Below, piece after piece: positions 1-64,000 of a stretch of DNA of 64,000 nucleotides. The notes under the pieces are model-generated. The model saw nothing but the letters and a program-made list of their open reading frames with translations, had not been told where the DNA came from and did no database searches. Made by a program: the position numbers and the translations under genes. Position 1 is the stretch's first letter, and each line of letters opens with the position of its first letter. This DNA comes from Podarcis melisellensis (Eukaryota): assembly GCA_964234715.1 (NCBI GenBank), contig OZ174275.1, one strand, 5' to 3'.

Positions 1-777
1 GCAGACTATGTTTTGTTTGCAACCTTGGTTCCAAGTAAATATGCATAGGATGGGGCTGCACTTGGCTTCAGAATGGAGATTAGACTCAACTAACTTGGAA
101 TTATGCTTAAAATCACAATGTTCTTTAAGTCCCATAATGATTTCCAGCTCTATTTCTAGATAGAGAGGATCGCAGCTGTCTGAAATTGCTCAAGCTGTTT
201 TCACAGATTGATCTGTTATCCGGTTTAGGTCCACACGTTACTACTTCCTGCATTTGTGAATTGCACTCTTTCTTCCAGTTTTCTAGAGCGTCTCCCCCCC
301 CTTTCTCTGCCTCCCTGCCCCCCACAAGCGATGTCTCACCTTGCAACAAGTTTCATTTTAAATGAAGTACGAGGGTACTACAGGGGTCTTGTTAAATTTA
401 TTAGCATATTGCTAGGGCAAAACTGAACATAAATCACCAGGCTGCATAAGGCCATAAAATATCCCTCTACAGCTAGTTCCAGCCAAGATTCTGGTGAATA
501 AGAGTTCATATAGGAGTAGGTATCGGTAACATCTTTCAGATCTATGTGACGTTTTAAACATCTCAGACACACAATAGGATCTATGGAAAGATTAACTGGG
601 GCTGCTCAGAAAGTGTAGCCATGGTTAAGTCTTCTCAAATATACAAGAAAAATAAAAGTGAGTTAAAAACCTTTCCTGTTCAATTTCATAATTTATATTA
701 ACCCTTTTCTCTGTAGATTGATGGAAAAGGGGGCAGACCTCATGACTCTCCACATTTGCTACTGCAGGGGTCTTGAA

Positions 778-1039
778 TGGGGTTCCACTATGTCCAGAAT
801 TTCCTGGACATACCCGGAATACTGCAGTCCGAAGCAGTGTCGGGGCAGAAATCGGCGAAATGTTCAGGAAAATTTGGACATATGGCAATGCATGTTGGCA
901 GTGTCATTTTTGCCAGTTTTCCCAAAAAATAGCTCAAAAAGTCAATTTTGTTTGTGATTTTGCCAAAAATGCTTCTTGCCAAGAAAAGCTCAAAAACACT
1001 TCTGTCCGGATTTTCACTTTTTAAATTGAGGTAACCCTA
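778..1039. mobile_element. Degenerate hAT-like MITE (TAGGGTT.CC type ends)
   Basis: Ends tggggttcc...ggtaacccta, similar flanks (..ttgaa), internal tccgga/ggaca repeats. Confidence 0.55.
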
Positions 1040-1562
1040 ATTTTGAATCCTAAATGCATTCTTTTAAAAATAAAAGTCCTGTTGATTACAAGGAGGAAGG
1101 ATCATTAGGCCAACCAGCTGTTGGCTTTTTAAAAAGTAGTTCTAAGCCATTTTCAGAGATGGAAACAGAAAAGGTTGTTATACTGATCCCATATGCTTCA
1201 AGATGCACATTAATTGGCCCTCTGCATTACTTCCTTATTGGCATTTAGATATGGAATATACTGCACTGAAATCAACAAACTTTCCTTCCAAGGAAACAAA
1301 CACAATTTGTTAATTTGTCAGTTGCTATGAAGGCTGAGAAAAGGCAAAGGTTTATTGTGCTGAGAGTTTATTCTGCTGAAAGAAGTCCTTGCCTTTGTTG
1401 CCAGAGATTGCTGTTTTTTGCCACAGTGGACTAACTCAATGACTTTGCTATACCAGCAGGGCTTAGTAACAATTATCTATGTCTATGTCTATGCAGAAAT
1501 AAGCCTTGTTTAGTTCAATGGGATTTACTCCCAGGTCAGTTAATTGGATTATGCCCAGTTTA

Positions 1563-1772
1563 CAGTGGTACTTCGGGTTACAAACACCTCGGGTTACAAA
1601 CACTTCAGGTTACAGACTCCGCTAACCCGGAAGTAGTACCTCAAGTTAAGAACTTTACCTCAGGATGAAAACAGAAATCGTGCGCTGGCGCCAGAGGGAG
1701 ACCCCATTAGCTGAAGTGGTACCTCAGGTTTCAGGTTAAGAACGGACCAGTTCGTAACCAGAGGTACCACTG
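1563..1772. mobile_element. Tc1/mariner-type MITE (CAGTGGTACC TIRs, TA TSD)
   Basis: ta|cagtggtac...ggtaccactg|ta; reverse-orientation relative of the copies at 37-39 kb. Confidence 0.9.
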
Positions 1773-1790
1773 TATTCAATTTGCTTTCAG

Positions 1791-1940
1791 CATAGAATCA
1801 AATAACTGTAGAGTTGGAAGGGACCCTGAGGATCATCTAGTCCAACCCTTTGCAATGCAGGAATATGCAGCTGTCCTATATGGGGATTGAACCTTGGCAT
1901 TATCAGCACCGTGCTCTAACCAAGTGAGCTATCCAGGCTC
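1791..1940 (-). mobile_element. tRNA-derived SINE with CR1-like tail
   Basis: Minus strand: tagctcacttggttagagc (A box)...ggttcaatcccc (B box)...ggtcccttccaactcta..gattctatg (CR1 3' end). Confidence 0.8.
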
Positions 1941-3306
1941 AGATACATACTGAAAAATATTATGAAGTGTTTAATTATACGGAATGTTAGGTTATATCAC
2001 CAGGATTCAAGCCTGTGTGTTCAGAAATGCTATTTAAAGTTCCAAAACGAACAAGAAAGGGTTCCCATTGGAAAGGGGGGGGGAAGCACACGTCTCTAGT
2101 GAATCAATAAGAGTGTTTAGAATGAAGTACAGTATGCAAGATGTTTTGATGAGTCAGTGCCAGTCATTGGTAAGACACAGAGAGACAATTTGATGAGTCA
2201 ATGTAAGTTATTTGTAACATCTCTGAGGCGGAAGAGAAGTCAAGGCCATGTTTATTGTAGCAAAGCTATAGTGCAAACAGTCAAGAAGGATGAAATGTTC
2301 TACATTTCCGGCACCCACCCCAATTAAGTACCAATGCTGAGGACAGACTATGACTTCATGTTTCTACTTTTTAAATCGCCAGAAGAAATAATGGTTGTCA
2401 GTGATACAAGGAGATTCTTTTGGTCACTCGACCCTTGAGTATCCCAGGAGCCAGTGATCTACAGCTATATTCCCTTCAATAGCACAACACCCATTGGCTT
2501 GCTCCTTTTGTGGCCGCTTGTCCCAAAACTCATTTCAACATAAACTAGGATCATATTTCAAATGTCAGGATAGCAGTACATATTTTATTGCCCAAGTTGT
2601 AAAAGACTGTAATTCACTGTCAAAGCATGACAAATAATTAAAATACCTATTTCAGATCCCATGTTATTCCTTCTCAGAAGCAGCCAAATGTGTGACTAGC
2701 TCACAGCTTCTTTGCTCTGAGTGGGAGTTGTTTTTAACAATTAATGCTACAATTCTATACCCACTTACCTAGAAGTTTGCCCCACTGAACGCAAGTTAGC
2801 ATGAATAGGGGGGAGATGTTTGCAACTTGGTCCTATGCACCAGCAAAGCATGACAATAGCCCTTAGGCTGATTCCATAACTCATATTTGCTAAGAATTTA
2901 CAAGATGCTCTATATGAGGAAATAGTGTTCTCTTTTGTATGTACTAAACCCCATATTAATCTCCTAAACAGATTAGCAGATTAGCACCCTCCATCATGCA
3001 CCACAGTTCTTGAAGATCCTCTCTCTCCCCAATTTATGGCAAGAAAAGTCCTTCCATTAGGCAACCACTGAAGTAGCAGATTACAAGTTCCATCTTAAAT
3101 GGCAGCCAAGACTTTGTAAAACAGTGAGTTTCTTTGTCCACAGGACTGTCCTAGGGAGATGATTTTACACATCTAATATTTTACAAGTTAATTCCTGTGA
3201 GCATAGCTCTTTCATAATGATAATTAAGAAATACAGACCTTGGATAAAATCCAACTCCGATCATACCTTATTTGGCAGCTTGTACTGAAATTCCATTTGG
3301 GCAAAA

Positions 3307-3307
<1 letters not shown>

Positions 3308-3350
<43 letters not shown>
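3308..3350. repeat. (TG)n microsatellite
   Basis: Direct reading. Confidence 0.98.
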
Positions 3351-3355
<5 letters not shown>

Positions 3356-5139
3356 AACTGTAAAAGCACTTTCCCTTCTATACACATGATATCTCATATA
3401 CCTACCCACCTATCAAAACTTGAGCTCTCTAAGCTGCCTTTTGCTATAGTCAACCTTTCCCAGTCCACACTGACAGACCTTATTCCACCCCTTGCCCCAG
3501 CAAGCAAACTGCTTCTTACTGCTGTTATTTGAATATATGGACAATATAGGAAACTAGTTTCTTATAATTTTCCAGACAGGCAAAGAATATGAAACATAAC
3601 ATGTTTCTAATTTATCTTTATGTAGCAGTAAAGTAAAAACAAGCAAACCCTATTTCTATTTTTTTCTATCATTTATTTATTTATCTCTCTCTCAGTATTA
3701 TTGTTCTTCATCAGCACACAGGAAGTTGGTAGTCATTGTGTTCAATATCAGCAAAGATGAATCTGGGATAATTCACCCTGCTCAGAGCGAATGGCTGTCT
3801 AGAAGCCTGAACAGGACCATGCCTTTTTGAAGGGAGAATAATGCACTGCAAAAACTTTGTTGAAGAGCCGCCCACTACTGATGCTGCTGTTGCTGCTACC
3901 ATTACTACTCTGTTACCCACTTTGCATATGCAAGAAATGTAATTTTCTGTCTGTGCAAATTAACTCAGTGGTTAAACAGCCGATTCTTAATTAAATCTGA
4001 GTTTAAAGTGCTCTAATATACAGGGAAATACAGACCTTGAATAGCATATTTATATCTGTCATCCAGAATGCATCAGTCATGGAAATGCAGTCAAGGGGTC
4101 TTAACACCAGTCTCCTACACCAAGTGGGCTAATTCCCAATGATCCTGGATCCACAATCATTAAAAAGTGGAAAAGAGCGACCAGGCCATGCAGGTCAAGC
4201 CCCACATGGCAATGCAGGATTGTTCCCTATGGCACACATTTCAACTCTTTGTCAAATTGAATGTTATGTTTCCCACACTGTGGGACTTCCATCATGTTCC
4301 TGAAGAAATGAATTCATAATCTAACAGATCTTCTCCTTACTCAAGTTCCTTCCGTTCCTTAATTGCCTCCATTATTCATTATCCCTTCATGCAATAACTC
4401 TACATTGTGGGTTGTTGTTTTTTAAGTCTCCATCATGCAGGATTGGCCTTGGCACTTAAGGCATTTAACTCTGATCAGCAAGACCAAGGTAGTGGAGTAC
4501 CCAAAGCATGATCCCAGTTCATACAATTGTATTTCTTCCTTATACTCTCAGGCAACCCACATCCCAATCTCCCCCATGGCCACAGGAGCAGGGGACATGG
4601 TGAGCCTGGCAGGATTTCAGAACTGCTACAAAAGCTGCATCTGAGGCTACCTTTGGAGGATAGAGAAGTTGGGCTGAGAGCCAGGAAGAGGTGGATTCTC
4701 TAGCTTCCATATCAGCTCCCTGTCTAGAGCAGCTTCCTTACTGAACTAACAGCTCTTTACCAAATTTTAGCCTTCCTGGCCTGGGGAAAACAGACAGGAC
4801 TAGAGGAAGAACTCATGAATTATAAGCACCTAAGTGCCTCCATTATTACTGATCTCAGAAGTTTCTGTCCCTGTCCTGTTGCATCCATTTTACATGGATG
4901 GAAGGAAAGATAGGTGTCAAACAAATTGCACTTCTTAAACAAATGCTGGGAAACACCCTCTCTTATCACCTCCTGGTCAACTTTCACCATGAGAAGTAGG
5001 AGTCGCAAGAGGTCAAGAAAGGGGTTAAGGGAAGGACAGCTGAGCCATGAGAAATAAGTTGTGGGAAGATAAGGAGATGAGCACTAGAGATGCCGGAACC
5101 AAGGCCTTTCCCCAAGAGAAGATTTAGGATGCAAAGGTC

Positions 5140-5229
5140 CTTCATGAAGTGGACTCTTGTCCAGGAACATTTCTGCTATAATAAGTTGGTTCATCTTTAA
5201 GGACATTTTTGCTGCAATTGGCTAACACC
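5140..5229 (+). mobile_element. Degenerate Penelope-like element terminal fragment
   Basis: ttcatgaagtggac..gtccaggaac...ataagttggttcatctttaagg..tttttgctgca..gctaacac resembles reptile PLE ends; recognition only. Confidence 0.4.
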
Positions 5230-5550
5230 AAGGGCCTTCTCAGTGGCTGCTCCTGGACTTTGGAACTCCCTGTCTAGAGAAGTTAGACTTGTTCCCTCCC
5301 TCCTTCTTGTCCTTCCTCCGGCAGCTGAAGACTTTTCTGTTTCTACAGGCTTTGGGGATTGTTTTTAATGAAAAGGCATGCTGTTTTTATTGTAATTATT
5401 TGTATGGTTTTAATAGATTTTATATATGTACATAGTTTTAATTCTATCAATCTTTAATTGTTTTGTTTTTTCTATGTTTTTAGCAGTTCTTATTTTTTGC
5501 ATAAGCCACCTTGAGTCCTTTTAGGGGGAAATGTGAGGTAAAAACAAACA
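5230..5550 (+). mobile_element. L2-like LINE 3' fragment
   Basis: agggccttctcagtggctgctcctggactttggaactccctg (RAFSVAAP.LWNSL motif), T-rich UTR, taagccaccttgag end. Confidence 0.7.
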
Positions 5551-7819
5551 CTACTACACTGTTGGAAATTATGTCTGATTTGTGTCATCACTTTTCAGCA
5601 CTGGTCTGAAGAGAATGTGGGAAGCTGTTCTGCAACAAGAAACAAACTAACATACTGCACATGGAGATCAATTAGCTAAAATTCACCTAACTCTGTGTTG
5701 GGTTATGGGCAAAGGTTCTCATTCTGTCATCAAAATGTGCATACCTGGGCAGATTCAGCTTTGCACACACTGTATCTCCCCTGAACATTAACATTCTAGA
5801 TTGAAGAAAGAACTTGAAGGACTGCTTCATTCTTTTTGAACTTCCTTGATAGCTCTGTTCATTTGCTCATCCTTGATTTCAAAGGATATAGTTTCTTGGG
5901 CTCCCTTCCAATCCAATCCTAGCTGTTTATTAATGGTGATCCCTGTACTGCCCCAGTACCTGAAGATCTCTGGGCAGCTTACACATACATTCTTAAAACA
6001 TAAACAGTAAAAATACATTGTAGCAGAGATAGATCAATAAAATCAGGCAGGTCTTAATACTTGAACAAAACTGTTTCGGTTGTTGTTGTTGTTTTAAAAA
6101 AACCTGTTGATTTGATCTGCATTTTGATAATTTTAGGATGGCTACTGTTTTTAACATCTGTACATATATAATACTAGTATTAATGAATATTTTTTTCCAT
6201 TTTTTTTGGTAAGCCACTTAGGACCCCAAACCATTGCATAGGTCTTAAAGGCTTCACGCCCTTGCAGAACGTTAGCCTGTTGGCAGGGGGGTCACAGGGT
6301 TTGACCAGCTAGCCCCACCCATGAAGAGTAAGAACTCTGGTACAGCTTCAGGGGCAAAGTCTATTTATCTGGAGGCTGTTGGTGGTGGGTTGCTGCTGGT
6401 AGGCTGGCCTCAGCGGGCAAGGGGGTGATACCAAGGGGCCTTCTCCCCTTTGTGTCTCTCCTTCAGGGCACTCTCTCATGGAAAAAGCTGCATCTGTGAT
6501 GACAGCATGAATGCATCTCACAAATGTGATTGGTGGGTATTTGGCGATGGTGCTGTTTTACCCTGTTTTGGTTGATTTATTGTGTTTATTGTACTTTCAT
6601 TCTCTCTCTCGTTAGCATTAATGCGTTACTCACTGCTTTGGGAATATTTGGGCCAAAAAAGTGGTATATAAATAAATCATAACCTAACAGTGGCTGTGGA
6701 TTTCTGCCATTTATTTTATTAGACATTAGAACCCTAAAATGTTTTTAAAGTCTTTTAGGGTGAGTGTTGCACAATGGGAATACATACCAACATTTAACAA
6801 AAGCCACACTGCAAAATGTAAAAACAAAAAAAGGACTCCCCCCCCCTTTTAGCTCTTCTCCCCAAGGAGTGAAAAGGCATTTTCTACATGTCTAAGGAGA
6901 CATTAAAAATAATTACGTGGAAGAGTAATAGCTCCCTTGGTTGTTTTAATGTATTTTTGTCTACAAACAGGGGAAAAAATCTCTAATCTGCTGCCTTGGC
7001 TTTGCTTGAAAGGTCTCTCAAACAAAAGTACTTCCAAGTAACTTTAGGATTATTAAGCAAAAAGAACAATGGATGTGGATTTCAATACAACTCCCTACCT
7101 TAAAACACAGACACTAGCAGATAGAATAGGGTTTAGCTGCTCAAATCTTTCACAGTAACATGAGATGCACAAAATATACTTTTGAATTTAATAGTCATCC
7201 CTCCCCAGAAAAATATATGAATGAGATCTAACATACTGTTATCTAAAGGCAATACAAAAAAGTTGATAGAGGGACACTGTTGGACTGGGGGGGTAGTGAT
7301 TATGTGACTCAAATTGTAGCTTTTATATGACAGGGGCCAATGACAAAGATTTCTTTAGACTCTAGTTTGAGGATCAGGGAGCTCTTCATGCCATGTCAAG
7401 AACTGTGTGGGAAATGACTCCATTAAATGGTGGAGTCATATCAGAAGACACTTCAGGGTGCATGGAAGGTTAATTCTAACCAAGTGCAAATTGTGGCATT
7501 GCACAAGATCACTGCAGATCACAGGACACACCTGTTTAGACATCAGCCTAGGCTTCCAGTTCCCTGGTTTCTGGAACGTGAACCACTGGGAGATAGCCTT
7601 AACAAGTTTTTATTTTAATCACTGAATTTAATTATGTGCACATCCATCTCACTAAAATTGAAATGGGTCAGGGTATGATTTTAAGCAGAGACACCATTTA
7701 GTGGAGCAAGTCTCTACCTCTATCCCATGTTCCCAGGTCAAATTCCATGTGACATGGAAGATTCCTTCCCTGAAAGTCTTCCTCTGCCATTTTTTTTTTT
7801 TTTTTTTTTTTGCTGCTCT

Positions 7820-7993
7820 TGGTGCTTTTCTTCTGGGGGGACGCAGGAGTACGCATACCCCTAAACATTTTGTGAATCTTTGTACTTTTGTCCATTTGCT
7901 GTATTTATTTTTCCCGATTTGAAGTATAAAATGGTGATTTTCCTGAGTCAAACTGAGAGTACCCCTAAACATTTTTAAAGAAAAAAAGCACCG
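7820..7993. mobile_element. hAT-type MITE (CAGTGCTTTTTT family), short member
   Basis: TIRs tggtgctttt/aaaagcaccg, perfect 8-bp TSD gctgctct. Confidence 0.88.
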
Positions 7994-9218
7994 GCTGCTC
8001 TGATTCTTCTTTTAAATAATGGTGCTTTCTGTGTTTTAGGCCTCTGGGCTGTCACTATTTTGCGGGAGAGATTTGTGCAAGCAAATCAGGATGAAGCACC
8101 TTGATTGTATTTTCATCATATTTTTTTATCAATAGATAGTCTGCATTTTATTTGTTAGCTGCATTGAACCTTTTGAAATGGCAGGATGCAGTTGATTTTA
8201 AAAGGCATTGAATAACATGAATGAACAGAAATCCCCATGTATTTTTCTGTCAGAAAAAGCAGCTCAGAAGGGGTCCAGTTTAGGACCTCATCCCTTACCT
8301 CACTGCTACAGGCCTGATATAAATCACTCTTTCTCCAAGGTGCCTTTAGCCTCAAAACAGAGTGTCTATGGACTCCATAGCTGAACTGAAATCACTTGCC
8401 ACCCAAATATCAAAATACAAAATGCTTACCTCTGATCCTAGCAGAAGTAAGGTCAACCAAAGAGACCGAAACCTACTGCCAAGTATATGCACTTATAGCT
8501 TGGGCTTAGCACTGTTGGGCAGCTGCCAAGGCACCCATCATAGCCATGGGCCCCTGACACCTCGTGGCCCTGCTTTCTTTTTCTCTGTGCAGTCACTGCC
8601 CTTTTGCTTCTCACCTTCTAAGACACTTCAGCAGAAGACAGGTGGAGTAAGGATAAGGAGAGTCTGCCTCTGGTCACCATGCCATCTGAGCCCAGTCTGC
8701 ACAGCTACCCAGATGGAGAGGGTAAGATAATTGGCAGTGGTGACTACAGTGAGGAAGAAAGGAGGCTATTCAGGCAAGGAGCCCCCAACTTTAGACTTCT
8801 TGGGTGTCCCCCCCAAATCTGAAGATGGAAGCACTTATGCTGGCTGTGCCCAGACTCACTTGCTCCAGTCTTTTGCACCACGGTGGTCATTCAGTGGTCT
8901 ACTTGCTCTCCATACAGTGATTCCTGGGTTCTTCTCTTCTCTCAGGAACAATACAATTCAGTAACTTGGACCCTATACTTCTGGGATAGGGAACACCAAG
9001 ACCTAGGGTCAAATTAATCTCTCCTGGAATTCAGGCCTCTATATCTATTATTCTCCCCAGACCACATCCTTATCAGCCTGGCTTTGCACCCTCCATGAAT
9101 GTTTCTGCCTGGCTGGAATGTGTCCTTGAACTCTAGGAACGCCTCTTGGTTGACTGGAAGGATGCTGCTGAGGGGAGTGAGTGGGTGTAGAAACTGCCCA
9201 ACTGTGCGATGACATTCA

Positions 9219-9437
9219 TATTTATTTATTTCATTTATATACCACCTTTACCTTCCAACGAGCTCAAGGCAGTGCACATGGTTCTCCTCCACATCTTTAC
9301 AACAACCCTGTGAGGCAGGGTATGAGATGGTGAATGGCCCAGGGTCACCCAGTGAGCTTCATGGCTGAGTGCGGATTCAAACCCTGGTCTCCTGGGTCAT
9401 TGCCCAACATCTTAACCATTATTCCACACTGGCTTCC
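9219..9437 (-). mobile_element. MIR/Squam3-like SINE
   Basis: caacaaccctgtgagg..cccagggtcacccagtgagcttcatggctgag..ggattcaaaccc core and (TTTA)n tail. Confidence 0.8.
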
Positions 9438-10815
9438 CACCCATTTTGTTGCTCCACCAACTTTTACCTCTGACCCTACCTACCCGTAGGATGCTGCCTC
9501 TGGAAGGTTACAAAGAAGGGAATGCAGCCCCCAGGCGGAAAAAGTTTTCCCATCCTTGCTGTGCATATATACAACTACAAGCTTGAAGACCCAGCTGAGC
9601 TAATGGGTATACTTGCACTTCCGTATACACAACGTGTTGCTTTTTATAAACGGATATTAATAGAAACAGACACAACTTTTTCCTCCTATTTCTGTGAACT
9701 GCTGACATTCTTCCAGCAAAGAGGCTGCTAAAGTATGTTTTGTACTTTCGGGCAGCAGGAAGGGGCGGGGAGAGACATTTGTGGGGGAAATAAGCGATGG
9801 GACATTATCCAAGTCCGTTCATATGAACCAGAAAAACATAGAAAAACAGCCTAGATGAAGGAGCCAAGGTGGTACCGCCAGCTGCAGGGCCATTAATTAA
9901 ATGTTCTCCGGTATGTAGCAGTAAGAATGACCTTGGTACTTGTTGAATGCAAGGAGATAACATTTACAGAGAAGCTCTGCTTGTCCTACACAGGTATATT
10001 TATCCAAGAAGTAGCTTGCACATTTTACTGCTCTCGAGGCAGTAAATTAGTTCTAATTGCAGAGATATGTAATAAAGCTGTGCTCGGCCTTCTGCAGCAT
10101 TTGAAGATTTATTTTAGGGTTTCAGCTTTGCTTTGAGTGTCCAACTTAAAAGGGAGGGGGGTGGAGAACACAAGGGGAAATGTAGGTTTTATGGATCTAT
10201 AAAATTACTCAGCTTCAGATAAATGTATGTTCCAGTGCAACTTAAACAGGATAACCAGAGGCTATGGGACTGTGGCAGGCAGTGCAATGCACTGTATACT
10301 TTTACATTACATATTTCCCTCACAAGCAGGGGGCCTCTCTGAAAGCAGACATAATGAGCGTTATCATTATCTCTTGGGAAAGGAAAATGTGGTCACCTGG
10401 AAGACACAGGAAATCTGTGTTAGCCCAGGATTTCTATTAAAACAGTGAGCTCACTAGTAATGCCTTCACAAAGCCAAATTCCTTTAATTCAGTTGCTGTT
10501 GAATTCCAGGGTTCCATGTGAACTCTTAACATTTGCCCCCCCTCTTTATTTTAGCTAAGCAAAAACAAAACAGAACAAAACATGAATGAACCAGATAAGA
10601 GGCCATGAGCTGGATACAACTAAACAGTTACACTAGAGGAGCCAACAGTACAAGTGCAATGGGGCTTTGCCTCTGCTTTCATCTCCCTAGTCAGTTCTGG
10701 GGGATCAGGAAAACCTCCAAGACAGGGCACAGGGGTCGTGTGGGGAGGACAGAATGATCAAATTAGCATGGTGTTGAATTCCACCCAGTGGAACCCAAAA
10801 TCTCAGTATGTCACA

Positions 10816-11008
10816 CAAGGGGTGCCAACTTGATTAAAATATTGAGGGGCCCCAGGTAAGCCCTGCCCCACATAATCAATCACATGACATGGTGCATGCA
10901 CACCATTTGAATAGCAGTGCCCATCAAATTTAGGGACCCCGGCCCCCTCAAATATTTTATTGGGGGGAGGGCTGAAGTCCCCTCAGCCGCTAGGAGTTGG
11001 CTCCTATG
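10816..11008. mobile_element. hAT-like MITE (..GCCAACT/AGTTGGCTCCTATG ends)
   Basis: TIR-like ends, tgtcaca(c) duplicated on both flanks; relative at 36856-37054. Confidence 0.75.
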
Positions 11009-11288
11009 TGTCACACAAAAATTAGCCTATTGGTAACCTGTTTAGTATTATCTGAGATAAAACTATGTACGTCGGCCGCAATTTGTTTATGGAACAAAAT
11101 GGGACTGGCAAACAAAATGTTGCAGCAAATCCTCACCTCCTAGCAGAAGTGCTTCTGTTTTGAGAGTGCCAGCTAGCTATGCCCTCATTTAGGACACAGC
11201 CTTCCAACATCAACACCATTTCCCATTATTCTGGCCCACAGTGTAGTAGGGTTTTAATGATTCTCAATAGTGCAGGGAACCTTCATCA

Positions 11289-11453
11289 CATAGCTGTCAA
11301 CTTTCAGATTTGAAAATAAGGGATCAGCAGCCTCACCTGTCCCGGGGACTGTCTACGGGATATCTAACAATCTGGGATAGCAGCAGGAAGCAGCAGGAAA
11401 CGGCGCTGGAATAAGGGATTTCCCGCCAAAAAAAGGGAAGGTTGACAGCTATA
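11289..11453. mobile_element. hAT-type MITE, intact (CATAGCTGTCAAC family)
   Basis: 13-bp TIRs, perfect 8-bp TSD cttcatca. Confidence 0.9.
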
Positions 11454-12299
11454 CTTCATCATGGAAAAGGCACAGAGAATTTGTGCAGCAATGGCCCCAT
11501 GGCCCCACTGTATGAATGTTCCCTTTTACCTCCATAATTCCTGAAAAGGAGTATTCTCAGGATAAAATGAGGGTGGTGTGGGACACAGAAGGACAAAGAC
11601 CTTGGAAGATGTACTCTGACCTGAAGTCTTTGGGAAAAGACAATATGTATATTTAATTAATGAATAACACTCCCCAAAATGTTCCATAAAGGGCTACTGC
11701 AACAGTGTTCCACACCTTCAATCTGCCAAGCAGAATTTAGCCCCTTTTAGCACGTCATTGTTCACCAACAGTGTTGCAGAAGTTGGGTACTTGCCCACCC
11801 ACAATGATCCCATAACTGACTGGTGGAGCTCCGCATCTCCAGTTGGGAATAACAAGTACAATGTAAGAGATTAGGATATAAAATGAAAATTTATTGCTTC
11901 CAGTTATTGCCCTAATCTTTTTACCTTTAGCGGCACATCTGTCTTCCACACATTTTAGCACCAGAAACGCATATAAAACTTTTTTTTTTTTTTTGCACTG
12001 CACAATTTTGGAATGTTACTTTGCATCTCTTCTCTGATCTCCAAGAATCTGCTTATTTTTAGGAACAGAGTGAGAAAACAAGGCTGAACTTCTTCAAAAT
12101 GGTCAGTGTATGCCTGCAAACAGCAATCCCTTCCTCTGCCAGCACAAGCCTTTTTTTATTGCCAGAAATAAAGTGTACAGAGTGAGACAGAGCCCCACTG
12201 AAAAGTTCATAAAAATTAGACCACTCCTTCTGAGGCATACTAGTGCATACTGGTTCAGCAATGTGCAGGCAAGCCAATGGGAAAAACTAGGAAAAACTA

Positions 12300-12651
12300 G
12301 GGACGCGGGTGGCGCTGTGGGTTAAACCACAGAGCCTAGGACTTGCCGATCAGAAGGTCAGCAGTTTGAATGCCCGCAATGGGGTGAACTCCCGTTGCTC
12401 GATCCCTGCTCCTGCCAACCTAGCAGTTCAAAAGCACAACAAAGTGCAAGTAGATAAATAGGTACCACTCCGGAGGGAGGGTAAACGGCATTTCTGTGTG
12501 CTGCTCTGGTTCGGCAGAACCGGCTTAGTCAGGCTGGCCACATGACCTGGAAGCTGTATGCCTGCTCCCTCGGCCAATAAAGCGAGATGAGCGCCGCAAC
12601 CCCAGAGTCGGTCACGACTGGACCTAAAGGTCAGGGGTCCCTTTACCTTTA
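12300..12651 (+). mobile_element. Sauria SINE, full length
   Basis: gggacgcgggtggcgctgtgggttaaacc head, (acctttt)-type tail, TSD aggaaaaacta. Confidence 0.93.
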
Positions 12652-12961
12652 GGAAAAACTAGTGTAGCAACTGGGTATAAGTGAGCTGAGAGCACCAACT
12701 ACTTCCTAAATTCTCTTTACCCTTCAGAATCGGTGCCTGGTCTTCATTTTTAAATGGGGCGTTCTTATCTCTAGTTAGTACTTGAACTTAGCACTTAAAT
12801 CCATGAAGGAAGCTTGGGTCACTCCAATGACCCCGTTGAAATGAGGTGGGGGTCAAAATTGAAAAGATCCATTTGGGGGCACCAAAATTTGGTCTTGCAC
12901 AAGGCGCCATATTACAAAAGATTACTGCAGTCTGCTCCTGCTGCCAACCTCTGGAACAATC

Positions 12962-13276
12962 CAGGGACGCGGACTTATAAAAAATATTGGGGGGGCCCGG
13001 GAAAGCTCATGAATAATAAATAAGCTCATGAATATGCAAATAAAGTGGCGCCGCCTCCTCGTGATCAGCTCCAAAGGAAATTGGGTGGAGCTTTTGCTCG
13101 GGAGGGAGGGCAGGAGGCATGCAGCCCGCCCCTCCCTGTGCATTTTGGGCTGGGGGAGGGGCGGCGATGGCGCTCTGCTGGAGGGGCGCCGGAGATTATT
13201 GGGGGGGCGGAGCCCCCCCAAACGAATTTTTGAGGGGGCTCGGGCCCCCTCAAGCCCCATGGAGTCGGCGCCTATG
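12962..13276. mobile_element. Young GC/CpG-rich hAT-type MITE
   Basis: Perfect 8-bp TSD gaacaatc, imperfect TIRs cagggacgcggact/agtcggcgcctatg. Confidence 0.82.
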
Positions 13277-14036
13277 GAACAATCTGATCACATCCCCTCT
13301 CCTACTTTTTGTTGCTGCCTCTCTGCCTGTGTTCATTGAGTGATCAAGCAGTGATAACAGCAAGGAGGAGGAGGAGCTGCTATCTGTGCATCTAGACAGC
13401 AGTGTGCATGGGGCCAAAGGAAGAGGGAAAGTGAATGGGCAGTGCTGAGAGCAGCAAGGAGTTGGCCCATTGACAGGGCCAGCCCTACCATTAGGCAAAG
13501 TGCAGAGGGTAGCAGATGCTGGAAAACAGGGAATAGTGGTAAGGTGTTGGGAGACAGCCTGCCTGTGCCCCCTAAACTAGCTTGTTGCTCTCAGGAGGAC
13601 ACTGCCCCATCCCCAACTCTATGATTCTATGATTCTATGATCCACAGAGTCCAAATAAAATTCAGCTGCTAATCTAAGCATCTTATTTGTCTGAAATGGG
13701 GGTACTATCTTGTTTTTTGCCTCAGGCAGCAGGATATCTCAGACTGTCCACTTATGATACCTTGAGCCTCAAAAAGTGGAAGCAACACTGCTACTTGGCT
13801 ATCCTATGAGTGCGGCAACCTCAGACTAAAGCAGGGTCACCCACAGGCTGTCAGTAGTTTGCAGGAGGGATTCAATCACATGCTGGGAATTTTGGGTTTA
13901 CACAATTAAATTAGCTGGAAGACCTCTGGTACAACAAATTCTTCCCTTTAAAGGACTATTTGTGGTTAATAAGCTGAATGGAAAATGCACTAAAAAGTGT
14001 AGGATAAACAATTAGTGGGAAGACGTATAACCACTG

Positions 14037-14404
14037 TAAGTAAAGGTAAAGGGAACCCTGACCATTAGGTCCAGTCACGGACGAATCTGGGGTTGTGGCG
14101 CTCATCTCGCTTTATTGGCCAAGGGAGCTGGCATACAGTTTCCGGGTCATGTGGCCAGCATGACTAAGCCGCCTCTGGCGAACCAGAGCAGTGCATGGAA
14201 ATGCCGTTTACCTTCCCACTGGAGCGGTACCTATTTATCTATCTGCACTTCATGCTTTCAAACTGCTAGGTTGGCAGGGGCAGGGACCGAGCAACGTGAG
14301 CTCACCCCGTTGTGGGGATTCAAACCGACGACCTTCTGATCAACAAGCTTCTGATCGGCAAGCCCTAAGCTCTGTGGTTTAACCCACAGCGCCACCCGTG
14401 TCCC
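14037..14404 (-). mobile_element. Sauria SINE, full length
   Basis: Reverse complement of the 12300 element; TSD tataaccactgta. Confidence 0.93.
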
Positions 14405-17400
14405 ATCTATAACCACTGTATACAGCCACAAATCAGGAGGAATGCTTCTTGTCATATAACTTCTCCGCAAATGGATCAGGATGAATGTTCAGTAAGGGCC
14501 AGACCTTACTTAACCTCTGCCTAAGCTCTGTGCAAGCAAATCAGGGCAAATGCTCAATAAAGAGTACATCTGGAGGAAATATTTTGCGGTAGCCTCAGTA
14601 CTACTTCTCCCTGTGTCTCAGCAAAATAGTTGGGAAATCCAGTTGTGAATTCTTAACACCCAGACAATTAAGCTTGTGTGTAAATTCTGCAAGTTAGCAG
14701 ACTAGATGACGAGAAAGCAACTGACTAATTAAACTGATATATCAGTCCTCAGAACCCAAGATAAATACTGCTAGCACATCAATTAGGCAAGCCATTTTAC
14801 ATGGCTGTGGGTAATATATAAACAAAGTGCTTTATCTGAGCATTGCCTACAAACTCAAAGATTGTAATGTACTTTCAGATAACATTCCAAACCTATCCTT
14901 TTAAGCTTTCAGCCAAGAATTTATTTTTGCATTTTCTTTACTGTTGACAAAAAAAAAATATTCTGAAGCTTTGCTCCAACTTCTTTTGTTTTTGCTGTAT
15001 GTTGCATATTTTAAACCAAATCTTGATACTAGCATTAACTACCTGTTGCCATCTGTTTCATTTTCTTCTAACTTGCTTTTCTTATTGGATAGCAGGTACT
15101 AAGTGACAAAGTGTTGGCCATCTGAATAGGACTCCATCTAAAAATGTAACTGGATTTTTGCAAACTCCTTCAAATCCAATGAATTTCTTTCTTCTAATCT
15201 TTGCTATTTCCACCAGAATGTGTTCGCTGGTGTTATGGCAAGGATTTATAAAATCATCCTTCAAGGAGGGGAAATCAGTGTTGTCTCTACACTGCTCCCA
15301 CTGAATCTAATTGTGAAACTCCTCAGTGACCTTGGTGGGAGTTGAGGAGTGATGAAAGTCGATTACATGTTTTCTGCACTCCCGTAACGTTATACTGGAA
15401 CTTTAAGCTCAGTGATGAATGTGGGGGGGGAAACTGAAACGAAATAATCTGGAGTGGACTTTATCACTCCTCAGCAAACCTCATTCACCATCTGTTCATT
15501 GACATTATGAGAGGGAGGGTGCAAGGTTTGAATGCAGCATTTGAATGCAGGTTTTGCAGGCTGACTAGCCTTAACATCTCTGTGTAGACCAACAGTGGGT
15601 CACCTGGGGCCCTTCAGAGGTTGATGGACTCATCCTTGGTCACTGGTCCATGCTGGCTGGGGCTGGTAGAAGTTGGAGTCCAAAAGCACCTGGAGGGTCA
15701 AAGGTTTCCTACCACAGATACAGACCTACATCTTCATTTGCATAGCTCCACCCTACAGGACTGGCCCTGTCATGTGACAGAATAAAGCAACCTACGTATT
15801 TCAGGTAGCATCCTGAGCAGTGGGCAGCGGGAGAATTCAGGAATTAGTGTCTGAATGGTGTATCAAGCCTTGTCAAAGTGTTTGTCCTAGCACAAGGAAG
15901 GCCATTTTGGCTTTGCTTCAGATACAAGGCTGGCGTCAGACATTGTGGTGCCCAAATGGGTTGGTTCGGCCATCTCTGCTCCTCTTTCCTCCTTCTCCCC
16001 TGACCTCATCCCCCTCCTCTCCCTCATTCTTAATCCCCACCTTTTAAAGTATTTTGCCACCACATAAGCAGGCTCTCTCCTTCCGCCTTCCCATTGTATC
16101 TGACCTTGCTCTTAGAAAGGGGGCCTTTCCTCAGAGACATTCTGAACCAGGTGTCCTGGGATAGCATTGGCAGCATTCTGCCACCACAGCTAGAAATTCT
16201 CTTTTAAATTTAAACAAGTTGCATTAGCCTCTCTCTTGCCAGATTAGTCTGTCACCATTCAAATTAGCAACAGAGGTATGGTGGGGGCAGTAATGGAAAC
16301 TTATATGAACCAATGACTGCACGGGAACATTAAATATCAGAGGCAAAGCACATAGGATTCCAAGAATGAAATATTTTGCTTCTGATGCTAGCGTTAACAC
16401 GATCAAGGTCAGACTAAATACTTACTGGGAAAAATAGCTTCTCCTTTGATAGTCTGCTCTGTATGTTTGGGTTGTTGTTTTCTTTTAACCAACACCTGCT
16501 CTATATTGATTGTACAACAAAAGTGTTTGGTCTATGGATCACAATCTCAGGAACAAAGACTGTGTAAGCACATTCCAGGCCATCAGATGTTACAATTCTT
16601 ATAGCAATGTACTTCAAAAGCATATGAAGGGCAAAGCTACATGTTGCATGTAAATGCATGTTATGTTAGCCTGTTGTTGCTTTTTAAACTGGAAAAGCCA
16701 TTTTCAGATGGGAAAATTTGGAGTGGAAAAACACTCAACACTTTTCTGTCTTTTGTTTCCTGGTTTCAAAATCGCATATACCCTCCTGGCTTTTCCATTG
16801 TGGAATTTCAGATGCATGCTTCAGAGGGTTTAGAACCCCATGGGGAGAAAGTTGCTTGGGGAACAATTTCAAGTAAGGAAGTGGCAGAAAAAGAAAGGGC
16901 TAAACATCCCTCTCCTGAATGCACATACACCCCTCTTCACTTTAAAAATTGCTGTCAAGTGGCTACTGCACATATTTGCTTCTAATGTAGTATTGCAAGC
17001 TACCCCAATCTCTGACTGCTGCAAGATTCCAGGGGTTCCAGGTGCTTGTCTAGGATCCTTTCTCCTCAGAATAAGGGACAGCGGAGACTGTGGTGTCTTT
17101 ATAATATATGGTTTATTTGTATATGGGGTGTGTGGGGGTGGTGGTTTATTTATGGTTTATTTATACAAACAAACACACACACTTACAAAACAAAACAAAC
17201 ATGCTCATGGGAACTTGTGCAACTGTATGTATGCATTGACAATTATAAAATCACATGTGTAGAAAGAAAGTATTCGATAGGTTCAGTAGCAAACAGAAAA
17301 TCAGCTAACGACCAGCTAATAGCTGGTAATTTAATTTTCTTTTTGTATGCTTGGGGCTAAGTTATAATATGAAAAACATATTTATAACACACTCAATTAG

Positions 17401-18359
17401 CAACATAGATTTTACAGTGTTATTGTCATTTAACCTTTTTAATGCATCTTATTGCAAAGGCAAATTTACTGGTTACTTAGATTATTTCATATTGTCTCTA
17501 TCTGCTATCATCTGTCATTTGACAATCATGTGCTAGGGCAGATCTGCTACCAATTCCTCTCATCTTCTATAGGAAGAAACTTAATTCTTTAAGCCAAGGG
17601 TGTAAGACAGGGTCATGAGGTCAACTTAATCTTACAAATAATCTTTGCAACGTAGAAGGGAGATCCTCCAGTGTGCTTATCTCTTGTGCTTAGGGCAGTT
17701 ATCTTAGTTAAAAGTCAGGATTAGAGTTATCAGGCCAGTGCCTTAAATTTTAGGAGTTAGACTATTGATCATTATAGGCAGAACACTGGCTTGGACAAGC
17801 AGCACATGAAAGATTTCCAGTCCACCCTTTATAAATTAAACTGACTGCTATTTTAGTTAGTTAAAAGCTTTTCTAGAATACAAATTCTCATTATCAGTTA
17901 GATAGGAATGGGGGAAAGACCTATGCAATCTATAGAACATACATGGTTTCAGTGGGATAAATGCCATCCACCCTATATTTCATAAGACAAAGCCTTGCTT
18001 AGCTTGGTTAGAAAGTAAGGAATCTGACATGAACTGTTTTAGTTTAGGAAATGCATACACAAAGTTAATATGGTTTTAATGTGGAGCCAGTAGAATGTAT
18101 CCTTTCAAGCAAGTATGAAATGCCCATTAATCTGTTCAGCTGTCCTTGTTCTTCATGTTCAGGATGTTAAAGAGTTGTAAAAGGATGGAATTTTGTCACT
18201 CTTTCAATGTACAGCTAGGTGCAGAGTGTTGTTCCTAAATTAGCTTCAGAACAAATTATTCCAGATTTTTACTGAATGCATCATTATTGTTAACTAATTA
18301 TTCCATATTACTCCTCTGACATGTGCTGCAAGCCAAAACTGGAGACCTACTTACTACAG

Positions 18360-18570
18360 CAGGGGTGCCCAAACTTTTTTCAAAGAGTGCCAGATTTAAT
18401 GAAGTGAACATGCATGAGGGCCGACCGAAGTTGTTGAACTTTTTTTAGGATTGAAGTTGTTGAGCCTTTTTTAAGATTTTACCCCAGAACATATATTGCT
18501 GCGGGGGCTGGATTAAATTGACCAGCGGGTTAGGTCCCCAAAACAGACTTTGGGACTTTGGACATGTCTG
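18360..18570. mobile_element. hAT-type MITE
   Basis: caggggtgcccaaa...tttggacatgtctg with perfect 8-bp TSD tactacag. Confidence 0.85.
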
Positions 18571-18974
18571 TACTACAGTATACAGGTCATGGAAACTGAA
18601 GAATGGACCATGGCAGCATCAGTGTAAGAGTTAGTCACCATTCCTAAATAATGTCTTGTTGCCCTAGAACAGTCAACACAACACTTGCTGTCTGTGGGCC
18701 AGGATTTATCAACACTATTCCCCACATAGCCCATATCCACATTTCTTTCCTTTCCTAGTAAAATACCAGGGTAGACATTTCCCAGCTCCAGAGCATGAAT
18801 GGAAAATGGCAAGGGTCTTTAAGAAATCATAGGATGCTGTTCCCTCATCGCTTCCTCTTCCAACCTGGAAGTAGTTTGGGACCCGTATCCAAGATGTTGG
18901 AGATATGTAAACATATCCATATGAGAGTCTTCTTAACTGGAAAGCAGTTAAACTTCCAAATGATTATGATGATT

Positions 18975-19265
18975 TCAGTTTATATTCTACTCTTCCTCCC
19001 AAAAGTGCCCAGGGCAGCAAACACATAAATTTTATATGTGTATTTATGTTCTAAAGGCAGTTAAAACAATAACATTCTCTTAGCCAATGATTTCATGGTT
19101 GCCAAGAACAGTGCCCGCTATTAAATGCCTGAGTAAACAGGAATGTTTAAAAATTCCTCCTAAAAGTCAAGGAGGGAGACAGGTGCAGCTCACCAGAGAA
19201 GGCATTCCACAAATGGGCAACCACCACTGAGAAAACTCTATCAAAGGTCAGTGCCAACTGAGCAG
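18975..19265 (-). mobile_element. Old L2-like 3' fragment
   Basis: gcattccacaaatgggcaaccaccactgagaaaactct is the reverse complement of the L2 RAFSV..P.LWN motif. Confidence 0.55.
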
Positions 19266-20572
19266 CCAGGTACTTTTATACTCTGTGCTTTCAGAACAGG
19301 CCAATCATATCCAATGTGCTACAGATCAACAATCTGAATCCATATTTTCACCAGTCTTTTTGTAGATCAGCGCTTCCTGTTTGCACTTTCTCTGCTGCAC
19401 GGTGGGATTTTAAAATGTGCTCATCTTACTGTTTTTCTTGTCCTCCCTAAAGTGAATTTGCACATCTTCAGCAGGATGGTTCAAATGATGAGAGACCATC
19501 ACTTTTGGATAAGTTGCAGTGTTAGCAAAGTCATCCTTTATAGCCATGACAACAGTACACACAGATTTCTTTCTTTAAAATAATGCATTTCAACTTGGGC
19601 TTCCACTCCCCGCCCCCCATTTTGACAAATATCCCCCAAATTCTTTGACGGATAATCCCTGTCGGTTGCAATGACATCTACTGGATGTCAGAGCTGACAA
19701 AGAGCAGATCCTCCTACTGCTTAACTTCACAAGACCTACTGCCAGTTAAAAGCCCAGGACTAGAGTCTTCCAGCAGGCAAAACTCCTCGTGTAGTTAATG
19801 GAACTTTTTGGCTGGAAGGGGCTACAAGACAGATCGGGACTTCTTTTGGTTATTTAAATTCCTGTTGCTCCTATGAAGCAATTTTCTGTCACTTTTTAAA
19901 TCCCAGGTAACAAATTTCTAAGCAGATTGCAAGGAAGTAAAGATGCACTAAAAAGTGCTATAATCAACCAAACTGATCTGCTCCCAGCTGTTATTTATTT
20001 CAGAGCTTTGTATATAAACTGAAGTCAAAATTATTAGGTATTCTCCAAGGCTACTATACAAACAGTGAGATGCAAATTATATTTACTGGACTAGACCTGT
20101 TCTGCTATCCTGCCCAAGCTGTCAGAAAACTCACTTCTTTGCTTTGGATTTTTCATTTGGAGAGAATCTAAAGCTTTCAGATAGGTTTCACAAACATCCA
20201 GCACCACATTATTTTCATGCATTAAAATGGCAATACCCCCAAAGTGATATTTCCCAAACTTTTGACACTTTGGCCTCTTTATTTTTCTTTGCCTTGAATT
20301 CAAATTGGAAGGACAATTCACACATACACCCCCAAAGATACTGATGTAACATGAGACTTTCCAATGGCAAGACTGCAGGGTTTTCTTTGGGTGAAAGAGG
20401 AATGGAGATTTATGACATATTCGTAATATCTGCTTTATTAACCAGTGAGAGCATGGAGAAGGCAAGCACAATCCTATAGGCAGGCAGCACATCTTGAGAT
20501 GGATTCACAGAGAGATACTTTTGCTGTCGCTTCCAAGTCTGCGCTCCCACTAACTCCAGCTAGGAAGTCTCA

Positions 20573-20906
20573 AGGCTGAATCAGACATTACTTTAGTGGT
20601 GTGATTAGCAATCATGTCTGGAGTTTTTTTTAATGATTAAATACCAGTCCTGGGAGGTTTTCGTTTTTTTTCCACTACACATGGGTAGGGGGGATTTAAG
20701 ACTCCCCTTCTTAGCTGTGTTCCTGATAAAAGCACTACCCTACATGAAAGTTTGACTTAGAAAATGGGAGCTTCGCCCTCCAAAAAGCTAATTGCAGCTG
20801 GGGAGCATTTCGGTCCCATATACAATAATACACAGCATTTATTTTATTTTTAAAACTCATACATGGTTGCTAAGCATGCTACTAAAGTAATGCCTAGTTT
20901 GCCCTT
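20573..20906. mobile_element. Old MITE with ~50-bp imperfect TIRs
   Basis: cattactttagtggtgtgattagcaatcatgt versus acatggttgctaagcatgctactaaagtaatg. Confidence 0.7.
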
Positions 20907-21167
20907 CAGCTTTCTCTTCCTCTGCCCATGTCGGCTTCCAAACTGCTGTCTCCCAGGGCCAAACCACCCATTATGTCCAAGGCATTTTTAACCTAGGACC
21001 TAGACCCTTCCAGATGTCTTTTTTTTTGTGTGCATCTATTTCACAATGGCATTGGTGCAATTATACACAATCCCACTTTCAGTACTGTTTGTGTGCTCAT
21101 TCATTTTCCAGTCAGTTCAAAGGTGAAATCTTGTAACTTTTCATACCACCAATGTCCTGGAGTTGTT

Positions 21168-21168
<1 letters not shown>

Positions 21169-21208
<40 letters not shown>
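21169..21208. repeat. (GT)n microsatellite
   Basis: Direct reading. Confidence 0.98.
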
Positions 21209-21211
<3 letters not shown>

Positions 21212-21713
21212 GTCCTGCTTTCATTGCACTATAACACAAGAGTGCCCCTTCAGGAGGCAATAAAGCATTAGCACTGGTGAAGCATTTGTTCAGTGTGTCA
21301 ACCTACAGATCCCTATTCTGCAGCCTAGTTGATAGACAATTCAATCACATTCAACAGCTCCCATATTTTCCTAGTTACTGTATATCTAATTTATTTGGCT
21401 TTTTCTTGTGTTCTGCGCAGGCTACATCTTAGACTTCTGGTGCGATGTGTCCTTCTTGACTCCTTCCTGCTGGATGGTGTCACTGCTCATCTATTCTCAA
21501 AGAGGAAAGGGCCTCTCTGTTACAAGGGGCATAGAGTTGAGGATCCATTCAACATGGTGACTTAGTTTGATGAAGGTACACATCAGCTTTTCTAAAAGCA
21601 TTTTTGGGAAACACAGCCTGAAGCACTCAACTCTGTCTAGAGTTGGTGGGTCTGGGATATATAAGTTACGGGAGTTTGTAATTTAGCCTTTAAAGACTGG
21701 TGTGATCCAGCAA

Positions 21714-22082
21714 GTAAGGTAAGGTAAAAGACCCCTGGACGTTTAAGTCCAGTCAAAGGCGACTATGGGGTTGCGGCACTCATCTTGCTTTCAGGGTGAG
21801 GGAGCCTGTGTTTGTCCACAGACAGCTTTCTGGGTCATGTGGCCAGCATGACTAAACCGCTTCTGGTGCAACGTAACATGGTGACAGAAACCAGAGCGCA
21901 CGGAAACGCCATTTACCTTCCCTCCGCAGCGGTACTTATTTACTACTTGCACTGGCATGATTTTGAACTGCTAGGCTGGCAGGAGCTGGGAGCTCACCCT
22001 GTCACAGGGATTCAAATCGCCGACCTTCTGAATGGCAAGCCCAAGAGGCTCAGTGGTTTAGACCACAGCGCCACCTGCGTCC
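21714..22082 (-). mobile_element. Sauria SINE, divergent subfamily
   Basis: Head/core/tail as in the other copies with a different 3' half; TSD ccagcaagtaa. Confidence 0.9.
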
Positions 22083-24710
22083 AGCAAGTAACAGTGACTG
22101 GCAGAATCCATTCCGTAGCCTGGTTTGCATTTACTCTCAATCCTGTTCACTGAGGAAACTTATGGCAAGTTGCTGCCTCCCAGTTTGGTTGGGTTGAATG
22201 GTGCCCTTCCATTGGCAGTATAGAAGGGCAGCGTTCACCCTTCGGATAAGGGCAGTGGGCATTTGCAGGTCAAACCCTGTACTTCTCTGAAAATTTATGG
22301 CAGCATGTGCACATTCCAACTTTTCTTGAAGCTCCTTTCATCAGCTCCTCTTCTTTCACTTTAGCAGCACTCATAATTATGTTCGTTGACGTAAAGGCCT
22401 AAGGTTAGGAGGAACCTGTCCATGTGTCAGATACAAATGTGAGTATAAAGACTTATTGATGCCCTGCACGACTTGCTATCAATGCATGATCAGCCCCGAC
22501 ATAAAGACATCAATAAAGAGAATCGGCTTAACAGGACAGGATAATAGCACAGGGAAGCAATGCATCACAGCCGGATGGCTGTGACAGTGACCATAAACCT
22601 TTGGATGCTGCCTAGCACCCACAAGGACAGCAAGAATCTTCACATCTGGAAGGAGGCCAATGCAATAGTCACTAAGAAGTTTATTTATTACTGCCCACCC
22701 CTGGAAAGCATTCCCTAAGAGCCAAGGGAAACAAGAAGACTATGTAAGCTATGCAAAGAAAACGAAAGCACTGCCCACCCAAAATCAGGTTGACACAAAA
22801 CATTCTCCATAGGTTCTTGGTCAATGCGAAACATATTTATGCATTCCTTTGTTTATTTACTTAGATGTATAGGCCACACTCACAATGTTATCAAACCCAT
22901 TGAGAGGACTTTCATTTCTGTGAGTCCCTTCCTAGTTTTACTAAAATTCATAACATTACATGGTAACTTCCAGCCCTGTATACTGTTCCCTTGTAATATA
23001 TTTTAAAAATTTGTTATATAATCTTTCATTTTACACAGATGTTATGTATAATCTACTTTCAGTGAAATGGGTTGGTGATTTGACTCAAAATGTATCTTTC
23101 GTTGGCTTCACAAATTGTTCATCATCTCTCCCCCCCCCCCATTCAGGCCTAGTCTAAATTTAATTATTTCATTTTTATCATTTGTATCCTGATGTTATAT
23201 TAAAGCAATAACCAAGTACCTTTCAATAAAAATGAATGGTAATATAATGAAATAAAACAATAAATAACAAAGCATCAAGAGGCAGCCATTTCTCCATCTC
23301 CTCCTCTGCTGTTGTTTCTCTGTATCTAAGTTAGTCAGAAGGACTAGCTGCAAGTCCCCTTATTTCAGAGGGCCTCTTCTAAGCGGGACTAAGAGATGAA
23401 TTTTAACCCTGGCTGGGAAGCAGCAGTACAGAGTAGTGGGTTGACGGTTGACCACCACATCCCAAGCCCTGTGGACAAGCCGAAGGTGGAAGGTGCAGTT
23501 TGTTCTGTGTTTTTTGATGTGCTGGTTCCAAGCTGACACAGCTAAGATGCCCAGATTGGAATGGAATGGCTCAGGATCTGTGGCTGACTCTGTTCTGTTC
23601 TTGCCTGGTTTCAGTGTGCTGTGTTGACTATCAGCTGCAGGAACACCAGTGGCAGTAGCATTCCTTATGTCTTCCCTTCCATGGTCATAGTGCGGCCCTC
23701 TGTAGTGATGGCGGCTGCCTGCCAGAGAAGACCAGCAGATACCAGCAAGAAGCACAAATGCTCCTCTAGCACCATTGATTGGAGATTTATGACTGCAGTC
23801 TCAATCTAGATCTAAGCCATAGTCTACCCTGTGGGAAAGCTTATAACACTGGCTCCTAAACACAGATTTCTGAGCCTTTTTGTTTGTTTCTTGGTTAATT
23901 TACCTACATATTTTGCATATAGCATGTTATTGGTTTGATATTGTTTCACATATTTTATTATTGCCTTATTGTTGCCTTGAGCGAGACAGTTGAAAAAGCA
24001 GCACTGAAGGTTTTTTGTTTTGAAAAATTATGTTTGCCCCAAAGCTCAATTGTCAGTACTGTTCTTCAGTTCTTTATAGTTACTTTTTTAAATGGAAAAG
24101 AAAAATAGTTGCATGTCAGAGTATTAACCGGCAGTCAAAAATATTTGTGACATCTGTTGTATTCATTCTAAATAATTATTTTAGTACCAACTGCAATAAA
24201 TACAAAATTAATTTTAAAGCTATATTAAAATGGCATCAGTGATATATCCTAGCTGGACAACAACAGGAAACTGAGAAATTCGCCCATACCAGGGCTCAAT
24301 TTATTCATGCTTAAAAATAGGAGAGTATGTGATTGTATTTTAGGCCATATATATTAAAGAAAAGGAAGTCTGGCTCTGGTTTAAGCATGAGATTAAAAGG
24401 CAGGAGGTTTTGTGTTTAATAATTTCTGTCTTAGTTCCATATTTTAGACAAGTCCCCAATTTTCACTATGTTTCCGTATGGGTAATGGAACGTAGGGTTT
24501 TCCTAGACATATGTCTGACCTGTAACACTAAAGCAGTGAGGGCATTTGCAGGGAAGAATTGGCACTGAATTATTTGGCATCAGAAAGTGGTGCTTAAGCC
24601 TTCTTACGTGTGCCATTTCCCCTCCACTTGGGTCAGAAGGCTGGATATGGAGGGGACATCCTGAGCAGCAACATTTGCAAAAATAAAAGCAAAAAACAAC
24701 CTGTGGACAT

Positions 24711-24916
24711 GGGGAACAGCTGTAGCTCAGTGGCAGAGTGTCTGCTCTGGATACAGGAGGTCGCAGTTTCAATTCCCAGCATCTCCAGGTAAGGCTGGGG
24801 CTATTCCCTGCCCGGAATCTCTGTATACTGTAGTTGCTGACAGTTCGTGTAGACAGTATTGAGCTAGATGTACCAATGGCCTTAGTCAGTATAAAGCAGC
24901 TTCCTAGTTTCCTATG
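24711..24916 (+). mobile_element. tRNA-derived SINE with CR1-type tail
   Basis: gctgtagctcagtggcagag (A box), gtttcaattccc (B box), tail ..gcagcttcctagtttcctatg. Confidence 0.78.
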
Positions 24917-27900
24917 GGAGGGTTAAGTACAACCATCGTATACCTGGAGAGACATATATGGCAAGAATGCATTGCCCAAGAACATCGGGCAAGTTAGTGA
25001 AGGCTGCCAATAAAAGCTCGGGTTTTCCTTTTATAAAGCTCAACAATTTAGGGATGTCCTGGTTTTTACTTTTTGAAATAAGGCAACCCTAAAGTTAGCC
25101 ATAGCTCTCACAATTAACAGGTAACAACCCAAACCTATCTTCAGGCAGTACTGCTTTAGTCTGCAAGTGGGAACTTGTGTGATAAAAGACCCTCCATGAA
25201 AAAAAAAATCCCACATGCAGAAAGCTAGCATGTCAGGGAGAAATGTTTCGCTCTTGCATCTATTTGCTTTGTAGAGTGATTTGTTTATTTATTTAGTAGA
25301 GAAGCATTTGATTGTGTGCAATTGGAGAGAGAAAACGCTTTGGAATGAAAACATCCCCATCTTGGAGATAATTGATGTGTCTTACCATAATATGCGGCAG
25401 CCACAAGAGCTATTCTGTGAAGAAGTTGCATCATGTTACGTTGTTGAAGAGAAAGCCCTGTCATTAGATGCTGCAAGGTGCTTGACTATGCCCTGCATAA
25501 GGGATGAATCTTGTTTTTGTGTATACAATTGGGAGAGTTAGTCTAGAAATAAGCTTTCTCCCCTTCTTCCCTTAGAAAAACATAGATGCTGATCAGCCAG
25601 AACCCTTCTGTCTTCATGTCTGGACAGTGCTGAATCAGAAGCAACTTGGGATGCCTCATATGGGTCTATAGGAACACAGTTGGAGACTGCTGCCAGCATG
25701 ATTTGGCTCCCCCAGTCAAACCAACAGCACCATGTTACCTGGGATTATCCTCACTGCGGTGCATTCATGCTTCGCCGCAGTTTCGCTTAGCATTATGAGT
25801 GAACTGGGCCACTTTCTGTAGTGGTGCGTTCCACTTGTTGAACAGATCTAATATTGTTAAAGAGCAGAGCAAGTCTATGCCACCTCTGGCTTCTGGTTTA
25901 AAGATTACCCTAATCATATGTGTTTTTATTATCACAATCGTTTTTTATTATTACAGTGTGCAGAAGCTCCAAAACTGCAGCTGGAAACTTCTGCTTGTGC
26001 AACAGCACCCAAAGATAGTAGTATTCTGTACAAACAAGGACACCTGTGCCCACTTGGCTCTGAGGAAAGGAAGATGCTCCCTTAGCTGCAGCTCCTAGTT
26101 GGTGCAACACTGCTACCACTAGGTTTGCAGCTGGCCAAGTGGCCCCTGAAAGCTCCTACTGACTCCTAGGGGTCAGTTTTCCTGTTTCTCACATTTCCAA
26201 ATTTAAGTTTGCTTCTCCAGATTTCCACATCGGTTTGCGATTTATTTATTTATTTATTTGCTTTAAAGCCCTCATGAAAACCCATTAAAAGAATTAGTGC
26301 GAATTCTCCCCAGTATGCACATTTATTTTGTCTGCAACATTCCCATATCTTTCACAGAGCGATTTCGCCAAATAGAACGTGGTTTTGTATGCTACTTGCT
26401 CTTATATGTACATTTTTATGCTGCTGTAGCTGGCATCTGTCTGTCTCAGGAGACAATGCAGGAATGCGCCTTGGAGGGAGAAATGGATGGATGGTTTTAT
26501 TGTAGTCTATGCATTCTGCACATGTTTCTCAGAGGGGGAACTGTCCTGCAAAATTCAGAGAAGTGTGAATTTCAGAGGATGGCCGGTTTCAGTTTATATA
26601 TTGCTTTGGAAAGTGCGGATTTAGATATTCACATTTAAATGTGAAGTGAATAGTATATCTCCCTTATCTCTACCGAGTCCCTGTGCCAAAAGATCAGATC
26701 CAGATCATTCCTGAACCTTTTCCTCCTTCTCCTGTTATTACTACGAGCCCTTAACCCTGAGCAAGATCTGGCTCTTAATATAGAAATAATTACTAGTCAT
26801 CTACAGCTGCATGAGCAGGCAATGGTGTTCTGCTGGATTTTCAGTCTAGGTCTTCAATTTGACCATTTCCCCTCTCACTTTGGCTTCCCCACCCTCCCCT
26901 GTGCCCTTGAAAACAGAAGCCTGACTGACAGAAATTCTGCAGGCAAAAAATTTTCTTCCTCTGTTCTGCATCCTGGAAAAGCATCACATACTAAACTGCT
27001 GTAGATCAGGTTCAAAAAATGGTGGCAATCCTACCAAGTATTCCAGGTCCTGTACACACTTTTGATCTTATCTCGCCCATCTCCTTAACAACTGCCAGAA
27101 GTCCTATATATACAATTAACGTACCCAATATGTTGCCCTTCATGATAACCTCTGGAAATAGGCTTCATAGGAACCATCCGTTGTTAGCCAAACACAACAT
27201 TCATGCATGAAATTTCAGTTTTCTTTTCATGCAAGTAAATAGAAAGGAATGTCAGCTATAGCATTTTCAGGCTTTGTTCTAGATCATTCAGGGGACAAGA
27301 AAAATGAATAAAATTTCAGAATTTATTCAACATGGTTCATGATGCTCATTCCTGGAGTCCAAGAAGACATTAAAACATTGAGTTGTAGCAGTGGAAATTA
27401 AAGATTTGAACAGGAGAATTGTGAACTCTGGAAAAGAAAACATAACCCATCGGTGGTGATCATGCAGAAACTAAATAAGATTAATGAAGGTGGAGAGCAG
27501 ACAAACAACCATTTTTAAGGAGCCCCATGTGTCTTGTTTTCTAAAGAGCAGGAACAAGAATCCAGGAATAATTAAAGTGCTCAGTGAACAAATGTAAATC
27601 CAATTGGCAAAATCTAGATTTGTAGACCCTAGAGGACATCAGATTATGCAGTCAGATAGGCATCTGAATTTAAATTTGCTAGTATCCAGATTAGCAGCAG
27701 CAGTCGGGGGGGGGGGGAATCTACCAAACGCCTGACCTCCATTTGGCTGATTTGCTACAGTATACTGGGATGGGGAGGAGCTTGACACTGAGGCTGGCGC
27801 AGTGCAAATTCCATATTTTAAAAAAATATATATCTAACACAGATACAGAATGGAATAGGTATCTCCACTCAAAAGGCTTGCTAAAAAAATGAAGGTGTTC

Positions 27901-27977
27901 AGTAAGTACTGAAAAAACAAGCAGGGCGCTGCCTGTCTGCTGTGTAATGATACAGAGTTCCAAAGCATAGGTGCCAC

Positions 27978-28393
27978 CAGTACTTTTTTTCTGGGGGGAC
28001 ACTGGAGTATGCATACCCTTAAACATTTTGTGAATCTAACGGGAGAAGAAACTAAAAAAATTAAAAATTTTAGTTTTTTTCTCTAACACGGTGAATCGTC
28101 ATTTCCGTTGGCGGCCTCATTTCCTGTCACAGTGTTTCCTGAGTCTCAGACGGAAGCGAGTGTTTAATATGTGAAGTAGGAGTTGGAATCTAGCACGGTG
28201 ATTGGTCAGTTTCGTTATTACCACCTCTGGTGGCGGCTTCATTTCCTTTCCTGGTGTAATGCATGTTATTTGTACTTTTGTCCATTTACCGCTTTTATTT
28301 TTCCGGATTTGAACTATAAAATGGTGATTTTCTTGAGTCAAAATGAGAGTACCCCTAAATATTACACACACACACACATATATATAATCACTG
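27978..28393. mobile_element. hAT-type non-autonomous element (CAGTGCTTTTTT family), long member
   Basis: Shares both ends with 7820-7993; TSD ggtgccac/ggtgcccc; ~240 bp extra internal sequence. Confidence 0.85.
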
Positions 28394-30393
28394 GGTGCCC
28401 CCACACTAATGGCCAGATTCCTATACTGTTGGTTTGGGTTACATATGGTATTACTGGAGCCATGTTCATTTCAATAGATGGACCCCTATGAAAAAGCAGA
28501 GACAGCAGTCATGGAGTTCAGTGCTTTTGAAGGGTCTTCAGCTCTTATTGGTGGCAAGAAACCATTTTAAGAAGGGAAGCCATTTTAAATTCAACAGTAT
28601 TAACCTTCACATCCATTGATTTATATTATCTCTCAAATGGCCATCCTCATCGTTATTGCTGTTAGTAGTAATAAAAGCAAGACAGCTGAGCTCTTGAAAT
28701 CCTTTTGATAAAGACTGCTCTTGAGAAGCTTATTGTGTCAGGAGACCAGAGCCTGAATTCAGCAATGACCAGAAACATGAGCTCTGTCAGGCTTTTCCTG
28801 ATGCTTCCCAAACTAAGGCACAGTTCTGTGCAATCGAATGCGTTTCTTCAAGAGCTACCAGTTCACTGAGCATGCATAGCTATTTAATTACACTTTAATT
28901 AGAGTCCTTTCTCTGTGATATGGGAAGGTGGGAGCAGCCGACATAAAAACTTCAACTATACCACTGGGATCACCACAACAAAAATCTAGCTAGAAGCTCA
29001 GTGGACTGAAGACAATAAAAATGGCTACTTCCATTAAAACTCTCTTTAAAGTCTGGGGCATTTTATTTAGTGAACTTCCCTCCCTAGCGTTGTAAATCCG
29101 GTCATTTTGTTTTCCAATCCACAACTGCTTTTTAAGTTAAATTGCTTCAGCATGCCACCTGATTACAGGTCGAAAAAGTGGACAATGCACAAGACTACCA
29201 TGTTTACTGAATTCAAATAAAGAAAAGGGGAATTTCACAGGGGTGTACTGGTGGTCAAACAAGACAGTAATGATAAGACCTCTTGAGACAGTGCTTGAAT
29301 AATGGGATGCATGAATAATATATTAATATGGCCCAAACATGCATATTTTACTGATATCTCTTGGGCTGTTTCTATGTGTGTGTGAAATATATAGATGCCT
29401 GTTGTGAAAAGAAAAGTGAAATCTGCTAGTTGTTTTATTTTGTTTTGTTTTTTTGTATTATTTGATATTTTAAGTGTTACAAGTCGGCTTGCATTTTTTT
29501 TCTTTCAATTAGATGGTACATAAATTAAATACAGTACTGACCAATAAATATATGGTTCGTTTATTTAGAATATTAATATACTGGTTTTCATCCAAAAGTA
29601 TCCCAAGCAATGATAATGGAACAGTGAGAACCACACAGGAGGGTAAACCACCATCTGCCTGTAATATATGCTGAATCAGCCTGAGAACCATTTTCACATA
29701 AACAGATACTTGTGCATTTAGAGGAAAATAGATATTTCCACCCGAGAAGACTTGAAGAAGTTGGAACTTTTGAGAGATGATTGACAGAAGCATGTATAAT
29801 AATAATATACTGGTTACCACCACTGGGAAATTATAGGTGCTTTACTGTAATAACTGTGTATCTTTTATATATATATATATATATATAAGAAAACCAACAA
29901 CCTAAAAGCCTTAAAATGATAAAAAGGAACACCACATTTACCCAAATCACTTTAATCTGTTAACTCATGGTTTTAGAAGAGTGCATGAAGGATTACAACT
30001 GCTATATGAAGATTAAGAAAACAAACTTATTTATTCAAAAACGTACATTATTTTGAGGGAGCACAAATCCCCAAGTGACATGACCTACTAAACTGATCAT
30101 CAAATAGAAAGGCTGAGATGGGCAATATATTCCATAAGTAATTATCCTTGGATCTAACTCTAACTCATTTGGTATTAGCCATTCAACACAACACAGGAGA
30201 CATAGTTTGGTTTGACAACTTTCTTTAAAAAAAAAAATCAGATTGAAGATTATGGCAAGTGATTATCCATCTATAAAAAAATATATTTAATAAAAAATTA
30301 TAGCAGATAGCAAACAGTATACAGACTAGCCTTCTATTAACAAACCAAACAAGTCTTAACAAATATTTTACTATTTTTTATTGCTATGATGAT

Positions 30394-30775
30394 TAGGGTT
30401 GCCACTGCAGGAGCATCCCAAACTCTGAGATATCAGGGCCCAAATGATGACATTGGGGGAGGGGTTACTCAGTGAAGTCATTAAGTTTGACACATTAAGC
30501 ATGAACCACAGTTGCTGAGAGGATGCCAATCAAATTTTTAAAAACAAAGCAAATATGTCGATGGTTGGAAGTTAAGATAGAAACCTTTGTTAAAGGGGAT
30601 GGTTATGATCCTTAGATAGTCTATGCAATAATTTGCAGTTCGCTCCTGATGACTAAAGCTTGCAAGCTGCATACACAGTCTTCTTAATAAATAAATAGAA
30701 CAATTAAAGGCACTCTTTAAGGCACCTAGAGAGGGGCAGGCAGATCTGGAGATTCCAGAGGTCTGGCCACCCTAA
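30394..30775. mobile_element. hAT-like MITE (TAGGGTTGCCA TIRs)
   Basis: tagggttgcca...tggccacccta. Confidence 0.7.
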
Positions 30776-31906
30776 TAATTATCTATTATATGGTCTATTC
30801 AGCCAGCAAACCATAGGCCCTATTGTTACGAAAACCAAATGGTTAAAAAAAAAGTATTGTTTATGGCTGCAACTTGCAATTTGTGGGAATTTTTATGATT
30901 TCTTCAGAATCACATTAGGTTTTTATGGAACACTCAAAACCTAGAGTAGCAAACATCTAAAGTTTACCAACATCTGAAATACTTCAGGCTGCTAGCCCAA
31001 AGGAAAACTAAAATGCAGAACTTCTTAGATCCTTTCACGTTGGTAACATTTAATGCAAGGTCATTGCCAGCAAAACGTTCAGTTTTATTTGCCTTCCATT
31101 CCACATGGACAAGAAGATTTTTGTTTTTGAAAGATGTTTAGTTTGTAATGTATGGTGCCCATTTGAAAACTGTTTATGTCTCCTGTATGTAAAGTTTTCC
31201 AGAGGCTTTGCTGGTGTCACAAGATATATTTCACAGCATGTTCATGGACAAGCAAGCCGCTTAAATTACTGTCCAAGTCTATGCAGCTACATAAAACTAC
31301 AAGGACACGATATACTGGTTTAACGCAGGGTGACTTGTGCTGCATTCAGATTAAATTCTAGTGCATTGTACTTTGCTTGGCTCTCAACAAATGTCCCAGT
31401 TGGTCTTCTCTCATTTCAAAAAGTTTTTCTCTTGCAAGAGAAAACACAGAGCCAAAGCAAAATTCCGTAACGTTTAGATTAGATGTGGTTTGGCTATAAG
31501 TTTTGCCAACTGTTCCCAATCCCAAGGAACTAGAGTGCATCGTTAATATGGGGAATATACATCATTAACATGAGAAGAATATGCTACCATTAGAACTGAC
31601 ATCTCAAGTGAGCAGAACAGGAGAAGACTTCCTGGTGTGCTGAAGGAAAAAATGGATCGTAACCAAGTAAGTTCTACTAAGAGTCAACCCACTGAAATTG
31701 TAGTTGGTACTAATATAGAATATTTGCCAATTTTCAAATAATTCATGTAAACATGTGTCTAAGTATGTGCCAATGAATGTACCATTGTGAGCAGTCCCAG
31801 CCTACTTACAGGAGTGCCTGCTTGCTTGTTCAGCAGCTAGTTCAGGAACCAAAATGTGCACATGACGGTGCTCTTCAAAAGGAAGGCATAAGGGGCATGC
31901 TGAGAT

Positions 31907-32243
31907 AGTAATTAATAGTAATAGTAATTTATTATTTGTACCCCGCCCATCTGGCTGGGTTTCCCCAGCCACTCTGGGTGGCTTCCAACAAAGATTAAAA
32001 ATACATTAAAATGTCACACATTAAAAACTTCCCTGAAGAGGGTTGCCTTCAGATGTCTTCTAAATGTCAGGTAGTTGTTTATCTCTTTGACATCTGGTGG
32101 GAGGGCGTTCCACAGGGTGGGCACCACTACCAAGAAGGCCCTCTGCCTGGTTCCCTGTAGCTTAGCTTCTCATAGTGAGGGAACTGCCAGAAGGCCCTCA
32201 GCACTGGACTTCAGTGTCTGGGCAGAACGATGGGGGCAGAGAT
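31907..32243 (-). mobile_element. L2-like LINE 3' end
   Basis: Minus strand agggccttcttggtagtggtgcccaccctgtggaacgccctccca (RAFLVVVPTLWNALP), ending cagatgggcggggtacaaataataaa and (TTA)-type tail. Confidence 0.85.
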
Positions 32244-32656
32244 GTTGAGACATTTTAGAGTGTGCCTAGATGTGTATCTTGAGGGCTTTCCTTTGACTTC
32301 CTGAACCATGTGACTTGACCTGTGTTTCAGCCGTGCAGGAATTTTTGGAATAAAGCCTTCAAGAACAATCAAGCGTTTCAAGTACTGTGTCGAGGAGTGG
32401 GAGGTCAGACTGGAATGAGGTATTTATGTGTTTTCCTCATCCTCACCCATTCCAGAAACACAGGTATCTATTGAGTCCTATTGGAATTCCTCAGAGCACT
32501 GGTGCTATAGCCTCATGCAATGTACAGCCATGTCTCTATACATATAATATATTTATTTGCTACAACATGTGAAACTCTCCAGGTGTTGGAGTTGGATTGA
32601 GAAGCAGATAATGTAATAATTAATAATAATTTTATTATTTATAGCCCACCCATCTG

Positions 32657-33073
32657 TTTTTTTTTTAAATATTTTTATTGGTTTTTACACATATCAAAGA
32701 CAATACAATACAAAACAAAACACAAATATAAAAAACATACAACAATAATTTGACTTCCCCATACCTTCCCTTCGCTACATCCTTATTTTACCATTTTTTT
32801 TCGAGCAACTCATCAGTCCATTTTTAATCAAGTCCCTTTTAAATTTACTTAAAGTTTAAGATTTACAGCTGTAATTCTTTGTTTCCTGCCCCTTGACATC
32901 TTATCAGTCCCCAATTTTACAATGATTTTTAAGATATGTTTTAAATTTCCTCCAGTCCTCTTCCACTGTCTCTTTCCTCTGGTCACGGATTCTGCCGGTC
33001 ATCTCTGCCAATCCCATATATTCCGTCACCTTCGGCTGCCATTCTTCCAGAGTTGGTAATTCTTGCATCTTCC
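32657..33073 (-). mobile_element. Short 5'-truncated L1 inserted into an L2 tail
   Basis: Poly(T) at 32657. Minus-strand [27 protein letters not shown] matches the C-terminus of the 55-57 kb L1. Perfect 17-bp TSD tatagcccacccatctg (32640-32656, 33074-33090). Confidence 0.92.
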
Positions 33074-33869
33074 TATAGCCCACCCATCTGGCTAGGTACT
33101 ACACATGTATTTGTAGAATATTCATCTACCAAAGAAAATGTCGGAGACATGCAAAAAAATTAGAGAATGTTGGGAAAGTTAATGCCATGTGCATATTCTC
33201 TCACTGGAACAACTTAATTTTTAATTTGGGTAACCAAGGCTCCAATTTTTTGGACAACAGAAGTTCTAATAATCCTGAAACTCAGACAGTAAGTGGACAG
33301 CCATGAACCAAATAGTAGTTAACACAGCAGATTTAGTGTAAACCTGAACTTATCTTGATCTCTCAAAGAAAAAGGCACACTGTGCTGACTGATACTTAGT
33401 ATAGGCGGTAGGAGTAAAACATGCCCACAAGATAATCACATCCTTACAGAAATTGAAAACGTATGTGAAAGTCTTGGTGGTCCTGAAAAGGGGTGGGGGC
33501 TCAGACAATTTCTTGATTCTGTGTCATCATTCGTTCTTTCACTTGAAAAAATCATGAGTTTTAGAATGACAAACAAAGATTAATGTTTTATTCATAAAAG
33601 GATAGCTTATGAAATAGTGAAATGGAGCATATTTCTACCTGATAAATGCAGAGACCTGTAAACTCTGAACCCAGCTTGGCCTTTATTTCTTGTGACCCTG
33701 TTTAAGTGATTTATTTACCTTTAAGAACTGAAGTTTGCAGGAGGTTGAATATGCAGTGTAGTAGATCTTTAATTCTAAAATATTTAAACAAGGGTGGCTG
33801 ATGTTAGAAATGCTCTAAAGAGATGGAGAATCCTTACTTTGCAGCCAATATTTGATTTGGGAATATATA

Positions 33870-34105
33870 CAGTGGTACCTTGGTTCCTGAACGGCTTAGT
33901 TGCCGAATAAATCAGCTCCCGAATGCCGCAAACCCAGAAGTAAATGTTCTGGTTTGCGAACGTTTTTTGGAAGCCAAACATCTGACGCGGCTTCTGCTTT
34001 GAGTGCAGGAAGCTCCTGCAGCCAATCGGAAGTCGTGCCTTGGTTCTTGAACAGTTTTGGGAGTCGAACACGCTTCCAGAACAGATTAAGTTTGAGAACC
34101 AAGGT
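33870..34105. mobile_element. Tc1/mariner-type MITE, right TIR disrupted by (TG)n
   Basis: ta|cagtggtaccttggtt...gagaaccaaggt then microsatellite; relative at 50475-50685. Confidence 0.82.
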
Positions 34106-34130
34106 GTGTGTGTGTGTGTGTGTGTGTGTA

Positions 34131-34273
34131 CAGTGCTTTTTTCTGGGGGTATGCAGGGGTACGCAAACCCCTAAACATTTTGTGAATCTAAATTTAGCCT
34201 CATTGAGGGGCAGTATTTCAATATGAGTAGGAAAATGAGAGTACCCCTAAACATTTTTTTAGGAAAAAAGCAC
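34131..34273. mobile_element. hAT-type MITE (CAGTGCTTTTTT family), third member
   Basis: Same terminal ~60 and ~45 bp as the 7820 and 27978 copies, different interior. Confidence 0.85.
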
Positions 34274-35034
34274 AAAAGAGAGAGAGAGAGCGCATTCCCA
34301 AATCATATAATATTTGCTACATCTTAGCCCTCTTACTAGTGAGGTAGGAGTGCTGAACATAATGCCAATATATTTCATATCAATGCACCCCTTTGGTTTC
34401 AGATAGTGCATGGGTAGATGAGTTTAAAAATTCCAGGACACAAATTTTCACGGCCTTCTAGCAGCTATGGTGGCTCATTTACCAGAAGTAATGTATTTAG
34501 TGTTAATTCTGGAAGTGTATACTCGATTCTGATTAAACAAAGCCTCCTGATGTATATTTTGCTCTAGGAGGCATTGGTTGCCAGATGTGAAGTTTTTGTC
34601 AGCTCTCCTACTTCACTATACAGAATCACACATCAAAAAAGGGCACAATCCATTTAGAGATAACCATTTCAAATTCTTATTGTGCACACACAGACATATG
34701 CATGCACAGTGCATAATACCACAGAAGAAAGGAAATGCAAACTATTAGTATATTTTGTAGAAATATTGTGGCATACCTATTTTATTTCTTACTGGCTTTA
34801 AGGGATTTTATTAAACTTAATTCATAATTAAAAAAAAATGTTCTCTTTATTTAATACCAGTAGAGAGTGTTCAGTACTGCCCTGGAATTTTCAGAAACAA
34901 AAAATAGTTTGTGATTTTAAATGGTACAGTGATTTTGGATAATGTAATTTGTGAGTTTGGACCCATCATGCCAAAATCAGGTGTTTTGTGTTAATATTTG
35001 AAGAGGTAGCCAGACCTATGCCAAAAAACAGTCA

Positions 35035-35140
35035 CAAGAAAAAAGCACACCAAGAACTCAGGCCAATGTAAGTTTCCCTAGGGACCACTCCCTTTATTGA
35101 AACTTACATTGGCCTGAGTTCTTGGTGTGCTTTTTTCTTG
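35035..35140. repeat. Perfect inverted repeat, 42-bp arms, 22-nt spacer
   Basis: 35035-35076 is the exact reverse complement of 35099-35140. Confidence 0.97.
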
Positions 35141-35529
35141 GTATATTTGATAAAAAATGGGCACAGACATGCTCAAGTCACATTTCAGTCCACCATCTTG
35201 ATTCAGAATGGTGACTAGTAGAATGTTCATTTCACATATTTTTATACTTCACATATTCTATTACAATAATCATGAAATCCCAGGTCTATTAATCAATTTA
35301 ACATTGAACTGCTTTGCAAATGACTATTTCCCATCACCCCTACACATAAGAAACTATTCATTCTACTTTAAAACTGTCGTGTCAAAATCATATATGTAAA
35401 TTACACCACATATATACACTCTATGGGGAACTATTGCTAATCAGGGTTTCCAGTGTTGCATCTATGCAATTAAAGAGTCACATGTGTATTCAATACATTT
35501 CTGCCCTGCATTCTTGCACCAACATGACG

Positions 35530-35729
35530 CACTGGCGGAGGAAGAGGAGTGGGGGGCGGGAGCGCACTGCCCCCGGCAGCACGATCCCAGTGGGGTGCCA
35601 TTGCGGCTACTCCCCCCCCCCCGCCCATGCTGCACGCCACGCCCCCAGGACGTGACCATGCCCCTGTGGGCAGCGTGCCATGCCCCCAGGATGCATGCCA
35701 GCCCCACCCCCGCCTGCTCTCTGCCACTG
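35530..35729. mobile_element. GC-rich non-autonomous DNA transposon
   Basis: cactggcggag...ctctgccactg ends, flanks acatgacg/acaggact, internal gcccc repeats. Confidence 0.65.
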
Positions 35730-36563
35730 ACAGGACTACCAACATCATGAAGTGTATTCATTACATATTACATGGAAGTCGTATCTGTGGAGGGCATGTA
35801 GCTTGTGTGAAGCAAATGCCAATTTCTTGTTTCATAGTTTTTGGAGATCAGAGTTGAAAATATTAACTTTTAAGTTATAGAGTTGTATGGTTTATTTTTT
35901 TGTAAGCCATTCCATTATCCATGGTTATAATCTTGGCTGGCTTCAAAAGTAATTGCTTTCCTAAACATAAAGGAAGTCTGATTTTAATTTGCTATCTACA
36001 TCTACATTCTCATATTCTTTTTATAGATTATTTGAAGTTATCACTAGAATCTTCTTTCACTCAAACATAAGTGAAAGTTTTATCTTACTTTGGATACCAC
36101 AGAAATAATTTATTACTAAGGAAACAAAACCTTTTGTCTCACAATATATTTCTTCAGGACAGCTGTGGTATTTCAGCGCAAGCACAAAAGCTGCGATGAT
36201 CTGGGCTGCAATCAACTATTTTTAATAGGAAATTTTTACGGACTTTTAATAAGATCTCTGAACATAATTTATGAGGAGAGGTTTTGAAGTGAAGAGGCAT
36301 TGTTTGGCAAGTGTTCTTCTTCTAATCTCAGGAAATTTAAATAAAAGAGGGTTCATTTCCTCTAACTTCCACACACACACAAAAAAAGTTAAGGAAAACA
36401 CCTGCTACATAAAGCCACAAAACAAGTTTATTCATAGTCCAAATAAAATTTATTTGAAAAAGTCTGAGGACACAAAGCTCTGGGGATGTCAAATCATCAT
36501 GATATTTGTATTACAACTAACATTTAATAGCAGAAGTTACCTATTAATTTTATGTGGCCTGGG

Positions 36564-36567
<4 letters not shown>

Positions 36568-36601
<34 letters not shown>
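36568..36601. repeat. (GT)n microsatellite
   Basis: Direct reading. Confidence 0.98.
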
Positions 36602-36606
<5 letters not shown>

Positions 36607-36855
36607 CACCATTTTTGTTCAAGTGACAGATTGGCCTAAAGTATGAAAGAAAGAAAGAGAAATTCCCCAATCCTATAACATCAGACAAATACTGGACTGG
36701 GAAATTGTGCAGACATAGCATCATCCAGTGATGACAAATCAAACAATTTGATTGCAAGTAAACTTATTTTAGCAGGATTGGAGGGAGTCTGACTGTTATA
36801 GGTGGCACATTTCAAACCATGGTGAATACAGAGGCCACACTCCAAGGACAGAGTA

Positions 36856-37054
36856 ACAGGAATGCCAACTTGAATAAAACAATGGGGGGGAAGCCCCGCC
36901 CTGCATAATTGATCACATGACGTGGTGTGTGAATGCATGCACAGACATACACCTTTTGAATGGTAATGTCCATCAGCTTGGGGGGGGGCAGTCAGCTCAA
37001 ATATTTTATTCGGAGGGGGCGAAGGGACCTTGGCCCCCAGAGTTGGCTCGTATG
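36856..37054. mobile_element. hAT-like MITE related to 10816-11008
   Basis: Shared gccaacttga, cacatgac, aaatattttatt and agttggctc.tatg blocks. Confidence 0.72.
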
Positions 37055-37141
37055 TGTAAGTAGTAGCAAGCACTCCCTCTGCCGACAGAAGACTCTCCAC
37101 ACTAAGGAGTTTTAAAAACTGACTCAAAAAGCAAAAGATTA

Positions 37142-37349
37142 CAGTGGTACCTCAGGTTAAGTACTTAATTCGTTCTGGAGGTCCGTACTTAACCTGAAAC
37201 TGTTCTTAACCTGAAGCACCAGTTTAGCTAATGGGGCCTCCTGCTGCTGCCTCCTGTTCCCATCCTGAAGCAAAGTACTTAACCCGAGGTAATATTTCTG
37301 GGTTAGCGGAGTCTGTAACCTGAAGCGTATGTAACCCAAGGTACCACTG
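37142..37349. mobile_element. Tc1/mariner-type MITE
   Basis: CAGTGGTACC TIRs, TA TSD. Confidence 0.92.
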
Positions 37350-37619
37350 TACAATGCAACAGAAGGCTTTCCAGACATGCCCCATCACCTGGAAAAAAGA
37401 CCCCAAGTTCTTTTCTTGGTGCCTCCAGATGAGAAAGACTGTTATCTCCAGCAGCTCCCACTGGCGGCAGAACTGACCTTCCATCGCAGCAAAACCCAGT
37501 CCAAAATTCAGCAGCAGCACAGGGAGCAAGTCTATAACACCTGGCTTTCATTATTGCTCCTGGAAACTAAATAAGGCTGTGCTGCTGTCAAGTGGTGGGC
37601 TGGCCCCAACAGGGCTATA

Positions 37620-37850
37620 CAGTGGTACCTTGGGTTAAGAGCTTAATTTGTTCTGGAGGTCCGTTCTTAACCTGAAACTGTTCTTAACCTGAGGTACCAC
37701 TTTAGCTAATGGGGCCTCCTGCCGCCGCCACGCGATTTCTGTTCTCATCCTGAAGCAAAGTTCTTAACCCGAGGTACTATTTCTGGGTTAGCGGAGTCTG
37801 TGACCTGAAGCGTCTGTAACCTGAAGCGTATGTAACCCGAGGTACCACTG
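37620..37850. mobile_element. Tc1/mariner-type MITE
   Basis: CAGTGGTACC TIRs, TA TSD. Confidence 0.92.
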
Positions 37851-38279
37851 TACAAAAGGGACTGATCCCTCTTGGGTCGGTGTGAGGGTGCCATCATTAA
37901 TTGTTACTCCCCCCCCCCCCGGAATGTTTGAATATATGTTGTCCCATTTGTGGGAATGGGTTTGCACTGGTGTGAGAGAACGGTTATTTGTAGAGAGTGG
38001 GTAGAGTACAAAACAAATCTACCTCCCTCCCCCACTCAAAATGAGACCTGGAGTGGGAAGTTGGACAGAATCTCACTGGGAGAGAGACAGGGCAAAGTGT
38101 TTGCAGTATCGCAGGTGAGAGGTAGAGCTGTTTCTGCCTGGGATTCTCGGATCTATTTTTTGTTTGTTTGCCTTCTGTTACTGTGAAGCAGAGATTGGTT
38201 AAGGGAATTATGTCAAGGATGGAGGAGGAGGAGAGTCTCCCCCCCCATTTTATTTCAGAATTTGATGTTCTACATTGTT

Positions 38280-38675
38280 ATTGGTATTTATAACTTAGAC
38301 CTGGGCAGATGAGCTGAGTGGCCATATCCACCTGATATTTGGTGCAACACCGGTCCAGGTCAGAGAGGGAGTTGCTATCATCCTTCAAAATTCTATCTCC
38401 CTCACAAGGAGACTGATCCACAGTGTGTCTGGGTTCAAGGTATTCTTTGCAATGTTTAGCTAGAGTCAGAACAGAGAATATACTATGCACCCTGCTGCAC
38501 TAGAACCTTCCTGCGAGGTAGTCTTGGACGTTGTGCTGGAGAACCCCTTCATGGTAGTGTTGGGAGTCTTCAATATCCATACCAAGCCTGCTTCCAATGG
38601 GCCAAGTCAGGAATTCATGGCCTCCATGACATCCATAAGACTTTCTCAGTGCGTTAGTTGGTCTGACCCATGTAG
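38280..38675 (+). mobile_element. Decayed L2/CR1-group ORF2 endonuclease fragment
   Basis: VVLGVFNIH (from GDFNIH) and QEFMASMTSIRLSQ motifs in ORF 38485-38826. Confidence 0.7.
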
Positions 38676-38875
38676 TCAGGCTGCTCTGTCGCCTGCACGC
38701 CCTGCCCCATCCACCGCTAGCAGAAAAGTTGCACTGCCATTGTTGCCAATTTTGGGCAAGAACGTGCCAATTTGGTGTGAGTGTGAGCTCTTTTGCAGTT
38801 ATAACTTTTTTATTGGTTTTACATAATTTTATGCATTTTAACTTTAACCACTTAAAACATTAAAATAAAAGGTTA

Positions 38876-39117
38876 CAGTGGTACCTCGGGATAAGTACTT
38901 AATTCATTCCGGAGGTCTGTACTTAACCTGAAACTGTTCTTAACCTGAAGCACCACTTTAGCTAATGGGGCCTCCCGCTGCCGCCGTGCCACCGGAGCAC
39001 AATTTCTGTTCTTATCCTGAAGCAAAGTTCTTAACCTGAAGCACTATTTCTGGGTTAGAAGAGTGTGTAACCTGAAGCATATGTAACCTGAAGCATATGT
39101 AACCCAAGGTACCACTG
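38876..39117. mobile_element. Tc1/mariner-type MITE inside L1 3' UTR
   Basis: CAGTGGTACC TIRs, TA TSD. Confidence 0.92.
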
Positions 39118-39582
39118 TATTTTGAACCTTCGGACCTCCTCTCCTCGCTCCACGGGTTCTGTATTTAAGATAAAGCTTTGTGCATCTTTTTACCGTTATC
39201 CATCTGTTATATATCCATACTGTAGTTACCATAGTTAGTTCCACATTACATGCCTGCCAGTGATTTTAACTGTTTACAGCTGTCTTTTAAGTAAATTAGG
39301 AATTTACTCCAGTCTTTTAAGAATACTTGATCTTCCTGGTTTCTGATTTTCCCCGTCAGTTTTGCCATCTCAACATAGTCCTACAGCTTTGTCTGCCATT
39401 CTTCTTTTGTTGATACTTCTCCTTCCTTCCATCTCTGGGCTACTAGCATTCTCGCTGCCATCGTTGCATACGTAAAAAGTCTTTTGTCTTATTTTGGTAT
39501 CTCTTCACCTATTATACCTAACAAAAAAGCTTCTGGTTTTTGTAGTAAATGTATTTTAAAACACTTTCTTTCATTCATTATT

Positions 39583-39796
39583 CAGTGGTACCTCAGGTTA
39601 CAGACGCTTCAGGTTGCGTGTTTTCGGGTTGCACACCAGGCCGAACCCAGAAGTACCGGAACGGGTTACTTCCAGGTTTCGGCGCTCACGCATGCGCAGA
39701 AGCACTGAATCGCAACCCACACGTGCACAGATGCGGCACTGCGGGTTGCGAACGTGCCTCCCACACAGATCACGTTCGCAACCCAAGGTTCCACTG
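39583..39796. mobile_element. Tc1/mariner-type MITE inside L1 ORF2
   Basis: cagtggtacc...ggttccactg|ta; relative at 57910-58133. Confidence 0.88.
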
Positions 39797-41899
39797 TATA
39801 TCATTTCCCAGAAAGCTTTTACCAATGTACATATCTACCACATGTGGTAAAAAGTACCCTCCTTCCCTTTACATTTCCAACACGGATTTGAGCTAGTTTT
39901 ATACATTTTTTCAATTTTACTCGGTGTTAGATACCAACAACACATCATTTTCATATAATTTTCTTTCAACAAACAACATGCAGTAATTTTAATTCCTCTT
40001 CCCATAACGTTTTCTCAAGATGAGAGATGAATATTATATCCAAAATCTCTAGCCCAGTGAATCATCACTGCTTTAACTTCTTCATCTTTGGTATACCACT
40101 CCAAAAGTAATTTGTACATTTTTTATAACACTTTCACATTGTTTTCCACCAGATCTATTTCAAACCTCGATCTCACAGTATCAAAACCCTTTTTTTAATC
40201 TACTTTAAAAACATCATTTAATTGATGATACTGTAACCAATCTGTTAGCATTTCTCTTATATCTTCAAATTTTCTCAGTTTTAATTGGTCTTCTGCCTCT
40301 ATTAACAGGTCTTTATAGGTGGCCCAATCCCCTCATATATTTAATTTTTTAACTGATATTGCTTCTAATGGAGAGAGCCACCAAGGTGTTTCTCCTCTCT
40401 AGTAAGTTTTTATATCTGTCCCATACCTCGTATATTGATGTTCTTACCAAGTGCTATGCTTTTGTTTTATCATACCATACATATGCGTGCCACCCAAACC
40501 TATTATCATGACCTTCCAAATCTAGTAAATCTGTATTTTTTAATAAAATCCAATCCTGCAACCAGCAGGTGCAGGACGCCTCATAATATAACTTCAAGTC
40601 TGGCAAGGAGAAGTCACCTCTTTCTTTAGAGTCTGTTAGTAACTTCTATTTTATTATTGGTTTCTTCCCCTGCCAGATACCAAATTGTGAGATCTTTTGT
40701 ACTCTGCAAGATCTCTCACTATTTTGGGGTGAAATCTTACCCAAAATCAGTGCTAATGGCAGCAGTGCTTTTCCACTGATGGCAGAAGCGGTGGGGCACC
40801 CACCTGAAGCAGCAGTCTCACCTGCCTCATGGCTGGGCCAGCTCTGGTCCATTATCATTGGTAGCTTATGCTCTGGTGAGGTTTTGGCTACAGTAAGCCT
40901 GCAATTTATGCACATTTAACATGTGGGCATTCAGCTTTACATGCTTGGCAAAAAAATTGTAAAAATTAAAAAGGGAGTGGAAAGTGCAAATGTATGCAGG
41001 GAAAAAGACTTTGGCAATCCCACCCGCCACTGCACCGAATGTGTTTTGTCTATACACAATTTTAGCTTTAAGCGCAGTCCACAGAATGTATCCCCGTGTA
41101 AGTTGAGGGCTTCATCTACTTCATGCCGCTAGGGTGGAGGACCCATTGAGATAGTCCATATTCTGGTTTTATTCCTTTTTTTAACATTAAGTTTTAATGT
41201 TTCAGATTTTTGTAAGTGATCTTGTAAAGTATTAAGTTAAGCGGCTAAGTGTATATGAAGTAAATAATAAAACAGGAGGCACAGGAGGCAAGGCAAAGTG
41301 AATACAGGCTTTAAGCATTTTCTCATAAAAGCCTTTAATCAGCTAATCCACTGAAGAGATTCTGGAACACCCATGGAAAACAGAGCGCACAGAAATGACA
41401 ATATTATATCAGTTCTAAATCTGTACATGCAGGCAGTTCACATCATAAAGAGGAGTGAGTGAAGCCCCTGCCAGACAGCGGATGAACACGTAGCCCTCAT
41501 GAAAATGTTATCATAATCTCCAACGTGATAGTTGGGGGATGGATTCCGTTTGAGCCCTTGATGTGCTCAGTTTCTTCTCCAGTTTATAGTCCTCAAGAAC
41601 TGGGGGAGGAACTTTTCCAGCAGCCACATTCCACCACAAAAACCTTCCTGATCCATTCATCCTTGTGGTCTCTGATGACGTGTTGGGGGTTCCTGCATTC
41701 TTCCACTCCAGGGCTGCCTAGCGAACTGGCAAAGGGGTTTTACCTTATCCTCACCGATGCTAACATTTAAGAGTGAGCCGTGAACGTCTCGATTTCCCTT
41801 TTCCCTGTTTCGCTTTAAGAATCGGGTCTATCATGGACACGGGAGGGCAGTGACTGTTCTTTAAAAAATCCAAATACATTTGCACCACGCACAGAGAAA

Positions 41900-42780
41900 A
41901 CTTTAGGTTTCTGAATAGCTGCTGCTACCCTGAGTTCCGAAAAGCTCTCATCTTGCACGGACTGCACGCACACAACTCGAGATTACGGCGCTCGTTAGCA
42001 GGTGCGAAAGACGCGTCATCCAGCCTTCGATTCACAAAGAATCGCAACCGGGACAACTCCTGCCTTCTTGCAATCCGAGGAGAGGGACACGAACGGCGCA
42101 TGCGCACTTGGGGGCGGGCACGCTTCCAGTTAAGGCGAGTTTAGCTGCAGCCTCAGCTGAAGGGAGTGCGCGTGCGCGCTCGGCAACTGCCGTTCCGGGA
42201 GCAGGATGAGGTCAGCTGTGCCCCGGAAGCGGAAGCGGCGTGACTGGGCGTGGTCGCTTTCCTTTCCGGCCGGGGAGCGTGCTCGGGGCAGCGAGAGAGG
42301 CCGTCTGTAGCCATGAGCGTCCCGGCTTTTATCGATATAACCGAGGAAGACCAGGTCAGAATGGGGAGTGGCTCCGTCGCTGCCCCTCCCGGAATGCAGA
42401 AGGGCAGCTGTTGTCTCCTCAGGTGCCGGAGGCCACCGCTAGGGAGGGCGGAGGAGGGGGGAAATCACTCGTGGAACCTCATTCACACGTATACACGGGT
42501 TCCGCGCGCGCCCTACGAAGCGCCGCTTAGAAGCGAAGTGCTCCCAGCCTCTGCCGTGAAGGAAGCCGAGGCTGGCGGAGTTTTGCTTCCTAGCAGCTTC
42601 GTAGGCCCAGCTGGGGCCTCGTCCGGCCTTTAGACTCGGATCCTTTCTGCACCTGCTCGCCCCTCCCCCCCCCCGCTGTGGCCTCGCTAGCAAACGCCCT
42701 TCCTGCGAGGTTGGTTGCCCGGGCGCCTTTCTCGCTGAATCAGCCCCGCTGTCTCTAGTGGCGCTTAACCGCCCAGGGAT
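41900..42780 (+). promoter_or_regulatory. CpG-island promoter of EIF3M
   Basis: Sharp rise in GC and CpG. NRF1 palindrome GCGCATGCGC 42096-42105, GC box 42110-42119, second NRF1-like site 42167-42177, tandem ETS/GABP CCGGAAGCGGAAG 42223-42235, pyrimidine TCT/TOP-like tract 42257-42267. No TATA box seen. Confidence 0.88.
42313..42354 (+). CDS. EIF3M: EIF3M exon 1 coding part ([14 protein letters not shown])
   Basis: gccATGa start, donor cag|gtcaga. Confidence 0.97.
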
Positions 42781-45700
42781 TGTGCTTAAGAGCACGATGG
42801 GAAGTGAATATTTCTGCCTGTCAACATGTATCGAATGAGAAGTTACAGGCTGAATAACCATAGCTGTCAACTTTCCCATTTTTAAAAGGGAAATTCCCTT
42901 ATTCTGAATAGGATTCCTCTCAAGAAAAGGGAAAAGTTGACAGCTATGTGTATAACAGGGGTCAGCAACCTAAGGCCCATGGTCCAGAAGCGACCCACGG
43001 AGGTTGTTTGACTGGCCCACGAGCCACCCCTGAACTGAGTTACCCGCTTGCACACAGCTCAGGACTCGCTTCCACGGCACCGGAAATCGGGTTTGTGCAC
43101 GCGCAGATGCCAAAAATCACATGCGCGGTCCGGCCCGCAGTGGGATCTCCATGGAACCAATCTGGCCCAGACAAGATAAAGCTTGCTGACCCCTGCTGTA
43201 TAATATAGAGAGCCCCATGAAGGGCTTTGTTTGAAGGCTGATCTGATCATATTCCTTTACTACTACTCTCCCTGCCTTGTATGTGTTAGTAGTTCTTGTT
43301 CAGGAAGAATAGAGACATATTCTTTAATGTATATTTATTACATGGCTAGGAGGAATGAGATCAAGTAGTGGGAGCTTTGGAGTTAAGCTATTTAACACAG
43401 CATCGGCGTAGAGTCACAAAGAGTAAACGGGATGATCATAATTGTATGTTTATGATGTTACTAGGAGGAATATGATTAAAGGATGTTATTTTTATAGATG
43501 CTTTTTTCCTTTCAAAAGGCTGCAGAACTAAGGGCTTACCTGAAATCTAAGGGAGCTGAGATATCAGAAGAAAATTCTGAAGGTGGACTTCATATTGACT
43601 TGGCTCAGATCATTGAAGCATGTGATGTGTGCCTGAGGGATGATGATAAAGGTTGGTGTTTGCATAATTTAGGAAGCTATTGATAAGCATCTGACCTAGG
43701 GTTGTGATCTAGTTCCTTTTAAATTATCTGCCTTCTAGAAAAGTGAAATGTTCTCCTTTAGGGCATAATTGTATACAAGGGGCCAAGTTTTACAAGTGGG
43801 CACAGCTGCCTACCTGTCGGTTACCTGATGATAAATCTAAGTCAAAGGCTAGAGTGAGGCTTTTATTTAGAAAAATAAGAACACTGAAGTGGAACATGAT
43901 AAACATACTGTTATGAATAGTGTGGAGTAATTGGGTAGAACCTGACATTTCCCAATGAATTTGTTTAGCAGTCAATTTCAAACAGAAAAAAATCAAGTGC
44001 TTCTTCACACAATGTATAATTAATTATTCATACATTGTATAATTAACAATGGGGTCCTGATTTCCACAGCTGTGCAGAGGACAGGGGTGTAACAGATTTT
44101 TGTCTGATGCCAGTTATCAAAGTAGTCATTGTAATTTTTTATACTTCATTTCAACACCCTTCAGACAAAAACAAAAGAGTTGTATGGATGTATCTATGGC
44201 CTTTTAAACTGGGAGTGTGTGTTTCAGTTTTTGTTATGCATTTTTGTGTCTTTATACCTTAAGCTGCCCTGTGATGCTTGCATGAAGGGTGATATAGAAA
44301 TTCAATAAATAAATAAATTGGAAGTCAAGTAAACATGCCACAGTTACTGTTGGTGTTTGCAAAAAAAAAATAATTGGTCCATTAGTCTAGAAAGGGTTTT
44401 CTGTATGCTGTATTAACCATGTAAAGCTGAGACAGTCTTACCAATGAACAATTCAGTGTCACATTTTTCATTACAGAAATATGTTTTTGTTTTTCAATAT
44501 AGATGTTGAAAGTGTGATGAACAGTGTAGTATCTCTGCTTCTTATTCTGGAACCTGACAAACAAGAAGCTTTGATTGAAAGTCTGTGTGAGAAATTGGTC
44601 AAATTTCGGGAAGGTGAACGACCATCACTCAGACTGCAGCTGTAAGTGACTTAGGTGATTGAATGGAATAAATATGTCTTGTACCACAATTCTTTTTATT
44701 CCATGAGAAGCAGGATTTTTGGCAGAATGTATTAAGAGTATCTTTGAGTGGGTCAGTAAATTATGTCTGGGCTTGATGGCCAGTCATTAGTGTTTTCCAA
44801 TCAGTTGTAGGGTAAAGGACCCCTGGACAAGTAAATCTGATCTCACCACAATAATGCTTTGAGTTAGATGCACTAGAAGCAGCGGTCTGGGAACGGTGTG
44901 GAATTCAAAGAAATAGATAGATAGATAGATAGATTCTTTATTGTCATTACACAAGTGCAACATTGCACAAGTGCAACGAAATTGGATGCCATCCCTTAAA
45001 AACAACAAAAACAAAACAACAACAACAACCAAACAAACCACATTCCAGCCGCACCCACACCCACACCCATCAAACTCCCAGGTCACACTATCGAGTTACA
45101 GCATTCAAAAAGGCCACAGCTCTTGGGTAGAAACTATTTTTCAGTCTATTTGTCCTTGACTTGATGTTTCTATATCTCCTGCCAGAAGATATAAATAGGG
45201 TGCCTCTGTCATTCTGGGACTAGTTAAGGGCAGCTACTTGCCATCACGCTTTGTATTCTTAAAAAAAGAAAAAGTACAAGTTTATCCGGTTGAAGATGCA
45301 CTGCAGATTGTACACTAGTACAAAACATACATACTATTAAAAGAGATTTTGGCTGCAGTCCCATGTGCATTAACTTGGAAGAAAGTCTTACTGAATTTGT
45401 GCAGCTCACCTCTGAGTAAGCATGTGTAGGAATAATTTTGTACTGCTGGAAAAGAGAAGAGAGAGGTGGAACCTAAGCAAATAAACACTTGTTAGACACA
45501 TCGATTTTATTCAGTATTTTATTTACATACCAGAGTAAGCAAATTTATTAAAAGCAACACTTAAATAGAAGCTCTGAAAGCCACCAGGTTTTTTGCACCA
45601 CATGCTGCTAAATACAGGTATGACACATTTTAAAAGGGAATGTTAGGCAAATGTGGATATATGCTACAATGGATATGTCTAGTTTTAAATCCCTCTCCTT

Positions 45701-48700
45701 CCAATGCTTCGGTTAAGCAGAACAGCTTCCCTTTCAGCCCAACTCCTCATGTTTCCTAGATGTTAGCAATATACTCTCAAGCTTGAGGACTCTTCCATCC
45801 ATGCTGACCTCTCCATGCCATATTGTCGTCCCAGCCCTGTTTGAGTACAACAAAATTACTCTTTGAGATTCTTATTCCTACTAACTGCTCTACAGCTCTT
45901 CCTGCTATCATTGCTCAATGCAGCGGTGAACACAACCCCTTTGCCTACTTAAGGCAAAACCTTTTTCTTCTGCTGCTTAGGCAAACATAAGCCACAATTT
46001 ATCCCTTGTGATCCTTTGCAAAAATGCACACAGCTTCAGAAATCCTATGGATAATTAGGCATGCCTGACCTGTTGTCATTATCCAGCCCAAGGGAATTCT
46101 AACTTGCCTGTTAAAAACCACTGTTGTTTGCTGGTGATCAGGCAAATGTCCTTGTTGAAGGCAAGTATTGGCAATGATTTAGAATCTGATAATGCAACTT
46201 TCATATTTCTGCATGTATTAGTTAAACGTGAATAATAAAATATCTCAGTGAATTACATAGAAAATCAAGCAGGGTTCCAGTTGCTCAGTGGGGCTTTCCT
46301 GACTTTTCCCTCTACTGCCCCGTCAGCTTCTGAGCAGTGGTGTATAATTTGTGTTGTAGCATACGGGTGGGGGTGGGAATAGGGCTGCCACAGGACAGCA
46401 AAATCAGGAGGAATTCAGCAGGGCTCCATTGCATATACCAGTGTTTCTCAAACTTGGTTCCCCATCTGTTGTTGAACTAAAACTCCCATCATCCCTAACC
46501 TCTGGTACTGCTAGCTAGGAATGATGGGATTTGCAGTCCAACAACAGCTGGGGAACCAGGTTTGAGAAACACTGGCATATACAGAAGTCCTTTTTGGCTC
46601 ACACAATATAACAATGAGACTGTTAAAAGCCTGAGTGAAACTTGGTTGAACTTAATAGTGGCAGAAGTGATGACTTTAAACATTTTTAATGCTTGTATTT
46701 ATTTCTGTGTACATTAGATGTGCAGTGTGTGTCCATTAATACGTTACAAATGTTGGAAATTAATTGACTTGTCATTATTCCTTAGACTGAGTAATCTCTT
46801 CCATGGCATGGAGAAGAATACCCCTTCAAGGTATACAGTCTACTGCAGCCTCCTTAAAGTAGCCTCCAGCTGTGGAGCTATACGGTACATTCCAACTGAA
46901 CTGGAGCAGGTAAGCAGTTGAATAGTATTTGCATATTAACAAAGAATCCCTTAAAAATTAATAAGATTTGCAACAAACCAAAATACATCATAAGAATTTC
47001 ATAATAAGATGCATAATCAAGATCCCCTTCTTGATTAAGGGAATCCCAAATTGTGATTGTAAAAATAACAAACGTTGTTTTGCTTTATGCAAGCCTGTCT
47101 GGAGTGCTGCCTTGTACTCCAGCGTCCCAAGACAGAGGGTATCCATTCCCTTAAGGGAAAAGTAAAGCATGGATGGGAAATTTCCATTAATGATTACTGC
47201 TCCTGAGTAAGGCACAGAACAGAGTTTCATAATTTCACATTCTTCTGAGTTTTAAAATATTTGCATTTTCAAAAATTGAACTTGAAATAACTTCTCTCAG
47301 TAGTAAAAGTCATTGCCTTCTGTGTCAAATCTTTTATAGGTTCGAAAATGGATTTCAGATTGGAATCTTACCACGGAGAAAAAGCACACCCTTCTTCGGC
47401 TGCTCTATGATGTTCTCGTGGATTGCAAAAAGAGGTAACTGAGACCACGTACTGTGCCAAACAGTTTTGGCACAATTTTGGCACAATTCATTGAGGCAGG
47501 GGAAGATCACTGAAATATTTACCATTTCAATTATTGTTTTTAAATTTGTATGACGTGTTCAATTGTGTGTTTAATATACAGGGCTGCTTGTTCTCATTTG
47601 AATGGTACAGATATTAATTCTTAGATTGCATATGACAATTTATGTTTAATAATATTTTTATTTTGGTATTAAATGCTAGACTGTAAACTGTTGAGCCATC
47701 ATAGAGGAGAACGGAGTAATTTTTAAAACACTCCTCCACGTCCATGTTTGTTTCATGGGGTGGAAGTGGGGTGAAAAGGAGATTGATTTTTCTCTCTACC
47801 TGAACATTGGGGAAGATGGGTAAGTGTTCTTGGGGCAGAGGTCTCTCTCCTCTGTTGGGTTTGCTTGAAATGATTGCTAAAGTGGTGGAGGACAGGTGAG
47901 TATTAATGATTGCTCAAGTGGAACACTCCAAAAATGATGGATTATCTTAGTCAGAAGAAACTGATCTCTAGTTTCTCCATATAGACCGAGTTCAAAAAGT
48001 GAGACAGGTATATACTATACTTTCTTATTGACACACACAATTAATCAGTTATCAGAGTCTGATGTTTCTGGAGTCTTTACTGGAACCGTAATGTGGATGG
48101 TTTTTCCCTTCTGAGTGCAAACTAAAAAAAGAAAAGAAAACACAAGAACTCACCCCAGCCTACTTCTGTTCTTTTTATAGTGAAGTTTTACAGAACTGCT
48201 TGATAAGACTTTTTTCCAGGTCAAACTTGATGGTGATAGTGATTAGCTGTCAGTACAAAATCTTAAAATAGCAAAGGTCTCACTAGGACTGTTAAAAAAC
48301 TATGCTAGTAAAGAAAATAGACTTCGGGGCTTTAAGAAAAATGGAGATATGCCTTTGTTTTGATTAAAGAATAGATGTGTGCTTTATTATGATAATATGA
48401 AATTATGTTGTTTTTCTAAGCTGTTCTATTTGGGTCTTGAGAATTACTGGTGCTAAATGCAGAAACATGGCGCTCGACATTGGGATTAGTCTTAAGAAGA
48501 CCCTCAATGTTGAAGTAGTGGTAATAGCACAATATAGTTGGAAATAAAGCTGATTTTTGTATGAAAGCTGTGCTTTTATAACTTAATGTTTTTGTCCTTT
48601 TTCAAAAGCCAATTAAAAGCAAAACAAGCCCACCATTTTATGAATGCACTGTTCCCATAATATGAGTTACTCTAATTTTGAAAGTAACATTTTTTTCTTT

Positions 48701-51700
48701 GACTTTTATTATCCTTTTATCCAAGAGATTTATAGCCTGCCCTTCATCAATATTGTGTCGTTTCAATTACATTCATTCTCAGGAGCAAGATAGTGGAAGT
48801 AAGAAATTGTACTTTATAAGTGTAGTAATTGAGAATAGAGATTTCAGTAACAGAAGAGTGAAGCCCTCCCCACTCCTGATAATATCTGCTCCTTGATTTT
48901 CATACAATTTTCAGCATTACTTTGCTTTTTAATGATTGTATCCAGATGTGTTCTAGTAAGTCGTGTAAAGATGTTTCCACCTAAGAGAGAAAATTCTGTA
49001 ACTGGCAGGTAATTTATCAGTTTAAAAGTATAAAATATACTGTAAAGTTCTATTTAAAAAAAGAGAGAGAGAGACCCCTGAGACTGAATGACTATGTAGC
49101 TGTTTTACCACTTTGGTACCATTGACAGTCAAAACTCCTACATCCTTTCAAGTGCACTTTTCATTTGAATCATAGCTTCACAGTGCCTTTAACTATCTGA
49201 CCATCTCCTTTGATACTCCCTTTCTCATACAGCTAGAATTTTGGGGTCATCCAATGAATCTGAATGTTGGAACATTCAGGAGAAACAATAAGAAGCACTT
49301 ACTCACACAGTGTATAATTAAGCAATGGAAATTGCTCTAACATAACTACTGCATGTACGGGACGCGGGTGGCGCTGTGGATTAAACCACAGAGCCTAGGA
49401 CTTGCCAATCAGAAGGTCGACGGTTCAAATCCCCGCAACGGGGTGAGCTCCCGTTGCTCGGTCCCTGCTCCTGCTAACCTAGCAGTTTGAAAGCACATCA
49501 GAGTGCAAGTAGATAAATAGGTACCACTCTGGCGGGGAGGTAAACAGCATTTCCGTGTGCTGCTCTGGTTCGCCAGAATTAGTCATGCTGGCCACATGAC
49601 CCGGAAGTTGTACACCGGCTCCCTCGGCCAATAAAGCAAGATGAGCGCCGCAACCCCAGAGTTGGTCACAACTGGACCTAATGGTCAGGGGTCTCTTTAC
49701 CTTTAACTACTGCATGTAGTACAAGCAACAACCATCTTAGACGCATGCAACTGATGTGCAACCATCACACCGACCCCAGAAGTGGCTGTAAAAGGGGGTG
49801 GGTTGGGGGCGGAGTGGGCTTGCACGTGCTCTGCTGACATGTGTGGGGTTCAGGAAAGCAAACCCCCACGCAAAACAGTTGTCGCCTGCTATAATTGCTG
49901 ACTTGGACAGGGGTTGAGGCAAGTTCATAAGCTATGAACTACTTGAGAACCGGAGATTATATATACCTTTGAATGCCTGTTGAGTGGCAGAGAGCTGTCA
50001 CACTCGGTTCCTTCCCATGTGCATCTGGTTGTGAGCACAGGATGCTGGTTTAGTTAGGTCTTTGTTCTGATCCATCAGTTCTCCCCTTACGCTAAGTTTG
50101 TACATTTTGAAATGATTTTAAAAGGAAGTACTGTTTCTTGCCCACAGTGATAATGCAGCAAAAGTAATGGTAGAGCTGCTGGGAAGTTACACAGAGGACA
50201 ATGCTTCTCAAGCCAGAGTTGATGCTCACAGGTAATGTAAACATTACAAACTACATTTAGGATTGTTTCATGTGTTAATGGTCAGTGAAAGTTTCAGTAA
50301 CAAGAAATGCAGCCCCAAACATGCTAAATTCTTATTCCTCTCCCCACTCTCCAAATACTTTGCTTGCCACTTCAGATTTGTAGATGAATGCCAAGGGGTT
50401 TTGCTAAAACGTTTTGCTGATGGTGAGAGCACAACCAGTAATGTGTGGGATGTGCAGGGATTCTTAACTGAATACAGTCATACCTTGGTTGTCAAATGGA
50501 ATCCATTCCGGAAGTCTGTTCGACATCCAAAAACATTTGACAACCAGGGCGCAGCTCAAGCGGAAACTGCATTGGGTGTTTGGCTTCCAAAAAACGTTCG
50601 CAAACTGGAACACTCTTCCGGGTTTGCGGCATTCAGGAGCCAAAACATTCAAGTTGCAAGGCATTCAAGATCCAAGATACGACTGTACAAAATATCTCCC
50701 ACATTAGAATGCCTAAATGTCACCCTCTTACTTTTACGAAGTGGTTTTGTTGTTGTTGTTGTTGTTTGTATTTTAGTGATGGCCAAGACCTGTTGGTATA
50801 AAAATAACCTTCTTGTCTAGAGTAGAAGAAAAGTTCAGTTGAAGTACATGTCTAAGACAGTTGTGCGTTTCCTGTCCAATTCCTTTACAATTTCTGCCCA
50901 GACGCAGAATCTGTGTGCATGAAACGGCAATTCTTTGACTTCTGTCTAGATCTTAATGTTTGTAGAAAATACCAGTTGAATGCATCATCAACATTTTTAA
51001 ACATTATCTGAGACTGTGTAAAATGCCTTTCCAATATCATTCTGTAGTTCATCTGCCCTTGCAGTGATGCATAGTTAGGGCACTTGGCTCTGCTGCTTAT
51101 TGGGACCTCAGAGAAAAGTGCAAACTATGTAGATGTGTTTTTTAAGGGTGCTTCCCCCCCAAAAAACTATTCTACTGTTAGGGTTATGTTTGTTTGTTTG
51201 TTTAAGTTATACACTGAATAGATTTCTTCAAACAGGGAGATGTTCCATAATATTAAAGAAAACATACTCTAGTTTGGACTCCTGTTGTAGCTGCCATTGG
51301 TTTGGGTTTGTTATGAATGGGGCAGTTTGGAAAGGTTTATATAAGGGCAGTAGGGAGAAATACCAGCTTTGGTAGTTCTTCCAGGTAGTAGCAGCAGTGA
51401 GTCATATGTTATTATGGTGGAAAGTAGTGGGGGGAAGGGTTAAATTGCAGTTCATGCAAGTGTAACAGGCAGGAGGAAAGTGTCTCCTTGCAGGTACAGG
51501 AGGAATGTGGAGTAACTAATATTTGGTATAGAAAGGAGATCAATCTGCAATTTTTTTGTTGGTTTCCAGTTCCCTCCATTTTGCATGAAAAGCAGTTAAT
51601 ACTTTACTGTAAGTCTACTTGATCTGTGAAGCAGAAAGCCAACTACAATAAAATATACGTAACTGTTGTCTGGGGCTGGTTCATGGCCAGCCACACAGCT

Positions 51701-54700
51701 AGGTAGCCAGACTCCCCACCTTTTTGGGACAATGATAGCACAGAGAAAAGATTTTGTTCTGAATAGCCTTTTGTTTTCAGTGAATGTTCCTGCAAACGTA
51801 GACCTAAAAGTTTGGTAGGCATCCCTAAATATAGATGCATATTTAATTGTGTCATGGAAGAAGACAATTGGGCAGGCTTGCTTTTATATATAGGTGTTAC
51901 AGATGCACACCACTTCTTTCCCCTTACATCCCATAACATTTTCAGTGTTAGGCAAATCCCTCTCTCCCCCCCCCCCAGGCTTCTTAAAGAGAACACTCAA
52001 CTTTGATTAGTTTTTATGCTGCTTTTGTTAGTTATCTCTTAACCCAATGTGTTTATATGTATTTATGTTGTATTTGTAAATACTGTTCAAGTGTTTTTGG
52101 AATACACTTTGATTTGGAGGTTGTTTTTGCAGAATGGTTTTTAAAAAAGCTATTAAATTAACTAGAAATGCATTTTTTCTTCCTTACACTTTACTTTCCT
52201 AAATAGGTGTATTGTCCGTGCATTAAAGGATCCTAATACCTTTCTCTTTGATCACCTTCTCACCTTAAAACCAGTCAAATTTTTGGAAGGAGAACTTATT
52301 CATGATGTAAGTATTAATTTCTAAACTTAAATATTAAACACTTGGCATGCTGCATGTGAGATAAAATTGCTTGACCATTTTAGTGGGATTTCATCACACA
52401 TAAGTTATTTTGCATTGTGTTGTTTATAGTGTCTAGGTTTGCATGTCATGCTAACCCTTGGTTTAGCGTGATGTGAACCATTAGGAAATAAGCCTTGAGC
52501 TAGCTAGTTATCCTCCCCTCACCCCTAGCTTCTGGAAGGAGTAGCTTAGAATATTTTGATTTTCCTTTTGTTTGATCACAGCTTGCCATGCTCAGATCAA
52601 GAAATTGTGGTCAACATTAACTACAGTTTGTTTCAGACAGACCAACTTTAAACATAGTTACTGAAGCCATCTTATTTAAATTAGAGTTGAGAGAAGTAGG
52701 CCTCTACAACAAAATGTTGTAATCTGGAGTGCTTCCGGATTCTGGATGACCATTTCATTTATCCTCTTCACCTCACATTTCTTCTTCAACCCTGCTCAGA
52801 CCTCATTGGGCTGGGTTATTTTTGGAGGGTGTAGCGGTGAACCCACTTGTGCTCAATCCCAATTGTATTAAATTCTTTAATTTCACCAGTAGCACTTAGG
52901 CATTTCCTTCTTCCCACCCAATTGATAGGGCCACCCTCCCCGGTTCAGGGTCTTAATATGTTTGGGGATTTTCACCTTTGTCAATACCGCCCCATACAGA
53001 TTTTTGTTGTATTTTTACATACCGTATTTTTCGCTCTATAAGACACACTTTTCCCCTCCTAAAAAGTAAGGGGAAATGTGTGGGCGTCTTATGGAGCGAA
53101 TGCAGGCTGCACAGCTATCCCTGAAGCCAGGAGAGCAAGAGGGATTGGTGCGCACCAATCCCTCTTGCTCTCCTGGCTTCAGGGATAGCCTTCCGAAGCC
53201 TCCTTAGCGCAGCAGGAGTGTTTCTGCTGTGTTCAGGAGGCTTTGGGATGCTATCCCTGAAGCCAGGAGAGCAAGAGGGATCGATCCCTCTTGCTGTCTT
53301 GGCTTGGCTTCACTGGAGAGCCACTGCGCAGCTTTCCCTCTCTGCTCAGCACCCCTTCAGCAAAGCGGCAGGAGAAACGGAGCCCCTTCCATTTCTCCTC
53401 CCGCTTTGCTGGAGAGGCGCTGCGCAGAGAGGGAGAGAACATTTTTTTCCTTGTTCTTCTCCTCTAGAACTAGGTGCGTCTTATGGTCGGTGCATCTTAT
53501 AGAGCGAAAAATACGGTAGCTAAGGGATACCACAAGTTTACTGGTACTTCTTTCTTCAGCATTAGTCCCTACAGAAGCATAAGCACAGGAAATATGAATT
53601 TGTATTAGTAAATAGAAAAGTGAGACCAGTGTATCTTGGGGGGAGGGTGGGGTGGGTGTGACATAGTTGACATCAAATATTGAGTTCTTTCTCTAACCTG
53701 GTTCTGTCTTCATATGCATATTTTTAATTTTGTTTTTGAATGTTTAAACGTGCAACCAGTCTGCATGCATCAGTGGAGCGTGAAAAAGAGAGTGAAAGGT
53801 TTTGCCTGGGAGGAGCTTGGAAGGGGGCTGATTAGCTTCTGGTGGACTATTTTGCTGTAATTTCCTCTTGGTACGGGGGGGGGGGGGTAAACACCCTGCC
53901 CAGTCTCCATCGCATTAAATGCTTTCAGTCTGACACCAATTTAACTTTTACTTCCCCAGTTACCCCAGCATCCAACAGTCTCATGCAATAGAAACATATT
54001 TTTGAATAAGATGTTGAGGACAAGTGGCTCACGACCATCTTAAGTTTCCCATTTAACTCTAGTTAGTTAAAAGAAATCAAACCAAGATTTGATCCTAATT
54101 GGTTTTAGCTAACTAGACTTAAAATAAACTGGGCTGTTAATTATGGTCTGCTTTTGGAAAGTATCCCCCCCCAAAAAAAAAATTGGTTTACAATAATTTG
54201 TACGTAGCAGGAAACTGGTTTAGTCAAAAGGGAAAGTAGAAGCATTCATGCTCATTCTGATCTTTGCAGAGGAGGAGAAAGATGGGGTAACCTTGTGACG
54301 GGCAATCTGTGGCCCTTCAGGTGCAGTTGGACTTTATCTTCTGTCATCCTTGAGTATTGGGCATTCCAATGGAGTTGATGAGAATTTGAGTCCAACAACA
54401 TCTGGAGGGCCCCAAGTGTCCTACCCCTTCTGTACACCATGGCAGCTTGAATTCAACCGGTATTTTCTGTTCTGTTCTCTAAATGAAATGTTCAGGAGAC
54501 ATCTGTTAAATTAGACATGTTCATATCTTGTTGTGTTCTCACAATTGACAATTTCTTTCTTTGTAGCTTTTGACAATTTTTGTTAGTGCCAAGTTAGCAT
54601 CCTATGTCCGGTTCTATCAGAACAACAAGGACTTCATTGATTCTCTTGGTAAGTTTTTTTTTTCTTTCTTTTTTAATGCACATTTGGTGTACCCAACACA

Positions 54701-57700
54701 TATGGCTGTGATATAAATGTAGCTCAGCTACTCAGAAGGAGGTGCTGTGACTGGACACTTGCTCTGCTGACTGTGTCTAGTTCCAGGATGAGTACCCTTT
54801 TTTGCCTTGTGGGCACAGTTACCCCTTACCAGCCATGTGGAGGCTGCATACAGATTAGCTGAGGAGGGGGGAGTAATGGCTGCTATCCCATAGCTGTCAA
54901 CTTTCAGATTTGAAAATAAGGGATCAGCAGCCTCACCTGTCCCAGGGACACTCTACGGGATATCTAACAATCCAGGATAGCAGCGGGAAACGGCGCTGGA
55001 ATAAGGGAATTTCCTGCAAAAAGGGGGAAGGTTGGGAGAAGGCCTTTGACAACATTTCTTGGCTGTTTATGAAGAAAAATTTGGAAAGGATGGGAGTAGG
55101 GCGGGGGTTTGAAAATGGAATAGAAGCAATTTATTCAGAACAAAAAGCCAAATTGATAGTAAACAACGTGGTGACAGAGGAGTTTAAAATTGAAAAAGGG
55201 ACACGACAGGGGTGCCCTCTATCTCCTCTGTTGTTTATTTCAGTCCTGGAGGTGCTACTGAACATGATTAGAAATGACCGGTTGACACAGGGAATTGTGG
55301 TCGGAGAGAAACAATATAAACTGAAAGCTTTTGCAGACGACTTGGTATTGACATTACAGGAGCCAGCCTCTAGTACTAAAAGAGCGTTAGAATTAATTTC
55401 TGATTTTGGTCGGGTGGCGGGATTCAAGCTGAATAAACAAAAAACTAAAGTTCTAGCAAAAAACTTGACAACTACTGAAATAGAGGAGTTCAGAAAAGAA
55501 ACAGAACTAAATGTGGTTAAAAAAGTAAAGTACCTAGGGGTGCACTTGACCTCCAAAAATTTGAATTTATTTAAGGATAACTATGAGAAATGTTGGTCAG
55601 AGATAAAAAGAGATCTGGAAACATGGTCAAGATTAAAACTTTCCTTGCTGGGCAGAATAGCTGCTCTAAAGATGAATGTATTGCCGAAAATGCTATTTTT
55701 GTTTCAGTCCCTCCAGATCGTGGATAAGGTGGAATGTTTTGGAAAATGGCAGAGGGATTTATCTAAATTTGTCTGGCAGGGCAAAAAGCCCCGAATAAAG
55801 TTTAAAATACTAACAGATGCGAAAGAAAGAGGGGGGTTTGCCCTGCCGGACTTGAGGTTATATTATGAAGCTGCAGCCCTCTGCTGGTTGAAGGATTGGA
55901 TTCTATTGGAGAACACCGACGTCCTTGACCTGGAGGGATTTGATAATGCTTTTGGGTGGCATGCATATTTGTGGTATGACAAGGTTAAAGTTCATAAATT
56001 GTTCAAAAACCATATTGTCAGAAGGGCAATTTTCATGGTCTGGTCAAAATATAAAGACTTATTGGAGAGTAAAACTCCGAGGTGGCTCTCACCGATGGAG
56101 GCCAAAGCACGTAAAAGACTCAATATGGAGGCCCACTGGCCTAAATATTGGGAAATAATTGAAAAAATTGGAGATAAATGGAGGTTACAGAGTATGGAAA
56201 AGTTAAAAAACAAGGTGCGAGATTGGTTGCATTATGCTCAAATCCAGGAAGTTTTTAAAGCAGACAAAAAAGTGGGTTTCCAGGAGGAAAAATCGAAACT
56301 AGAAACAGAGTTGCTTGAGCCAAAATCTAAGCTAATTTCGAGAATGTATAACTTGCTGCTTAAATGGAACACACAGGATGAGATTGTCAAATCCTCTATG
56401 ATAAAGTGGGCACAGGATTTGGGGCATAACATTATGTTTGAAGACTGGGAAAGGTTATGGAACACCGGAATGAAATTCACGGCATGTACTGCCTTGAAGG
56501 AAAACATTATGAAAATGATATACCGGTGGTACATGACCCCAGTCAAGCTTGCAAAGATATATCACCTGTCCGATAATAAATGTTGGAAATGTAAGGAAGA
56601 GGAAGGGACATTTTTACACCTCTGGTGGACCTGCCCGAAAGTGAAGGCCTTCTGGGAAATGATACATAATGAATTAAAAAAGGTGCTGAGATTCACCTTA
56701 CCTAAGAAACCGGAGGCCTTCCTTCTGGGCATGGTAGACCAGAGGATGGTCAAGAAAGATAGAACTTTCTTTATGTACGCTACTACAGCAGCGAGGATTC
56801 TGTTGGCAAAGCACTGGAAGACACAAAATCTACCCACATTGGAAGAATGGCAGACGCAGCTGATGGACTATATGGAACTGGCTGAAATGACTGGCAGAAT
56901 TCGAGACTCGGGAGAAGAAGAAACGGAGGAAGTTTGGGAAAAATTTAAGGACTATTTGAAAAAGCATTATAAGTTGTATGAATGTTAAAAAATGCTCCTC
57001 TCTAGGAAGGTATAGCTTCAGTATCGGCAAATTTCTGAATTGATAAATAAGACACTATAAGACAGAAGTAAGGTAACGAAATATTTTTATTGTGTGGAAA
57101 TTAAAAATTAATGCAATTGTATTGAAATGTTCACATCAGATAACACGATAAAATGGAAGATATATTGTTATGTATAAAACAAGTTAACAAATTGCTGAGG
57201 TTTTGGTTACACAGGGAATGCAGTGCCCGGGAGATGGGGGGAGTCCATTGGATTTATGGAAGTATGTATTTGAAAGTGGAAATTTGTTTATTAAAAACCT
57301 AATAAAATATTTATTAAAAAAAAAAAAAAAAAAGGGGGGAAGGTTGACAGCTATGCGCTATCCGCTTACCAAATGGTTGCTTTCATGACCAGGGAGGGGC
57401 AATTTGCATCCCCATCAGGGCACTGGGCTTCACCCACTCCAGTCCTGTTCCCCCAGCCCCTGCTAGCTCCAAAATGTATGGGGTCTGAAGGAGCCAGGAA
57501 AATTGGCTGCATGGAGCAGGGATCAGATCAGGCCCCTGAACTTGTGGTTTGCCACCCCTGGCCTCAGCATTTAAAGTTTCTTCTTGGGTTCTCCAGTCCT
57601 CTTTGAGATTTTGTCCACTCCTTCCTTCACCATTTGGAATGGATCCCACACTCCAAGGCACTCAGGCGCTTTACTGATCTGCAGGAGAGTTGTTCCCAGG

Positions 57701-60700
57701 GTGCTTATGTTCTACCACAATAGGGCTTTCTTTCCAGTTGTGTGATTTTAGTTACATAATATCAAAAAATGTATCAGAATACAGTTTAGTTTAGCGACTA
57801 TTCATTCTGAATTGAATGCTTTTCTTTTGCTGTCTTTTGTGTTTGAACTGTGGTTTTCAAGCATCCACTTGGAAAGTCACAGGAACAGTAAATCCTGTGG
57901 GAGCAGGTACAGTCATACCTCTTGTTACGTTTGCTTCATGTTGCGCGTTTTCAGGTTGCGTCCCGTGGTGACCCGAAAGTACCAGAAATGGTTACTTCCG
58001 GGTTTCGCCGCTCGCAAAATGACGTCATGCGCAGAAGCGGCAAATCACAACCCACGCAGACACGGGTTGCGTTCTGCTCATGTTACATACGGGGCTCCGG
58101 AATGGATCCCATTCGCAACCAGAGGTCCCACTGTATTATTATTGAATCTGCATTTCTAAACTGAAAATAGCCAGTTTGAGAATTCTGACATCACTCCCAA
58201 GTTATATCCACTACGTTATTCATAGATGAGAGGTAGAGAGAGTAGATTTCCCAGTGTTTATTGTCTAAATGATTAAGAGCCCTGTTGTTGGAGTGAAGAT
58301 AGCCTCCATCTTGTCTTCTTGCTTTTCTTCAGTTGGTCACATACTCCACCTGTGCACTGAGCAAGCAGCAGTTATCAACAGTGCTGCATGAGTGTTGAGG
58401 GGGAAACCCGACATAGTGCCAGAGTGCTGCATAAATGACCTACCAAGCCTTGTGGGGGCAGCCCCATTTACACAAAGCTGGCAATGGATTGTGCAGCAGA
58501 GAAACATGCAGGCTACTGCATGGGCGAGGTGCTGTTTGAGGAGCAACCAAACCCCCTTGTTGTAGGATCATGATGTGAATCAACCACATCTCCCTCTAAC
58601 AAGGCTGAAGTACAATCAGATTGAGTACTTGCAAGTGTTCTTATGCAAGCTTAATCTTTTTGCGGATGCATTAAACCTTGCAAACCACATTCTGTCCCAG
58701 TTAATATGTTTCATAGGATGAAGCTTTGTGATGGAATGTTAATGTCAGCAGCCTCTTTATTTACACACTGTGGAAAGAAAGGAGTAGTAATTAACACTTT
58801 GACACTCCCCCATTGATGTGTAATTGACTGTTTCAAAGGAGCACTGGTTCATAAGCTATTGCATGCATGAAAATTACTTTTTCTGTATTGCAGCATTTTA
58901 GGACAAGGGTCAGTGACAATGCAAAAATTGTTCAATGATGCAAGCTTTTATATTATGACATTAAGGTTTAGATATACTGGTAATGAATAAATGTTTCCAT
59001 AAAATTGGGGTTTAAAAAAATAGTGACCAGAATGGAGGTTAATTTTATTTGAAAAGAAAAGGGTAATAGGCTTTAAAGCATACAAATCTTTTTAGGACTA
59101 GGTAGAATCCTGAAAACAAAGGTGAACATTCCTCAATTTAAGATAGAAATTTTAGAAAGAGAAATATATTATTTTTCTTAGTGAAAACAAAGAAAGCTTT
59201 TCAACTTATGGTAGCTGATATAGTCACTGCTTGAATATTATAAAAGCATGCATGTGACTATAGTGCTCATTAAATATCAGGTATTTTTTTAAAAATATGA
59301 GTAATGGAGCCTCTCCTAGGATGTTACCATAGATTTGATTGTGCCAATCAAGTGCATTCATAGGCAACTTGTTTCATTTGGGTGTAGTATAAACATAACA
59401 AATTCTTGTGCAATGGATTGAACCAACTAATCTACTTCTAGTATACTTCTAGTAAACCCATTGAAATAAATGGATTTAAGTAACTTAGGTTCTTTGATTT
59501 CAGTGGATCTACTCTTGAGTATGACTTGGTCATCCATTGTCTGTGTGTGAAAATAATGTATTTTTTATGTATTTGAAATGCATTCAGATATGGAGAATAG
59601 CACTGAACAGATCTAATTATTTTTGGGCCAACCGATTAAGCCAGCCCAAATTGTTGGGGTTTTTTAAAAAACTTTTATGGTATTGGAAGTAATACTCTAA
59701 ATGCTAGTATGCTTTTAAAAATATTTTCTATTTTTTACAAATTAATGTTTTCCCTTATTTTATCCCCCTGCTGATTTTATTTTTCTTCAAAATTAATAAC
59801 AAGGCTTGCCAATCTAAATCATCTATTCAGCAAAAGCTCTCACAGGTGGCATCAGTTTGTTACAATGTGTTGTTTTATTAATGCTGACAAGTTAGGCCAA
59901 CAGTTGTATTATCATGTGTCAACTGTGAATCGCCCTAACATGTTCACATTTAAATCTGGTAGTATGGGCAACCTTTTTACTTTAGCAGGGTAATTAACAT
60001 CTCATTTGCATTTGTTAATTAGAGTTTATGAGCACTAATTGATTTTTTGTGCTTGTAGATTTCCATTAAAACCAGTTAGCTATAGTTTCTGAAGCTCCCT
60101 ATTCGCTTGAGTTATGATGATCACATTTTTGTTGAATTGGTGCCAGATAAATAGCCTTCATCATAATTACTGCTAATTAACACAACATTATGTCTGGTAG
60201 TAATGTGCTTCCCTGCGCTTCTATTAGTCTAACAGTGTTATTAATTCCAAACATAAATATTTGTTGAGTGTTCAGGTTATCTCATCCATACTTCTTTTCC
60301 AATGTCTGAAACTTTAAAGAGACTATTTTACAGAAACGTTATTCAACTATTTTGTAAAAAACAAATAACAAAGTAAATTTACACCAACTTATTTTTTGTT
60401 GGCCATTTCATGTATTGCTGCATATTGTATTATAGCCTTCCCCAACCTGGTGCCCTCCAGATGTTTTAGGACTAGAATTCCCATCCGCCTCAGGAGATGG
60501 GGAGAACTGCTGTAACATCACACTTTTGTATCCTAAGAACTTCACAATCAATAGCATTTGTAGAATTCAACAAGATGGCATATTATCTTCTGTTCCTCCC
60601 ATGAAATGAATGCATAAAATACAAATTGGTCATAATATGGAATGAGTAATATCAACAAGAAACTGAACATGTGTCTTCCATAAACCTACAACGTATTTTG

Positions 60701-63121
60701 AAATCAGTTCTGTACCTACCCTAAGAATTAAGGACCGTAAGAGTTGACACTTGGAAAGTGAACCTCTTGCAGAGGGGATGGCAGGTCACAGTTGCCTCAG
60801 TATGTCTCACTTGTACTATAGAAGGGGATTGTTAACTGAGGTGTGTAGGGGGGTGCAAGTAGTATGTTAGGTACTTAGTATCTCTTCCATGCTGCATAGA
60901 TGAAAGGGGCGGTAGGATCACACCTACTAACTCTGTCCTGACATTGGTGCAACATCTGCTAGATGAGTGTGCAAAGAAAAAAATTAACATATTTTTTGCT
61001 CTATAAGACTCACTTTTTCCCTCCTAAAAAGTAAGGGGAAATGTGTGTGCGTCTTATGGAGCGAATGCAGGCTGCGCAGCTATCCCAGAAGCCAGAACAG
61101 CAAGAGGGATTGCTGCTTTTGCCGCGCAGTGATCCCTCTTGCTATTCTGGCTTCTGAGATTCAGAATAATTTTTTTCTTGTTTTCCTCCTCCAAAAACTA
61201 AGTGCGTCTTGTGGTCTGGTGCGTCTTATAGAGCGAAAAATACGGTAGTTGCATAAAAGCAGCCAGTCACAGAAGCACCAACTGTTTTTCATACAATGGT
61301 TAAGATTTCTTGGAAGCATTTTGGTTTTCCAAATATTACTTCATATCTAGCACTCTGCCACTGCTGAGCTCAGAACAGAAGCCAGCACCAGGTGACAATG
61401 GAGGATGACCCTCAATCCTGAACAAATAGGCCTACTATTCTGCAAGAAGAAACAAACTCATTCTCTATCTTCACCTCCTGTATTCCGTTCTTAATGCAAA
61501 CTGACCTTATCCACACCTCTTGGAATAAATTAAAGATCCAAACATAATACTGTAATCCGTCAGTTTTTATACTGTGAATTTTGCAATGCAGTTCTCCCAA
61601 AAAGTATCTAACTGCCTGATGTGGATCAACAATTTCCTAGCAAAAACTTACACTGTAGTGTGATCTCTAATGCAGGTTTATTGCATGAACAGAACATGGC
61701 AAAAATGCGACTGCTCACCTTTATGGGAATGGCTGTGGAAAACAAGGAAATATCATTTGACACTATGCAGCAGGAACTTCAGGTTGGAGCTGATGATGTT
61801 GAAGCATTTGTTATTGATGGTAAGAGAGGTTATACGATCATACTATATGCAGGCTGATAAGAACTTTACTGGTACTGAAAACCTGTACAACAGTTAATGA
61901 TTTGAAGCAGGCAGTTAGGATGTTACAGTCACCTTTTTGCTTCTTTTGGTAAAGTGCATCATCACTGGGGTGGAAACGGTGCCCATGCTATAATCCAGTA
62001 GCCAGTGTAAAGTCCTGAATTGGGTCATTTTGGGGTAGGGTCCCTTGTAGATTATCCAGACCCAATTTTTTGGTTCTTCGGGTATGCCAGCATGGAGCTG
62101 ACAAGGGGAAGGGGAGCGTATTCCACCCTGGTGCGGATAGCAAACAGGATTGCTTTATTGTTGTAACCACAATTTGAATGCAATAGTTGGCTATGCAGTG
62201 TTTCTTGTACTGTTTTGTGATATATTAAGAAATCCACCTTTTAATTGTTGCTCTTTGTTAAATTGCATGTGATTTCCAGTGAGAACCTCCTTGTAGAAAG
62301 TGCACATTGTACTCTCTTACATATAAAGCACTATGCAAGGCTTTGTGAAATGCTTCCCCGTAACCCTTTTTTCTGCATGCCATGGTATAATGACAAAAAT
62401 TGAACACCCGTTGAAAGGACATCCCTGCATTCACTTCAGTTCCAGGGGATTACTGAAGCTCTTATCAGTCAGGGTTTCAACACATGTTAAAAGAAATTCA
62501 TCATAATTTATTTATTCTTTGCAGCTGTAAAGACAAAGATGGTGCATTGCAAAATTGATCAAACACAGAGAAAAGTAGTGGTCAGGTGAGTCTTAAATCT
62601 TTTTGTGAAGCAACTTAGTGCAGTGCTAATTATAGCACTTAAACATCTGTTTAATATTTTTACTAGACGCAAGATATTNNNNNNNNNNNNNNNNNNNNNN
62701 NNNNNNNNNNNNNNNNNNNNNNNNNNNNNNNNNNNNNNNNNNNNNNNNNNNNNNNNNNNNNNNNNNNNNNNNNNNNNNNNNNNNNNNNNNNNNNNNNNNN
62801 NNNNNNNNNNAAGAATACTAATGAGATTTGTCTGAGGTTTTTAAGTACTGATGAAGGCTGCAGAATACCAGACTAGCTGGTCTATAAAGTCTTGTTTTCA
62901 CATCTTATGTTCTACTTTTTTCTGAATACATATGTACCGAAAATATGGTGCTTTTTTTGAAAGCAGAACTTTGATGCAATTCCTTTTACATTTGTTTTAG
63001 TCACAGCACACATCGAACCTTTGGAAAACAGCAGTGGCAGCAGCTGTATGATACACTTAACTTCTGGAAACTAAATTTGAATCAAGTGAAAAACAGTCTC
63101 CTTAGTTTGTCGGATACCTGA
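42313..63121 (+). CDS. EIF3M: Eukaryotic translation initiation factor 3 subunit M, complete spliced CDS (11 exons, 374 aa)
   Basis: Exons of 42+133+139+124+95+84+100+82+144+61+121 = 1125 nt join in frame via GT-AG introns. Protein runs [39 protein letters not shown]...[38 protein letters not shown], recognisable as vertebrate eIF3m (PCI protein). Confidence 0.98.
42859..42948. mobile_element. hAT-type MITE, short 90-bp member of the CATAGCTGTCAAC family (EIF3M intron 1)
   Basis: Same TIRs; TSD tgaataac/tgtataac. Confidence 0.88.
42956..43195. mobile_element. hAT-type MITE (CAGGGGTCAGCAA TIRs)
   Basis: Perfect 13-bp TIRs; TSD (g/c)tgtataa. Confidence 0.85.
43519..43651 (+). CDS. EIF3M: EIF3M exon 2
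   Basis: ttcaaaag|GCT; [12 protein letters not shown]...VCLRDDDK; donor g|gttggt. Confidence 0.96.
44503..44641 (+). CDS. EIF3M: EIF3M exon 3
   Basis: aatatag|AT; (D)[45 protein letters not shown]; donor |gtaagt. Confidence 0.97.
44913..45188 (-). mobile_element. Rex1/Babar-clade LINE 3' end with (TCTA)n tail
   Basis: Minus strand [24 protein letters not shown] motif, then aatgacaataaag and (AGAT)n on the + strand. Confidence 0.82.
46439..46574. mobile_element. Palindromic hAT-type MITE
   Basis: cagtgtttctcaaac/gtttgagaaacactg, near-complete hairpin, perfect TSD gcatatac. Confidence 0.92.
46786..46909 (+). CDS. EIF3M: EIF3M exon 4
   Basis: ttccttag|A; [41 protein letters not shown]; donor |gtaagc. 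Confidence 0.97.
47340..47434 (+). CDS. EIF3M: EIF3M exon 5
   Basis: ttttatag|G; [31 protein letters not shown]; donor |gtaact. Confidence 0.97.
49359..49705 (+). mobile_element. Sauria SINE, full length (EIF3M intron 5)
   Basis: Canonical head and tail; TSD taactactgcatgta. Confidence 0.93.
50148..50231 (+). CDS. EIF3M: EIF3M exon 6
   Basis: cccacag|T; [27 protein letters not shown]; donor |gtaatg. Confidence 0.97.
50475..50685. mobile_element. Tc1/mariner-type MITE
   Basis: ta|cagtcatacc...gatacgactg|ta. Confidence 0.82.
52207..52306 (+). CDS. EIF3M: EIF3M exon 7
   Basis: aaatag|G; [33 protein letters not shown]; donor |gtaagt. Confidence 0.97.
53022..53516. mobile_element. TcMar (Tc2/pogo-like) MITE with CCGTATTTTTCGCTCTATAAGA TIRs
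   Basis: Perfect 22-bp TIRs, TA TSD, internal palindromes. Confidence 0.9.
54567..54648 (+). CDS. EIF3M: EIF3M exon 8
   Basis: tttgtag|C; [27 protein letters not shown]; ends in phase 1, donor g|gtaagt. Confidence 0.97.
54889..57355. mobile_element. hAT-type MITE (CATAGCTGTCAAC TIRs) split by the L1 insertion
   Basis: TIRs at 54889 and ending at 57355; 8-bp TSD tgctatcc/cgctatcc; body nearly identical to the intact copy at 11289-11453. Confidence 0.92.
55035..57333 (+). mobile_element. Young 5'-truncated L1-clade LINE (RT C-terminal part, CCHC zinc knuckle, 3'UTR, poly(A))
   Basis: Uninterrupted frame to stop at 56988 with [27 protein letters not shown] and CWKC..HLWWTC. AATAAA at 57301, poly(A) 57316-57333. 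TSD aaaaagggggaaggttg at 55018-55034, repeated ending at 57346 with one extra G. Confidence 0.95.
57910..58133. mobile_element. Tc1/mariner-type MITE
   Basis: ta|cagtcatacctc...gaggtcccactg|ta. Confidence 0.82.
60987..61245. mobile_element. Shorter member of the 53022-53516 TcMar MITE family
   Basis: Same TIRs and subterminal sequence, TA TSD. Confidence 0.88.
61676..61819 (+). CDS. EIF3M: EIF3M exon 9
   Basis: taatgcag|GT; (G)[47 protein letters not shown]; donor |gtaaga. Confidence 0.96.
62525..62585 (+). CDS. EIF3M: EIF3M exon 10
   Basis: tttgcag|CT; (A)[19 protein letters not shown]; donor |gtgagt. Confidence 0.97.
62679..62810. other. Assembly gap (132 N) in EIF3M intron 10
   Basis: Run of N. 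Confidence 1.
63001..63121 (+). CDS. EIF3M: EIF3M exon 11 coding part, stop TGA 63119-63121
   Basis: gttttag|T; [39 protein letters not shown]. Confidence 0.97.
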
Positions 63122-63261
63122 TTATTTGATGTAATATTTAGTTTGTATTGGATGGAAACTCAGCTATATTAAACCATTCAACTTAATTTTGTGAACTTTT
63201 TATTGAAAATATCTAATTGGCTGAAATACATAAAATAACTTGAACTACAGGCTGATAAAGC

Positions 63262-63267
63262 AATAAA
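63262..63267 (+). terminator. Likely EIF3M polyadenylation signal AATAAA
   Basis: First canonical AATAAA ~140 nt after the stop codon, followed by a GT/T-rich tract (ctgttcccctgttctgtttt). Confidence 0.7.
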
Positions 63268-63534
63268 CTTTAAACCAGAATGAATCCTGTTCCCCTGTTC
63301 TGTTTTATAATCATAAGATCTTATATTCTGGCATAAAGAAGTAGGACAGTCATATGATATTTATAAATGTGGTGTTTTCTGACCTTTAATTGGTAACTTT
63401 CAAATGAAATAGCTATTCTAAAGTATTCTTTTTAAAAAAACTAAGGTGGACAAACCTGCAGAAATGAAAGCAGTTTTCTTAATACATGACATTTGCTCAT
63501 ATATGTCACCAAAGACTTTATCAAAACAATTACA

Positions 63535-63783
63535 TTATGCTTCTGCTTTATCTGCTGTTAATGTTTTTTCTGTAGCTTCCTCATGCTTTCTCTTTCTTGG
63601 GTGGCCAAAACTTTTTAAATGCAGAAACCTTTCAATATTGTCAATTCGTGTTTTTATGAAGACATTTTGTGATTTCCAGTCTTTTTCTTCAGTGTTCTGT
63701 GAGCTCTGCTTTAAAATAGCTGCACTGACTTCTGAGAGTGGTTGAGAAGTCTTCTGTTGTCCTAATGGGCACTCTGTTGTGAC
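63535..63783 (-). CDS. CCDC73: CCDC73 (coiled-coil domain containing 73) last coding exon; rest of gene lies beyond the window
   Basis: Minus-strand acceptor ttttag|, then 83 codons VTTECPLGQQ...DWKSQNVFIKTRIDNIERFLHLKSFGHPRKRKHEEATEKTLTADKAEA*. PRKRKHEE resembles the PKKRKAEE C-terminus I recall for mammalian CCDC73, and CCDC73 is the known convergent neighbour of EIF3M. No ATG in the exon, so the ORF track misses it. Confidence 0.75.
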   Translation of the reverse strand, partial: VTTECPLGQQKTSQPLSEVSAAILKQSSQNTEEKDWKSQNVFIKTRIDNIERFLHLKSFGHPRKRKHEEATEKTLTADKAEA

Positions 63784-64000
63784 CTAAAATCCACACATAA
63801 GACATTAAAGATTTCGTTTTCTCATGGCTGATCAACACTCCACTAGACACTCTTCTAGACATTATATGGCATATACATTGGATGTTTATGCACTGATTTC
63901 TGCTGTTTACGTATTGGAGATATAATGAATTGGCATCTGTGGGTATTTTTGTACTGCCCTTCAATCATATTCCCAGTGCATTTTTAAAGAATCATTTTTT

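Follow-up and report, generated by a model that had tools for sequence, protein, structure and literature searches.

Fusions between host genes and transposases, of which CSB-PGBD3 is one, arise when splicing enters a transposon within an intron (PMC2268245, PMC3459987). Cryptic polyadenylation and exonization induced by LINE-1 (L1) elements are also documented (PMC3192792; for L1 exonization in mouse, PMC2176070), and the 5′ UTR promoter was found to be important for transcriptional interference by L1 (PMC3192792). In a 64,000-nucleotide stretch of Podarcis melisellensis contig OZ174275.1 (the window; stranded features below are all on the plus strand), an initial annotation proposed that exon 8 of EIF3M is spliced to an acceptor within a miniature inverted-repeat transposon (MITE) and reads from there into an L1, so that the two nested transposons supply a complete alternative terminal exon. 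On paper, the locus is like the CSB-PGBD3 type: it is intronic and has an upstream host exon, an acceptor, and an open transposon ORF with its own poly(A) signal. The known fusions, however, come with transcript and protein proof, are abundant, show conservation over tens of millions of years, and carry an intact DNA-binding transposase, whereas the cargo here is what should be a catalytically dead half of a reverse transcriptase (RT). We conclude that the locus is very probably an ordinary nested transposon insertion in EIF3M intron 8, with a chimeric-exon frame that is coincidental and a nest that is spliced out.

Exon 7 of EIF3M (52207-52306), which was placed by its translation and boundaries and served as the positive control for splicing, is followed by exon 8 (54567-54648; 82 nt), with acceptor ...tttgtag|CTT and donor CTTG|gtaagt. 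Exon 8 begins in phase 0, and its end falls in phase 1, because the coding lengths of exons 1 to 8 total 799 nt, or 266 codons plus one base. Its usual splice partner is exon 9 (61676-61819). The intervening intron 8 spans about 7 kb, and the nest takes up about 2.5 kb of it; a run of Ns occupies positions 62679 to 62810 of the window.

The outer element of the nest is a hAT-like MITE of about 155 bp. Its left 146 bp (54889-55034) hold both AGs considered as acceptors below and the 42 linker codons, and its last 9 bp, the end of the right terminal inverted repeat (TIR), lie at 57347-57355. The 13-bp TIRs are at 54889-54901 and 57343-57355, and the flanking 8-bp target-site duplication (TGCTATCC at 54881-54888 and CGCTATCC at 57356-57363) matches at seven of eight positions. 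The left part is collinear with a full copy at 11289-11453, which is flanked on both sides by the duplication CTTCATCA (8/8), and the copy at 42859-42948 has an 8-bp duplication of its own (TGAATAAC / TGTATAAC). A 19-mer from the MITE end occurs 5 times in the window, where 0.06 would be expected. Furthermore, in run X17, DNA of the source genome with 0 mismatches to the window, many repeat copies start at 54888/9, and the depth over the MITE is about 9e5, compared with about 1e2 in single-copy DNA. With its 8-bp duplications, 13-bp TIRs, length of about 155 to 165 bp, lack of coding capacity, and many copies, the element is like other hAT-superfamily MITEs. It is unlike many hAT elements in the opening of its TIR, CATAG, which has T at the third base, where the YARNG consensus that many of them strictly follow has R.

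Within this MITE lies the L1 (55035-57333), a 5′-truncated copy in sense orientation that comprises ORF2 from the residues EKAFD onward, a 3′ UTR, and a tail of 18 A (57316-57333) preceded by the poly(A) signal AATAAA at 57301-57306. Its target-site duplication (left, 55018-55034; right, 57330-57346) is exact over 12 nt and agrees at 16 of 17 positions overall. The best matches of the ORF were L1 ORF2 proteins of Podarcis muralis and P. lilfordi, the top one 90% identical; against Podarcis ORF2 P0009, identity was 84% over 600 amino acids. These alignments point to a lacertid L1 family. The ORF alignment begins at residue 597 of the 1,204-amino-acid Podarcis ORF2, exactly at EKAFD, and Pfam RVT_1 is matched (1.1e-21) at profile positions 76 to 205 of 205, that is, over its C-terminal two-thirds only. 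A contig of the L1 family in run X20 likewise aligns from 55035, with the upstream ...MDA codons left as a loose end. The truncation falls directly behind the motif-A Asp, so that the RT should be dead, and the insertion looks very young because the target duplication is near-perfect and the A-tail pure. In these respects, namely, ORF2 RT homology with a homologous C-terminal Cys-His motif, poly(A) signal and A-tail, a target duplication with an A-rich start, and 5′ truncation, the copy (77 to 90% identical to P. muralis ORF2) is like other truncated intronic LINE-1s of Podarcis and Anolis. We see no essential difference from these, although the copy here sits within a MITE and in sense orientation in an essential gene. 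The anatomy is thus as it was first described: the coordinates of an L1 nested in sense orientation inside a hAT-like MITE all check, as do the cut behind the motif-A Asp and the phase-1 end of exon 8 at 54648, with which the summed exon lengths agree.

As found, the nest is a record of recent activity of both L1 and MITE elements in a genome of lacertid type. The likely course of events is that the MITE of about 155 bp inserted first, leaving its 8-bp duplication, and that a young L1 of a lacertid family would later have inserted 9 bp from the right end of the MITE by target-primed reverse transcription. It would have arrived in sense orientation and 5′ truncated at about ORF2 residue 597, leaving a duplication of 12 to 17 bp and the A-tail. 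Splicing of exon 8 to exon 9 most likely discards the whole 2.5-kb nest along with the 7-kb intron around it, and cryptic splicing or premature polyadenylation would give rare aberrant by-products at most.

Considerably bolder is the proposal that splicing from exon 8 to the MITE AG at 54907, with 3′ ends formed at the L1 poly(A) site, yields at a biologically meaningful level an mRNA immune to nonsense-mediated decay and a chimeric protein of the layout eIF3m(1-266)-linker-ORF2(C-terminal). The parts that this would require all exist and are in frame. Splicing 54648 to 54908 joins G to AT and enters the frame that opens at 54910, which remains open for 692 codons (54910-56988, closing with TAA at 56986-56988); 42 MITE codons run without a stop into 650 L1 ORF2 codons, as the frame, the Pfam match, and the ORF2 alignment jointly show, and the L1 AATAAA at 57301 and the A-tail follow downstream. 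The open frame would accordingly be continuous with the host exon and provided with its own poly(A) signal, as in a fusion gene, and the theoretical product has the 959 amino acids that were claimed for it. All these elements of the initial annotation were borne out, and so was its caution that a frame match has a one-in-three chance. From exon 8 to the L1 stop, 54 of the 166 AGs give an open in-frame read, and since this is about one-third, the frame match of exon 8 is no better than chance. The in-frame state reached through the MITE AG would then be a one-in-three coincidence, and the absence of stops from 42 MITE codons has a probability of about 0.10 to 0.13. The 692-codon ORF is the sole ORF of more than 185 amino acids in the window. 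We considered its length as a sign of selection and rejected this reading, because the youth of the L1 copy would account for the long open frame. More generally, being in frame with an open ORF is by itself weak evidence, because dozens of in-frame AGs, here 54, come with any young L1 that lies in sense orientation in a coding intron.

Such youth also counts against the proposal, as an insertion that is apparently very young has left no time for selection, and, the gene being essential, a truncated eIF3m with dominant-negative action would more probably do harm. Host-transposon fusions of such making are nevertheless known, CSB-PGBD3 being one (PMC2268245), and the strong donor of exon 8 together with the weak acceptor of exon 9 would leave room for competition. 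We compared acceptors by a rough position weight matrix (PWM) with textbook-like frequencies, which differs from MaxEntScan and SpliceAI and whose ranks are trustworthy while its absolute values are not. By this rough PWM, the candidate AG at 54906-54907 (context ...caactttcag|at), which does lie in the left end of the MITE, scores 1.65 and ranks 32nd among the 464 AGs of intron 8 and 10th among the 194 AGs ahead of the L1 tail. It is on par with two real EIF3M acceptors, those of exon 4 (1.70) and exon 9 (0.72, the weakest of the gene), so that some competition with exon 9 is conceivable; still, by its rank, the candidate acceptor is mediocre. The nine AGs ahead of the L1 tail that beat it on the same rough scale include those with exon starts at 55717 (8.05), 55244 (5.21; AG at 55242-55243 within the L1, in frame, with 581 codons left), and 54946 (4.87).

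The second caution of the initial annotation, a competing AG 14 nt upstream, also held. This UAG-type site (54892-54893) has a lower rough score (1.11), and splicing there allows 6 codons before a stop. Both MITE AGs have the best branch-like site (GUAAU, with its A at 54876) on their upstream side. In the established scanning model of how 3′ splice sites are chosen, this position would favor the proximal, out-of-frame AG. Moreover, the L1 tail signal is preceded by six internal hexamers, three AATAAA (55432, 55794, and 56575) and three ATTAAA (55632, 56673, and 57100), and where they fall in the ORF, such hexamers would tend to end transcripts short of its stop codon. With the mediocre acceptor, the nearby upstream AG, and the stronger AGs around it, we infer that the MITE acceptor is unused or hardly used.

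Among the transcript data, an RNA contig from run X2 shows the exon joint 52306>54567 (GT..AG); it links exons 6, 7, and 8 at a depth of 1,524 and has one dominant continuation, 29 nt long, beyond exon 8. Run X2 is RNA-like and comes from a relative with 3 to 5% intron divergence, which may lack the insertion, and run X1 resembles low-depth DNA or pre-mRNA. The joint 54648>54908 was listed for none of the four runs compared, the sole RNA-like data among them being contigs of the relative, which drop rare variants; a repeat mask at 54646-54680, which stopped the alignment where exon 8 ends and hid the 29 nt that X2 has beyond it, blunts this comparison. In a word search of the 692-amino-acid ORF against a set of 5.8 billion sequences, the matches were L1 ORF2 proteins only and covered the L1 part (94% of the query), and no protein linked the ORF to a PCI domain or eIF3m. 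Each short protein containing exon 8 in the same kind of search continues into the intron, and FIDSLD and the MITE-derived codons were absent from all of them; this search is uninformative, the matches being ORFs called across unspliced genomic DNA. Nothing in the protein set, then, joins the ORF to eIF3m.

It is at this point that the initial annotation and our analysis part. With no junction among the relative's contigs, in which the exon 8 end is masked, no such protein in the databases searched, and a mediocre acceptor, the working alternative terminal exon is a hypothesis without support, and we consider a chimeric product at a meaningful level highly improbable. There is equally little reason to expect that, in carriers, some EIF3M transcripts are spliced from exon 8 to 54908 or 55244, polyadenylated at the L1 tail, and translated into a stable eIF3m(1-266)-ORF2 chimera. 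Were this so, the locus would hold a just-born host-retrotransposon fusion gene, and use of the junction would capture, as is rarely possible, a fusion protein of host and L1 at its birth, made from two nested transposons, in an essential translation-initiation factor.

The ordinary nested insertion that we favor has also to be weighed against a perturbation of EIF3M by other routes, in which the sense L1 would yield low levels of truncated eIF3m transcripts through premature polyadenylation inside the A-rich L1 with intron retention or through other cryptic acceptors (54894, 54946, 55244, or 55717), an effect of the gene-breaking or transcriptional-interference type. The L1 has the sense orientation, its sense strand is 35% A, and six poly(A) hexamers precede its tail; several AGs outscore the MITE candidate by the rough PWM, and intron retention would append 22 codons to exon 8 before a stop. 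Described cases of L1 interference are alike in having a sense (tandem) L1 in the intron, with poly(A) signals within it and cryptic acceptors ahead of it; they are unlike in that most concern full-length elements whose 5′ UTR is active, whereas the copy here is truncated and no aberrant transcripts were seen. It is devoid of the 5′ UTR promoter that is important for the effect (PMC3192792). We regard such a perturbation as unlikely, given further that EIF3M is highly expressed and essential and that the X2 contig has one dominant continuation past exon 8.

EIF3M lies on the + strand of the window, at about 42.3 to 63.1 kb. The coding lengths of its exons 1 to 8 (42 + 133 + 139 + 124 + 95 + 84 + 100 + 82) sum to 799 nt, or 266 codons plus 1 base, and exon 8 (54567-54648, +; acceptor tttgtag/CTT, donor CTTG/gtaagt) therefore ends in phase 1, as the initial annotation had it. 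Intron 8 (54649-61675, 7,027 nt) carries a + strand MITE (54889-55034 and 57347-57355) interrupted by a sense L1, which was inserted 9 bp short of the MITE's right end. The MITE has inverted ends of 13 bp and an 8-bp duplication (TGCTATCC / CGCTATCC) and is matched collinearly by a complete copy of 165 bp (11289-11453), itself with a perfect 8-bp duplication (CTTCATCA). No sequencing run registered as RNA contained the region, and positions 52100-58099 were compared with four runs. One of these, X17, had 0 mismatches over four long single-copy pieces and is thus DNA of the source; in it, many repeat copies start at 54888/9, with a depth of ∼9e5 versus ∼1e2 for single-copy DNA. Taken together, the inverted ends, duplications, collinear copy, and repeat depth confirm the proposed nesting of an L1 in a hAT-like MITE. 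The intron 8 MITE and the 11289 copy share a left-end TTTCAG, which is not found in a third member of the family, a 90-bp miniature within EIF3M intron 1 (42859-42948) that comprises scarcely more than both ends.

The L1 body (55035-57333, +) has a target duplication (55018-55034 / 57330-57346; 16/17 match, 12 exact) and ends in AATAAA (57301-57306) followed by 18 A. Pfam finds only the distal part of RVT_1 in its ORF (profile positions 76 to 205 of 205), and over 600 residues the ORF is 84% identical to a 1,204-aa Podarcis muralis L1 ORF2 with endonuclease and RT domains. The alignment starts at residue 597 of that protein, exactly at EKAFD, and an L1 family contig from run X20 aligned from 55035 and overhangs there with the ...MDA codons that come before. 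The copy therefore lacks the endonuclease, the fingers, and the motif-A Asp, a catalytic residue in L1 ORF2p, and it was cut right after this residue, as first described; FADD and the Cys-His motif are retained. Its nearest relatives are lacertid L1s, with identities of up to 90% in Podarcis muralis and P. lilfordi, then those of Anolis (∼45%), which makes the genome that of a lacertid-type lizard. The 650 L1 codons stay open because the copy is very young. One NCBI entry with 44% identity to the L1 ORF is named vesicle transport protein GOT1B isoform X1 (P0077; Anolis carolinensis, 938 aa). Pfam finds only RVT_1 in it (205-459) and no Got1 domain at an E value of ≤0.001; the entry represents an annotated lizard chimera of host and L1, or else an artefact of annotation.

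The AG proposed to join exon 8 to the L1 ORF is present at 54906-54907. An exon starting at 54908 would complete the carried G to GAT and enter the 54910 frame, which runs stop-free for 692 codons to TAA at 56986-56988. The ORF thus reads continuously from exon 8, and the theoretical product of 266 + 1 + 692 = 959 aa agrees with the length given originally. This frame match is no more than chance, in keeping with the 1-in-3 caveat that accompanied the proposal; one third of the AGs from the end of exon 8 to the L1 stop (54/166) lead into an open, in-frame read that reaches this stop. Upstream of the L1 body, 2 of 28 AGs are open and in frame (exon starts 54908 and 55031), and for the 42 MITE codons to be free of stops the probability is 0.10 when estimated by shuffling and 0.13 under uniform codons.

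Acceptors were scored with a rough position weight matrix (frequencies from general knowledge; not MaxEntScan), in which only ranks are meaningful. The candidate exon start at 54908 (1.65; in frame, 693 codons) ranked 32nd among 464 AGs in intron 8 and 10th among the 194 upstream of the L1 tail. Scores were 8.05 for exon start 55717 (out of frame, stop after 3 codons), 5.21 for 55244 (in frame, 581 codons), 4.87 for 54946 (out of frame, stop after 11 codons), and 1.11 for the competing upstream AG (exon start 54894, stop after 6 codons). The sole decent branch-like site, GUAAU with its A at 54876, is upstream of both MITE AGs; if 3' splice sites are chosen by scanning, the AG nearer to it, at 54892-54893, would be favoured. 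Real EIF3M acceptors scored from 0.72 (exon 9) to 6.16 (exon 10); the lowest, that of exon 9 (61653-61678, ...gatctctaatgcag/GT), shows purines at positions -4, -6, and -7 as well as an AG at -19/-18. Before its own poly(A) signal, the L1 contains further hexamers (AATAAA at 55432, 55794, and 56575; ATTAAA at 55632, 56673, and 57100), and the first five of these lie within the ORF, where cleavage would yield stop-less transcripts. It is possible that the sense L1 slightly disturbs EIF3M through cryptic AGs or premature polyadenylation, an effect on record for L1s in human introns (PMC3192792) but not observed here.

Run X2 comes from another organism: its introns diverge by 3 to 5%, and at 54614 it has a synonymous C>T in the third position of an exon 8 Phe codon. 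It is RNA, since a 241-nt contig at depth 1524 joins exons 6-7-8 (joint 52306>54567, GT..AG). In this contig a single continuation of 29 nt follows exon 8, its letters hidden by a repeat mask at 54646-54680. The 54648>54908 junction that the initial annotation proposed to look for is listed in none of the four runs, where joints with sides down to 21 nt are listed and X2, from a relative, is the only RNA. The missing joint counts against the junction in this relative, but not decisively, because the insertion may be absent there and rare forms are lost from contigs. In the protein databases, no protein joins the 692-codon ORF to eIF3m, all strong matches covering the L1 part only. A word search for exon 8 read-through gave 22 short ORFs, all across unspliced genomic DNA and none followed by MITE codons.

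We regard the chimeric terminal exon as a construct on paper. The mechanism that we judge most likely, and hold to be very probable, is that the nest would be removed with intron 8 by splicing. The nearest functional analogue of the chimeric model is CSB-PGBD3, in which an intronic piggyBac supplies acceptor, ORF, and poly(A) site (PMC2268245). That fusion is abundant, conserved, and seen as protein, whereas the EIF3M-MITE-L1 fusion is a hypothesis.

Other EIF3M introns had features of their own. Intron 10 contains a run of 132 N (62679-62810), and intron 6 holds the second longest open frame in the window (50263-50820, +; 185 codons), which had no Pfam match at an E value of ≤0.01. In intron 7, a very high-copy element (53020-53519) is bounded by long inverted ends (TACCGTATTTTTCGCTCTATAAGAC... 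/ ...GTCTTATAGAGCGAAAAATACGGTA) with palindromic blocks between them, and its depth in X17 reaches ∼2e6 versus ∼1e2 for single-copy DNA.
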